Part shown: positions 1-64,000 of the stretch, one piece after another | Layout: the number at the start of each line of letters is the position of its first letter | Position numbering within the stretch: the stretch's first letter is position 1 | Assembly: GCA_964057225.1 (NCBI GenBank) | Contig: OZ059896.1 | Coordinates: 10,912,001 to 10,976,000, forward strand | Reading direction: 5' to 3' | DNA length: 64,000 nucleotides | Origin: Auanema rhodensis | Taxonomy: Eukaryota; Animalia; Nematoda | Made by a program: the position numbers and the translations under genes | The notes under the pieces: model-generated | What the model saw: the letters and a program-made list of their open reading frames with translations, nothing else | The model's database searches: none | Told to the model about the DNA's origin: nothing

Positions 1-87
1 TTTCTTGCCTATTGCTTTCTTAACTTCCGTTGGAACCACTTTCTCATTTCTTTCTTAATCAAGCCCTTGATTCTAATTTCCTTTTTC

Positions 88-89
<2 letters not shown>

Positions 90-121
<32 letters not shown>
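90..121. repeat. (AT)n microsatellite
   Basis: Perfect TA dinucleotide run. Confidence 0.95.
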
Positions 122-124
<3 letters not shown>

Positions 125-3059
125 GTTTTTTTATTTTACGAACACAACTCTTTCTTCTCTCTCAATACTTTATTGAAATCGAGATTTTTAATGGAGATCA
201 CGTTTTCATAAATATTGTCGTGACGTTTTCTAATTAAGTATAAGAAAATATTTCTTTTTAAACACGAAGGTTAAAATCGTTCAAAAATAGAATTTCTTAT
301 GATTTTTCTCGCGACGATCTCACAGTGTGATAAATTTATCAAAGCTTTGATACTTACATGAAAATTGGATTTTGACTTCCACATCATTCCAAGCAATCAG
401 TATTTTCCCATAAGGAGAGTGTTGGACTAAGTACTGCAGACAAATATGTATAAGTAATTGCATCTATTTTCTAAAAATTAGCATTTCCTAGATAATCCAC
501 GGAATTCAGAAATTCCCAACAAAGTATATTCTTATTTATGTTTTTTATTCATTATTTTCCACAAAAAAAATGAAATACAATTTACATCAAGTTCTTGGGA
601 ATATGAGGCAAAGTTTGTGGCTGTTTCATTGTTTGTTTATTATTTACAATTAGACAATAGTTTTTCAAACTGTTTTTTATAATTTATTACTTATATTTAT
701 GTTTCTTTGCTCCCGATTTTCTTATTTTAACGCTCTTAAAATTTGAGAAAGTTTGGAATCCAAAAGAGCAAAACATATTTTAAGGTTCGTGGAAAAAAAA
801 GCTCTTAATGAATAGATGAAAAAAAAAATCATTAAATACTTCTGAATTCATAATGTTTCGAAAAGTAGTAGTCTAGTAGTTTATCTGTGGTTCCTTTTAC
901 CGTTTCTCTAGATCCCTTCTCTTTGCAGTTCACTTTATCTCTTCCCTCCGTCCTCGTCGTGTCTCTTTTCTTACCCTCTTTTTTCAATATGTATGTGCTA
1001 GTCACTAATCGATTCGAAGCCATTCTACCACAAGAGACAGCTTCTTCTCCATTCTTGCTGCCCTCTCTCTTTGGTTCACTATTTCACCACGTACTCGGAC
1101 TCTCAGCCCGTCTCCGCCTATATCCTTTTCTCGGCATTTTTTTCCCTTCACCAACCTTTTGTCATCTTTTTGATCTTTCTAATCAATGATTTAAAAAGAA
1201 GAGGGTTGGATATTCACTATTTCTTTTATGAATTTATATTTTTTGTTGTGAATTCAAAAGCCTTAACTGGTACAGAAACGTTTGGTACTGCAGTTACGAA
1301 GATCGACAAAACTTCGGAAAACAATGTCTAATTACACAACAATACTTATAAGTCTTAATGTTTCAAAGTTCTGGTTTATTAATAAAAAAATTGGAACGAT
1401 TGAAAAACAATTCATTTGATACTTATACTATCCAGGTGTTTTCATCTTTTTATCGAGAACAGTAGGTAATGTTTGATTTTTTGAAAACGTTTTGGTGAGG
1501 TCTAAATGATGTCCAGATACACATTCATTTATTTTTATAATTGCATTACAATTATTTTTAAAAATATATGTCAAGGCGGGAAACCATATGTTTTTAATTT
1601 GATTTTTTAACTTTATATCATCTGATGCATCCGCCCGACCCTGTAGTTATCAGGAATGTTGGCGCTCTTATTGATTGCTGAGCTCAAATTTTCTTTTGTC
1701 TCTTGAAAGTACTTCTTTTTTTCCAGTTGGGAAGCAGCTTTGAGCAACTTAATGAAGTAATGCTTGCCGCGCTGTTTCTCTAGGTTTCTTTCATTATGTT
1801 CTTATAAGATCAGCATGGTTTCACTTATAGCAATGGTTTCAGTTGTACTTTATTATTTTTGTTTTTTGCTTTGAGTTTTGATGGTGAGTATCAGTAATAC
1901 ACATCCTGTTATGCTTCCTCTTTCTGTAGGCAATCCTTGAAATATAGTAATTTAACGAATGTTTCCAATAGTTTCCTTGAACTCTTCGAGGCATCTATAG
2001 AAGAATTTAAAGTGCAATCCAACAGTGTTTCCCGTCCATTAGGAAAGGGAGTGTGGAGTTATAAATGCTTTTGTTCAATATTTAGTTTTTTGCTTATATT
2101 TCATATGCATATATGTAATATTATATATATATATATATATATCAATATGTATAATATTTTACCTGTTAAACAATTAACGAAAAGCTGATTGTAGTTGGCA
2201 CTATTATTTTTCTGAATTTGTACTCTATTTAGCACCTAGCTAGATTATCTTGTAAAGCCATCAGAAATATAAATATTTCTTAAATTTCCTATAATTTGTT
2301 ATTCACTTGTTCAATTCATTTAATCTCAAACTGAGCATTATACGTGTCATTCAAAGTGCTGTTGCAGTTTTTAGGATTGGTTTCTTAATTTGTTTGATAC
2401 AGAATGTGTGACATTACTTCCATTTCTTATCTTCTTATCTCTGCAAACACAAACTTTCGTAGTGTCTTGAACACTTTTTGATTCAATTTTTTAAAAATAA
2501 GCTTTTAATTTATTTCTTTCAATGCAAACCTTAACTAAGGCAATCATAAACGTTCTGTGTTTTGTAATCGAATTATCATGAAAAAGTATTCATAACAAAT
2601 GTTTTTTTGCGTTTTTGTTGATTTTTTAGATATTTATAACCATAATGTTGTTTTGTTTCGACTTTTTTGCTTTTGTTTACATGTATTTTCAGAGCTCATT
2701 CTTATTTTTGCAGAGAACTCTTTGCCAGCTCGACCTCGAACTATTCGAACTGTTCTGTGTGCTCCAAAGGATTAACAACCACTACAAAAACATTAGGTTT
2801 CTATTTTATATTTTCGTAATTATTCATCCGATTTCAGAATAAATTTTGCAGTTTGCAGCTAGTTGGGTGCTTTGAGTATCAACTTCGTTATTTTATTTTT
2901 TGTATCTTTGTTCGTTTTATTTCAACTGCTATTATTCTTTAATTTTTCTAATATTCATTATTTTTTGTTAGCTTTCTCTTAGTGGAAATAGTCTCCACCC
3001 CTCATTTTCTCTCTCTGAATTTTCATCACCACACCATATTCGGATTTCTTTATCGAAGC

Positions 3060-5140
3060 ATGGCCACCCTCGTCGCCTCTGTCGGGGGTGGCGAGACGAA
3101 TGCTAACGCTTCGTCTGGTGGTAATTCTACGCCCTCTTCGTCCAGCTCGTCTTCAAGAGCCACACAAAATTCAATGTCACCCAGTACTTCGAATAACGCC
3201 GTTTCTTCTACAACTGCTACTTCGGGTAGTCCAAATCGTTCCAAAACGAAGGTTGAACGTCTATCAAATGAAGAAGAGGTTTTGTAGACTGATTCAATAT
3301 TATGTAATTTTTAATTATTTTAGGTAATCTCTTTCTTAATGGAATATTTTGCAAAGACAGAGCCTATTCTGTCAAGCTTAAATATTACTAATAAGTAAGT
3401 ATTTTTAATGCTAATAACTTTTTCGATACTATTCTTGTTTTTTCTCCTAGCTAATTTCGGTTGGAATTCATTCTTTATTGAATGCCTGGCTTTTCTGCTA
3501 ATAATCCAACTGGATTACCTATAATCTAGCGTTGTTCTGCCTCCTTTGAGCTTGATTTAACATGAAAACAGCGTGAAAGCTTTAGAAAATATTAGAAAAA
3601 GTTTAGATGCTATTGTGAACGTTTTTTTATAATAATATAAACATATTATAATATATACATATGATTAAAAATGCTTTTTTTCCTTTTTTTTTATAATTAT
3701 TCCTATTTTCAGAGATGAGTTACGAACATTACTCACCGATGTGATTCGTGACTGCATGCCTTGCCCTTCTTCGTGTTGTACAAGAGATGAACATGGGAAA
3801 TTGACGGGAGTATGTTTAGCAAGTAAAGCAACACTTTTTGAGAAACAGGTTTTTTCCTATATCCTTTATATTATATTGTTCAATTTACTTAGATGGATCG
3901 TCTATGTTTATACAAATTTAATGATGAGAAAATGAGAATTGCTGTGGAGTTTCTTAAATATGTTTTCAATAGAGTTGATGTGGTATATCATTGTGAAGAA
4001 CATCAAATTGCTCGACCGGTAATTTTTTTTTCAAATTTCTGCTCATAAGTTGGGGTTCCAGATCTTTATTGCTCTCATTTCCGTTCGCCCTGATTGGGGA
4101 CATAAAGGAATTGGATCAGCTATGCTAGACTATTGGTATGTATTTTTATTTCTTTTGCTTATTATGATAATCATTCCCTCATGTAACCATTTGAAGTTAC
4201 TAAATTGATACTCATATCAATAGTTAACAGTCCAAGCAATTGTGCTTGTTGCCAACCAGCTATACTTTAGCCTTGTTCGCAGCTGTACCCAATGACTTCA
4301 TCCTTATTTTTAAATTATTTCATTTACCCCTTTTTGCGTTGAAGGATTACTACTCGTTTTTTTGATCTAATCTTTTGGTTTTTTCTGATCATTGTTTGCT
4401 CTCTCAGTACAGTAGAATTTGACATTTTCCAATTCTGAAAATATTGAAGAAGTTTAAGAGAGGATTATTTCATTCACTCAGGAAATTGAATGCATTTCCT
4501 CTTTTGGTCTTCTGTAATTACACCCAAGCTCAGAAGGTACATATTAGAATAAAGACAAAATTAAAACTTAAATTAAGTTTTTTCGGATCTTTTGATTCTT
4601 TTATTGCTCCAAATAATTCAAATATTCTTACAAGAACTATTTCAAAGTTTATAAAACGCGTCTTATATTTTGAAGAAATGTAATCAAATTTATCAATTTC
4701 GCCTATTCCAAGCTTCAATAACGAGCTTTAACATGAGTTTGATGTTTGCCGCATCTTAGCAGGGCATCTTTTTTTGGATTTACAAACCAGCAAAATTCAT
4801 CAATGAAAGTAACAAAATGTGTAATATATTGTTTGCATTGTTTTTGTATGTTATTGACTTACATTTTTCAGTATGAATGCTGCTTCGAGTGATCAAGCTG
4901 ATGGTGCTTTGATGCTTTGTAGTAGTTCGAACGCTTTACATATTGTAAATCGGAAGTTCACTCAGCCAAATAGTTGGACTGTATGACTTTTTACATCAAA
5001 TGGTTCTAATAACTGTATATTTTTAGGTTAGCAGAATTCGTTATGCTGATTATCGTGGCGAATACCGTCATCCTCCTATAGTTCCATCATCAGAAGCTGA
5101 TAATACCCTTCATGTCTTGCTTACAAAACTCTCTCATTAA
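3060..5140 (+). CDS. GNAT-family N-acetyltransferase (arylalkylamine N-acetyltransferase-like), about 7 exons
   Basis: Spliced product MATLVASVGG..(Ser-rich)..EEEVISFLMEYFAKTEPILSSL..GKLTGVCLA..IFIALISVRPDWGHKGIGSAMLDYC..GALMLCSSSNALHI..IRYADY..LLTKLSH*. Acetyl-CoA motif A (V-x-P-D-W-x-x-x-G-I-G) and an aaNAT-like F-x-x-x-E-P segment; GT-AG introns keep frame. Confidence 0.8.
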
Positions 5141-6119
5141 CTTTTGTGAACGCAAATGTTGTTACCGGATTTGGGCATCATTGAATTGAAATTGTTTCTT
5201 TTATTAGTTCTTAGTTGTCCATATTTACTCATTTCTCAGATTATGCGTGCTCGACAGTTGTCAGTAGTATTATCCCCCGGAAATGAAATGCTTCAGGACA
5301 AAGGAGGCAATTTTCGCTTTTTTTAAACGGCCATTAGGTAGTAGTTGGCATTAGTTTTGGACGAGTTTATATTATTGTAAAAGGTCATAGTGTACCATAC
5401 ACATTATATAGAAATTTTGGGCTTAGTTCCTGTCATCCTCAAATTGTTATCAAGTTATTTAAACTAACTTTACCGTTTTACAAGATTTTATGGCAAAGCA
5501 TATTCACGCTTTTTCCCTTTCCTCCTATTCCTTTTTGTGTGGCTTAACAGCATTCTCTTACTTGAAAGCTAATATATGATGACAAATTTGGAATATGTGT
5601 TCAATTGTGTCTTGTTTTCTCATTGGTGCATTGCTCTTGAACATCGTTCAAGTTCTTACTTTATCTCTTTGTTCATCATTTCTTTTTGTATAAGATCCAT
5701 ATTTACCTACATTGTAAATATTTCAAGCTCCTATCTGCATAACGTATCTGCTAGGCTTGAAAATTGTTTTTTGTAGTGTTATGCTGCCAGCTATATCTGT
5801 TATTTTGATTATGAAATATCAATGTTGAAACTGTTTATTAGATCCATCTAGATTATCTTCGAATTTCTTCCGTAAAAGATTTGTTTTATACAATTGTAGT
5901 GATTACCGAAGATATCACATGATATGCTGAGTAAAAGTCTGTTTTGAAGTTTTCAGTTTGCTTTCTTACTTCGTTTCTAACAAAAGTCTCACATTACTTT
6001 CAGCTGCCAAGATTTCGAGACATAGCTGAAAAATAAAATAAAAAATGTTTGCGAAGCTACGATTTTCGGAGCTAGGTGCTGGAGGTCATAGTGCAAGCAA
6101 AGTGGATTAAGCCGGAAGC

Positions 6120-6420
6120 AATGGGATATTAAAATGAGTCTGGGCTATGAAAATGGGATAAATGCGGAAAAGGGAAGTGAAAACTATGCCTGGAAATAGA
6201 AAACGTTAGATGACAAGCTAATTTAAAGCAACGTCTGCAAGAGACATCTGAGCCAAAATAGGAATGGAGATAAAACCAAGAGGTTTTCTATCTCTCCCTA
6301 TACAAATCTCTCGTTCTTTTAGTTGATTCGCTAGAGATCTCTCAGACCTTCCGGATGGCTGAGTTTTATAAGAAACGAATCGTCGAAATTCGTGGTATAA
6401 GAAAGGAGATCCACGAGAAC
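6120..6420 (-). ncRNA. Candidate structured RNA, possibly RNase P RNA
   Basis: Minus strand GGAAGGUCUGAG (6352-6341) and CAUAGCCCAGACUCA (6149-6135) can form a P4-like helix about 200 nt apart; several strong hairpins lie between them. P1/P2 not convincingly identified. Confidence 0.3.
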
Positions 6421-7185
6421 AACTCGAAAAAACATATTTTTTATAATTAATGTTTTAAAAAACATATTTTTCTAAAATTATTGACTATCGTATTGTAAAT
6501 AAATTTTTGTTTTGTTCGTCCTAATTATTTTTTTCTTGTCACAAAAATAAAGTTGAAAATATCCTAATCCATCTTTTTCACTTAATTCGTCATAATGTGA
6601 ATTGCTTAAAATATGAGTTTCGGTTATTTAATCCATTTTTCCGAATTTTTTTTTGTTTAAGTTGTCATCTTAATTTATTCATTAGACTGAATATTTATAA
6701 TATCATTAATTAAACTTCAAACAACATTTATAATGCTATTATATTCAAAATATTTAAATTTTGAAAATAAAGTTTTTAAATTGCTTCATTCTTGAATTAT
6801 CTCGTTTCAGAAATCACATCATGATTTCCTGTGAATCTTTATATTCAATCATAACTTTGCGAATAAAGTTGTTGTAATGATAATAACTGAAAAAATAATG
6901 GTTTATAATATAATTATATTTAAGAAAAGAAATATTTATTATAACATTTGTACTTGTTTGTTTGAAATTAAGCAAAGATTGCTCTTAACATATATGAATT
7001 TCTGAAATTAATTCTGTTGTACGAATGTATGTTTATAAATTATTATTTCAGCTTACTTGTTTTTTCAAGTGCAATCAACCTGAAACTTCAGTTTGGTTAA
7101 AGCTTAAACAGGGACTACTACTCGTCTTTTTCTAATCCACAATATTCTAGAACTATAATTGTAAAGAAATATTGGTTATACCGAT

Positions 7186-10100
7186 ATGAATAATTCATCG
7201 ACTGTCTATAGTAATACACTTCTTGAACGATCTTTTAGTCGTCCTGTAGCTTTTTTGGAACAAGCAAGAGCATGGATTGGTTTGTTGTTTCAATTTATTT
7301 TCCTAATTCAATTCCTCATTCATGCTGATGTTCAGTTGGACCTCAGTCAGCCCGCACCTTGACAGAAAACCCAGGAACTATATCCTTTCATGATTATGGA
7401 TGTCGACCATCATTATGTGAGTTCAAGTTAATGAGTATTAGCAAATAATACATTTTGGAAATTCTTTATAACCAAGTATTTCTGGTTCAGCTGTAGAATT
7501 TCGTAAAAATGCTTTACTATTTGGACGTTGTGATGATTTTGGAATGGCTTTGGGAAAAGTTTCGGAAATCGCTCAAAAAACTCCTAGGTACAAAAAATGG
7601 AAATTTTAACTTATATTATTTTAAAATTACAATAGAAGCAAATTAAACCTACAAGAAGCAGTCGAAGAGCTAATACATGGTTTACCACCTGTTTTTACAT
7701 TCAATGCTATAATAACACAAGATGCACCAACAGCTATAACAGAAATTTTAAGTATATGCATGAGAATTCAAGAATTAAGTCAACGTATTTCAAATTATCA
7801 AGTGGATTGTTGTTGTCGCTTAATTACTCTTAAATTAGGTTATAAATCCGAATTAAGTTTTATGATTCAACGTGAGCACTATTTAGACGATAATGTGCTC
7901 AGAAATCCTTTGCCAATTAGTCACTTTCAATTGGATAGTCTTAAACATCAATTAGAAATAACTCCTCCAATTCATCTAAGACGTCACATGAATTTCAGGT
8001 ACAAACAATATTTCAAAGTGCAATAAAAAGATTTTCGATCTGAATATTTCAAGTTAAATGTTTAATTTTAGACAATTTGATGCAATGCTGAACAAAGATA
8101 TTCATGATTGGTTAATTCCTTCACAAGAATTTTGCTGTTCTTCATCTATATATTTATCGCTTGCTGTCACTTCTACTCCTTTTGGAATTGTTTACGCTCA
8201 AGCTGAAAAAAGTTTGCGACATCACAAAACCTCATTAGGTGTTAAAACAATTGTAAAGCTTTTCGAGGTTATAATTGGTTTGGTGTTGGAAAAAAAATCA
8301 ATTTTCTAGGCTATGGATACGATTCTTTCTAATGTTGATCAGGTTGACTTGAAAATTAGTTGTTCATTTCAAATAGATAGCTATGATGATGTAGTACGAG
8401 TGATTACAACGAAATTTTCCCACAGACTACCAAACACTAGTGGGTAAGATATCATTTATAATTATAGAAAAAAGACGATTTTGTGTGGTAATTACGATTA
8501 TTTTTCTTTTTTTAGACATTGTTTCTGTGGTTTTACTAGCTCTTGTAAAACATATCATTACGTCTATAATGATGATTTATACAGAATTTTTTTACATCGT
8601 GATAGAGCTAATTGGCTTTTAGTTATGAGTAAAGTGTATATATATCATTTAACTTAAAATACTATATAAAAAGAATTTAATATTTAGAAAAGGAAATAAT
8701 GAAATGAGATTTCGAATGGAACAAATGGCTATATTATCTTCCTTAGATCGACAAAGTGTTAGTTTAGGTAAATTAAACAGGTTTTCTAATGAAACAAGAC
8801 AATTAAAGGATTTATTGAAATGTGGAAATCATTTTATCTTTATATGTGCAAACAAGATAAACATTGTGGAGTAACATCTTCTTGTCGTTTTTCCCAAAAT
8901 GATCGTAAGTATTTAATTATATTTATATTTAATAACACAATTATAACTATTATAAACACTTTGGAACTCAAAATCTTCTTCAGATCAAACATATTTGATG
9001 AAGCCCACAGTAAGACGATGTAATTCATGCTCTGATGAGAAACTGTCTAGTTGCATCAAGATTATATCAAAGAAATCCGAACGAACACCCTTGAGAAAAC
9101 GTTATAGTGTAAACGAAGAACGTTTATTACATCCGTTAAGAGATTATAGCACAGCTATAGGACCACATTTCCATAAAAAAAGTGTTTGGAACGAACAAAA
9201 TACGGATAAACTGAGATTAGGATATTGTCGTTTATTATCATTTGGAATACTACCAGATGGAGGAAATACTTTACGATTAGATATCAGTACAGCAACTCAA
9301 GAAGAAAAAAAATCTTTAAAGTTTGAACTTAAAACTTATCAATTCCTTCAATAATAACTTATTGTCTAGACTTCCAAAAACTGATATACGACAATTCTTT
9401 CAAGAAAACTGTACTACTCAAGAAAGATTTGTTCAAGAGAATATAAAAGCCTTATGTCAGCCTATACGACGAATCACAATAGATCCAGTAATTATATAAA
9501 TTAATAATAATTAAATGAAAAAGTATCATTTTAGTTTTGTTTACCTCCTAAAATTGTTCGAGATATCATGAAGTATGATTTAAGAACTCATCCATCTGTT
9601 GAACTTGTTCAATTTAATTTCAGTTTGTTGTTTATTGAACTTCTTCTATTAAAACTAAATGATTTACAGCTGAAATTGAAGGAAGTCAGAAAGAGTTACG
9701 CATCTTTGAAGCATTTCCTATCAAGCTTGTAGAAGTTTATGATCATGCATCATTTCATATATGTCGGTATTATTCTCCAAGGTATGAGTTATTTTATAAT
9801 ATTGTATTAAATATTAAATATTCAGGCGTTTAACAAAGTTTTTAGAAGAAAATCCAGATTTATCAGATTATTGGTTTATTCCTATACGTCCTCGTTCTTA
9901 TAATTATCTTTCAATATTTGTAAACGCTAACTTTCCAAAAGCATGGTTTCCCCAACTTGGAACAGCGAGTAGATCTTTAAGATTGCTTGAATACTTAGTT
10001 TTTCCGATCGGACAAGTAATGAGAGTGAGATATTCAAATTTTTAATATTTAAATTTAATTATTCTAATTTAAGTGTTTGCCATTACTATTGAAATCAATA

Positions 10101-10510
10101 TCTTTTTTTTATTTTGAAATTGATGAAATTCCATCTTTTCACATCATTGCTGTTCTTAGTCAATATTTAGTATTAAATCTAAGATGGGAAGAAGATTCTA
10201 ATATATAGTAAGTAGTTAAATAACTATAAAAGTTGAACATTTTTTAAAGTTCTGGCTTTCGACGGATATATCATCGACGGATATATAATGAAATGTTTGT
10301 CTTAACAATAGAACCTACATCAACAGAAGTTGGACAATATCGTCTATTTATACATAGAAAGTAATTTATATACAAATTATTTAATTTTAATTAATTAAAT
10401 TTCTATTAAGAAATGAAGATTTCCGAATACTTCAATATTTGCGAAGCAATGGTACAGCTAGCCCACCAAGTAAACGTGCATCTCGTGTTCGGACGGAAAA
10501 ACATGTTTAA
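7186..10510 (+). CDS. Large multi-exon protein of unknown function (roughly 700 aa or more)
   Basis: Exons join in frame from MNNSSTVYSNTLLERSFSRPV through ORF pieces 7760-8026, 8058-8309, 8820-9023 and 8995-9354 to ..SPPSKRASRVRTEKHV*. One junction near 8690 needs an alternative AG. No family recognised. Confidence 0.65.
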
Positions 10511-10689
10511 TGCTGTATATTATTTTATTATAAAAATAATAATTAAATAAGTATATTCTAATTTATATATATATATTAGTATTTAATAAAAATATATTTT
10601 GTATTTTATATTGTCATTCATTTAAAATAAATTATAATTACATAATGTAAAAGGATTAAAATAAACTTTTTATTTATTTACTAGAAGTA

Positions 10690-10850
10690 AGAGAGGGAGT
10701 AAAAGAGAAAAAGTGAAAGATATATATAGATATCTAGAGTTTGATAGAGGGAAAGAAAGAGAGAGAGCAAGAAAATGGGAGAAAATACAGAATGAGAGCG
10801 TGGAAGAGATAAAGAGAAAGAGAGCGAGGGAGAAAGAGAGAGAAAGAGAA
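10690..10850. repeat. GA-rich purine tract upstream of the SLC17 gene
   Basis: AG-rich low-complexity run; explains spurious ORF 10713-10952. Confidence 0.7.
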
Positions 10851-11471
10851 TGTTATGCTAAAAGGATGATTAACGTTGTCCATCTGTATTATCATCGTCT
10901 ATACCCGTTGTATCCAAATAGTATCAAGTCTCTCATTTGGGAGAAATACTGACTTCTAACGTGTCGAACATCAGATTCCTTACATGTGTGTCGTTCTGAT
11001 GATACTATATCGTCATCTTCTTTCATCGTTCATCTATCTTTTCATTTCAAAAACCTCTCAATTTTGTGTTGAATTTATATTCTCTCGTTATTTTCCCTAA
11101 TATGCCGTCTTTCCACTTTTCAACAACTATTCACTATCCACCATTGCCTGATTACTATCACTTCTATTAGCAATATGAAGTCTGTGACTGCATCAATAAA
11201 AAAAAAGAAAAAAAGTGTTAAAATCAATCTCCTCTCATAAACTCTCCTTCACATTCTCTTTCCCTTTGCTTCTCGTTTTCTCTGTTCTCCAGATCTCTCT
11301 CTCTCCCTATCTCCCTCTTCATACTTGCTCTCTCCTTTTTTTTTGCTTTTCTCCTTACAGTCTTTAAACATCTTCTTCAACCATTTCCTTCCTTGGTCAT
11401 TTGTACAAATTTATATTGTCTCGTTAAGATTGTAACAGTAGGAGTTGCTGGTATTCGTATTTTATTCTGAA

Positions 11472-14400
11472 ATGTCGGCTAATCGAACAGTAACAAGCCT
11501 TGATCCTCCTCCAGAAAAAACAATTTTCCGAATTGGTTTGATATTATTGCTTGAATTACTATTTTTAATATTTTTCTTGTTAATTATAGGTACTAGTGAT
11601 GAAGTATCTTTATCAAATGTATTAAATAGTGTTACAGCTAATCCTGTTAGTGTTCAAGATGAGCCTGGTTCATTTCAAATATTCAATTTTTGGAAAATTA
11701 ACAGTTTTTTCAGATGATTATGCTGATCCTCCTTCTGTATTATTTCCATCTATGCGTCTTATGCTTGCTGCAATGTTGTGTTGTTGTTTTATCACATTGT
11801 CCATATCTTCTTCAAATCTTGCTGTTGCATTGATATGCATGACCAGCTGCCCTGTACATGGCTATGGTGGAAATTTAGATTGGAAATCAGATCAAGTATA
11901 TACTTATCGTGATTTTCATAGCTTATTAGTATTAATCAATTAAGCAAGGTCTTGTATTAGCTGCACAAAATGCTGGTAGTTTGTTAACGTTGGTAACAGG
12001 AGTATGGGCTGATCGTCTTAACGGCAAATGGATGGTAAAGAAAACACGAACAAAGTATATTTATAGTTGTTAACTTACACAGGTTTTTGTGGCTTTGGTT
12101 CTTTGTTGTATTGGAAATTTGATGTTACCATACTTGGCTCATGATTCTTTTTGGTTTGCTGTTTTAGCAAGAATAGCGATTGGGGCTAGTGACGCTTGTT
12201 TAATGCCGGCATGTAACTCATTAATCACAAGGTTAGTTAAACATTTTCAACTAAAATTCAATGTTTCAAATTTCTGATTCAATTCCAGTTTTTCTATTTT
12301 TATATTCATGATTATATGATATATTTCTTTTGGGCAAAAAAAGTTTCTTCTGTTTCAGATGGTTTCCGCAATCAGAACGTGCTGCGGCTATCGGCCTCAT
12401 ATCCGGTGGCAGGCAAATAGGTAAAGACATTATGAAATATCTTAAAGCTTATAATTATAGATTTAACTATATGTATATCCTTTTTTCGTTTGTTTATTTT
12501 TATATGAATCTGTTGTTTGGTTCAACAACTATTTGAAAAGAAGAAAGCAAATAGCTATTGGAAAATCTTTATTTCGTATTTTTTCATGACTATGAGCAGG
12601 TTTCTGCGTTAGTTACCCCAACGATGTCTATATCCTCTTTCTCTCTCCTTTTCTTTCTCAATCTCTTTCTCTCTCTTTCTCTTTTCTTATTTCCTTTTTC
12701 TTTATCTCAAAGTCTCTTCTTCTAATTAATCAGTCAATCGGTTATTTGTAGCTTGATCAAATAATTTGATTTGAAATTCTTTTGGATTACTTTAAATAAT
12801 ATAAAAAATAAAAAAGTAAATTCTTATAAGATATCTAATAATATCTTCTATAAAATATTTATTCTACTTTATATTTTAATTGTGTTTTACGAAAGTTTTG
12901 TATTTTCAGGGACATTGTTTATTCTCCCAACTGCAGGATACCTCTGTACACGCAAAGATATCTTAGATGGATGGCCAGCTATTTTCTATTTATCTGCAAC
13001 TATTTCTATACTTGTTACTCTTTTTTGGCTTCCATTTGGTGCCGATAAACCTGCTAAACAATGCTGTATATCAGGCCGAGAACGTTTTTTCATAGAAAGC
13101 CGGTACTTTTTAAAAAAAATACACTGTTGACTATAATCGAGCAAATTTAGAATTGCCTGTGAGTCAATAGGAAAACGTACAGATCGAACTCGACGAATTC
13201 CTTATCAATCTATGTTGAGATCTAGAGCCTTATGGGCAGCAATTTTCGCTCTTGTATGCCATGAATATCCTTTAGTCATTATGCTCCAGGTATATTCCAA
13301 CATCTCATCTTTTCTCCACTTATTTCAATATATTTTTAAGTTTTTACCTAATTATATGAGAGATGTGTTGGAGTTTGCCCCAACACAAAATGGATTCATG
13401 GCAGCTTTACCTATATTATGCTTATTTGTTTCTAAAACATTATCATCATCATTTTCATCCTTTTTGGTTACAAAAAAACGTTATAACAAAACATTTGTTT
13501 GCAAGGTTTGTTTGAGTTTACTTGTTTTGTTTTATAAAAGTAAGAACATATATCTTTGATTACAATAATGATTATAGTGCTTTAATGCTACAGCATCAGC
13601 TGGATTATCAGTATGCATATTCATGGTACCGTTTTTTGATAAAGATAATGCATTGTGGTCAGTTTTCTCATTATCAGGTGCAATGGTTTTTGCTGGTTAG
13701 TTGATTTTCTATTAATATAACTTACTAAAACTAATTGAAATGTTGAATCTTTTGTACTTATAATTCAATTATCGAAAATGAAATAATTTTATGTGATGTC
13801 TCTTAAGGGTAAACATTTAAAATTAATTTTATGTCTAATTCATTATTCAACAAAAAGGAATATACGTTCAATTATATTTTGATACTTACTTCTTAATCAA
13901 TTTAAAGGTATGCATACACCTGGTGTTATAACAGCTCTTGTTCAAATTGCCCCACCATTTTCGGGAATTATAACAGGATGGTCATTCTTTGCAGTAGCTT
14001 GGTTCAGTATCGGAAACAAAATTTTAACTAAACATATTGTACAACACGGTAAGTTTTACATAATACACACCACTATATTTAGATACAAAGAAAACATTTG
14101 TGCTTTTTAGGTTCCGCGACAGAATGGTCAATGGTGTTTCGCGTATCCGCCCTAGTAGCAGCTTTGCCTGTCGTGTTTTTTTCCATATGGGGATCAGCTG
14201 ATCGGCAGATATGGGCTGCACCTTCTTCGAAATGTTCGGTATATTCACTGAACACATCGAATCCAAATCTAACAAAAAACCAATCTTTGAATAGTTTGCG
14301 ACAGGTTAGTTAGTAATAGTCGATTGCTAAATCCGTTCTATTACAGTTGTCTAGAGCGACCTCTTCGACCTCAATCCGCGATGCCTCATTAAAGGATTCC

Positions 14401-14475
14401 AAGGGTCGGCAGGCAGTGTCTCGCTCATCAAGCTTAGCAAAAAATCTCAATGAAGCAAATGCTCGAAACAACTAG
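11472..14475 (+). CDS. SLC17/sialin-like anion transporter (MFS)
   Basis: Spliced motifs SSSNLAVALICM, LDWKSDQQGLVLAA, GVWADRLNGKW, LITRWFPQSERAAAIG, GWPAIFY, FLPNYMRDVLEF..NGFMAALP, IAPPFSGIITG, WSMVF are typical of SLC17. Confidence 0.92.
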
Positions 14476-14924
14476 CCTTATGCTGACTATAGCGATCTTT
14501 CCTAATTAAACTTAATTTCTACGGAAAAAAAATGACGGGTTCTCAATAAAGCTTACATTCATTATTATATACAAGGATACTCTCAAGTATGGTAAACTAC
14601 GATAAGTACCATCATCATTGTGGCTAACCGTAGAAAATTCAATACAGAATTAATACAATACTAATTTGTGAGGTTACTATGCAGAATGAAGATGTGTAAT
14701 ATGGAAAAAATGGTGAACATGGGCTTCATACAAAAATTGGGGACCTATCCTCGCATTAGAACGCAGTTGAATGATGTATAAAAAATGAAATACATCAAAC
14801 AGAAATGAAACATGGACACCCGGATAAGACGAGAAGAAGGATTAAGTAAAGACTGGACTATGATCCCAAACGAAATGCGTTAAAAGAAGAAAACTCGGAT
14901 CAACCGATTGACCTCCGTGCGTTA

Positions 14925-17900
14925 TTATACATTCCCAATTATGTTAGCGTGCCTATAATAAATATTTTGATAACTATTATACAAATTCAAATACCATTGC
15001 CGAGCTTGCTTTAACGAATTCGGGGCAATTCCTTCACAGTTTCCAAAAATATCTGTTGTATGTATTTCGTGTATAGGATACCAATCCCTTAAAAATCATA
15101 TTTATAATTATAACCTATAACAATGATGTACCATTTATTTTCCGTTCCGAAAAGCATTACACATATTTTGGTGTCCTTCCGAGGTTTTGATCGACATTCA
15201 GATTTCAAAGTTGAAGGAATATGATCGTCTAGTGAAGCTTGGCTTGGATCAATCACTCTTAAAAAAACTGAATAATCCCGAACACAAAATAAAACTAACC
15301 GTCCGGCTAAACCATGAACCGTAACAATATCATTATGCTGAAAACAGTCTAGATCTTCCTAAAAGATTTATATTAAAACATTATAATGAAGAAATGTAAC
15401 TATACCTTTACTTCAGTCTTAGCTTGTTCTCCTAACCTTGCACTTCGCCTATGAGGTCGAACATCATCCTCCTCAGCAGAAGATTCAGAAGATGGAACAT
15501 CGGCAGGGAGTGGGCTACATAACAATAATAAATTATGTCAACTTTTACGTGTGCATACCTCGTTACATTATTCCTAAACTGCATTAAAGGTGCCGGAACC
15601 TGACGCAAACTTGTTCGTCGCTCTGTACTACCACTAGGTTCAAAGAATTTAGTGATACTCGGCTGCTTGAACGGAGTCCCTTCAGTAGACCCTCTTTTCA
15701 ATTTTTTGTTCTTTTTATTAACAGGCGTTGAACATTTTCGTTTATTATTAGACTTCGACAACTCTAAACTTCCTAAAAATTAAAAATTTCATTGGAAAAA
15801 TTATATTTTCAACAAACCAAAAACAGAAGATTGGCGAGGAGTAACATCTTTAGGGGAAAGGAATGAATTTTTCTTGTCATCTTTAGATACAGGAGTTGAA
15901 GGGGGAGATTTAACTTCTACAGGCTTAGTCTCACTGTAAAATAATATAAATTTAAATGTAAAAGCGGTTGAAACAAACTTTTTAATCTCAATTTTTTCGT
16001 CAAAAGAATTCTTCCTACTGACAGCTTCATCCTCGAGAACCATGCTATCATAAAACATTATGTCCAAAGCTTCCTCCATTAGATTTGAAGACGCATGGAG
16101 CTAAATTAAATCATAAAGATTATTCAAAAAATATGTTGTCTTACCTTTTCAAGCTCATTTACTCGAGTTTCAGTCTCACTTATAATGTGAAAACCGGATT
16201 TACTGAACTTTTTACCATATTTTAAATACCAATCATTTAGGGCATTGAACTTTTGACAATTCTCCATCATTAATTGGAAATCTTGCTTGAAATCCGCGAT
16301 CGTATCTATATATCAAGAAAATAAAATTTGACTTATTTTCCTGAACTAACTGTATTTCCCGTCATTTAGCTTTTTCCTCATTGTGGATAAATCCATGGGT
16401 TTTTTGATAATTGTATTATAACCTTCCACATTGACAGGCTCAGCAAAAACCTAAGTTTATAAATTTTACAGATATTCATATATTTAATCTTACATTCATT
16501 TTATCTTTTCGACGTAACTCATCCAATACGTCTTCCAATATAATATTGAGGGGAATAAGTAGACTCTCCACTATTTCTTGGGAAACACGCAGCTGAAATT
16601 CTTATTCAAAACACTCAAAAATATTAGCTTCATTACATGATTCCTCTTATTAATTTCTCGCTTCTTAATTTGCTCACATAATAATCTTCCCGTTTCTAAA
16701 CCACGCCGCATAATCTGGTATCTAAAAGCAATGCGGGCCATATCCGTATTGATTAAAATGTGTATACTACCTTTGAGCTAAAAGGCGATCCTCGTCGTCA
16801 AGGTCTTCGTGAGAGATTGATACCCGTGAAACTTTTTGAGATATCTAAGCAACAAAGGTATTATCAAAAAATGAAGTAAAGTTTTACCTGAAGACGTTTT
16901 ATAAGTGGAACGCCACAACGTGACTGTCGCTTCATATACCAAAATTGAACTATATCAGTGATATCGATGCTCACTCTTTCAGCTATTCGTTCAACAGCTT
17001 CGAAAGTAATTTTTGGCATACTATAAACAGTATTATAATCTTTCAATTCAGTTATAAGAATACTCACTTGACAGTAGGACCGTTATTGGTCGTTACAGCC
17101 ATGTTTCGTCGTGCATTCCGAATAGCGTCGTCCATTCGCTTCTTACGAGAATTAGCATCACATCCGTCATCATCAGAATGCAAGAGGCAATAAACAAACC
17201 TCTGAAAAATAATGTTCAGAATCAATGCATAATTCAGAATTGTAATACCTGCACGTCCATACCATCAGGATCGTTGGAGTCTGGTTTTGCCTGTACTCTC
17301 ATAGACATTCCAGACTGTTGAGCGCAAGTAACATGAAAAGCTTTGAGACAACTTCTTGTTGAGCATTGCAAACAAGCACCCATTTTCTGCCTTAAATTAA
17401 TACTGTGTTCCTTATTCTCCGAAATTTAACTGTTTCTGAGAAAACAGAAAATATTATAGCTATTGTTTACCTGCAGACTAAACATTTTAACTTAGATCTT
17501 CGCCTCAGAGAGTTGTCAACACCCTCTATTGGTTCGAGAAAAACAGCATTACCAAAATGTACCTAAAAATAGAACATAAAAAACGACGAACTTCTTGACG
17601 CTTACTTCATTGAGCCATATTGCACAGATAACGTGTGCCCAACGACCATCACTAGTTTGCTTGAAAGCTCCTCCTGAGTTCGGACAAAGACAACAGCTCA
17701 CTGGAGTTGAAGGCGAAAGCTTACATCTCCTGCAAAGCCATTGTCCCTCAGGAATGTAAGGAACACCATAACATTCCTGGAAAAAAAAGTTTAAACAAAC
17801 GTTAAACAAACCGAATTAAAAAATTTTAGATACATATTGTTCTATACATACCTGATGAACAGCAATATTGCACATATCACAATAAATAATTTGATTAGCA

Positions 17901-18544
17901 TTATTGACATCACCGTCACCGCATATACAACAAGCATCATCAGTATCTATCGAAGACCCTGCTACCATGGAATTAGGGCCCTTTACCTTTAAATATTCAA
18001 AACGGTCAAAATAAGATCAAAAAATTAATGTTATACCTCAAATACGCTTTCCTTCTCAAGGCGATCGATGACCTGTTCCACTACATCAGTGGTATAAGGT
18101 TTTAACTTCTTTTTCTTTCGCTTTTCATTGATAATTTCAAGCCAAAATCCATCCTAATTTAAAAATTAATAAGCCATAATAAATATCTGTAATCACCTCT
18201 TCATCGCATACATATTCAACCATAGCGTCATAATCAGCTTGTGAAGGTTCAGTAAAGTTATTATATTCATCAGTGTATTTGTATGGTGTTGGAGGAGTAT
18301 CAACTTTAAAAGTATGAAATTGAGCAGTTGCAAGTTTGACGTTATCCGCTTTGAAATGCTAAAAATACGATATCAATTGTGAAGAAGAATGATAAAAAAA
18401 ACGTACTTTTTTATACTCGGCAAGAGACTGCGTGGCTCTTCTATCAGCTGGAATTTTAGCATCATCCACGAAGATAATGCTTGTAAAAGTGGCAGGATTG
18501 AATCTTTCGCCATCGCGAAGAGTCACGAAATCATGACAAGCCAT
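14925..18544 (-). CDS. lin-49: BRPF1/Peregrin orthologue (EPC-like, PHD/PZP, bromodomain, C-terminal PWWP-like)
   Basis: [103 protein letters not shown]; [19 protein letters not shown]; bromodomain [23 protein letters not shown]. An in-frame stop upstream supports ATG 18544. Confidence 0.9.
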
Positions 18545-21500
18545 ATTGAGATTGATCTCCCCTCAAGTTGCGGATGAAATGTACATAATAATACAACCAA
18601 ACAGCCTAAAAAATCGATAAAATAATCCCAAAAATTTGATTTATACAAGCTCTCCTAGGTGTTTACCTACAAGAGCTTCATCTTTGCAATAAATTATCTA
18701 TTAAAAATTTGCGTAATTGAAAATACGATAATTAAAGCTACATATTCTTGAAAGAGCCGGGCTGGTACATGCTGAGGATGGCTACCGTAATACACGCTCG
18801 TTGTGAGACCAATTGAAAGACTGACGCGGCGGCAACATAGCGGTTGCTATGCTAATGCGAATGGATTGCTGTGCCAAATCAATGGCAAATACCGCATGGT
18901 TATAACGCCATATGGGCAAGATCTCTCGTGAGAAAAGCTTTTTTCTTAATTTGTCCAGCAAAATGTAATGCGAAATTGGAAAAAAGTGTACAATAAATTT
19001 TATGTTGTATTAAAGAAGTTTCCGATATGAATCATGAAAACAATTGAATGCATGGATGATAAATGTTTTACAATAAAAAATTTAAGAGTTTAAACAGCTA
19101 TCGTTCAAGTACGTCTTCAAGAAATGGATTGATTGTGTTTCATTATCTATGTCTTCATATATACTCATGATATTACTTAATATATTTCTTATAAAGAAGC
19201 AGAGAGAAAGAGTATTTCTTAACACACTTCATTTACGCTATATCTCCCTATTTTCGAACACTCTCTTCTCTATTTTTCTTCCCCCTTTCTCTCTCTCTGC
19301 TTCTATCGTTTTCGCTCTTCCATACCCTGATCGATAAGCGTTTTGGTTGTGGCTGGGTGCTGACTCGGAAGGGCTGGGGCTAGCTTGCCTACTAGCTGTG
19401 GTCGCGGTGTTGATGGGTATAGACGGGAAAGGATCTGTTTTGTTCTATTTGCTGTTGCGGCTGCTGCTACCAGGCCTCTGATGTCAACTAGTAAGCAAGT
19501 GAACGGAAGGCCCGTTATCTGGTGGAAGTATATTTAAAACCAATCCCACGCACAAGCATATATATATATACTATATAATATATATTTATATGTACATACA
19601 TGTATAAAATGATGCGAACTAGTTCAATGACAATAACTTGCTGTGTTTGTGAGGTGAACAAACAAGTAATTTTAAAGTCTCGAATTTTTTTCAAGTTATA
19701 ATAATGACATTAAGATAATTGAAAGAGATTTGTTTTAGTTTTTGACAAGGACATCATACCGTATATTAAGATATCAGTTATGCTTGGTTAAGGTTCAATA
19801 ATCAATTAGTTAACATTAGAAGAAATATATTCATATTACAATGACATTTAGAATTATTTTCTAACTACACATGTGTGATATATACTGTAGTAAACTGTAA
19901 GGTTCCTAAAATAGGGGATATTTAATGCGTAGAAGAGATCAATATGAATATGAATATGATATCTATATACAATTATATTGAAATATTTCAACTTTTTAAT
20001 TTTTTAATTGCTTTTCTTTTGTCTATCTATCCCTCATTATTCATCTGTTTATATCATATATTTATATAATTTATATAATTTAATAAAGATGCGTAAAATG
20101 TTCTTTTCTGTTATTACTTCAAATTAATAAAATTGAACCCACCTTAAAATTAAAGTTAACTAAAGCATGATAGCTTGAAAAACTTTGCTAATTACAATTA
20201 TAAAACTATAATGGAACATGCTGATGTCATAGCTAATTGATCTGCTTTTAACTATTATAAATAAATAACTATTAAATGAAGAAACGAGAATTTATGTAGA
20301 TTACTGTTTAACTAATAAAATTTTATAATTTGTTGACATAAGTATTTGAATTTAAAATAATTTTTGCTCTTTTCATCTAAAGAATATATATATTTCTTTA
20401 AATATTTAAAAAAATGGTTTGCCAACCAATCATCATGGTGTTTATTTTTATGAATTTTCCGATTTCAGGATTGCGTGATATTGGACAATCTTACCTTCCC
20501 AAATTCACTTGATTCTTCGTAACATGATGTCATATGAATTATATAATTAACACATTATACAATTATTTTATTATATGTTTAGCTATTATAGAAGATTGTA
20601 AGATTTAGTAACTCTTTTATTTACTATACAATTATATTTTGTCTTTTCTGTTTTTATTCAGAATAAAGTTTTATTATAAATTTATTTTTAAATTTCGATA
20701 AAAAAATAAAAGATATTCTTATGTTTTTTAGTTATTATTTGATTTTTCTTCTCTATGTTTACTGAATTTCATTTTGATAAAATATAAACAAATACTGTAA
20801 ATTAAGCTTTTCTGTAGTATAAAAAAAGTTTCATAAGATACCAATAAAGAAACTAAAAAGTTTTAGCATTTTCATTTCTGCAATTCTGTTTCCTTTGCTT
20901 AATTATATATAATAATTGGAATTGACGGAAGCACATTGGAAATTACAATAAAACTTTCTTTTACTTAGGCTGTTAGCAGCTTTTTGGAATTACAGACTTC
21001 AAAAGTTCTCTGCTTACCACATTTCTTACTGAAATGCTGAAAAACTTGTATCATCCTTTTCAACGAATATGTTTAAGATAATATTCTTAACTATCTTCTT
21101 ATAGACATTTCTTATCAAACTGCTATTATTTAAACTTTTATACTATTCTGAATATACTCATTAATAATCTTTAAAGCATTTCTTTTCAAATTAATAAATT
21201 ATCAAATATATAATTTTTAAAATGTTATATATACATATCTAACTGATTTGAAAAACGGAAGTTATTTTTATAGCGATAGGATCAATTTATGATTAATATA
21301 TTCTCAATCTTACCTATGTATTCAAGTTGTCAGCTAAATGTGCAAACTATGAAACTACTTTTCAACATGTTCGTGTTTCAGTACATTTTATGATAAAACG
21401 TAATTTTGCAACATTTAATGTTTCTATTACTCTATTTATTCAATAATTTTGTTAACATAACTAAAGAATATTACTGAATGGAGTTAAGAAAATCAGAGGC

Positions 21501-22909
21501 TGTCGATACTTCATACTAGTGTTTTCACTTGATTTTTTAAAAATATTTTGAATTTCATATATAATCGTGACAAGTAAAACTTACACTAGAAGCTTATTTC
21601 TGAGTTTCATCATGATTCCATCATGATTCCATCATCATTCATATTAGATCATTTGTATCGTTCAATTTCAATTTCAATTTCAAAAAAAAAATGAAATCTG
21701 TTTGCTATCATAGCTGATGTACAGCTCAAGCTTGAATAATTGGCTGGAATTTGGATGATAATTTGGTCTGATTGCCTCAAAATTCTTCAGATGGATAAAC
21801 AATATCTTATTTTTTTCTATTCGTTATTAGTAATTTAGATAGTAGATAGATGATCACAACAACAAAATTATGAAAGAGTGATGGTTTCCTCAAATCAGTT
21901 ATCATACTATTGCTGGTTTGATATCTATATACATATACAATATCTATATTTATATATATATACATATCATTGTTTTTTCTAAAAATATTCTAATATTGCA
22001 AAATAATTTCAAAATTTTTAACATTTTTTTACATATTTGTGAATCTAAACTGTTTCTACATTCACTCAAATTGTTATCTTTAGATCTGTGGAATATTTTA
22101 GTTTGTTGATTTGGAATTCTTGAAAATTTGTTCTCAGAAATCATGTACAAGAGTACTTTGTCATTTTTAATTTGGTAAACTAGACATTTTATTTCATTTC
22201 GTTTTATATATAGAAACATAAAAAAATTTTAAGAAATCTATATATCTTTAAAATTTACGAGATAATTTTACTTTTCGATATATTTTTTACAAATTAAAAA
22301 AAACTTTCTCATATGCTCGACTGTTCCAAAGATTTAACTCGGGAGTATAAATTGATCTTTATAGCCGTACTCTGAACGTCATATCCTTTCAATTGATAAA
22401 ACATATTAACTTTCTCTCTTATTCTCTTTCTCGCTTTATCTCTTTCGTTCTCCTTTTTCTGAATATATTTAATCTTGTATAACGTTTTTCTGCCCAATTT
22501 CTTATGACTCGAAGCTATTCACATAGCTACACATATTTATTTTAAATCATCTACTTTAAACTATTGTCTAATCAACCAGCTTTTTTTTTTCTAAAAAAAA
22601 TATGATTGAAATTCATTTTTATTTGAAATCTATATGCATATATTATATAATCATATAGTTATAACATATTGCTCTTGCTCGTTCAAAGCTAATATTATAT
22701 AAATCTTTTTTTTATAAAGAAAAAGACTATTGTTCTCATCTCACTATATGTATGTTCAGTTTATTATATTCTAAAATTCAATTCTTCTTTTTTTTTGTTT
22801 TCTAATTATTTAATTTTCAAAAATAATATAATAAGTATTATTATATTCTTGATTTTATCTGTACTCTTGATAATTTCAAAGTTTTTTGCTGAAATTATTA
22901 AGTTTTCAG

Positions 22910-23973
22910 ATGAGATTACTTTGGTGTATTTATATAGAAGAGAGAGATACAAGAATTTGTAATCTCAGAATTCCAAATAGACCACTGGCAATTTTCTTTG
23001 CGTCAATTCAACTCTTCGTTGCTAGCTGTTCTCTATTTCAGGTTCATTTATTGTTATAATTAATTATTTTTATGATTAAAAAGTTTCGAAGACATTAAAA
23101 ATGTTTCAGCATGTGTTTTCCATTTATATGCACAGACATGTATTCTTATGTCGTTCAAATGTCTCATTTGAAGCTCCTTTTGAAGTAATTTTTAACTTTT
23201 TATTTTATAATATTTATATATACATTATACTGTATATGTATATATATTTATTTATTTAGGATCAAATATTAGCTCATGATATTATCATTTTTGATTTTGG
23301 TCTTATGCGGCGTGTTTTAGGAACACAGGAATGCGTAGCTAACTATTTAGGTAAATTCAACTTATAATATCTGAAAATGTTTGTGAAAAAATAGATAAAA
23401 GCTATATAAAGCTATATTAATCTAATAATACAAAAGATGGAGAAAATGTATTTTCAGATGGAGGTTATATGAGATTTGCATGGACAATTGAACATAGTTC
23501 TGCATTATCATTAAGCATTTTGGCATTGTTTTGTATTCCAAAACCATTATGGTTGTATTGGCCAGGTATTCATTGTAGTTTGCCTCAAATATTTATTTTC
23601 TAAGGACTATTAATGCAATCATCATATTCACTTGGATTATCAGTTTTAACAATGGCTATTGCTCCAAAACTATTAGAAGCTGCCGGAGGAAGAGTAGATG
23701 TTGTTTTAGCATCTCAAATGGGAATATATATTTTTGGGTTTGTTTTAATTAAATTTACGATTGATATTGAAGGATATTAAAATAGATTATATATATATAT
23801 AGTTACATCATTATTCCAGATTTACTTTCAATTGGGTCTTCACTTTCATACTTTGGCATTACTATTGGCATTTGGAAAGACTATACATGCCTCTACCTTC
23901 AACTACTACAACAACTCCTCGAAGTGTCAAAATTACAAACTTGAAAGCGGATCATACAGCAGTTCTTGTTTAA
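22910..23973 (+). CDS. Multi-pass (about 4 TM) membrane protein of unknown function
   Basis: ATG directly after TTTTCAG; 6 exons give MRLLWCIYIEERD..LAHDIIIFDFGLMRRVLGTQECVANYLDGGYMRFAW..LYWPGLLMQSSYSLGL..NWVFTFILWHYYWHLE..TAVLV*. Confidence 0.8.
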
Positions 23974-24887
23974 AATATAATTTTGTTGATAACATTGCTC
24001 AATATTTGCTCTTGAATTCTTTACATACGTGTTTCATTTTGTGAAATAGTCACTAAAATAGAATGTGATATGAAAGCTCAGGTATTTTAAATGTTTCATT
24101 TATATATTGTTATATTGTTATATTATATAGTATATATTCAGTATCGGATTCAAAACAATGAGAAAGTCATATTTTTTACATTTTTTTCCTTATTTTCTTT
24201 TATAAATACATATACTTACATATATATGTATAAATATATATATATATAACATTTCAAGCATTCCAATCTATTTTCAATATTTTTTTAGTTTTTAATCTGG
24301 ATTGTTTCGAATAAATTAAATGCTTTATATATATATATATATATATTTATATGTATTATAAAACACTAAGTAGAATGGTATATTTCAAAATTTTCTAGCC
24401 TAATTACAAAAGCTTGACAAAAGAATTAGATGTTACTTCTGAAAAGCGCCCCCGCAACACAGGAAAACATATTTCTTTAAACTTTTAATTTCTATAGTAC
24501 TACTAAATATCAAAAAAATTTTTTGCTTTTATGTTAGTTGGCGTGCACGCACAGATACAGAAGAAAGAGAAACATAGATTCAGAAATCATTATATCTCTT
24601 TTTATAAAATTAAAAATGTTTTTGAATATTTATTTAAAATCTTTCTTTTATCTTTCATTTTAATTAAAAAAAGACTTTAAAAACTTTTGTTTTTCTATAT
24701 GAAACAAGTGTTTCATTATTTTTGTCTGTCGACTGTATGTATATGTACGTATCTATATGTGTATATTATTTTTATTATTTTATTAAAAAATTTTATTCAT
24801 AATTAATTATTGAACAAATTGAAAAAATCCATCAGTAAAATGTTGATGGTTTAAAAACCTATTGAGTTATTCATTTTTAGTTCGATC

Positions 24888-26207
24888 CTATCCCAGTGTA
24901 CCAGAGCCTCTAGATAATTTGCATGTTGTATACCTGAAATACATAATATAGCTCATAAAAATAAATATTTTTATTCTTCTTCGAATTCTATTTATGTCTG
25001 TTCATGTGGCAAAAATTTCTTCAACTTTTGTCATTGTTTGGACTGCTTGAATAAATTTTTTTAAGTGTAAAGAGTACACAATACCCTCAGACTGAGATTG
25101 TTTTTGTGAACTATTTTGGCTGCGAATGTTAGCTATTTCTAATTTCAGAATCAAAGAAATAGAACTCAGGCAAAAAATCAAAGAATCTATATAAGGTAAA
25201 AAAATATTTTCAACTTTCAATTGAAATTTAGCTTACCGGGCAAGCGCGATTTCATATGCTGCCCATAATCTACGTGCACGACGTCGAACTTGGGCTAGTA
25301 GTTGAACAATAGTTCCGTGAGATACTGAAAAAGGAAATAACTTTTAAAAAGAAATTTCAAAAAAATGTTTGATGTCATAGACTACAAGAGAGATAATAAT
25401 ATTGTACTGTAGAGGCGAACTTGATCAAAACATCTTCAAAATCATAATATATAATATACAATTCATCAAACTGTAAACTATAATTATTTATAAAAATAAT
25501 ATAGTTATATTTAGAATTAAATTGAGCAAAGTTTAGAAGTGAACAAACGAAAAGTTTCGATAATAAATTAAAAAAAGAGTTACACCTTGTTATTTAGTGT
25601 GCTTAAATATGCAGTTATTTACTTGACAAATACTATTTAAACAAGGGGAAACAATTTGAAATTAATTCCAACAATAAATTTCAAACTTAAACTATTCTAT
25701 TGATATGTTTTGTTTTTGCAAATTAGTTTTGTAAATTTGAGAAAAGATATAAAGACTTCCTCTCGTCAACGATTGCAATTTAATGGATCAGAAAAGAAAT
25801 TATTGAAAAAAACAAAGCAATATATCATTTAAAAATATAAAATTAAAAACCGTAATACTATATTATATATTTAAAAATTAAAAAAAAAGACAAAAAACTT
25901 ACAATTTCCACCATAATGATCGATTATAGATTGTAATGGATGCGGCCCACATTCTCCAGCTTCAAGCTCTTTGTCCATATAATCATTAGCATGTTCATTA
26001 GCTTCTTTAAAATTATAATTTTATGGTATTATCTTTAATATCATATTCCATACTAAATTCCGCTTGAATGACTGATGTTATTGTGAATAATAAGAGTATA
26101 TGAAGCCAAATACGAGTATTTGAAGAATTCGTGACTGATGATGCAATAAGATGAGACCAATGTCGTCTGGATGTAGAACTGATATTGAGTGAGTACATCA
26201 TCGTCAT
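24888..26207 (-). CDS. Small secreted prohormone/neuropeptide-like precursor, 4 exons
   Basis: ..RIWLHILLLFTITSVIQA-EFKANEHANDYMDKELEAGECGPHPLQSIIDHYGGNLSHGTIVQLLAQV-RRRARR-LWAAYEIALARYTTCKLSRGSGTLG*. Canonical GT-AG introns, phases consistent. Confidence 0.7.
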
Positions 26208-27227
26208 CTATCTGGACAATGTGAATTTTGAAAAATTATGTTTCACAAATGAAATTTTACCAAAAAAAATTATTTAATTCCACCTTCAAATATCTTTAGT
26301 ATACTATTTGTGGATGTAAGAGGTTTCAGCTAAAATAAATCCTAAAGAGATAAAATATCAAAGAAAAAGTTAAAATTATTAAAATTTGTCATCAATAATA
26401 TTAATAAGAAGATAAGTTAAACGATAAATAAGTAGTAAATCAATTCGAATATTAAATATAGGATTGTTATTTCTGAAAAATTAGAAAACAGAGAATATGT
26501 GATCACACACAGAATAGTATTCAGCTTTTTCCATCTCAACTTAAGCATATTTTAAAAAAAAAACTATTTAAGCTCCGCCCACATATGAACAAAAGACTAC
26601 GTGTTGAAGAGAATAATTGCATATTTATAGAGAAAAAGCTTGATGACGAAGAAATTACTGGTATGAGTTATCTTTAATCTTAATTTACAAGATTAAAATT
26701 GGACTAAAAAGAAAAAATTCGATTTATTCCAAAACAAAAATTATCGGGAAAAAGGAGAATATTCTGTGAAAAATAAAAATATATATATTTTAAAGTTCTA
26801 ATGTATATAAAAAAGTGATGGAATAAGATAGAGAGAGAGAGAGAGAGAGAAGGGGAGAGGGGAGGGATTGAAATGAGAAGGTGAAAAAGAAGGAGAACTA
26901 TATACATATAATATACAAATATATATATTTTCGAAATGAATTTATTACTTTATATTATGTGGGCGTATAAAAAAAATCTTCTTGTAATGTAAAGGCAACA
27001 ATAAACTAACTGAAAAGATATATAGATCTAGCATATATACATATACGTAGATATACACATATAATACGTATGTTGAAGTAAACATCATGACATTCTTTAA
27101 AAATTCAAAAAACTTTGTTGCTAATTATTGAGATCTTACAGATTTTGTAAAAAAAAAGTAGAAAACAAAGTCATTAATTACATTATTTCGATTTGCAAAT
27201 AGATTTTGTCTTTATATTTGAAACAAT

Positions 27228-29763
27228 TTAAAATGACTCTGATAACTGAGGAACGGAAGCAAACAAGCCAATTGTGGAAAAAAGAATGAAGAAAGTGAAG
27301 ATGAAAAGACATAAACGGTCAATAACCATTGCTGAGAACTTCCAATCATCTTCACAAGTCTTTTCTTCCTCTTTATCGCGTAAATATCCATTTACAGCCT
27401 GGAATCAATTGATTCTAGAATATCTTTTATATTTCTAAGTTCATTCATTTTCAAGTTCATTTGAATTAATAATTCTTTCTACTTCTTTCAAAACTCACAA
27501 TGAGATGAGTATGAATTTGCTGTAATATCAACAACTGTGCTACAAATCCTGGAGATGCCTGAAAATGCAAAATATGTTTTTTCACAAAATTTGATTTGTT
27601 CATCATTTTTTCATAAATATCTAAAAGTTAACCTTTTGACTGTTGCTCTTTGCTAGCTTTGCCTGACGTTTCGACCCGTTTCGCCATAGATGACCTGGAG
27701 CTAAATCGTTAACAACTTCTCCAGTTTCTTCATTTAACTTCATTACTCTGAAAATAAAAATTTTGTACAGATGTTATTGTTGTTTGGTATACCTAGGTGT
27801 GGATACAGGTGAATCAACCAAGATTTTGCACATCAACTCTTGGATACACATACTAGTGTTCTTGGTATGTTGCGATTTTTCTTTTTCAATAACATCATGA
27901 GCAAATTTCATTTCATTCACAGAGCTGTCAGAATCATCATCTTCCTCATCATCAATAACGTCATCTTCACAAGAATCATTGTCAGTATCGTCCTTAGTCA
28001 GTTGTCCTTTTCGAGCAGTATAACCCGGACGATGCATACATAATATCCAAGGCAACCAATTTAACATTATTAGTCGAAACTGGAAAGTTCGAAAATGATT
28101 TTTTCATATAATCGTATTCAATTTTAAATATTTTTCTGAAATACTTTAGTATATACTCACTATATAACTCATTTCATGTGATCGACTGTTGCGATTATGG
28201 AAGTTTAATGCCATAGTTGTGGCTATAACACAGCAAGCACAAGTGAACATACAAACAGCGAAAAACGCTCCTGGATTACAAATAAGTCAGAATATTTCAT
28301 TGTAATTTATACCAAGAAATGGAACAGCTTCTGAAGTAGGAGGAGACATTTCTGCCACGTAATTTTGAAAAATACAAATCGATAACATTATTGTAATCTC
28401 TATAACAAATTTAATATATTTCATAATATTTTTTAAATTATTTAATAATTGTTTCAAATGAAATTTTTATCAAAAAGCTTACGTAATGACATTTTTTCGC
28501 CAGCATCAGGTGGTAATGTAAATCCAATTAAAGTTAGTAATGTAATCAAAATACATGGAAGGATGAGATTGAAAGCTAGAAATATATATATTAAATTTAA
28601 TAATTAAAAACATATATATATATTTTTTTACCATAATATAGTACTCTTCTCCGAATTACAAATGTAAAAATGACGTCGTAATATGGCTCTGGACAGCATT
28701 GGTAATACTGTATATTTCTAACAGCATTAGTTGCTAAAAATTAAATAATAATGATAAAATGAATACAAAGTCATTTTTTTTAAAACATACAAACAAGATG
28801 CCATTCTCCATTCGGCAAATATGTTGACGTATCTAAAGCATTCTCATCAATATCTAATTCAAGTTTAAAGCCATCAAATGTCCAAGAACCAAACTGAAAT
28901 GATTGAATAATAAATAAAGATATAAACATATAATCTATATAATTTAATATTTCTTTAATATTACCTTCATGAAACATTCTTGAATATCAAATGGAAACCA
29001 AACAATTTCAATGCGACATGACAAACGAAATAAACCTAAAACGTAAAAGTAATAATTGAAATAAAAAAACTTATTATAAAACAAATAAGTGAAATTCTGG
29101 CAAATATGTTATAAAAACATTGAAAATAAAATTTTGGTAACGAAAAAACAAAAAAAAACAAGAAAAACCTGGGGGAATCCAGTTAACAGTTCCATCTGGA
29201 TATACAAGAACATTAGAAGCATAAGTTGAATCGAATTGAGGATCTGCACTATTATACATTAATACATCTGGAGTCCATAGTTGACTTTTCCTAAAAATTA
29301 CAGAAAAAACATTAAAGAATAACAAACTTTTGAATTTTATGGATAAACCTAAATCGTAAGTCAGTGACACCTCCATGCTCTTTTGGATTCCATTTTAATG
29401 AATAATCATGCCATGATAGTTTTAACCAAGCATTCACATCTACAACTTGATTTTTTTCATCCTATAATACAATATATTATATAAATATATTATATGTTGT
29501 AAATTATATAATATTTATTAACTTACAACGGTTATTATTTGTTGTAAAGCTATACCAATTTTAACCCGTACTGGCTCAGAAGCATTTTCTACAGGCCTTT
29601 CTAATGGTTCGTAATCTTCAAGCAGCTTGTTATACAGTAAACCTTCTCGAAATGAAGCTTCTACTAAGTTAGATGATAGATTGAGTAGTAAAAGTATAAG
29701 AGCTGTAGAATTGAATATTACATCCAAATAACTGTTTTGACTATTATAAGGGATGATCCACAT
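27228..29763 (-). CDS. Nicotinic acetylcholine receptor alpha subunit, ACR-16/alpha7-like group
   Basis: Signal peptide, [20 protein letters not shown], Cys-loop [15 protein letters not shown], vicinal cysteines [10 protein letters not shown]1-M2 [41 protein letters not shown]4 [14 protein letters not shown]. Confidence 0.95.
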
Positions 29764-31035
29764 TAGCTATTCATCTATAAGTATATAAAATTATTTAATT
29801 ATATTAATAATTATTGATTTATATTATTTTTATATAATTAAATATTAATAAAATCAATAATTTCAGTAGAAAACTGTACGAGAACGTTAATGTTCTCAGA
29901 CAGATCAGATGAGAGAAGCTCAAGAGGACAATATAATCGATGAAAGTTCACAATTCACTTCCTTTCTTTATTTTATCCTTCTCTATCTTCTTTTCTCTTT
30001 ATCTTGTTCTAGCACTCTACCTTTCTCTCTCACTTCAAATTATACAAGAGAACTAGATGAATACAATATGCTCTTCAAGAGAGAGCCGAAAATCAGCAAA
30101 TCTTTTCGTATTGACTCTTTAATGAAAAACTAAGCACCCTATTTTCAAATTATTATTTCTTATATACATATAGTTAATATATTTAAGAAAAATAAAAATA
30201 TATTTATCTGATTTTTATCTTTTATCATGAAGTTTATCAATCTTGTTCTCTGTCTTTCTCATCAGTTATTATCGCATCATCATTTCTTGTTGACTTTTTT
30301 GTATTGACAACGAACCACACATCACCGGTTCCATGTTCGATAAGCTTTGAAGCACTTGAAGCGTTGAACAACTCATTGAAAATAAATAAACGAGACTGAA
30401 CAGAATAAGATATTACTTAACACTAAAACATTTTTCAATTCAAAATGCGATATTTAACAAAAAATGAAAGTTATTCTTAACGTTTATCAACTTGTTTAAA
30501 CATATTTTAGTGTAAGTTACTCAATTTATAATTATAAATTATAATATTGTTGTTGTTATACTTGAATATGTATATATGTGCATTATTTATTAGAATGTTT
30601 TTCTTTTAAGTTTTTTTTTAAAAGAGAATAACATATTAAATAATTTGAAAATTTTATAGAATACATCTTGAAGATAATTTTGAAATATCATTTTCTAAAA
30701 TAAAATTAAATATTTTAATGAATTAGTGTCTATTAATAGTCAGTTTACAGTTAATGAGTTCATAAAGTCAATATTACAGATAGATAATACCATGAAATAT
30801 CGATATAATTCAGCTATAAAAGCTTGTTAAAGAAACCATAACATCTTCATTTTTTTGATAAAAGTTTTTTTTTTGCTCTTTCATATGGAAATAGAGAATG
30901 ATTTTTTTTTACTGTATATACATCAATGCATGAAATATGTTTCGTCTTAGGAGCAAAAAAAAAATTTATGCAACGAATAAGAAAGGCTAAGACACGATAC
31001 AATATGTATACATGCGCAGATTAACGAATTTCTTA

Positions 31036-31691
31036 TTAGTGTTCATTGAATTTTGAATGATTTTCATTCTTTTTCTCACTATGTGGACATCCTTTTGATA
31101 TCACGGGATATGGATATTGGCTCAAACAGTCAATTAATTTTTTATCGCATTTGCAAGAATCTTGCAGACAGTTTGAACCATCTGGAAAAAAAAAAGCTTG
31201 CAAGCATATATATGTATGTAATAATTAAAATTTTAAAAAAATGTTTAGATAGCACTTGTTTACTTACTTTCACAGATAATTTGTGAACTATCACATAGCC
31301 ATTTGTAGGAACAGAATAATGGTGCATCTGGATTTGAGCATGTGCTTTCCAAGCTATCATAACATTCATTATGTTGAGCACAACATCTGAAATAAAATAA
31401 AAAATGTTTCAAAATATCACTGAATATTAAAAAAAAAAAATTTTGTATGTATATTCATATGAAAATACTATCCCACCTATCGATGTTATCAACAGGAGTT
31501 TCTAAATGTATATTTGAACAAACACAACCATAGTTCTGATACTTAGAGTATGGCTGATGTATAACACATTGTGATAAACCATCAAGCTGCCATAAAGCCG
31601 CACAGTTCGCAGTTAATTTTTCAGAGAATGTCAAATAAACTGATAAGTTCAAAATACAATAAATTATCCAAACGTTTTTAGGATTATTCAT
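31036..31691 (-). CDS. Secreted phospholipase A2-like protein (group I/II fold), probably non-catalytic
   Basis: 3 exons: signal peptide, ALWQLDGLSQC..YQNYGCVCS..PVDNIDRCCAQHNECY..SYKWLC..CLQDSCKCDKKLIDCL..CPH. ATG follows TTTTAG. Confidence 0.88.
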
Positions 31692-31749
31692 CTAAAATGT
31701 ATTTTTTAAATTTTCTTTGAATGATTAAGAAGATATAAGAAATAAAAAT

Positions 31750-31885
31750 TGATAATATAATTAGTTTAAATAAATAAAACGATTTTCATTTTTCTTGATT
31801 ATAATGGGGTGTGTCAAATCTGAAAAGATTTATTGATAAAACTGATAATTTTTCTTGTATAAGTATTATAATTAAGTGATAAAAT
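31750..31885. promoter_or_regulatory. TGATAA (GATA/ELT-2-type) cluster upstream of the PLA2-like gene
   Basis: Four TGATAA within about 140 bp (near 31750, 31834, 31843, 31877), within 200 bp of the ATG. Confidence 0.45.
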
Positions 31886-33442
31886 CACCTAATGAGTTGC
31901 CTGATTCAAGTGATGATTCACTTAATATGTTCAAAATCAGAAGATCAAAACATTATTTTTTTTAATAATCACATTGATTTTAGATTATTTTTAAAATTAA
32001 TCTAAATGCAAAACATTTAAGAATTTTAAATTGAATATTGATAATAAATTCTGAGGTGAGCATAGTTTCAAAACTATTTCTAATGAATAAAAATTATTTT
32101 AAAAACAGTATCATTGTTATTCATAAATTGAATAAGTTATCTCCTGTGTATAACTACAATACATTTATACTTTTATATAATATAAATATATTAAATACAA
32201 GATTATATTGATTATATCATATTGTAATAAGTATTTTACAAATATTCAAGTAAAAATATCTACATCTACATACATACATACATGCATATATGAACGGAAA
32301 TCTCAAACGTTTTTAATTATAAACTCTTGCCTCATTTTTCAGAAAAATCTTAAAATTGAACGAATGGAAATAAAAAAAATGAAAAATTTATAGTTTTCAA
32401 GCATAATCAGCAGCTTTCTTCTACTTATTATAAAATACTTTTCAGCTGTCGTCATGACATATTGTACAAGATTGGATCAGGAGTCTGCAATGAATTATTA
32501 TTTTCTAATTAATTATTTTTTCAATTCTGAGAGTTAGTTTTGATGGCTTAAACTCTTTTCACAGGTGAATATCATTTCTAAAATTGTGTTCACATTAGAT
32601 AAATTTAAATATTTAAAATATTGATTGTCTTCTGATATCATAAAACCTTCTGCTTTACACATTAAGTGAAAGATTTAGCATCAACTTAGATGATCCATAG
32701 TGAAATGTATCATTATAAACATTTCCTTCTCTTCCTTTATAATTTTTTTTTCAAATTTTAATTCTATTTATATAAAGCTATACGTATATTGACTTATATG
32801 ATCATTTTCAGCTGTTAACTTTTGATTTCTTTTAACTTTAATTTTCTATCGTATATTCAAAAATATAAATAAGGTATTCTGTCAAATTTTGAAATAAAAC
32901 CAACTTTGAAACAATCTTGTATTTCGTTTCATAACAGTTGAATTTTTGAATGTTTCTGATATTTTTTCAGCTTTTCACATATAGTTTTTATGTGAAAACA
33001 TCTGACATTTTTGTAGGCAGCAAAATTATAGTAGAAATATAAGTTTAAGTTATATTCTTCCGTAAACCAAAATCAATCAAGTTTTATATTATTATTATTA
33101 TAATTATATATATATTTGATTTTTTTTCAAGTTTAGTTCAGATTCTATGGTTTCATAGAAAGTGAACAAGATTTTGAGAAATTACTAAAATTTTGATACT
33201 TCAGATAAAAACTATTCAAGCCTAGTAATCATATTTGAATCCAAAGTTCAATGATTATAACTAAATACCGTTTACTCATCATTTCTAAAAATTTTATACA
33301 TATCATTGGTTTTATTTAATTTTATTTTTCAAACTGTTTATACTCTTTATATTTATATAAAAATCAATTATTTTTTATTATTTTAAGGATATTAATTGTA
33401 TACCTCATTGCTTGAGATTCAAACAAAACCTTTTCAATAAAC

Positions 33443-33612
33443 ATGAGATCCTTTGGATTTCTATGTTTGATTCAGTACTTGATCATCTTGTCTTGTACAG
33501 ATTCAGTTTCTGGTTCTGATTATTATGATTATCAATATGATTACTCCGATGGTATGGTTTTATTCTTTTTCTTTTTTTTTTTTTAAATAAAATATAATGT
33601 TTAATAGTAATT

Positions 33613-33666
<54 letters not shown>

Positions 33667-36600
33667 AAAACTTTAAAAAAGCTACAGTATCTAATAATAA
33701 GACACCGTAACCTTTGAAACCCGAATTAGATACTGTACACTATTGTATGAAATGCTGAATTGTGAAGATTAATCGATAATTCGATTTCTCATTTTTTTAT
33801 CGAATATTTTTACTTTTTGGAAAAAAAAACAAAAAAAATATTTATAATAAAATAATGAAATAATATACATACATATATATGTATGTATGTATATTCTGTG
33901 TATCTATTCATATAATATATACTATATCTATGTATATTTATATAAACATCATATACTGTATATATCTATATAAAGATATAGATAATGATAAAAATTATCA
34001 AATAAACTTCAAAACTAATTTTTTTAATAACAAAAGATGAAAATATTATATAATCTAAGAGATACATACATATAGGTATGTATACTATGTTGTGGTACAT
34101 GTAGATATATGGTATATATTAGCTAAATAAAACAACAAAAGTGAGAAATATATAATTTTCTTGAAAAATGTTGAAAATATGTATCTTAAACTATATATTT
34201 GGAATATTTTTAAAAAATATTCATTCTATAAGCATTACTTCTTTTCCTTATATTTTTCAATTCGTTTCTGAAGTTTCAGATATTATTTCATAAAAGTTTT
34301 CTTTAAAGTTTAAGATATCACTAAATATTTTAAAGAATACGCTAATATTTGTGATATATAATAAAAATTATTAAAAAATAAAAATATTATATACATAATT
34401 AGTACTCAAAACATTTAAAATGTTTTATTAATATAGAATTATTTCTGATAAAAATGATAAATTCTTGCTTGATTGAGCACATCTTCCACATCAACTGCCT
34501 CGAACCTGCTTTACACACCATATGTTTTTTCATAGCGAAAAAAAAAAGAATTTTTTTGATTTTTTGTTGATTTTGCAAGTATGTTTTGAAACAAAATGCA
34601 GATATTGAATACTATAAATTTCTTATAAATTCTTTCATCTGCATTGTATCATGATATTTTTTTTCATATAAAACTTTCTTTTTTTTTTTTTGGAAAAAAA
34701 ACTACAAATCTAATAGAAGCATGAACACCTTGAAATGGGATAACTTTTTTATCATTTAAACATCTGTTATCTTCACTTACAATCGATTTTTTAATGATTT
34801 TGTCTAAATTCCTAGAGTGACAGTAGCTTAAATCATTTTATGTTTTTTTTACTTTTGAGTTACATGTACACTTATTATCAATTTTATTTAGTCATCATTA
34901 TAAGTTTACATATATATATATATATGTATATATATATATTCATGTATTTAATAAATTTTGAACATTCAACCCTGATTATATAGTTGAATTGTTAATAAGT
35001 AGCTTTATGACTAGCTTCGAAATTCATCTGCCCACCTCTATTACGTTTTTGGTTTCAATTATGATAGATTACTCAACTTCAAAACCTAAGTTTTCTTGAA
35101 GTTTACCTTTCTCCCAGCTTCCATAAACCCTCTATATTCGCCTGTATTCGAAATATTATTTTCTGAATTAAAACTTATTCGCCAACACAGTTTAGATAGG
35201 TTACCACATGTTGATTTGAATAGCGACAATGGATATAACTAAATTGGGTTTAACCAGAGAAGATTATTTAACAGCTATCTACTTGGTAGATAGATTTTTT
35301 GCTATCCGTAGTGGACGACAGAAAGGTCTTTCAAAACAAATTTAGAAAATTAAAATTCCTTAAATGATGCAACACTATATTAAAAAGTTTTTTACTTTTA
35401 AAATTTTAAAGCTTTTAAACTTTTAAAAGTTTCAAAAATCTTCTAGATTTCGGTTTGCTGAAACGTTTTGAGATCAAAAGTGATGTAATTGAAACATTTA
35501 TAATATAAATTTCAGCTAGAATTTTAAATAATATAAAATAAAATTGCAGATGAAAATTAATATTCTTATATTTAATTATGTTTTATAAAAAAATGACCTA
35601 AAAAAACATTTTTTAGATATGGTTGAATGGGATGGTGAGAAGTCAGCATACGGTGTTATCATTTGTATCTCTGCTTGTGTTTTAACTGTCATGCTTTATA
35701 TGAGTATATTTGGTACAAGATTAAATGGAACTGCTCTTCGATGGCATATGATAAACTGTTCTTTCTGGGGATTAATACACTTGGTTTGTCTTTTTTTTTT
35801 CAAAAATTTTTTTCATATAATTTGTATATTTATAGGGACATTATGCTTCTTTTGCTGAAAAAGCACCATTCCCTCAATGGATCCAGATTATTGAATGGCG
35901 TCGTCAGAAAGATCGTGTAGAGTGTTTGACTCGGTCTGTATTTCCTGCAGGTATTCTGAAGTTCATTTTAGATAATAAACTTTTTTTTTTTAACTTTTAA
36001 AAAAAAAATGTTTTCTAAGCACATTTATTATTATGATTAATATAATTATAGCTTAAAATATTATATTACTTCGAATCTAATTTATATTTTAAAGAAAAAC
36101 TTTCTTTTTTTTTTGCAAAATAATTTATTATATATTATATTCATAAATTATTTTAGGAATGGTGTTTGTACTCATTGAACGGATGATTATTACTTTGATT
36201 CCGGGGTTAGCTGAGAAAGCCATCTTTAATGCTATTTTTGCTTTTCTGATTCTTGTATTCTTGAATATAACGATGATTTTCTGCTTTTTCGCCCAGGTAT
36301 AGTTTTTAAAATTTTAATTAAGAAGATATACAAAGATATTAATTATATATTTTACATTATAGTATATGAGCTACGAATGGTATTATAATCCAATTGAATT
36401 ATTCAACTTAGCAACATATGCTTTATTTCTTGTAATGTTTTTTGTTTACTTTATATTTTGTCTATTCGGATCATGCTGTTGCTGTTGTGTTCTGTTCTCT
36501 AAAAAACGTGGAAAGGTATTATAAAATATAAATTTAATTTAAAATTATTATTATTATTCTTAGAAGACACCAGCAACTTTTGTAGATATGTGGCTGTTGG

Positions 36601-37215
36601 TACCATATTCCTTAATACCACTTATCATGTATGGCCCATCATTTGGTTTAACATCGATTGGATTTGTAACTAAAAAGCTTATGACATACATATTACAAAG
36701 TGAATTGTTTAAAAGTATTATGAGCGGTATGGGCTCTAGTGATGGAGATAAAGGTTTGTTTAATTCATTTCTATTTTTCTTTATGAATTAATCAAAAAAA
36801 TATATTGTTTTATAGGATTCTTAGGTAGTTTGATGCCTGACATGAATACATTACTGGATTTGATGGGAAAAGCATTATCTGCTCTTCCATGGTTCATACT
36901 ACTCTTTCCTCTTGTACAATCACTGTTAACTCTTCTTCTTATACGAATGTATAGAGAACAGGTAACATTACATATCTTCAGTCACTTCTTTATATTTCTT
37001 CTCAGTTTTTCTTCCTCATTACATGTGGACGATGTTTTAATGATCGTTTCAAAGACGATGAGGAGAGCATCCAGAAAAATTGGACAATTGGAGGAGGTTC
37101 ACATTGAATTCTTTAAAATCAAAATTTTAAATTTGTTATTTTAGTTCAACCAATTCCCGTATTTGCTTCCTCAGATACTCCTCCGATGAAAATGGATAGC
37201 AACTCACCAGCATGA
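33443..37215 (+). CDS. Orphan 7TM GPCR-like protein with signal peptide
   Basis: Exon 1 (33443-33551) MRSFGFLCLIQYLIILSCTDSVSGSDYYDYQYDYSD joins in phase to 35618 (DMVEWDGEK). Seven hydrophobic segments, LRWHMINCS in TM2, LIERM at the DRY position, TM7 LFPLVQSLLTLLLIRMYREQ. Confidence 0.78.
33616..33663. repeat. (AT)n microsatellite
   Basis: Perfect TA run in intron 1 of the 7TM gene. Confidence 0.95.
33685..33735. mobile_element. Minimal Tc1/mariner-type MITE or internally deleted relic
   Basis: TA-CAGTATCTAAT...ATTAGATACTG-TA: 11-bp perfect TIRs with CAGT/ACTG ends flanked by TA. Confidence 0.6.
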
Positions 37216-37378
37216 ATATTGTGAAACAAATTGACTTTCATGATCTATTAAATCATATAATATACTATATGTATATAGAATAGATCCAAGCAAATGTAGA
37301 ATTCCAAGAATGTGATCTCTTTTCTATCTTCTATCGTTCCTTAATTTGAACTTTAAAACGTAGTATATAACTACCGGT

Positions 37379-37489
<111 letters not shown>

Positions 37490-37688
37490 GTGGTTTTATT
37501 TTTACTGAATGAGCTTCAATTCTAATGTTAAATAAAATATTTATTAACAAGAATTAGAAATATATTTAAAAATCTGAAAAAGGGGGAAGTTCAAGTAAAA
37601 GAATTTATATAAAAGTCAGCTGTTATTGACTGAATTTACGAATCAATCAGAACACAATTGTCCAATATTATTTTTCTTGAATTCAATA

Positions 37689-40600
37689 ATGCGACATCGA
37701 TTCTGGCTTTTGCAGCTTCAACTTTGTATTTTATTTTCCTTGACAGGTTTGTTATTTCAAGTTTATATATAATTTTAATTATTAACTATTTATTAATATT
37801 TATTTTGCATTATTAAGAGCAATCTGGGTGTGCAGAAAAAAGTTATCCAGGCTCATATCAACTGGTCTGTCTATGTAATTCAACATATTGTGATGATTTT
37901 CCAGTAAATAAGTTAATTTATTATTATTTTTATTTAAATAATTATAAATAGCGAGTTGAAACGATAAAGAGTGGTTCATCTGTTATAATCACATCATCTA
38001 AGAAAGGACAGCGATTTCAACGAAATGAGCAAATATTTAAAAAAATAAGTTTGTATCATCTAATTTATAATTCTAATTTATATTTTTTTTTTTGGATAAG
38101 GGAAAGAATGAGAAAATTACCAAAATAACAGTTGATGCTCGCAAACGTTTTCAAGAAATTAATGGGTTTGGTGGAGCATTTACTGATGCTGTGGGAATAA
38201 ACTTGGCTAGCTTATCAACGGACACTCAAGAGAATCTTCTCAAATCATACTTCAGTGATATAGGTTAGTTTAAATTTTCTTGAAAAATGTTTAAGAAATT
38301 TATAAAAACATGCTGAAGACAAGAGAAATAAGTTTTCATTTGATTTACAATTATATGAATATTGGAATGACTATAATACAATAAGATCAGTTATTTTATG
38401 CTCAACAATATTAAAATTAAATCGTTTTGGGGATTTTATACTAAATATTCATTTAATATTTGTATTACCAGTTAAAATACTTCAATTTTTTCATTGTATT
38501 ATCAAAAAGAAATGATATTAAATTAATTTTGTAATTGATATTTTACATTATTCGTTAGGATGATGATGTTTTTTATAAAGTTTTTATAAATGATACATTA
38601 ACATAAATTGTTATATTTTCTCAGAAAATAATCTTTGTTTTTATGTTTTTAATCAATCAAAGCTAATTTTGTCTTTTTCTTCCAATATTGTGCTTCTAAT
38701 AAAGCACATTCCAATCTAGCTTTCTCTAGTTGAATTTGAGCCTCCAAAAGTTCATGATGCTTTTTCTCATTTTCAATTTTAATTCGAATCAGATTTGTAT
38801 TCAATTCATCTGTTTGAGCAGCATCTTCTAGTTGGCTTTTTCCTTCTCTATAAGTAAAATTCAATTTGATTTTTTGAATATTTAACATACTTTTCTGTGG
38901 TTTCATTCTTAATTTCTGTTGTTCCTGGTAATGTTGATGTATTTGAAAAGAATGAACACAAAAATTCGGGAGTTATTTGATCATCACATATTGGACTATC
39001 ATTTTCTGTAACCTATAAACAAATATATTAATAGCTATAGGCTTATAAAGTTACAAATACCGAAGGTGAATCAGACAAGCCGTCAAGAGAAGTACGCTTT
39101 GAAGCACCTTCGGACGTTGTCGGTTCATCATCCTCTCGTGTCCGTTTTCTACGATTATTTTGAATTTTATGATCCGTTTTTTCAGTTTGTTTATTACTGT
39201 TTTCATCCTAAAAATTAAAATTATTCTCATATTCTGTTTGTATTAATTAACTTACATTATTATTCATATGAGAATCTATCGATGATTTTGTTCCTCCAAT
39301 CAAACGAGCTTTGATATCTGGTCGATCAAGTAACAACTTGATATGAGGAGGCATCGTCAATTTTTTACCACCTTTTTTCTAAATATAATTAATATTTATA
39401 TTAAATTATATATTTATTATATACCAATTGAGTAAAAAATTCGCGACTTTTTTTCAAATTATCTCGAATGCGTTGTTCAATCTGTGTTGTTGTCCTTTTT
39501 GGATAACCCAATACTTCAAGACCATTTGCAATATTATTTAAAAGCAAACTTTTTGCCTAAAAAATTATAAAATTAAAGAAGATTTGATTGAAGTTAGAAT
39601 AGTAAATTCATGAAGAAAAATGTGATTTAACTGACCACAATTGAAGCTTCACGACTTGCTCCTTTAACTGTTCCATGAAATATTTCATAGTTATCAACAT
39701 AGTTTTGTGATAGAAAGTACAATTCTTCTGGTGACATAACTGGAGCTCTTCTCTTCAAAAATTACCATAATAATTCATGAAAAAAGTGAAATATACCTTC
39801 TTATCCACTGTTTCTTCTTCTAACGGCTTAAAAATTGAAGCAAATGAATCCAATAGACTTGCAGGAGAAATTGTTGTTTCACTATCATCTGCCATTATAG
39901 TTTTCTTATCAAATTACTTAAAATAATAGTTAATATTTTAAAAAATTCTTAAACATTCATCGAATAATTGATTCATTTAGAACAACATGAAACATGTAAA
40001 AAGTCAAATTGCATATAAAAATGAATTGTAAACAAAGAAATAATGCAACATTTTGTAGAAATTGACTGGAAAATACGAAAGAAAAGACATTTTTTGAGGA
40101 AAAGTACAATGAGACTTCAGAGCCCGGTGAACTGAGCTGGTTGTCGTCGTCGATTAGGGAAGGCTGGCCCGAGGACGGATAGAGTGGGAAAGAGCACGAA
40201 GATTATTTGCTCTAGAGGTCGGGTAGAAGGATGGTGAGGGGGAGAGAAAAACGGACGGAGGAGCAGCAGCAACAGCAAGTTCGAAAGGAAAGAAGAAGCA
40301 AAGAAGACAGAAAGAATGGGTGACAATGAAGAAAGAAAGGTCGAAAGAACATGCTAGAGAAGAGAAAATAGAGAAGTATGGACACACAGGTAGGGGGGGG
40401 GGGGTTGAAGGGGAGAGGTCGCCGATTGGTATGTGAAGCCAAGTGAGGAGAGAGGAGAGAAACAATTCAGAGGGAAAACGAAACTGAGGAAAGGAAAAGG
40501 ACATACTCAGTGCCCTCCGTTACGACGACAACGTCGACAGTCCTTCACCTCCTATCTACTATCTTTCATCCCTTGCCTATTCTCCGTGTAGGCTCACTCT

Positions 40601-42680
40601 CTTTCTTTAGTTTTCTTTTCTTTCATCCTTATCTAGAAAGTAAGCAAGACCTGAGATCAGAATGTGGATCACAATGAAAGAAATTGAATTGGTTTATTGA
40701 CATAAAATTATTATTTTTTCTTAAATATGAAATAAAATGAAATAACATACAATATTCTAATACTTAACAATAAACTGTGGCTATTTATCAGTTATAACTG
40801 AAGATATATGAGCATTCCTTCGCTACAAAATTCTGTGAAGTTGGATGTTGCGTCGTTTGTTTGCCCGGTGAAGCTTCTGCTCCTTGCGGTCCATCTTCTA
40901 CACTAGAAAGTGCTGATATGAGGTTGTCTCTGGGTCATACGGGACGCTGAGCAGTTTTTCAAGAACTTTCCAAACGTTTTTTTCTAAATACTTTGAGTTA
41001 AAATTGTAAATATAGCTTAAAATATCTGAAACTACGTATAAGAAAAATGAAAATTTCGAGATAATTTCTTAAAGATTTCTGTGAAGTTTTTATAAGTTTT
41101 GCACATCTGATATAAATAATTCAGGATTGGAATATAGCCTTGGTCGAGTTCCTATAGCCAGTACTGATTTTAGTACCAGAGAGTACAGTTATGCTGAAGT
41201 TCCCGAAGATTTTAATCTAAAAAATTTTACTTTATTGGAAGAAGATTACTTATATAAAGTTTAAAAAAAATAAAACATTTCTTAAAGTTCAATTTCAGAT
41301 TAAATATATTCAAAAAGCGCAAAAGTTAGCCAAAAATGGTATTCGGTTAGTAGCATCACCATGGAGTCCACCGGGTAATATGATTCAAATCAGAAAAAAA
41401 ACTCCTTTTTTTTTCATTTTTAAGCTTGGATGAAAGTAACAAATCGAATGGCAGGAGGTGGGCCTCTCCGAGATGACCTAAGAGTTCATCGTGCTTATGC
41501 CAACTATTTTACTAGGCTAGTTTCATAGGTTTTCAGTTGTTTAAATTCATTTTCTTGTTTGTGTTTGAAATATTATCAATTTTACAGATTTTTTGAAGAA
41601 TATAAGAAGAATGATATTGAATTTTGGGCTGTCACGGTGCAAAATGAGCCAACATCTGGAGCAATTCCAAATTACAAATGGCAAACTTTGTTTTTTACAG
41701 CATCTACTGAAAAGTTAACTTTAATTATAATTGACTTTAAAAACTTGTGATCTTCAGAAATTTCGTGCGTGATTATCTTGGACCAACTATGAAAAGCCAT
41801 GATTTGACTTCAAGCATTGTAATTATCTGTTTGGATGATGACACAATTTGGTTGCCAGCTTGGGCAGACATAGTAAGCTTTATAAAAACTTTTAATTTTG
41901 AAAGTAAAAAAAAACTTTTAGATGTTCGAAGATGATAAAGTAAATAATTATGTCGATGGAATTGGTATACATTGGTATACTAATAATATCTTTACACCCA
42001 ATAGTCTTACTAAGACTCATGAACGTCACCCTGAAAAATTTATTTTGGCAACTGAAGCATGTACTGGATCAAACTTTCCTCATGGACCCATCTTAGGAAA
42101 TTGGTATCGTGCTGAACAATACGCATATGATATTATCACTGTTTATTTGATTTTTGAAATATTCATAAACATAAGATTATTTAGGATTTAAATAATTTCG
42201 TTAGTGGATGGATTGATTGGAATATGTGCTTAGATCTTCTTGGTGGCCCAACTTGGGTGAATAATGTCGTTGATTCTCCAATTATTGTCAACAAAACATC
42301 AGATGAATTCTATAAACAACCAATGTTTTATGCAATGGGACATTTCAGGTTTAATATCAAAATTTGTTTTTTTTTAATAATTAAAATAAATTTATTTGAA
42401 GCAAATTTATAAAACCTGGTTCAAGAAGAATTTCATTACAATTGGAAACTTCTAATAAACAAATATATTCTACGGCAGTTGTTGGACAAAATGGTACAAA
42501 CGAATAATTTAATTTAATTTATTATTATTAATTATAGGTAGAAGAATACTTGTTATTCTTAATCAATCAGATGATAATGAGAAAATATTAATTGAAGATG
42601 TTTTAATTAGAAAATCTGGACTACAATTATTCATTCCTGGACATTCAATAACAACTATTATATGGGATAAACCAATATAA
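37689..42680 (+). CDS. gba: Glucosylceramidase (GH30), paralogue A
   Basis: Signal peptide, [46 protein letters not shown], acid/base QNEP, GIHWY, nucleophile [31 protein letters not shown]. Contains a 2.86-kb intron (38264-41124). Confidence 0.95.
38649..39895 (-). CDS. Myb/SANT-like (MADF/zeste-type) DNA-binding protein with C-terminal coiled coil, nested in the gba-A intron
   Basis: 7 exons in frame: [105 protein letters not shown]. Confidence 0.8.
40190..40505. promoter_or_regulatory. Purine-rich tract with G12 run, likely promoter region of the nested Myb-like gene
   Basis: GA-rich on +, G12 at 40393-40404, 300-600 bp upstream of ATG 39895. Confidence 0.4.
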
Positions 42681-43081
42681 ATTTTCGAATATGAATACTA
42701 TTATAGAAATAAAAGTTTTTTTTTCTATTTATAATTCAAATAATTTATTTTTTTTTAAATAATATTTATGTAAATATAACTGTTTATTATATATTTTGTA
42801 TTAATATTTATTAAACTTTTTTAAATTTTGAATATTATGTAATTGGAAAAAAAAAGAAATAAAACATACTAATTTATATATTATGTTCCCTGATTAGTTG
42901 CTGAAGTTATTTTTGTCGTGGCAGAAAACTAGAAATATTTTATCTTTTCATGTCAAATTAAGAAATGATTCAGATTCATTCATATATTAGATAACAATAA
43001 TTCTTGTCAACTTAACGAAGTAACTCAGATTCTATAATTAAAAGATTATTTTTCATTGTTCTATATTTCAATTGGAAGATT

Positions 43082-45311
43082 ATGTTGCTTTTACTATTAT
43101 TTTTAGGAACAATATTAGGTATAATATATATTATTTTTATAATTATAAATGTATGTACATATATATAATTAATTTAAAGCATCAAATTCTTTACCATGCA
43201 AGAAGAAAATTGTATCTCTTGATCGAATTGTATGTGTATGTAATGCTACATACTGTGATGATATTGAACCTATTGGAACTTTAACTGATGGACAAGCTGT
43301 GCTGATTCAAACCACAAAGTCAGGAAAACGTCTTGAGCGAACTGTAGTGAAATCTTCATTATCAGGTAAATTTATTTATTTTCATAAAAAGTTAAAGAGT
43401 CACGTGTTTTTAAGAATCTCCAGATAGTCAAATAACAATCAAACTATCCACAGCAGGACTTCAACAAATTATGGGCTTTGGTGGAGCATTTACTGATTCT
43501 GTTGGATACAATTTACTGAATTTACCTAAGAACATGCAAGATATGGTTTTATCGAGCTATTATGGAGAAAGTGGTATATAGAAAAGTTCTTTCTTTCTTT
43601 GATAATAAGAGTTGTAACTATACGTTATCTGATCGTTTTCAGGTCTTAACTATGTCTTCGGACGTGTGCCCATGGCCAGCACTGATTTTTCTACCCATGC
43701 ATATAGTTATGATGACATTCCGGGAGACTTTGATCTTAAAAATTTTTCTCTGACATACGAAGATTTCCATTACAAAGTAAACCAACTAAGAAAAATATAA
43801 AGACAACTTAATTATATATCAGATACCATTCATCAAAAAAGCACAAGAGTTAGCCAAAGATAGATTAAAATTGATTACAGCACCTTGGTCAGCTCCAGGT
43901 ATTTTTAATAATATGAATATTAAATATTGAATATTATAATATTTACTTTAAAAAGTAAAATAATTTACTTTTACAATTTATATTTTAATATAATAATCAA
44001 ACTTGCCTTTCAATTACAAGGTTGGATGAAAACAAATGGTCAAATGAAAGGAGGAGCTCCACTTATTGGAGAAGTTAATGGAAAATACTATCAAACATGG
44101 ACTCAATATTTCATTAAGTAGGATACAACTGAATACCTATATCTAATATTTAGATTTTAGGTTTTTTGAACAATATAGTTATGAAGGCATTACCTTCTGG
44201 GGCACATCTATGCAAAATGAACCAATGAGTGGAATTGACCCAGCTTATGCATGGCAAACTATGTATTTAACTGCAAAGATGCAAAGGTATTTTTTTATAA
44301 ATTTGTATAAATCTATAAAAAAAAATTTAAAGTTTATATATGCTTTATTAATATTCATTTTATTTATAGAGACTGGCTAAAAGGATTATTTGGACCAGCA
44401 TTAAGATCAAATAATTTGACAAAAGATATTAATATACTAATAATGGATGATCAAAGATTTAATATTAAATCTTGGACTGATACCGTTAGTGTTTTATTAT
44501 AAAAATTATAAATTATATATCCATTTGAAGATATTAAATGATGAAGAAGCTGCAAAATATGTTTCTGGTGTAGGAATACATTGGTATGAGGATAATGAAA
44601 CTCCTGGTAGTTTGTTAACTTCAGCACATAATCATCATCCAGACTATTTCTTATTATATACAGAAGTATGAATATTAAACTGATAATAATTAAATATAAT
44701 CTATATTTAGTCATGCAATGGATATATTGAGCATAATGTGATTCTTGGTGATTGGGGAAGAGCTGTAAACTATGCTAAAGCTATAATAACAGTGTGTATA
44801 ATAATATTTAAAAATAACTGATTAATATTTTAGGATCTTACTAACTATGTAAGTGGATGGGTTGATTGGAATTTATGTTTAGATACCAAAGGTGGGCCAA
44901 ATTGGACTCATAACAACGTGGATGCTCCTATAATTATTGATAAAGAACAAATGGAATTTTATAAACAACCAATGTATTATGTATTAGCGCATTTCAGGTT
45001 AGATTTGATTTATTTTTTAGAAAATAGAAGTTTTTTATCAGTAAATATGTGCCAGTTGGATCCAGAAGAACAGTAGATACTCTTACGAATGTTATTAACA
45101 GTTTGGAACAAGTTAGCTTTATAACTCCAGAAAACAATTTTATTGTTGTTCTACTTAACACTGGACATGTAAGAACTTTTCTGAATTTTAAAACATTAAA
45201 AAGAATTTTTAGAAAGATATTACTGTTTCAATTCAATCACCTAATGATTCGTCGTATTATAGTTTTGTTTCTGAAAAAAATTCTATTTCCACCATATCTA
45301 TACCAAAATAA
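43082..45311 (+). CDS. gba: Glucosylceramidase (GH30), paralogue B
   Basis: MLLLLLFLGTILA.., [91 protein letters not shown]. Most intron positions shared with paralogue A. Confidence 0.95.
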
Positions 45312-45510
45312 ATGTAAAATACATCATATGTGCATATTTAATTTATTCAAATAATATAGTTAACAAACAATTTCATGAGAACAAAAATGTTTAATAGAGG
45401 TTTATATAACATTATTTAAAGATTATTTATATTCTGAATGTTAAACAAACCTACAAAAATAAAAAAACATTCATGAACTTTATTAAGGCTTATTTCCAAT
45501 TTATACTATT

Positions 45511-46177
45511 TTATCGTTTCTTAATTGCAATTAATCGATTACAATTTGGACAATAATGATGAGCATCATGAAAAGATGTACAACATATAAAGAATATAAA
45601 TGGAAAACAGAATAAGGATAAGAAAATGAAAAGACAAACCATTGAACCCATTACAAAACGCCTTCTTGTTACAACTTGACTTTGACAGTATGGGCACACT
45701 TCCATGTATGGATCAAACGATGGAGCCGCCTAAATATATTGATTAATTTATGCTTTATGATACGGTACTTAGTTGCATAGTTCAGTTTCACATGACTTAC
45801 TTTTATTTGATGAACCACAATAATGTTTTGACCGATAACATTTGGTTGCATTGGTTGAATTATAACGGTCTGTGGTGGATGAGTCATGTACATTTGAGCT
45901 GGCTAAAACAGGATATTTTCAATATAAAACATATGTTCAATTGTTTGTGTGTTTAGCAATACATCATATTTGTTTCTAAGAATATGGATCACGTACAGGT
46001 TGAGCTGGGTACGCAGAAGCTCCAGGGATCGGAGGTGGATTTACAGGTGGGGCTGTTTGTGGGGCTGCTGTGGGCATATTTGCTGCTGCCTTTATAAAAA
46101 TATAAATGTTAAAAAAGAAATACGTTTTTTTCCGAATTTACCTCATAACTAGGCGGAAGTCCTTTATCAATATTCAT
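45511..46177 (-). CDS. LITAF-domain protein
   Basis: N-terminal PPSY and Pro-rich region, then CPYC, a hydrophobic segment and HYCPNC..IAIKKR*. Confidence 0.92.
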
Positions 46178-46512
46178 TTTTAAAACGTTTGAAATATTTT
46201 ATTTATACCTTAAAAGAAAAAAGTTAAAATAATTTAAGATTTATCTATACATAAATTAAAAATAATTTTTGAACTAATATCAGTAAAATGGTACATACGT
46301 TATAATACAGATTAATAGTAAAATATTATTTAATAAAGAATATTCAATAATATTTATTAATAACGGAGTTGTGAATGAAGAGTGAATGAGTTGATAGGAC
46401 GAATAGAAATAAATTCATATTACAAGCTATAAGAGAGATGCTCGTATGATAAAATTTAATCAATAGTTAGCTATATATAAAATAAATAGTGATCTTTTCG
46501 ATAATCAAGGAA

Positions 46513-46553
46513 TGAGTCATTAAATAAATAAACGACGATATATTCTGACGTCA
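46513..46553. promoter_or_regulatory. AP-1 (TGAGTCA) and CRE (TGACGTCA) sites in a divergent promoter
   Basis: Perfect consensus at 46513-46519 and 46546-46553, between the LITAF and Cys-rich genes. Confidence 0.45.
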
Positions 46554-46876
46554 ATGAGGTATTCACATACGAGAATGATGAGTATGAACCATTTCGAAAT
46601 ATGTGATAACTTTTATAGGTTTGATTTAAGTTATAGATGTTTCATTGAAATACTTTTATACTTATATTCCTAAAGATATAAATATATTTTTCATATTAAA
46701 TTTTCAAAAAGTAATTGCAACCCCCCTAAATGAATATCACTAATATTATTATATAAGTATTTTTTATTTTTAAAATATTCTATAATAAAAACAGTCCTAT
46801 TACCTTTTGAAATCAATAGATTTTATCGAATGGTCATGTAACCTCATTTGATGTTTATCAAACTTTATTTGGAAGA

Positions 46877-47312
46877 ATGTTCAGAAATCTTTTGGGTATT
46901 TTCGTAATTATACTCTTAATTCATAAGTCTTTAAGCATATCATGTTCATCTAGTAAGAGTTTGATTTTATTTTTCATCATTTTAACATTTCATAATAGAT
47001 GAATACTGCCCCAGTGGCTGGTCCGTCTTAAGACGTCAAGATCAATCTGCCCATACATGTGATCCTATGAATGTATTTGCTTACTCAATTTTCAGATTTT
47101 TAATATTGTCTTTCAGTTCAATACAAAATGTCCCAAACCTCACAGATGTGTTTATTCAAAGTGTGGCTTAAGTTTTTGCTGTATTGATGCAGGTTTGTTT
47201 ACTAACCATTATTATGTGATTTTCAGTAACAATTGCTTCCATTTCAGAAGGTCTAAGACGTTGGAAGCTTGCAAAGGAAATCGAGGAAGACATGCAAGAC
47301 GATGAGCTATAA
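46877..47312 (+). CDS. Small Cys-rich secretory-pathway protein ending in DDEL
   Basis: 4 exons: MFRNLLGIFVIILLIHKSLS-ISCSSNEYCPSGWSVLRRQDQSAHTCDPMNFNTKCPKPHRCVYSKCGLSFCCIDAEGLRRWKLAKEIEEDMQDDEL*. Confidence 0.8.
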
Positions 47313-48339
47313 TATTATCCTAGGTTTTTAAGATTTAATATTGATAGAACATTGTATTTTGTATTCCAATATTATTCGTTTTGTTTCATTATCAGATTGA
47401 TAAACGATCCCCCCATAATCGAACTGTTACCACTAATAATGTTCAGAAGCAATCTCATAACAGAAATCAAAGAAATTCAATTGTCTACCGTATTTGTGTA
47501 CAATGACATTCGTTATCTATGAGAATTTTAAAAAATAAAATATGATATGGGAATCGGTCAATAAGCTGAAAAATATATTTTAGGTTACCATTATGATCAT
47601 AAATTATTATATATATATATATATAATATATATACAAATTAAATAAATATTTTACATATGTTTGCCTAAATAGCTATATTTGAAATTGTTTTCATCCACG
47701 AGATATTAAGAAGGGAAAAAGAATGTTTTGAGTTCAGTTTCATAAACATAACACATGCCTTTCGTTTACGTTATCTACATAAATTATAAAACTTCGACAC
47801 TAGCATGTCATTAGTGGATTATTGATTTTTCACTAACTCCTTTAACTAAAGGCGCCTTACAGACTTGCGCACGTGACGCTGGTTTATATTTCCTCTTTTC
47901 ATTCTTATTACCACATTATGAATCAGTTGAAACTTTCGCTTATATCTGATTTTTAGTTTTTTAATGTTAATATTGAATAATTGGGTTTAAATTGAATTAA
48001 TCAGTACGCAACAGCTGTTTTCAAAAAAAAAAGAAGAAATACCGTTGACACTTATAAATCAAAATTTTCAAATATTATAACTAGGTAAAATCAATATAAT
48101 ATTTGTTGTATCGTTTCTGTGCAATCCATTGGCATGAAGTTGTACATTTTTTTATTGATTTGCCTCCTATGATACGCTCGCTTCTCCTTTTTTTGCAAAA
48201 TATATTCATTTTAAATATTTATTCGTCTCTTATTTTAATTTTTATTTGACTAAATATTATTGATGTTCATATAATTTGTTTTTTTGATTTTAAGTTTTAG
48301 ATAAGATTTAAGTCGTCTAAATTTAATTTAAAAGAAACT

Positions 48340-51300
48340 ATGCCTGCCATTTCTACTCCATTTGCTGTAGATGGGGAAAGGTACTATTTCTACTTTACTA
48401 TGAGTTTTAATATATGCTTTCAGGGAATATTGGGAAGTTATGGCTGTTATGGATCATCGATTCATCAATGAAACCGAAATTATTTATAACGTGAAGTGGA
48501 AGTTACGTCTTGGTGAAGTTCCAAGTTGGCCTGACTCAGAAAATTGGGTGCAGGAATCTGAAATGGTTCTTGAAACTACCAGTAACTTTATTTTGTTCTT
48601 AAATTTATTTTTGTAGAAGTGTCCTGAATTATTGGAACAATATTGGTTGGAATTTCGTAAAAAACTCAAACCTTTCTTTAGAAAAGATTACACTAGGCGT
48701 GAGGCATTTGACTTATATCTTGCAAGGGTATATCAGCAGAATTTTTTATTTTTTATTTATTACTTGTTTATTTCAGAAAATGAGGCAATGGAGTTGTAGT
48801 CTTTCAAAACAGGACTTAGTAATTATTTAATTATAATTTATCATATATTAATCTATTCTAGGAAGTATGTACTGGTTTGCCTACTATTAATCACGGTGTA
48901 GAGAAAACAGATTTAGTCGAGCAAGTCATAACAGTACCCGCATTTCTTCTTGGCCCAGTTAGGTTTTTTGAATCATTTTGTATAGCGAGAATTTTCATAG
49001 ATTACAATTAAAATCAATTCAAATGAATCTCCTGAACCTCCTGAAATAATAGAAATACTCGATTCTGATGATGAAGTCTTCATACTGTCATAAAAAATAA
49101 TGCTTCATATTTCTTCTACTTTCAGATTCCTCTAAAGCCATCTAACGAAGAAGCTAAGAAATGTAAAGTTGAAATAAAGTCAAGTTTAGAAATAAATGGT
49201 TCGAGCATTAAAAATGATCAAGATTTTGTAAGTTTGTAATTTTAGTTTTGCATCAGCTTATGTTCACTTTGCAGAGTAAAAAAATGAATATTCTAAAGAA
49301 TTATGCCTCAGATTGTAAGTGTCTTAATTATTCTGTATGAATATTTTTCGCTAGTTTTGGGACGAGAGTTCAATCCTGATAATTTACAAAAGAAGTCAGA
49401 GTCTATGTTTTCTATATCAAAGCCAGGTGTTAACAAAGAAAAGAATAATGAAAATGAAAGTAAGCTTATAAACTCGAAAGAAACATTTTATTCTTTTGTT
49501 TTTTAGGTTTGTCACATGCTAAAGCTAACTGTGGCTATGAGGTAGAGGGTATATCGTGTTTAATTTTTGAATATAATTAATTGTAGTCTATTGATGATTA
49601 TGAAGTAGAAGAAATGGAGGATGCACAATGCATTGTAGATTCACGAAAAAAATTAAGTTCCCGAAATCTTCCGAGTTTTTATAGTAATCCCTTTTTGATA
49701 ATGTTGAGGTTGCTATTATTACTTTTATAGCTGTAAAAAGAAAAATAACGCCAGAAGATAAAGAAGATTCTACACATGCACCCATAAACAAAAAGAAAAT
49801 TAATGCGAGCAGTAACTTGTCATTGTCTGCGTCAAAATCGAACATTAGTTCTAATTCTTTATCTCCGGTAATAGTTATTTCATAAATATTATTAATATTC
49901 TACTCTCAGATTCTTCGTCCTAATAATTCAATCAATAAAATCAGCAAGTCGCCTTCTAATATAATTAATCAGTCTGTAACGATCGACTCTAAATCTGTAA
50001 GAATTTAATTTTTTTAAATATATAAATACGAGGGGAAATTCAAGGAAAAGTTATACACACAATTGCTTATCAAGAAATTTGAAGAAGCCAAAGAGGGTAA
50101 ATCACAGGCTCTCCAAAGGGGATATGAGGTGAGTATATCTGAGGTTCTAACAATTTTTACTTTTTTAGGCTATTGATGTGCTGTATATCTTGAGAGAAAG
50201 TATCTCTGGAAAGATGTTTTGCTTAACATTCTTCATGAACCCAGAAAATGACATAGAAAGTTTTTTTGTGCCTATTGATGATGCTATTGCAATGTTTCCT
50301 CTGGTATGTTTACTATATTTTGATTAATTTATGATTTCAATCATTTTCGCTGGTAAATCGTTGCTTAGCACGTTGGAAAGATCCCAAGGTTTGCATTTCG
50401 TCATCTTAATATATCTAAAGTTGCGGATCTGAATTTTATTAGAAGTCTAGTAGTTTTTAACGTATATATAACTCTTTTACATTGTTTTTTATTGTTATTA
50501 TTATTACTATTATTATTATTTCATGTGATATTCTCGTGTACATTCATTATAGTTATAGTTATTCAATTAATTATTGTGCCTTTATTCTAGATTAATGATC
50601 TTGTATATATATATTCTTTTTGAATATTTTAGCCATAGGTTATCAATTTTTTCTTTGCGATAAAAGTTTAAAGATTATACTTATGTTATATACTATACAG
50701 GTCGATCGTTTAATTAATAAAATGCATTTTTTTCATATTTACCACATTTGCCCAAAGCGTTATACATTGCTTAGATATTTTTTGATGTAAGCCATGATGG
50801 TTAGTATCTATTTCTTAATTACAGGGATATTTAGATATTACTTAGTTATAGTGGTCAAGATTGAGCATGTTTTCAGTTTTAACTGAAGTGAGTTTTCATC
50901 TGTAATACAATCTATTTGATTGTTTATAGGCTGAAAAAATTAAAGTTTTGGAAGCCGTTGCTAAACGCAGTAAGTTCAGATGATTGTTTTTAAAAAATAT
51001 ATATTTTTAAGAATACGCCTCCATTGAAGCTGAAAGAGTTAGTAGAGCCGAAAGAAAAAAAAGTCAGCTTGTTGAATTAAAACCGAAATAAAAAACCTAA
51101 ATCGGTATATCTCATCCTTATTTTGTTTAATTTCAGATAAAGAAGGCAAACCGAGGAAGCCTCCTTGTGAGGTATATTATAACATGATAGAACATTTTTT
51201 TTATAAATTGCTTTAGTGTTCTGAGTTTAATAAAAACAACCTACCAAGAACTATACAAATCACTCTGGGAACTGGAATTGAGAGAACCATTGTAACTCGA

Positions 51301-52251
51301 TCTGTGCCGCCAAAAAATCCTCGATATATTCCTCCACCTTTCCCTCTGGGTCATTGTTCCTGTTTTACTAATAACAGTTTGTGCACTCCTAAAATAAAAT
51401 TATGTTTTTTGTTATTCAGGAAGTGATGATGAAGATAGTTCGCCTCCACCTGAAAAGAAAATGTCATTGCAAGAAGCTCGTGAAGAAATTTTAAAGGATG
51501 TGCTTTCTCTCAGTTCTATGGTTAATCAAAATCTTAAAAATTATTATGTTTTACGTTTTCTTATGTAGAACGCTGAACAAACCACTTCAGAAGAGGGAGC
51601 CAAAAGATTTAAAGCAGCTGTAGATAATATTTTAGAATCAGTATATTAATTATATTGTTATTATATTTATATCAGAATTTGCAGAACAATCCGTATCTAC
51701 AGTTATTTGTGGATAAATTCTTAGAAGGAAAGATTAACAGATCGGGCCTTCAAAATGGTCACAAAGTAAATTAGTTTATTCTGCTTATCGTGATCTCATA
51801 ATATTAATTTTAGCCTATTGAAGTTGTTTGTTTTGTAAAGAATAGGAGGACTGAAAAAAAAATGTGCCTCGTTCTTCTTCTTACAAATAAAAATGAATTA
51901 GAAGGCTGCATTACCGAATATGAGGAAATGGTCACATTTTTCCCAGAGGTTTAACGAAAAAATCACAAGTGATTAATATAATTTACATTGTTTTAGGTGG
52001 TGAAACGCTGCTTGAGACGTTGTAGAAGACAAAAAATTTTCAAACCAAGAATAATACCACCCAGGTCACCCTCAACATCTACACCGCCATCATCTTCATC
52101 ATCCTTATCCCCGTCGCCACACTTATCCTCTTCCCCCGCACCATTAGACTCATCGGGCTCACCTACAACTTCGGTCCTACCATCTGCATCTACTTCAGCA
52201 CCGCCACAAACTTTAGCTTCTTCACACACTTCAACCTCATCCGAGGTTTAA
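48340..52251 (+). CDS. HP1-like protein: N-terminal chromodomain plus two chromo-shadow-like modules (possibly two tandem genes)
   Basis: Chromodomain EYWEVMAVMDHRFINETEIIYNVKWK..WPDSENWVQESEMKCPELLEQYW; low-complexity hinge; repeat 1 exons 50045-50128 and 50169-50303; repeat 2 exons 51685-51765 and 51814-51948; Ser/Pro tail. Confidence 0.72.
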
Positions 52252-55099
52252 AGTTTGATACCTGCTCTAACATAGACATCTATTTCCTACTGATCTCATA
52301 ATCTATTTTCTACTGATCTCGGAAATCCGAAACTATCAGTTCAGTTCTGATATTCGTCATTCTGTATCTCCACATATTTCTGCAATTTTTTCTTTTCTTG
52401 TTTCCTACTTTGATGAAAACTTAAAATCATGCGAAACTGTCTATTGTATTATAACTTTATAATAGTTTTTAATGAAAAAACAAGTCAACCAAATTTTTAA
52501 ACTTATATTTTATTTAGAAAGAATAAACACTATTAAATCTATTTTTTCATCTATGAAACTCTTTTAATTGCAATGGCTTTCATGTTCATTAGATATTTGC
52601 ATGATGAAACAATAAAATCGATTTTAAACTATGGATATGTTGACAATGAAAAAGAAACAATCTGTTTTACAACTGATATTATGTGTGTATGTATGTGTTT
52701 GTGTGTCTGTGTACTTTTTTTGTTCCGAAAAAGTTTGTCAGAAAGGAGTGCACTCAGTGTTTTTTTGTTGGGCTGTCCTTCTCAAAAGAACCAATATTAT
52801 ATATTATCACTTCATCAAATAAACAGCGAAAAGTTTTTTTTCCAAAACATTCAATTATTTTACGTCATCATTTTTAATTATCACTCGTTGGTAGTTAATC
52901 AAAAATTGCCACTTGTTGATAATTTAGAAACATTTAAAACTATCAATATTATTTATATTTTTATTTGTTTAACAATTTCAGATTATTCTCTGTTTCAGGG
53001 TTTCATATATATTTGTTTCAGCTGATTTTATCCTGTTTTTTTCCTCGCTGGCCATAATGTCACGAGGCTACTCGTGAAGCTGATTGGCGAGCAATCATTT
53101 CCCTTTCTCTCTGCATCCCTGCTGTTTTCTATTCCTCTTCAATATATATTAGCTCAAAAATCAGGTTTGCAGAAATAGTTATGTAGCTCAGGTTTGAAAG
53201 TGATTTCTTCAAACCATCTTATTTTATTCTCTTATAAATTTCATTTAAACATACTTAAGTTTTTCTCATAGTATATCTTCGGCTCTCTCTCTCTCTCAAT
53301 ACTGCGCTCTTTTTTGTTGCGGCAAGTCCACATCGATAAGCCTTGGTGGCTTGCAGAAAATGTAGTTCAAAGAACGTCCGAAGGGGCGGGTAACCTTTTT
53401 CCTTCTATCTTTTCGTCGCTGCTTCACTTAGTCCGTCCCTCATTCTCATTTTTGTTAGGACTTTTATTTAACATGCTCTTTCACTCTTTTTTATATCCTT
53501 TTTATATTGTATTGTTTATGAAATTTTCTTACGTTTCACTGTTGTATTGGAAAGAACGGATAGATATTCTTACTCATGATAACCTTACGCTATCTCTATC
53601 TTCTATCTATGCGGGAACCTTGTTGGCATTTGGTTCACCTTTTCAATTTGCACGTACAGTCACAACCAATACTATGATTTTTGTACACACGTCGCGCCAG
53701 TTCCATTCAAAATATTGATGATAGATATACTCGTAGACCCCAATTGTTCGCACTTTTTCATTTTTCTATATCTTTCTATTTTCCAGTTCATTAAATCATC
53801 TTTGTGATAAAAACCAATCAGATCAGTTTTCATTATTTTGAAAATATATCAAGTTATTCTTTTAGTGAGATACGATTTACTTTACAAAGACACCACTGGA
53901 AATAGTGACATTTCGCGCTTATTTTCCAAGCAGTCACGCGCATGCCATTTCATTTCAGTCAGAGTCCAAAATTTGAACATTTCCATGTTTCTAGATTATG
54001 GGAACAAAAATTTTTATTTCGACAGATAAAAAACCTGCAGTATCTCAATTTTATATCATTTTATTATTTTAATGTTTAACTTTTCAAGACCTTCATGTTC
54101 ACAATCATATTTTTATTATATGTTATGTTCAATATGTTCTATTATCAGATTGATATGAGTTCTCATGTGGTATCTGTTTGCTTCTTTATTTTACATTCTT
54201 CTTTTGAAACTGTTCGTTCATTCTGACGCCCATATTTTCTCAAACTTTTCTTATCAATAGTTGAAGGTTTAATATTCATGAAAAGTGTTACCTATAACAG
54301 AAAGAGTTTCATCTGTTAATCATTATAAGTAAAGCTAGACGTTCTTTAGAATTTATAGTTCTTGAATAGTGGCAATTGATAAGACTATTTTGTTGTACTA
54401 CTCCCCGTTTCTGTCCATCTGGATCTCTGCATGCTTGGCTGTTATTTCATTTCTTTCTACTATGGTTTTTCACTTCTCTTTAGTCGTCTGTCAATGCCCT
54501 ATTTCTCCTTTTTCTCCAGGATTCACAAATATCTCATTGCTGGCAGAAATAGAAATAACAGAAAGGGCGTTCTTACTGCCTCGTGCAAGTGCATGTGCAT
54601 AGAATAGTCAGCGAGGCCTAGGCATACTGATCATCAGGCCGAATTTTGAACAGCTATAGTCAGTCTGCTACTAATAGTTTGGTTGTTGTCCATCTCTTTC
54701 TTTATATTATTATAAAGTAATATAAGATAGCTTTTGATGAATTAAAACTTTGATAGTTCCATTTTAGACAATTTATATCTCTATAGAACCATTTATTATT
54801 TTCTTTTTTTTTGAACTTAACAATTTTTATAAATTGTATGTTTAGAAAAATTATATACATCCTGTTTATTTTAAGTTTAACTAAGGTGTTTATGTATTTC
54901 GAAGTACGCTCTGAGTACATTTCTCTGATTTTCTTTGCAAACCCTTGTTACTAGATTTATTTCTACTTCATTGTCTTGCATTATTTTCATGAACAATTTT
55001 AAATGATTGTCTGTTAGTTTTTTCTTGTTTCGTTTTTTTTTTAAATTTTAAAATATGTCAACAGATTTTTAGAACCATCATCAAGAAACTGCTTTAAAG

Positions 55100-56534
55100 A
55101 TGCCTATGGATCCAATGGATGTCATGTGGTTAGTTTTGTTTTGTTTTTCTATTTAAAATTTGTTTGTCGTTTGTTTACATGCCTTTTTTTCAATGGGAAT
55201 TGTTAACAGAATATTCTCTCATTTCATCCCAGGGTCACATATTCGGTTTCAAAGATCATAAAGTTTTCTGCTACGTAAAAATCATGTCACCCTGAGCCTG
55301 CGATAAAATTTTTATAACACAAAGTTTTGGCACAGAGTATTTTTAAGCGATATTTACCCAGCCTGTTGTAAAAATTCAGAAAAGTTAACTTCAACGGGGA
55401 ATGATGAAGACTAGAGTATTGTTTTTCATCAAGACATCAATCTTTTCTTGTGAGAAAGTATGATCTGAGTCCTAGAAGACTGGATTTATTAATCAAAAAT
55501 AGAACGTATGAATACTTGAAAATGGCATGCATCACTTTTTATAATTCTATCAACTCATTAAAGCCAAGAAGAATATTTGTTGTATCGTAACAGTTATGAT
55601 CTTATATTCAGGATGTCGAAGGCACCCACCGTGAGTGATGTTGTATCTAAATCCAATATTGTTTTCAAGCCAGCTGTTGGACAACAATCTTCTCCACCAA
55701 CAACCGTTGATCCCGTAAGTTTTATATTTACATTCTAACTAAATTCCAATTGCAGGGAGATGATGCTATGACTTGGAAGCATTCTCGACTTGGACGTTTG
55801 GTATAACCATACATACATGACTAATTATTGTAATGTTCTATTTCTTTAGGATCGTACAATGTCGGTCGGATCAAATGAAGATGAAATGGAGCGTAAAACA
55901 TCCTTCATTGAAACCAGGTTAGTTCTTAGTTTCGCGAGCTTAATTTTTGTGCCAGACCTCGCTATTATAGCACATCAGCTCCGGTAGAATGTCGTCCACG
56001 TCGTTTGTCATTTTCGGGATTCTTTGGAAGCCCAGGAGGTTTATTTGGACAAAATTCTGCGCAGAACAGTCCAGTTGGCTCTGTTACTGAACGCCGAATG
56101 TCGATCACTGAGGTTTGTTGTTGTGCATGAACTATGTTGATAATGCTTCTCACAATGAGCACTATTATTGCAGTTTAAGTAGTTTAGTAGTTTGAACTGT
56201 GTACTCTTAGCTATTTATTTCACAAGTATATTTTTAAGATTACCTAGCCACGCGGTTTCAGGTTATCGAGTTTTCTAAATCATAACAATTAAAAGTTTAC
56301 TTACTGCGAGAGTCAAAATTGGCAACAATCATTCAAACTGGATTTTATTAACTGTTCTATTTTTAGGATCTAAGATTCAAGGATTTAATGAAGCACCAAA
56401 ACAAAATTCTGGGAGATGGTAAGTTTTATGTGTTCATTTTTTGGAAATGCTTTACTTGATCACTTATTATAACCCGATTTTTAGATGGAGTTGGAAGTTC
56501 CTTTAAGCGAAAAGATTATACTATCTCTTCATAG
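55100..56534 (+). CDS. Small hydrophilic protein with repeated R-R/K-x-S motifs
   Basis: 7 exons in frame: MPMDPMDVMWMSKAPTVSD..DRTMSVGSNEDEMERKTSFIETRPRYYSTSAP..RRLSFSGFFGSPGG..RRMSITEDLRFKDLMKHQNKILGDDGVGSSFKRKDYTISS*. Confidence 0.75.
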
Positions 56535-56720
56535 AGAAAGATCTAAATTCAGACCAATATTTTGCTTTCCTATATACATTCTGTACATAAGTTTCACGTA
56601 GCAATTTCTTGTTTGTGATACAGATGTTACCTTAAGGTTACTTGATCAGTTCTTGTTTTTTTAACGCTCGTGCAAGCTGCTGTATATTCCGTTATACTGG
56701 TTATTCATTAGTTTTTAAGC

Positions 56721-56764
56721 CTATCTATCTATCTATCTATCTATATATCTATCTATTTATCTAT
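56721..56764. repeat. (CTAT)n tetranucleotide repeat
   Basis: Imperfect CTAT array. Confidence 0.85.
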
Positions 56765-59700
56765 TGTTGGTTCTACCCTATTGCTATATTCCTAAATATA
56801 GTGGGTTTACGAAAATAGATAGTTGTTGTACATATTTTCTGTTAAGATTATTTTATTTTTTTTGTTGAATTAAATTTTTTTTTTAAGACTAAGACTAATT
56901 TTTTTGTTTTTAATACAAGGTCAGTGTCGGGAACATTCAAATAGTAAAATAAAAGTTTAAACATTATTACATGAACACAGAAACTGATTCTGCAGATTGC
57001 TCATGTAATCTTTCAGCTTGTTGAACCGAGCATCACGTGTTTCAAATTTTTAGAGGAAGAATATGAAGTACATGTTGACAAGCAGAAGAAGATTGTTATT
57101 GGATAGAACATTCTCTACGAAAAGTATTTTCTGGAAGTACTCGAAGAGTTTACAATTAGTAGAATGAGGAAAAGTTTCACTTAAGGGTATTTGATCTGTT
57201 CGTGATATTTTGTGGAATATGATTGAAAGTAACTTTAAGTGTATTGGCTGATATAAAAGTCAATTGAAACATAGTATATTCTATCAATGTATAAATGTTA
57301 GATTAATTTCATTTTGCAATATTAAAACATGTTTATTTGAAACAATGTTAACGTATATCAACGGTACAAATGTGCTCTGAAGACAAGAAGTAGTTCAATA
57401 TATCGACCACGAAATATGTTTTGCCCATTATTTTCAAATCATTTTTGTGATAATATGAGTTCAAGTAGATTATAACATATGATATTATTCTTTCTTTTGA
57501 TAAAAATTTTATTTTTAACTGTTTTTATATTTTAAGGGTATTCAATGCAAGTTACCAGCCATGTTCGCTTGATTTCAAAGTAATATTTCTTTTATTTGAT
57601 ATATAAAACGACATTTTGATCATAAAAGAGGGAACTACTAATTCATTTGTTTTCATATTGATGCTGTATTTAATCTAACAAGCTATATATGGTAACACAC
57701 ATTTTTCATTAATTTTCAGTAATTGTGACATCAGAAAGATTTTCAACATTTTTTGAAAGGAAAAATGCTGAAAATTGATGATGAATAGTTTACAACAATG
57801 TTTTCTTTTCTTTGTCTTGATACTTTGGCATCATCTTAACAAAATAAAATACAATAGAAGTGAATGATTTTTGATGAAAATAATTAAAAAGAAATCTATT
57901 TTTGTCAAGTTCACTTGCCAACTTGCTTTTTACCATTTATAGTTAAAATCTGATAAATAAATATATTTGCAGATACAATTAAATTCAAGCTGGAAATAAC
58001 TATTTATCTTTTTTTTTGTTTGAAATATTTGAAACATTTTAGATAATATTTCATATAATTACAAAATATATTTGAGATTTAGTCAAATTTTTTCATTAAT
58101 TTCACTTTTTTTCAAGATCCTGTTTCTCCATATGGCTAATTGAAAAAAATGTTTTTACATATTATTCATGAAATGAATTGTAGTTAATGAATTTTTTGCA
58201 ATAAGTTAAATTATAGGAGTAGTTTATTGAATTTTATAATAGTTAATTTGTGAGATATATAAACATATATGTATGTATAGATAAATGTTTAAATGCAAAT
58301 TCAGATACTTATTGACTTTTAATAACATGACAGGGACTGATAGGAATGCTATTAAAAGAGCAAAAATCTTGTTTTCATTCACATATTCAATCTTATATGA
58401 TATATCTTTGTGATAAATTTTAAGACACGTGCTGATAGCTATTACTATGCAAACAGAATGAATGCATGGTTATTGAAATTTCTCTCTCTCCCTCTCTCTC
58501 TCCATCTCATACTTTCTTTCTATCTCTACTTTCAGGTTATTTCTCTGAAGTGAAAAAGAACAATTTTTTTAATAATACAGTGTGAAGAGGCAAGTTCATA
58601 GTACTATAATACAGTTTGGAATAGGCAATTTTAGGTTTATATTTTTTGAAATTGTTGAATTCATGAATATAAGCATTTTTAATATGAAGGAAATATTTTA
58701 TATTCTTTTGTAAAAATTAATAACTTCCTTTATGTTCAAAATTAGCCTCTCGATGAATACATTTATTATATAATTTAGTATTTTAAATTAAAATAAAAAT
58801 AAAATATAGAAGAGAAAAAGAAAGATCGTCTGTTGTCTACCGGAAGAAGACAACAACTTAAGTTTACCATTAGATCTCGCTTAAGAATATCCTATTGATA
58901 CTATATGATATCAGATTATATATTATACTACTACATTTTTGGTTGATAACTTAAAGGAAAAATAGACAATGTTCAATAATCTGTATTGTTTTGAATTGTA
59001 TTATAAATTTGCAAGTATATTTAATTCTATATAAATGAATTTATACACAAGATGATATTCGTCTGCAACAATTGATAATTATGTTGTTTAAAATAATGCT
59101 TTAAATGTTTTCAAATTAAAAAGACATTGTGAGATGTGCGGGTTTCTTTCTTTTTTTTTAATTTTCGAAAAAAATCATAAACACGTTAATTGTTTAAGTC
59201 AACGAAAAGTTTTTCGTTAGTTCGATATAGATGGTCACTCTGTATTTACTTTACCGATGCAGCTGAAAAGGAGATGGCTATTGGGTTATCCGTCCTCCAC
59301 AAGACACACAACTTTGTCTAACAGAAAAGGAGAATTTTGAGCATTGTTTATGAAAGTAAAAAAAACGGGTTGTAAGGAAAACTATGAAGAATCAAGTGCA
59401 CAGTTCTTTATTATTAAAAAACACAATTTCAAGAATTCTATAGATTCTGGTGCGTTGTAGTAGGTCATGGAATCAATGATTAAAAGAAAAACAGAAAAAA
59501 AAAGAAATAGATGTAGATATTTGTATAAAATTCAATACTATAATATTGCTTTAATACTATGATTTAAGCTTGAGATTAGCAAAAAAAGTTGTGAAAAAAG
59601 TTGTTGTGTTTGAAATATTTTAAATTATGCTCATCGCGTATATGTATATCCTATTTCTGATATATTTATGTATATCCTATTTCTGGTTTATATGAAATAA

Positions 59701-60674
59701 AGATTATCATATGTTATTTAAAAATAAATTAAAATGAAAGTGATTCAACAGATACTTCTTTTCTTGTTCAGCTTTTCTGATCAAGCTTGTTGACCACTTG
59801 ACTTTGTGTTTTTTTCTTTGTTTTATTCAATGTTCACGAAAGAGAAAAATTTAGCAGACACAAGCACCTAATTTGCAAAGATAAAAATAGGTTTTTTCTC
59901 CATTTAAAGGAAGAATAAAAGGAAGATTGTTGAGTGATGTTATGAAGTTTCTTTTAATTGCTCTAGTTAGCAAGCTGGAAGATTGTTTGGAAAGGGAAGA
60001 AGTGTACTGTCAGGATATGATGATGTTGACACCTCATGTCTTCCAATTGTATTCGTGAACCGTAATGAAATCAAAGAGTTTGCTCGCGCTTGCTCGCGCT
60101 TGCTCAAACCGTGCTTTTTTCCGGTGCAAAATTCGTTTGGACAATCAGAAATCGTGATTCACTCGCGTCTTCTGAATGTGTCAGTTGAGTGAAGAAGAAA
60201 GCTTTTTCTAAGTAATTGGTCCTTACGAAAGTCATAGCGAGTGATGTTGCTGCAGAGAGATGCAAACTAATTTCATTAGAAAAGAACATACAGAGAAGAT
60301 ATCTGTATATCATTTCCTTTCGAAGACTATTCCTCTTAATTTGACATCAAACTGTCACTTTCGTATTTACAATAGTTTTTTTAAAAACGATTTATATATC
60401 ATTTCTACAAATTTCATTGTTTATAATAGCATAAGTTGATCAAATAATATTTAACTTCTATTATTATATTGATGTGGGAATGAGAAAAGGTTTTAAAAAT
60501 ATTTGATTTCTATAGATATTTGGTCTAAAGAATATTTTTTATGCAATTTTGTCTACTAAAAGGCTTTATTATCGGATAAGTACTGGTTGAATGATTTCAG
60601 TTAAAGTATTTGCATAACTTAGAAACTTATTTTTATAATTTAGCCGTAATTACTAATATAATATTTATGTTTCT

Positions 60675-60711
60675 AATAATAATAATAATAATAATTATTA
60701 TTATTATTATT
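60675..60711. repeat. (AAT)n(ATT)n inverted trinucleotide repeat
   Basis: AAT run directly followed by its complement. Confidence 0.8.
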
Positions 60712-62891
60712 TCGATAGTTCATTGAATTATTTCAAGTATAGTACATACGCAATGCTTCAATGTCGCTGTATTCGGTGTTTGGCTACCTCCGTCATTTTA
60801 GTTCTTCTTTCTCTACCTCTCTATATTTCTCTCTCATGTATCCCTATCTCTCCTATTTTCTTAACATTGCTCGTAGACGTTGTTATTTTCCTACGTAGGA
60901 GCTTTTGCTTTATTCGATTGATTTATTTCACTCTCTATGCTTACTCTCTCTCTTCATTTCATATAATAATTTGATGAACTTGCTGCTTCTCCTTACATGA
61001 CCTGTATCAATTCATCATGTTTGAGACTTTTTTCTATTTATGTTTATGTTTATTATTTAAGAAATATATAGTTTATACCAATTTTTATTCTAATTTACTA
61101 TATACATTTGGTTTATTTTAAATTTTACTATTATTATTACTATTTCTAAAATAAAAATAATTAACTATACATGTATGTATATATGTATTTTAGATTTATT
61201 CTATTCAGTAAAGAGTAAAACAAAAGTATCTTTTAAATGTTTGTTTTTACCTCGAATTTCCGTTCATCACTTACTGACCTTCCATAACACTATACGATAA
61301 TGTTATACTCAAATCTTTTCTTACACTTATAATAATATATATTTAAGTTAATTATATTAAAACTAACTGTTAAATATTCCCTTAAAAAATTATTTTTTAA
61401 CATTACAAAACAAATCTCAATTGGAAATATTAGCTCCTCAAGGATATGTCGAGAATTCCGATTAAGAATATTTGCAAATGTTTCTCCTTTTGCTTCTTAT
61501 GATGTGTTTCATTGATTTGATTATAAGTGCAGTTTCAGTCTCCTGTAGCTTCTCATCTTCTGAACTCTATTTGTTTTTCGTTTTTCGTTTTCATTTGATC
61601 CGACGTGTTGTCCAGTTCTTTTCAAGGACTTGGCTAAACATCCTCATCGTCCGGCATAATCTCTTGGCTAGTCACCACTAGTGCCGTTAGTAGCATCATT
61701 CTTCACTTAATTTTATACAAAAAACAAAAAATCAAAATGGAAAACAGTCTGAAATACTTGTGTTACTTTATTTATCATATTTCTTTCTGATAAATTGTAA
61801 TGCCTTCTTAGACATTTGAATATTAAAATTAATAAATTGTCAAAATATAAATATTAATAGTCTTTATATATAATTCCATTTTCAATAATTGACCAATATT
61901 CGGCTTACAATATGTCAAACTTTCCATCACATACTGTCATCACCATCATCTTAATCATGACGGTTAGTATATCTAAAACTAGCTTAGTATGAACAATGAT
62001 GATTGATGGAAGCAATGTATTTATGTATAATTAGATCATCATTTTTAGCCTTTTTTCGTTTCCGAATGCAAGATGAAATAATTAAGTTTTTCAATTAAAA
62101 TTATCTTGATTTTCTTTTTTTTTTCAAACTTTTGCAAGTCCCTATGTTTTTTTTCTAATTTTTGAAGAACAATCTCTGCTTAGTCATCTCTGTTAGGAAC
62201 ATCAACAGCTCGTGTCCAGTGACTCGTGTTTCTCCGTCTTTCTGTCGATCACCTTCTATGTTCATCTAACTCTCGTACACTTTCTTATTCATATACATAC
62301 AAGAGAGAGTCGCAAACTTAGGCTATTCCTACAAACTTCAAAAGCTCTTCTATATTCATTCTATTTCAAAACAATTTGATCTTGAAATCTAAATTTAATT
62401 ATAGATATACTAAAATATATTAATCATAACATATAGTTATATATATATTAATTATAGAAATAGATTATTAGCTAATGTAAGCTTAATCGATAAAGTGAAA
62501 ACTTCTTGAATTCAATTTGTTTTATTTGAAAGAAGATTTCGAATATAAAAAGAATATTTTTTTTATGATCCTCAAAGCTGTAAGAAGCCAATTTAGAACA
62601 AAAGCATTTAAGATGATGACACTTTCCTCAATATAGCAAGGATAGCTATATAGACACACATTGTATATAGGGTTACAACACTTGTATTATTTATCTAATA
62701 TGGTACTTTATGATTTTTTTTCTCTTTTCTCTCTTTCTATATCTCTCTCTTATTTTTATTTTCTCTTTTCATTTTTGATGTCCAAGTCTTCTTATTTAGT
62801 TTACCAGCTTTGACTAGATAGCTGAAAATCATGTTCCGCTTGTAAAACCGCCTGCCAACCTTAAAAGTTCTGTGACTATGAATTTTCTTTG

Positions 62892-63161
62892 TTATTCCGG
62901 AACAACCGGAATTCTATATACCGGCTTGCTCCGTTTCATGAGCCAGCAAAGATAGGCATCTATCGCGTCTTCGAACAGCGAAATCGGAAATACGTATGGA
63001 GCATTCGTTTCAGAATCTTCATCATAAGTCGTGAACAGGCTTCCCCCATTGTCTTCATTGCCAGAACATCTAGCTTTATGAAATACAATTCTAACACCTT
63101 TCATCATAGGTTCCAAAAATGCTTTTTGTTTGTTTACCTTTTGTTTCATATATTTGCTCAA
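62892..63161 (-). CDS. Possible small ORF or terminal exon
   Basis: GC-richer island with protein-like ..CSGNEDNGGSLFTTYDEDSETNAPYVFPISLFEDAIDAYLCWLMKRSKPVYRIPVVPE*; no family recognised, start uncertain. Confidence 0.3.
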   Translation of the reverse strand: MSKYMKQKVNKQKAFLEPMMKGVRIVFHKARCSGNEDNGGSLFTTYDEDSETNAPYVFPISLFEDAIDAYLCWLMKRSKPVYRIPVVPE

Positions 63162-64000
63162 ATCATTTAGTATTCGTTGAATACATCACTAATCATATAT
63201 TAATTTTAATTATAAAATTATATTTAAATGACCAGCAAACTAACATATTTTACAAAACAAATCTTGTTAGGAGTATTTTCAATATTTCTATGTACCTTTA
63301 TGCAAAGATACAGAGATAATGATTGATTCTTTATTTCTTTACAAAGATAGTTTCACTAACTATTGAAAATGTTTATTTCAAATTAACATTGTTCAGCATC
63401 TACGTCTTCTTTCTAGTAGTTTTTTGTTACCAGCCTTAGAAAAAGGACGATGAAGGCAATGACGTTGACCGTAACGTGCGTTGACGAGTCACACTTAGAC
63501 TACAGATTCTAGTAGAATGACACTTGTAGAACAGATAGAACAAACCGTAGAGAGAGAGAGGTACCGAGAAGGTCAGTTAGGTGTCGAACTAATCCAATTG
63601 TTCGAATCGTTCGCGAAACAGCCTAAGCCTACAGAATTTGCACACCTTCTTGACTAGAGGGTAGGTACAGAAATATCTTTTTTCTCATGTTCTCTCGTAG
63701 TATGCTCTCTCTTCTCCGATTCCTTCATTTTCTTACGTTTACCCCCCCCCCCCCCTTCGTCTTAGTGGTCTTGAAAGGAAAATAAGCATTTCTTCTAGCA
63801 CCCCACCACGAAACACCTTTTCCCCCATGTTGCCTAGTTGTCTCGTCTGCTCGACCTTGTTCTTCATCTTTCAACTATCCGACCTCTTGTTCCATTCTCG
63901 TCGTTTTTTTAAGCTTTGAACAAAAATAAATTGTTTTTATCTGTAACACGTGCTTGTGGCTTAGATTAAAGAAGCATCGATCCTCTTATTTGAGAAATGT

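Follow-up and report, generated by a model that had tools for sequence, protein, structure and literature searches.

Two adjacent, probably HP1-related genes with shadow-like domains in the nematode Auanema rhodensis

Results

Spliced RNA contigs resolve two genes

The DNA analysed is a 64-kb stretch of the Auanema rhodensis genome, referred to here as the window. In the initial annotation, positions 48340–52251 of the forward strand were read as one gene, encoding an HP1-like protein with a chromodomain and two tandem shadow domains. We compared this region with spliced contigs assembled from four RNA sequencing runs of one study; rare isoforms can drop out of such contigs. The contigs resolved two mRNAs, both from the forward strand and each with a complete open reading frame. 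We refer to the corresponding genes as gene A and gene B.

The coding region of gene A (48340–50409) has 16 exons and specifies 462 amino acids: a chromodomain, a hinge of ~290 residues and a C-terminal shadow-like module. Exons 1–8 are at 48340–48380, 48424–48565, 48617–48727, 48777–48818, 48862–48957, 49001–49075, 49126–49227 and 49275–49314. Exons 9–16 follow at 49355–49459, 49507–49541, 49587–49683, 49731–49867, 49910–49996, 50045–50128, 50169–50303 and 50350–50409. The reading frame is unbroken from the ATG to a TAA stop codon at 50407–50409, and 13 of the 15 introns are visible as joints in the spliced contigs of the four runs. Exon 49001–49075, of 75 nt and phase 0, encodes a SUMO-interaction-like motif (EIIEILDSDDE); its inclusion in the model follows from splice sites and reading frame. 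Around this exon, the contigs of all runs break at donor 48957 and resume at acceptor 49126, and an unspliced contig from one run (48929–49152) covers it. The exon is possibly a cassette exon.

The last intron of gene A (50304–50349) is 46 nt long and has GT..CG ends. The non-canonical CG acceptor contrasts with the AG of the homologous intron in gene B. The joint across this intron (50302/3 to 50349/50) was present in all four runs; the exon ending at 50303 was joined to 50350 without any branch, and the contigs read on into the stop codon. Beyond the stop, they continue unspliced to about 50578–50624 (individual ends at 50578, 50580, 50580 and 50624), which places the 3′ untranslated region at 50410–50624. 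From 50625 to about 50822 there was no RNA contig in any of the four runs.

A second set of contigs begins at ~50823–50824, a start derived from depth per bin, and extends to about 52490. It belongs to gene B, whose coding region (50867–52251) comprises 10 exons and 316 codons and was assembled from joints and contig pieces. The exons are at 50867–50887, 50930–50969, 51012–51062, 51137–51171, 51217–51376, 51420–51520, 51569–51640, 51685–51765, 51814–51948 and 51997–52251. Gene B starts ~250 nt downstream of the gene A mRNA end, and stops at 52249–52251; its start codon is a separate ATG at 50867, upstream of which the frame is closed by a TAG at 50849–50851. Passage from 50887 to 50930 is unbranched in the contigs of all four runs. 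The exon model also accounts exactly for 389 nt of contig lying between two mapped contig pieces.

The proposal of a single chain with a chromodomain and two shadow domains is not supported by these data: there are two contig sets, a stop codon after the first module and a separate ATG for the second. Among the contigs of the four runs, no transcript links the chromodomain to both repeats. The one-protein proposal therefore falls, because the RNA describes two separately transcribed neighbours.

The chromodomain of gene A

The chromodomain of gene A (48425–48661) is interrupted by an intron at 48566–48616 and carries a 7-residue insertion after its KWK motif. The initial annotation had given the HP1-like protein one chromodomain, and an N-terminal chromodomain of the HP1 class is present, though weak. 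Pfam Chromo matched it at profile positions 1–51 of 53 with an E value of 7e-4 and 19.9 bits, against a cut-off of 25.1. Its best sequence matches in the PDB were the chromodomains of CBX5, CBX3, CBX1, HP1 and SUV39H1, with no other kind of protein among them. Alignment to a chromodomain profile with hhalign gave 88.9% (P 2.4e-6). Aromatic residues fill the first two positions of the aromatic cage (W or Y of EYWEV, and W of KWK). The third depends on the alignment, being Arg according to phmmer and Trp, after the 7-residue insertion, according to hhalign. A 5-residue-word search for relatives of gene A residues 1–112 returned no candidates.

Conversely, Pfam Chromo found no match in the exons of gene B, and hhalign comparison of the whole gene B protein with HP1 found nothing in its N-terminal part. 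The protein ends in a low-complexity tail (52057–52248), rich in Ser, Pro and Thr by composition and without a Pfam family. Gene B, with an mRNA and reading frame of its own, carries a shadow-like domain but no chromodomain, the shadow identity being drawn from profile and fold evidence.

The two genes share a homologous module

Module 1, in gene A, occupies 50045–50409 (exons 50045–50128, 50169–50303 and 50350–50409). Module 2, in gene B, occupies 51685–52056 (exons 51685–51765, 51814–51948 and the first ~60 nt of 51997–52251). Each consists of a shadow-like domain and a conserved N-terminal helix. The matching exon layout described initially was confirmed. Thus, an exon of 84 nt (50045–50128) or 81 nt (51685–51765) is followed by one of 135 nt in both copies, the translations agree, and the boundaries of all four exons were seen in, or are compatible with, spliced RNA contigs. 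Gapless alignment of the 135-nt exons (50169–50303 and 51814–51948) also held, with a BLOSUM62 score of 51 and 9 identities that none of 20 000 shuffles equalled.

The homology extends to a third exon that had been overlooked. The exon at 50350–50409 corresponds to the start of 51997–52251 (LVNRCLARW versus VVKRCLRRC) and contributes the last helix of the module; in gene A it terminates in the stop codon. The modules are 27% identical in alignment. Over the full 92 residues, their local alignment scores 128, compared with 24 ± 4 for shuffled sequences, of which none in 5000 did as well. Comparison of both full proteins by blastp gave an E value of 2e-14. All module-internal introns are phase 0 in both copies. 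At the DNA level, identity is 48% between the 135-nt exons, with 14 of 45 third codon positions identical, and 62% over the short third exon. No further copy of the module was found by tblastn in the window.

The modules resemble chromo shadow domains

The call of both modules as shadow domains had been made by eye, with Pfam and AlphaFold proposed as checks on each repeat. Direct sequence searches gave it no support. Pfam Chromo_shadow (PF01393) did not match either module, as single exons or as 64-residue cores, even at an E value of 10. An HMM built from 120 shadow-domain fragments scored the modules at about 0 bits. For module 1, phmmer against PDB sequences returned nothing but chance eIF3i rows, and searching the ESM Atlas with the 135-nt exon gave no usable match.

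Profile comparison did support the call. When hhalign compared a profile of the two modules with 120 HP1 proteins over their shadow-domain columns, the match reached 62.8% (P 7.2e-5) over 59 colinear columns, and none of 500 column shuffles attained the same score. The P value of the same profile against chromodomain columns was 0.15. The decisive alignment had been restricted to the columns that the shadow domain occupies in full-length HP1 proteins. Left untrimmed, the shadow-domain alignment gave a P of 0.007–0.02, and 7 of 400 shuffles equalled the score. Module 1 alone kept the register unchanged (P 0.0012). Module 2 alone aligned in a different register (P 0.063) and is the more diverged from shadow domains.

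Structural evidence came from module 2. AlphaFold models of both modules were of low confidence (pLDDT 61 and 54), that of module 1 being a single-sequence model. In the model of module 2, three strands lead into two helices. Compared with 48 161 chains, the best matches of this model were almost all chromo or chromoshadow folds at Z 5–7.3, all below 8 and thus in the range that the tool terms common. Chromoshadow domains among these matches were those of HP1 (Z 7.0), HP1alpha (6.4), Chp2 (6.4) and Rhino (5.4). With Foldseek, an HP1 chain ranked second (probability 0.96, TM 0.69). The module 1 model was uninformative, with no chromo fold found in Foldseek or VIA-align. Taken together, the shadow-domain call is backed by hhalign and the module 2 fold and is opposed by Pfam, the HMM, the PDB sequence searches and the module 1 model. 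Chromo shadow domains that have diverged very far are the most likely identity of both modules.

Ile161 and Trp170 of HP1beta are residues of the shadow-domain dimer interface and PxVxL binding. In the hhalign register, which is uncertain, gene A has Asn at the Ile position and gene B has Lys. In the same uncertain register, a Trp lies three residues away in gene A and there is none in gene B. Pairing of the shadow-like domains is therefore not assured, given Asn or Lys at the dimer-interface Ile position.

Database relatives and the space between the genes

Searching 1.84 billion protein representatives with module 1 using HMMER identified no relatives; the protein containing module 1 was itself not recovered, and the proteins of this genome are apparently absent from that set. 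Two matches were rejected as artefacts because their scores accumulate from many stretches of 2–6 bits in long repeat proteins.

Between the two mRNAs is a gap of about 200–250 nt. The contigs of gene B open at an acceptor-like site, ttaattacAG/G (the slash marks the boundary), with an exon from 50825 as derived from depth bins. No spliced leader sequence was seen on the RNA contigs at the locus. Rfam and tRNA scans of the 64-kb window returned nothing, and so there is no spliced-leader gene nearby within it.

Discussion

We consider it probable that the locus consists of two neighbouring genes in the same orientation, a diverged HP1-type gene A and a shadow-only gene B, related by an old partial duplication. 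The protein of gene A may read chromatin and serve as an adaptor, with its chromodomain predicted to engage a histone tail and its shadow-like domain available for partner binding or pairing. The protein of gene B would resemble the shadow-only HP1 paralogues of flies. It might pair with itself, with the protein of gene A or with others, and would have no histone-reading capacity of its own.

A single gene spanning 48340–52251, producing at least a minor read-through isoform in which each chain carries a single chromodomain plus two shadow-like domains, is extremely improbable. In its favour, the two genes share an orientation and are separated by about 250 nt. Joining 50303 to 50930 would preserve the reading frame, since both boundaries are phase 0, and ten of the contig joints could be accounted for only indirectly. 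However, contigs from all four runs cross donor 50303 and acceptor 50930 unbranched, and the module 1 exon runs into a stop codon and 3′ untranslated region, with no RNA from 50625 to about 50822. The fusion would also delete the last helix of module 1. Co-transcription of genes A and B in an operon-like arrangement, with their diverged shadow-like domains forming an obligate heterodimer, is improbable, and a true fusion made by rare in-frame splicing of 50303 to 50930 is less likely still. If the heterodimer did exist, it would be the two-gene counterpart of the pseudo-dimer proposed initially and would have an asymmetric partner-binding groove, impossible for symmetric HP1 dimers.

The nature of the common module invites a different doubt. 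It could be a lineage-specific domain of other origin whose likeness is no more than a small beta-alpha shape, which would put gene A outside the HP1 family and make gene B an unrelated partner. This would fit the lack of matches in Pfam, HMM and PDB sequence searches, the absence of relatives among the 1.84 billion representatives, the low-confidence models with Z below 8, and a conserved helix ahead of the domain that is foreign to canonical shadow domains. We nevertheless regard such an origin as unlikely. The profile match is specific for shadow domains (P 7.2e-5, versus 0.15 for chromodomains; 0 of 500 shuffles), the fold matches are mostly chromo and chromoshadow domains, and the C-terminal position of the module in a chromodomain protein is the HP1 arrangement. 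Gene B is very unlikely to be a partial duplicate in decay, transcribed as a pseudogene but having no function as a protein. Its missing chromodomain, its low-complexity tail and a module further from shadow domains than that of gene A would suit decay, but its 316-codon reading frame is intact, its 10 exons are correctly spliced at canonical GT..AG sites, and its RNA appears in four of four runs. Moreover, the duplication is old (48% DNA identity between the 135-nt exons, 14 of 45 third codon positions), and an unconstrained copy would not have kept its frame open since then.

If gene A is read as a diverged HP1-type gene, it can be set beside canonical HP1 proteins (human CBX1/3/5, Drosophila HP1a and C. 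elegans HPL-1/HPL-2), with which it shares the order of chromodomain, hinge and terminal shadow-like domain. Canonical HP1 proteins are about 180–200 residues long, whereas that of gene A has 462, ~290 of them in the hinge. It differs further in the 7-residue insertion in a chromodomain that falls under the Pfam cut-off, and in a shadow-like domain that is invisible to Pfam and has an extra conserved helix in front. With Rhino/HP1D, a fast-evolving germline HP1 paralogue, the pair has strong shadow-domain divergence in common, and the module 2 model matches the Rhino chromodomain (Z 5.8) and chromoshadow domain (Z 5.4); the pair described here is known from sequence, RNA contigs and models.

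The chromo shadow domain is held to be diagnostic of the HP1 family, and HP1 paralogues reduced to the shadow domain have been described as a class in Diptera, including Umbrea/HP6 and HP1.Gm5csd-7csd (PMC6188558). Like them, gene B encodes a strongly diverged HP1-like duplicate whose only such domain is shadow-like. Unlike them, it belongs to a nematode and has its full-length relative immediately upstream in the same orientation, and its 316-residue product has an N-terminal part of unrelated sequence and a tail rich in Ser and Pro. Since shadow-only paralogues are already known in flies, the pair adds diverged members and no new type of system. What remains is a fast-diverged HP1-family pair, a full-length gene with an unusually long hinge and a neighbouring shadow-only paralogue.

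In Diptera, the turnover of HP1 genes has been connected with rapid evolution of heterochromatin. The pair may hint that the HP1 repertoire is lineage-specific and rapidly evolving outside Diptera also, and should be of use for annotation and for the comparative study of heterochromatin readers.

Genes A and B are transcribed separately

The RNA evidence consists of contigs assembled from four public runs of a single study, and such contigs lose rare variants. About half of the sampled words from the window were present in these runs. Contigs over 47500–53400 skip introns and are thus RNA-derived. Combining the observed joints, gene A (the upstream HP1-like gene, forward strand) has 16 exons and 462 codons, beginning with the ATG at 48340. 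Exon end 50303 was joined to 50350 in all four runs. Past this joint the reading frame continues for 19 residues to a TAA at 50407–50409; the contig is unspliced beyond the stop and terminates at 50578–50624. The interval from 50625 to about 50822 is free of contigs in all four runs. Near 50823, as derived from depth per bin, a second set of contigs starts, which corresponds to gene B, the downstream paralogue lacking a chromodomain. The first ATG of this set occurs at 50867, and upstream of it a TAG in the same frame occupies 50849–50851. Observed and inferred GT..AG joints yield 10 exons and 316 codons, with a stop at 52249–52251, where the initial annotation also ended. This model exactly matches a 389 nt contig stretch between two placed pieces. 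Ten joints were attributed indirectly: seven gene B introns and three around the probable gene A cassette exon.

The initial annotation read 48340–52251 as a single chain carrying one chromodomain and two tandem chromo-shadow-like domains. In the contigs of the four runs, no transcript joins the chromodomain to both repeats; gene A stops after the first repeat (module 1) and the second (module 2) follows a separate ATG. For the main transcripts, this refutes an architecture with a single chain. A rare fusion transcript could still arise by splicing from 50303, the end of the 135-nt exon of module 1, to 50930, the start of the second gene B exon. Both boundaries are phase 0, so this read-through splice would be in frame. 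However, contigs were unbranched at donor 50303 and acceptor 50930 in every run, and the assemblies kept no alternative joint. We consider such a fusion very improbable.

Splicing and 5′ ends of the two genes

With a GC content of about 0.29, the window is AT-rich, and introns near genes A and B are 40–51 nt long with GT..AG ends, the one exception in length being 74 nt. The last gene A intron (50304–50349) was removed in all four runs despite having GT..CG ends in the assembly. At the homologous position, gene B has a canonical AG. Either the acceptor truly is non-AG, or base 50348 is wrong in the assembly or differs between strains. Contigs of all runs were interrupted from donor 48957 to acceptor 49126, and one run contained an unspliced contig at 48929–49152. 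Together, these observations suggest alternative use of a 75-nt, phase 0 candidate cassette exon (49001–49075, forward strand), which encodes the SUMO-interaction-like motif EIIEILDSDDE. In three runs, a low-depth unspliced contig (51033–51166) spans the third gene B intron (51063–51136, 74 nt), indicating intron retention. Contigs apparently start at acceptor-like sites in both genes (ttttaAG/T at 48290–48295 for gene A; ttaattacAG/G at 50820–50825 for gene B). This would fit spliced-leader trans-splicing; no spliced-leader letters were reported on the contigs.

Exon-sized ORFs elsewhere in the window match a GH30 glycosyl hydrolase (41922–42188, forward strand, E 1e-16), a PHD-like zinc finger (17552–17809, reverse strand, E 3e-13) and the ligand-binding domain of neurotransmitter-gated ion channels (Cys-loop receptors; 29077–29376, reverse strand, E 6e-11). 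These matches point to an animal genome, and the ORFs are ordinary animal genes beside genes A and B.

The two modules derive from an old duplication

The exons assigned at the outset to module 1 (50045–50128, 84 nt, and 50169–50303, 135 nt) and module 2 (51685–51765, 81 nt, and 51814–51948, 135 nt), all on the forward strand, were correct in position and translation. The gapless alignment of the two 135-nt exons, also proposed at the outset, scored above all 20,000 shuffles. A third exon is homologous too (LVNRCLARW in the first copy, VVKRCLRRC in the second) and introns between module exons are phase 0 in both copies. Over their full 92 residues, the modules gave a local score of 128, compared with 24 ± 4 in shuffles. 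The complete proteins align by blastp over about 150 residues (E 2e-14, 27% identity). At the DNA level, likeness is still recognisable over only 55 nt, located around the last intron and the third exon. Only 14 of 45 third codon positions agree, which marks the duplication as old. A helix, Y.QL...KF.E.K, is conserved ahead of the shadow-like domain in both genes and has no counterpart in canonical shadow domains.

Gene A encodes a chromodomain

Residues 15–75 of the gene A protein align with nearly the whole Pfam Chromo profile (E 7e-4), although the 19.9 bits obtained fall short of the curated cut-off of 25.1 bits. Among PDB sequences, its top matches are without exception HP1-class chromodomains (CBX5, CBX3, HP1, SUV39H1 and CBX1). 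Against chromodomain columns taken from 120 HP1 proteins, hhalign gave 88.9% probability (P 2.4e-6). There is a 7-residue insertion behind KWK. Aromatic residues fill two of the three cage positions. The remaining one is Arg or Trp, depending on the alignment, so a putative role in reading methyl-lysine is plausible.

The modules are probably chromo shadow domains

Neither module matched Pfam, even at E 10. A PDB sequence search with module 1 found nothing, and an HMM of the shadow domain built from 120 retrieved fragments gave about 0 bits. A search of 1.84 billion representatives returned two matches only, P0001 (3607 aa, E 2e-13) and P0002 (1210 aa, E 3e-06). We rejected both as relatives; they are long tandem-repeat proteins, whose repeat units span about 80 and 42 residues, and their E values sum dozens of 2–6-bit stretches. 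They illustrate how repeat proteins yield false positives in a large protein search.

Profile comparison was more informative. With an untrimmed shadow-domain alignment, hhalign gave a match that ran colinear along the entire domain yet was marginal (P 0.007–0.02); 7 of 400 column shuffles reached its score. Against the shadow-domain columns of 120 full-length HP1 proteins, the two-module profile scored 27.6 (62.8%, P 7.2e-5, 59 columns), and none of 500 column shuffles exceeded 21.6. Conversely, chromodomain columns of the same proteins gave P 0.15. Module 1 alone matched in the same register as the two-module profile (P 0.0012); module 2 alone matched in a different register (P 0.063).

AlphaFold models of the single repeats, made from single sequences, disagreed with each other. 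The module 1 model (pLDDT 61) has a helix in place of the expected first strand, and structure searches with it found nothing. In the module 2 model (pLDDT 54), a helix and three strands are followed by two C-terminal helices, which is the chromoshadow arrangement. With this model, the HP1 chain from the DIM2-HP1 complex (63 residues) came second in Foldseek (probability 0.96, TM 0.69, E 0.31). When the model was independently aligned to 48,161 representative chains, chromo-fold domains made up almost all of the leading matches, including the GEN1 chromodomain (Z 7.3), HP1 chain 9baq_B (Z 7.0) and the chromoshadow domains of HP1alpha (Z 6.4), Chp2 (Z 6.4) and Rhino (Z 5.4 at 1.5 Å), all Z values in the tool's 'common' range and obtained with a low-confidence model. 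Such enrichment for one fold, from an alignment-free model, would be hard to get by chance. The fold alone does not separate shadow from chromo domains; the profile comparison does. Taken together, the profile and fold evidence, and the C-terminal position in a chromodomain protein, make it probable that the modules are chromo shadow domains, as the initial annotation had judged by eye. Where HP1beta has its dimer-interface isoleucine, the hhalign register places Asn for gene A and Lys for gene B, and a nearby Trp occurs only in gene A. Dimerisation and PxVxL binding are thus only putative.

A diverged pair, probably within the HP1 family

Gene A has the layout of HP1 proteins and differs in its length (462 aa, of which about 290 form the hinge). 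Gene B belongs with the shadow-only HP1 paralogues, which are reported to be abundant in Drosophila and Glossina in a study that takes the shadow domain as diagnostic of the family (PMC6188558). We found no paper on shadow-only HP1 paralogues in nematodes. The two genes might form an operon-like pair whose shadow-like domains heterodimerise. The sole hints of such a pair are the shared strand, the gap of about 200–250 nt and the gene B contig start at acceptor-like site 50825, and we regard this arrangement as unlikely. Genes A and B are probably a new, strongly diverged pair within a known family.
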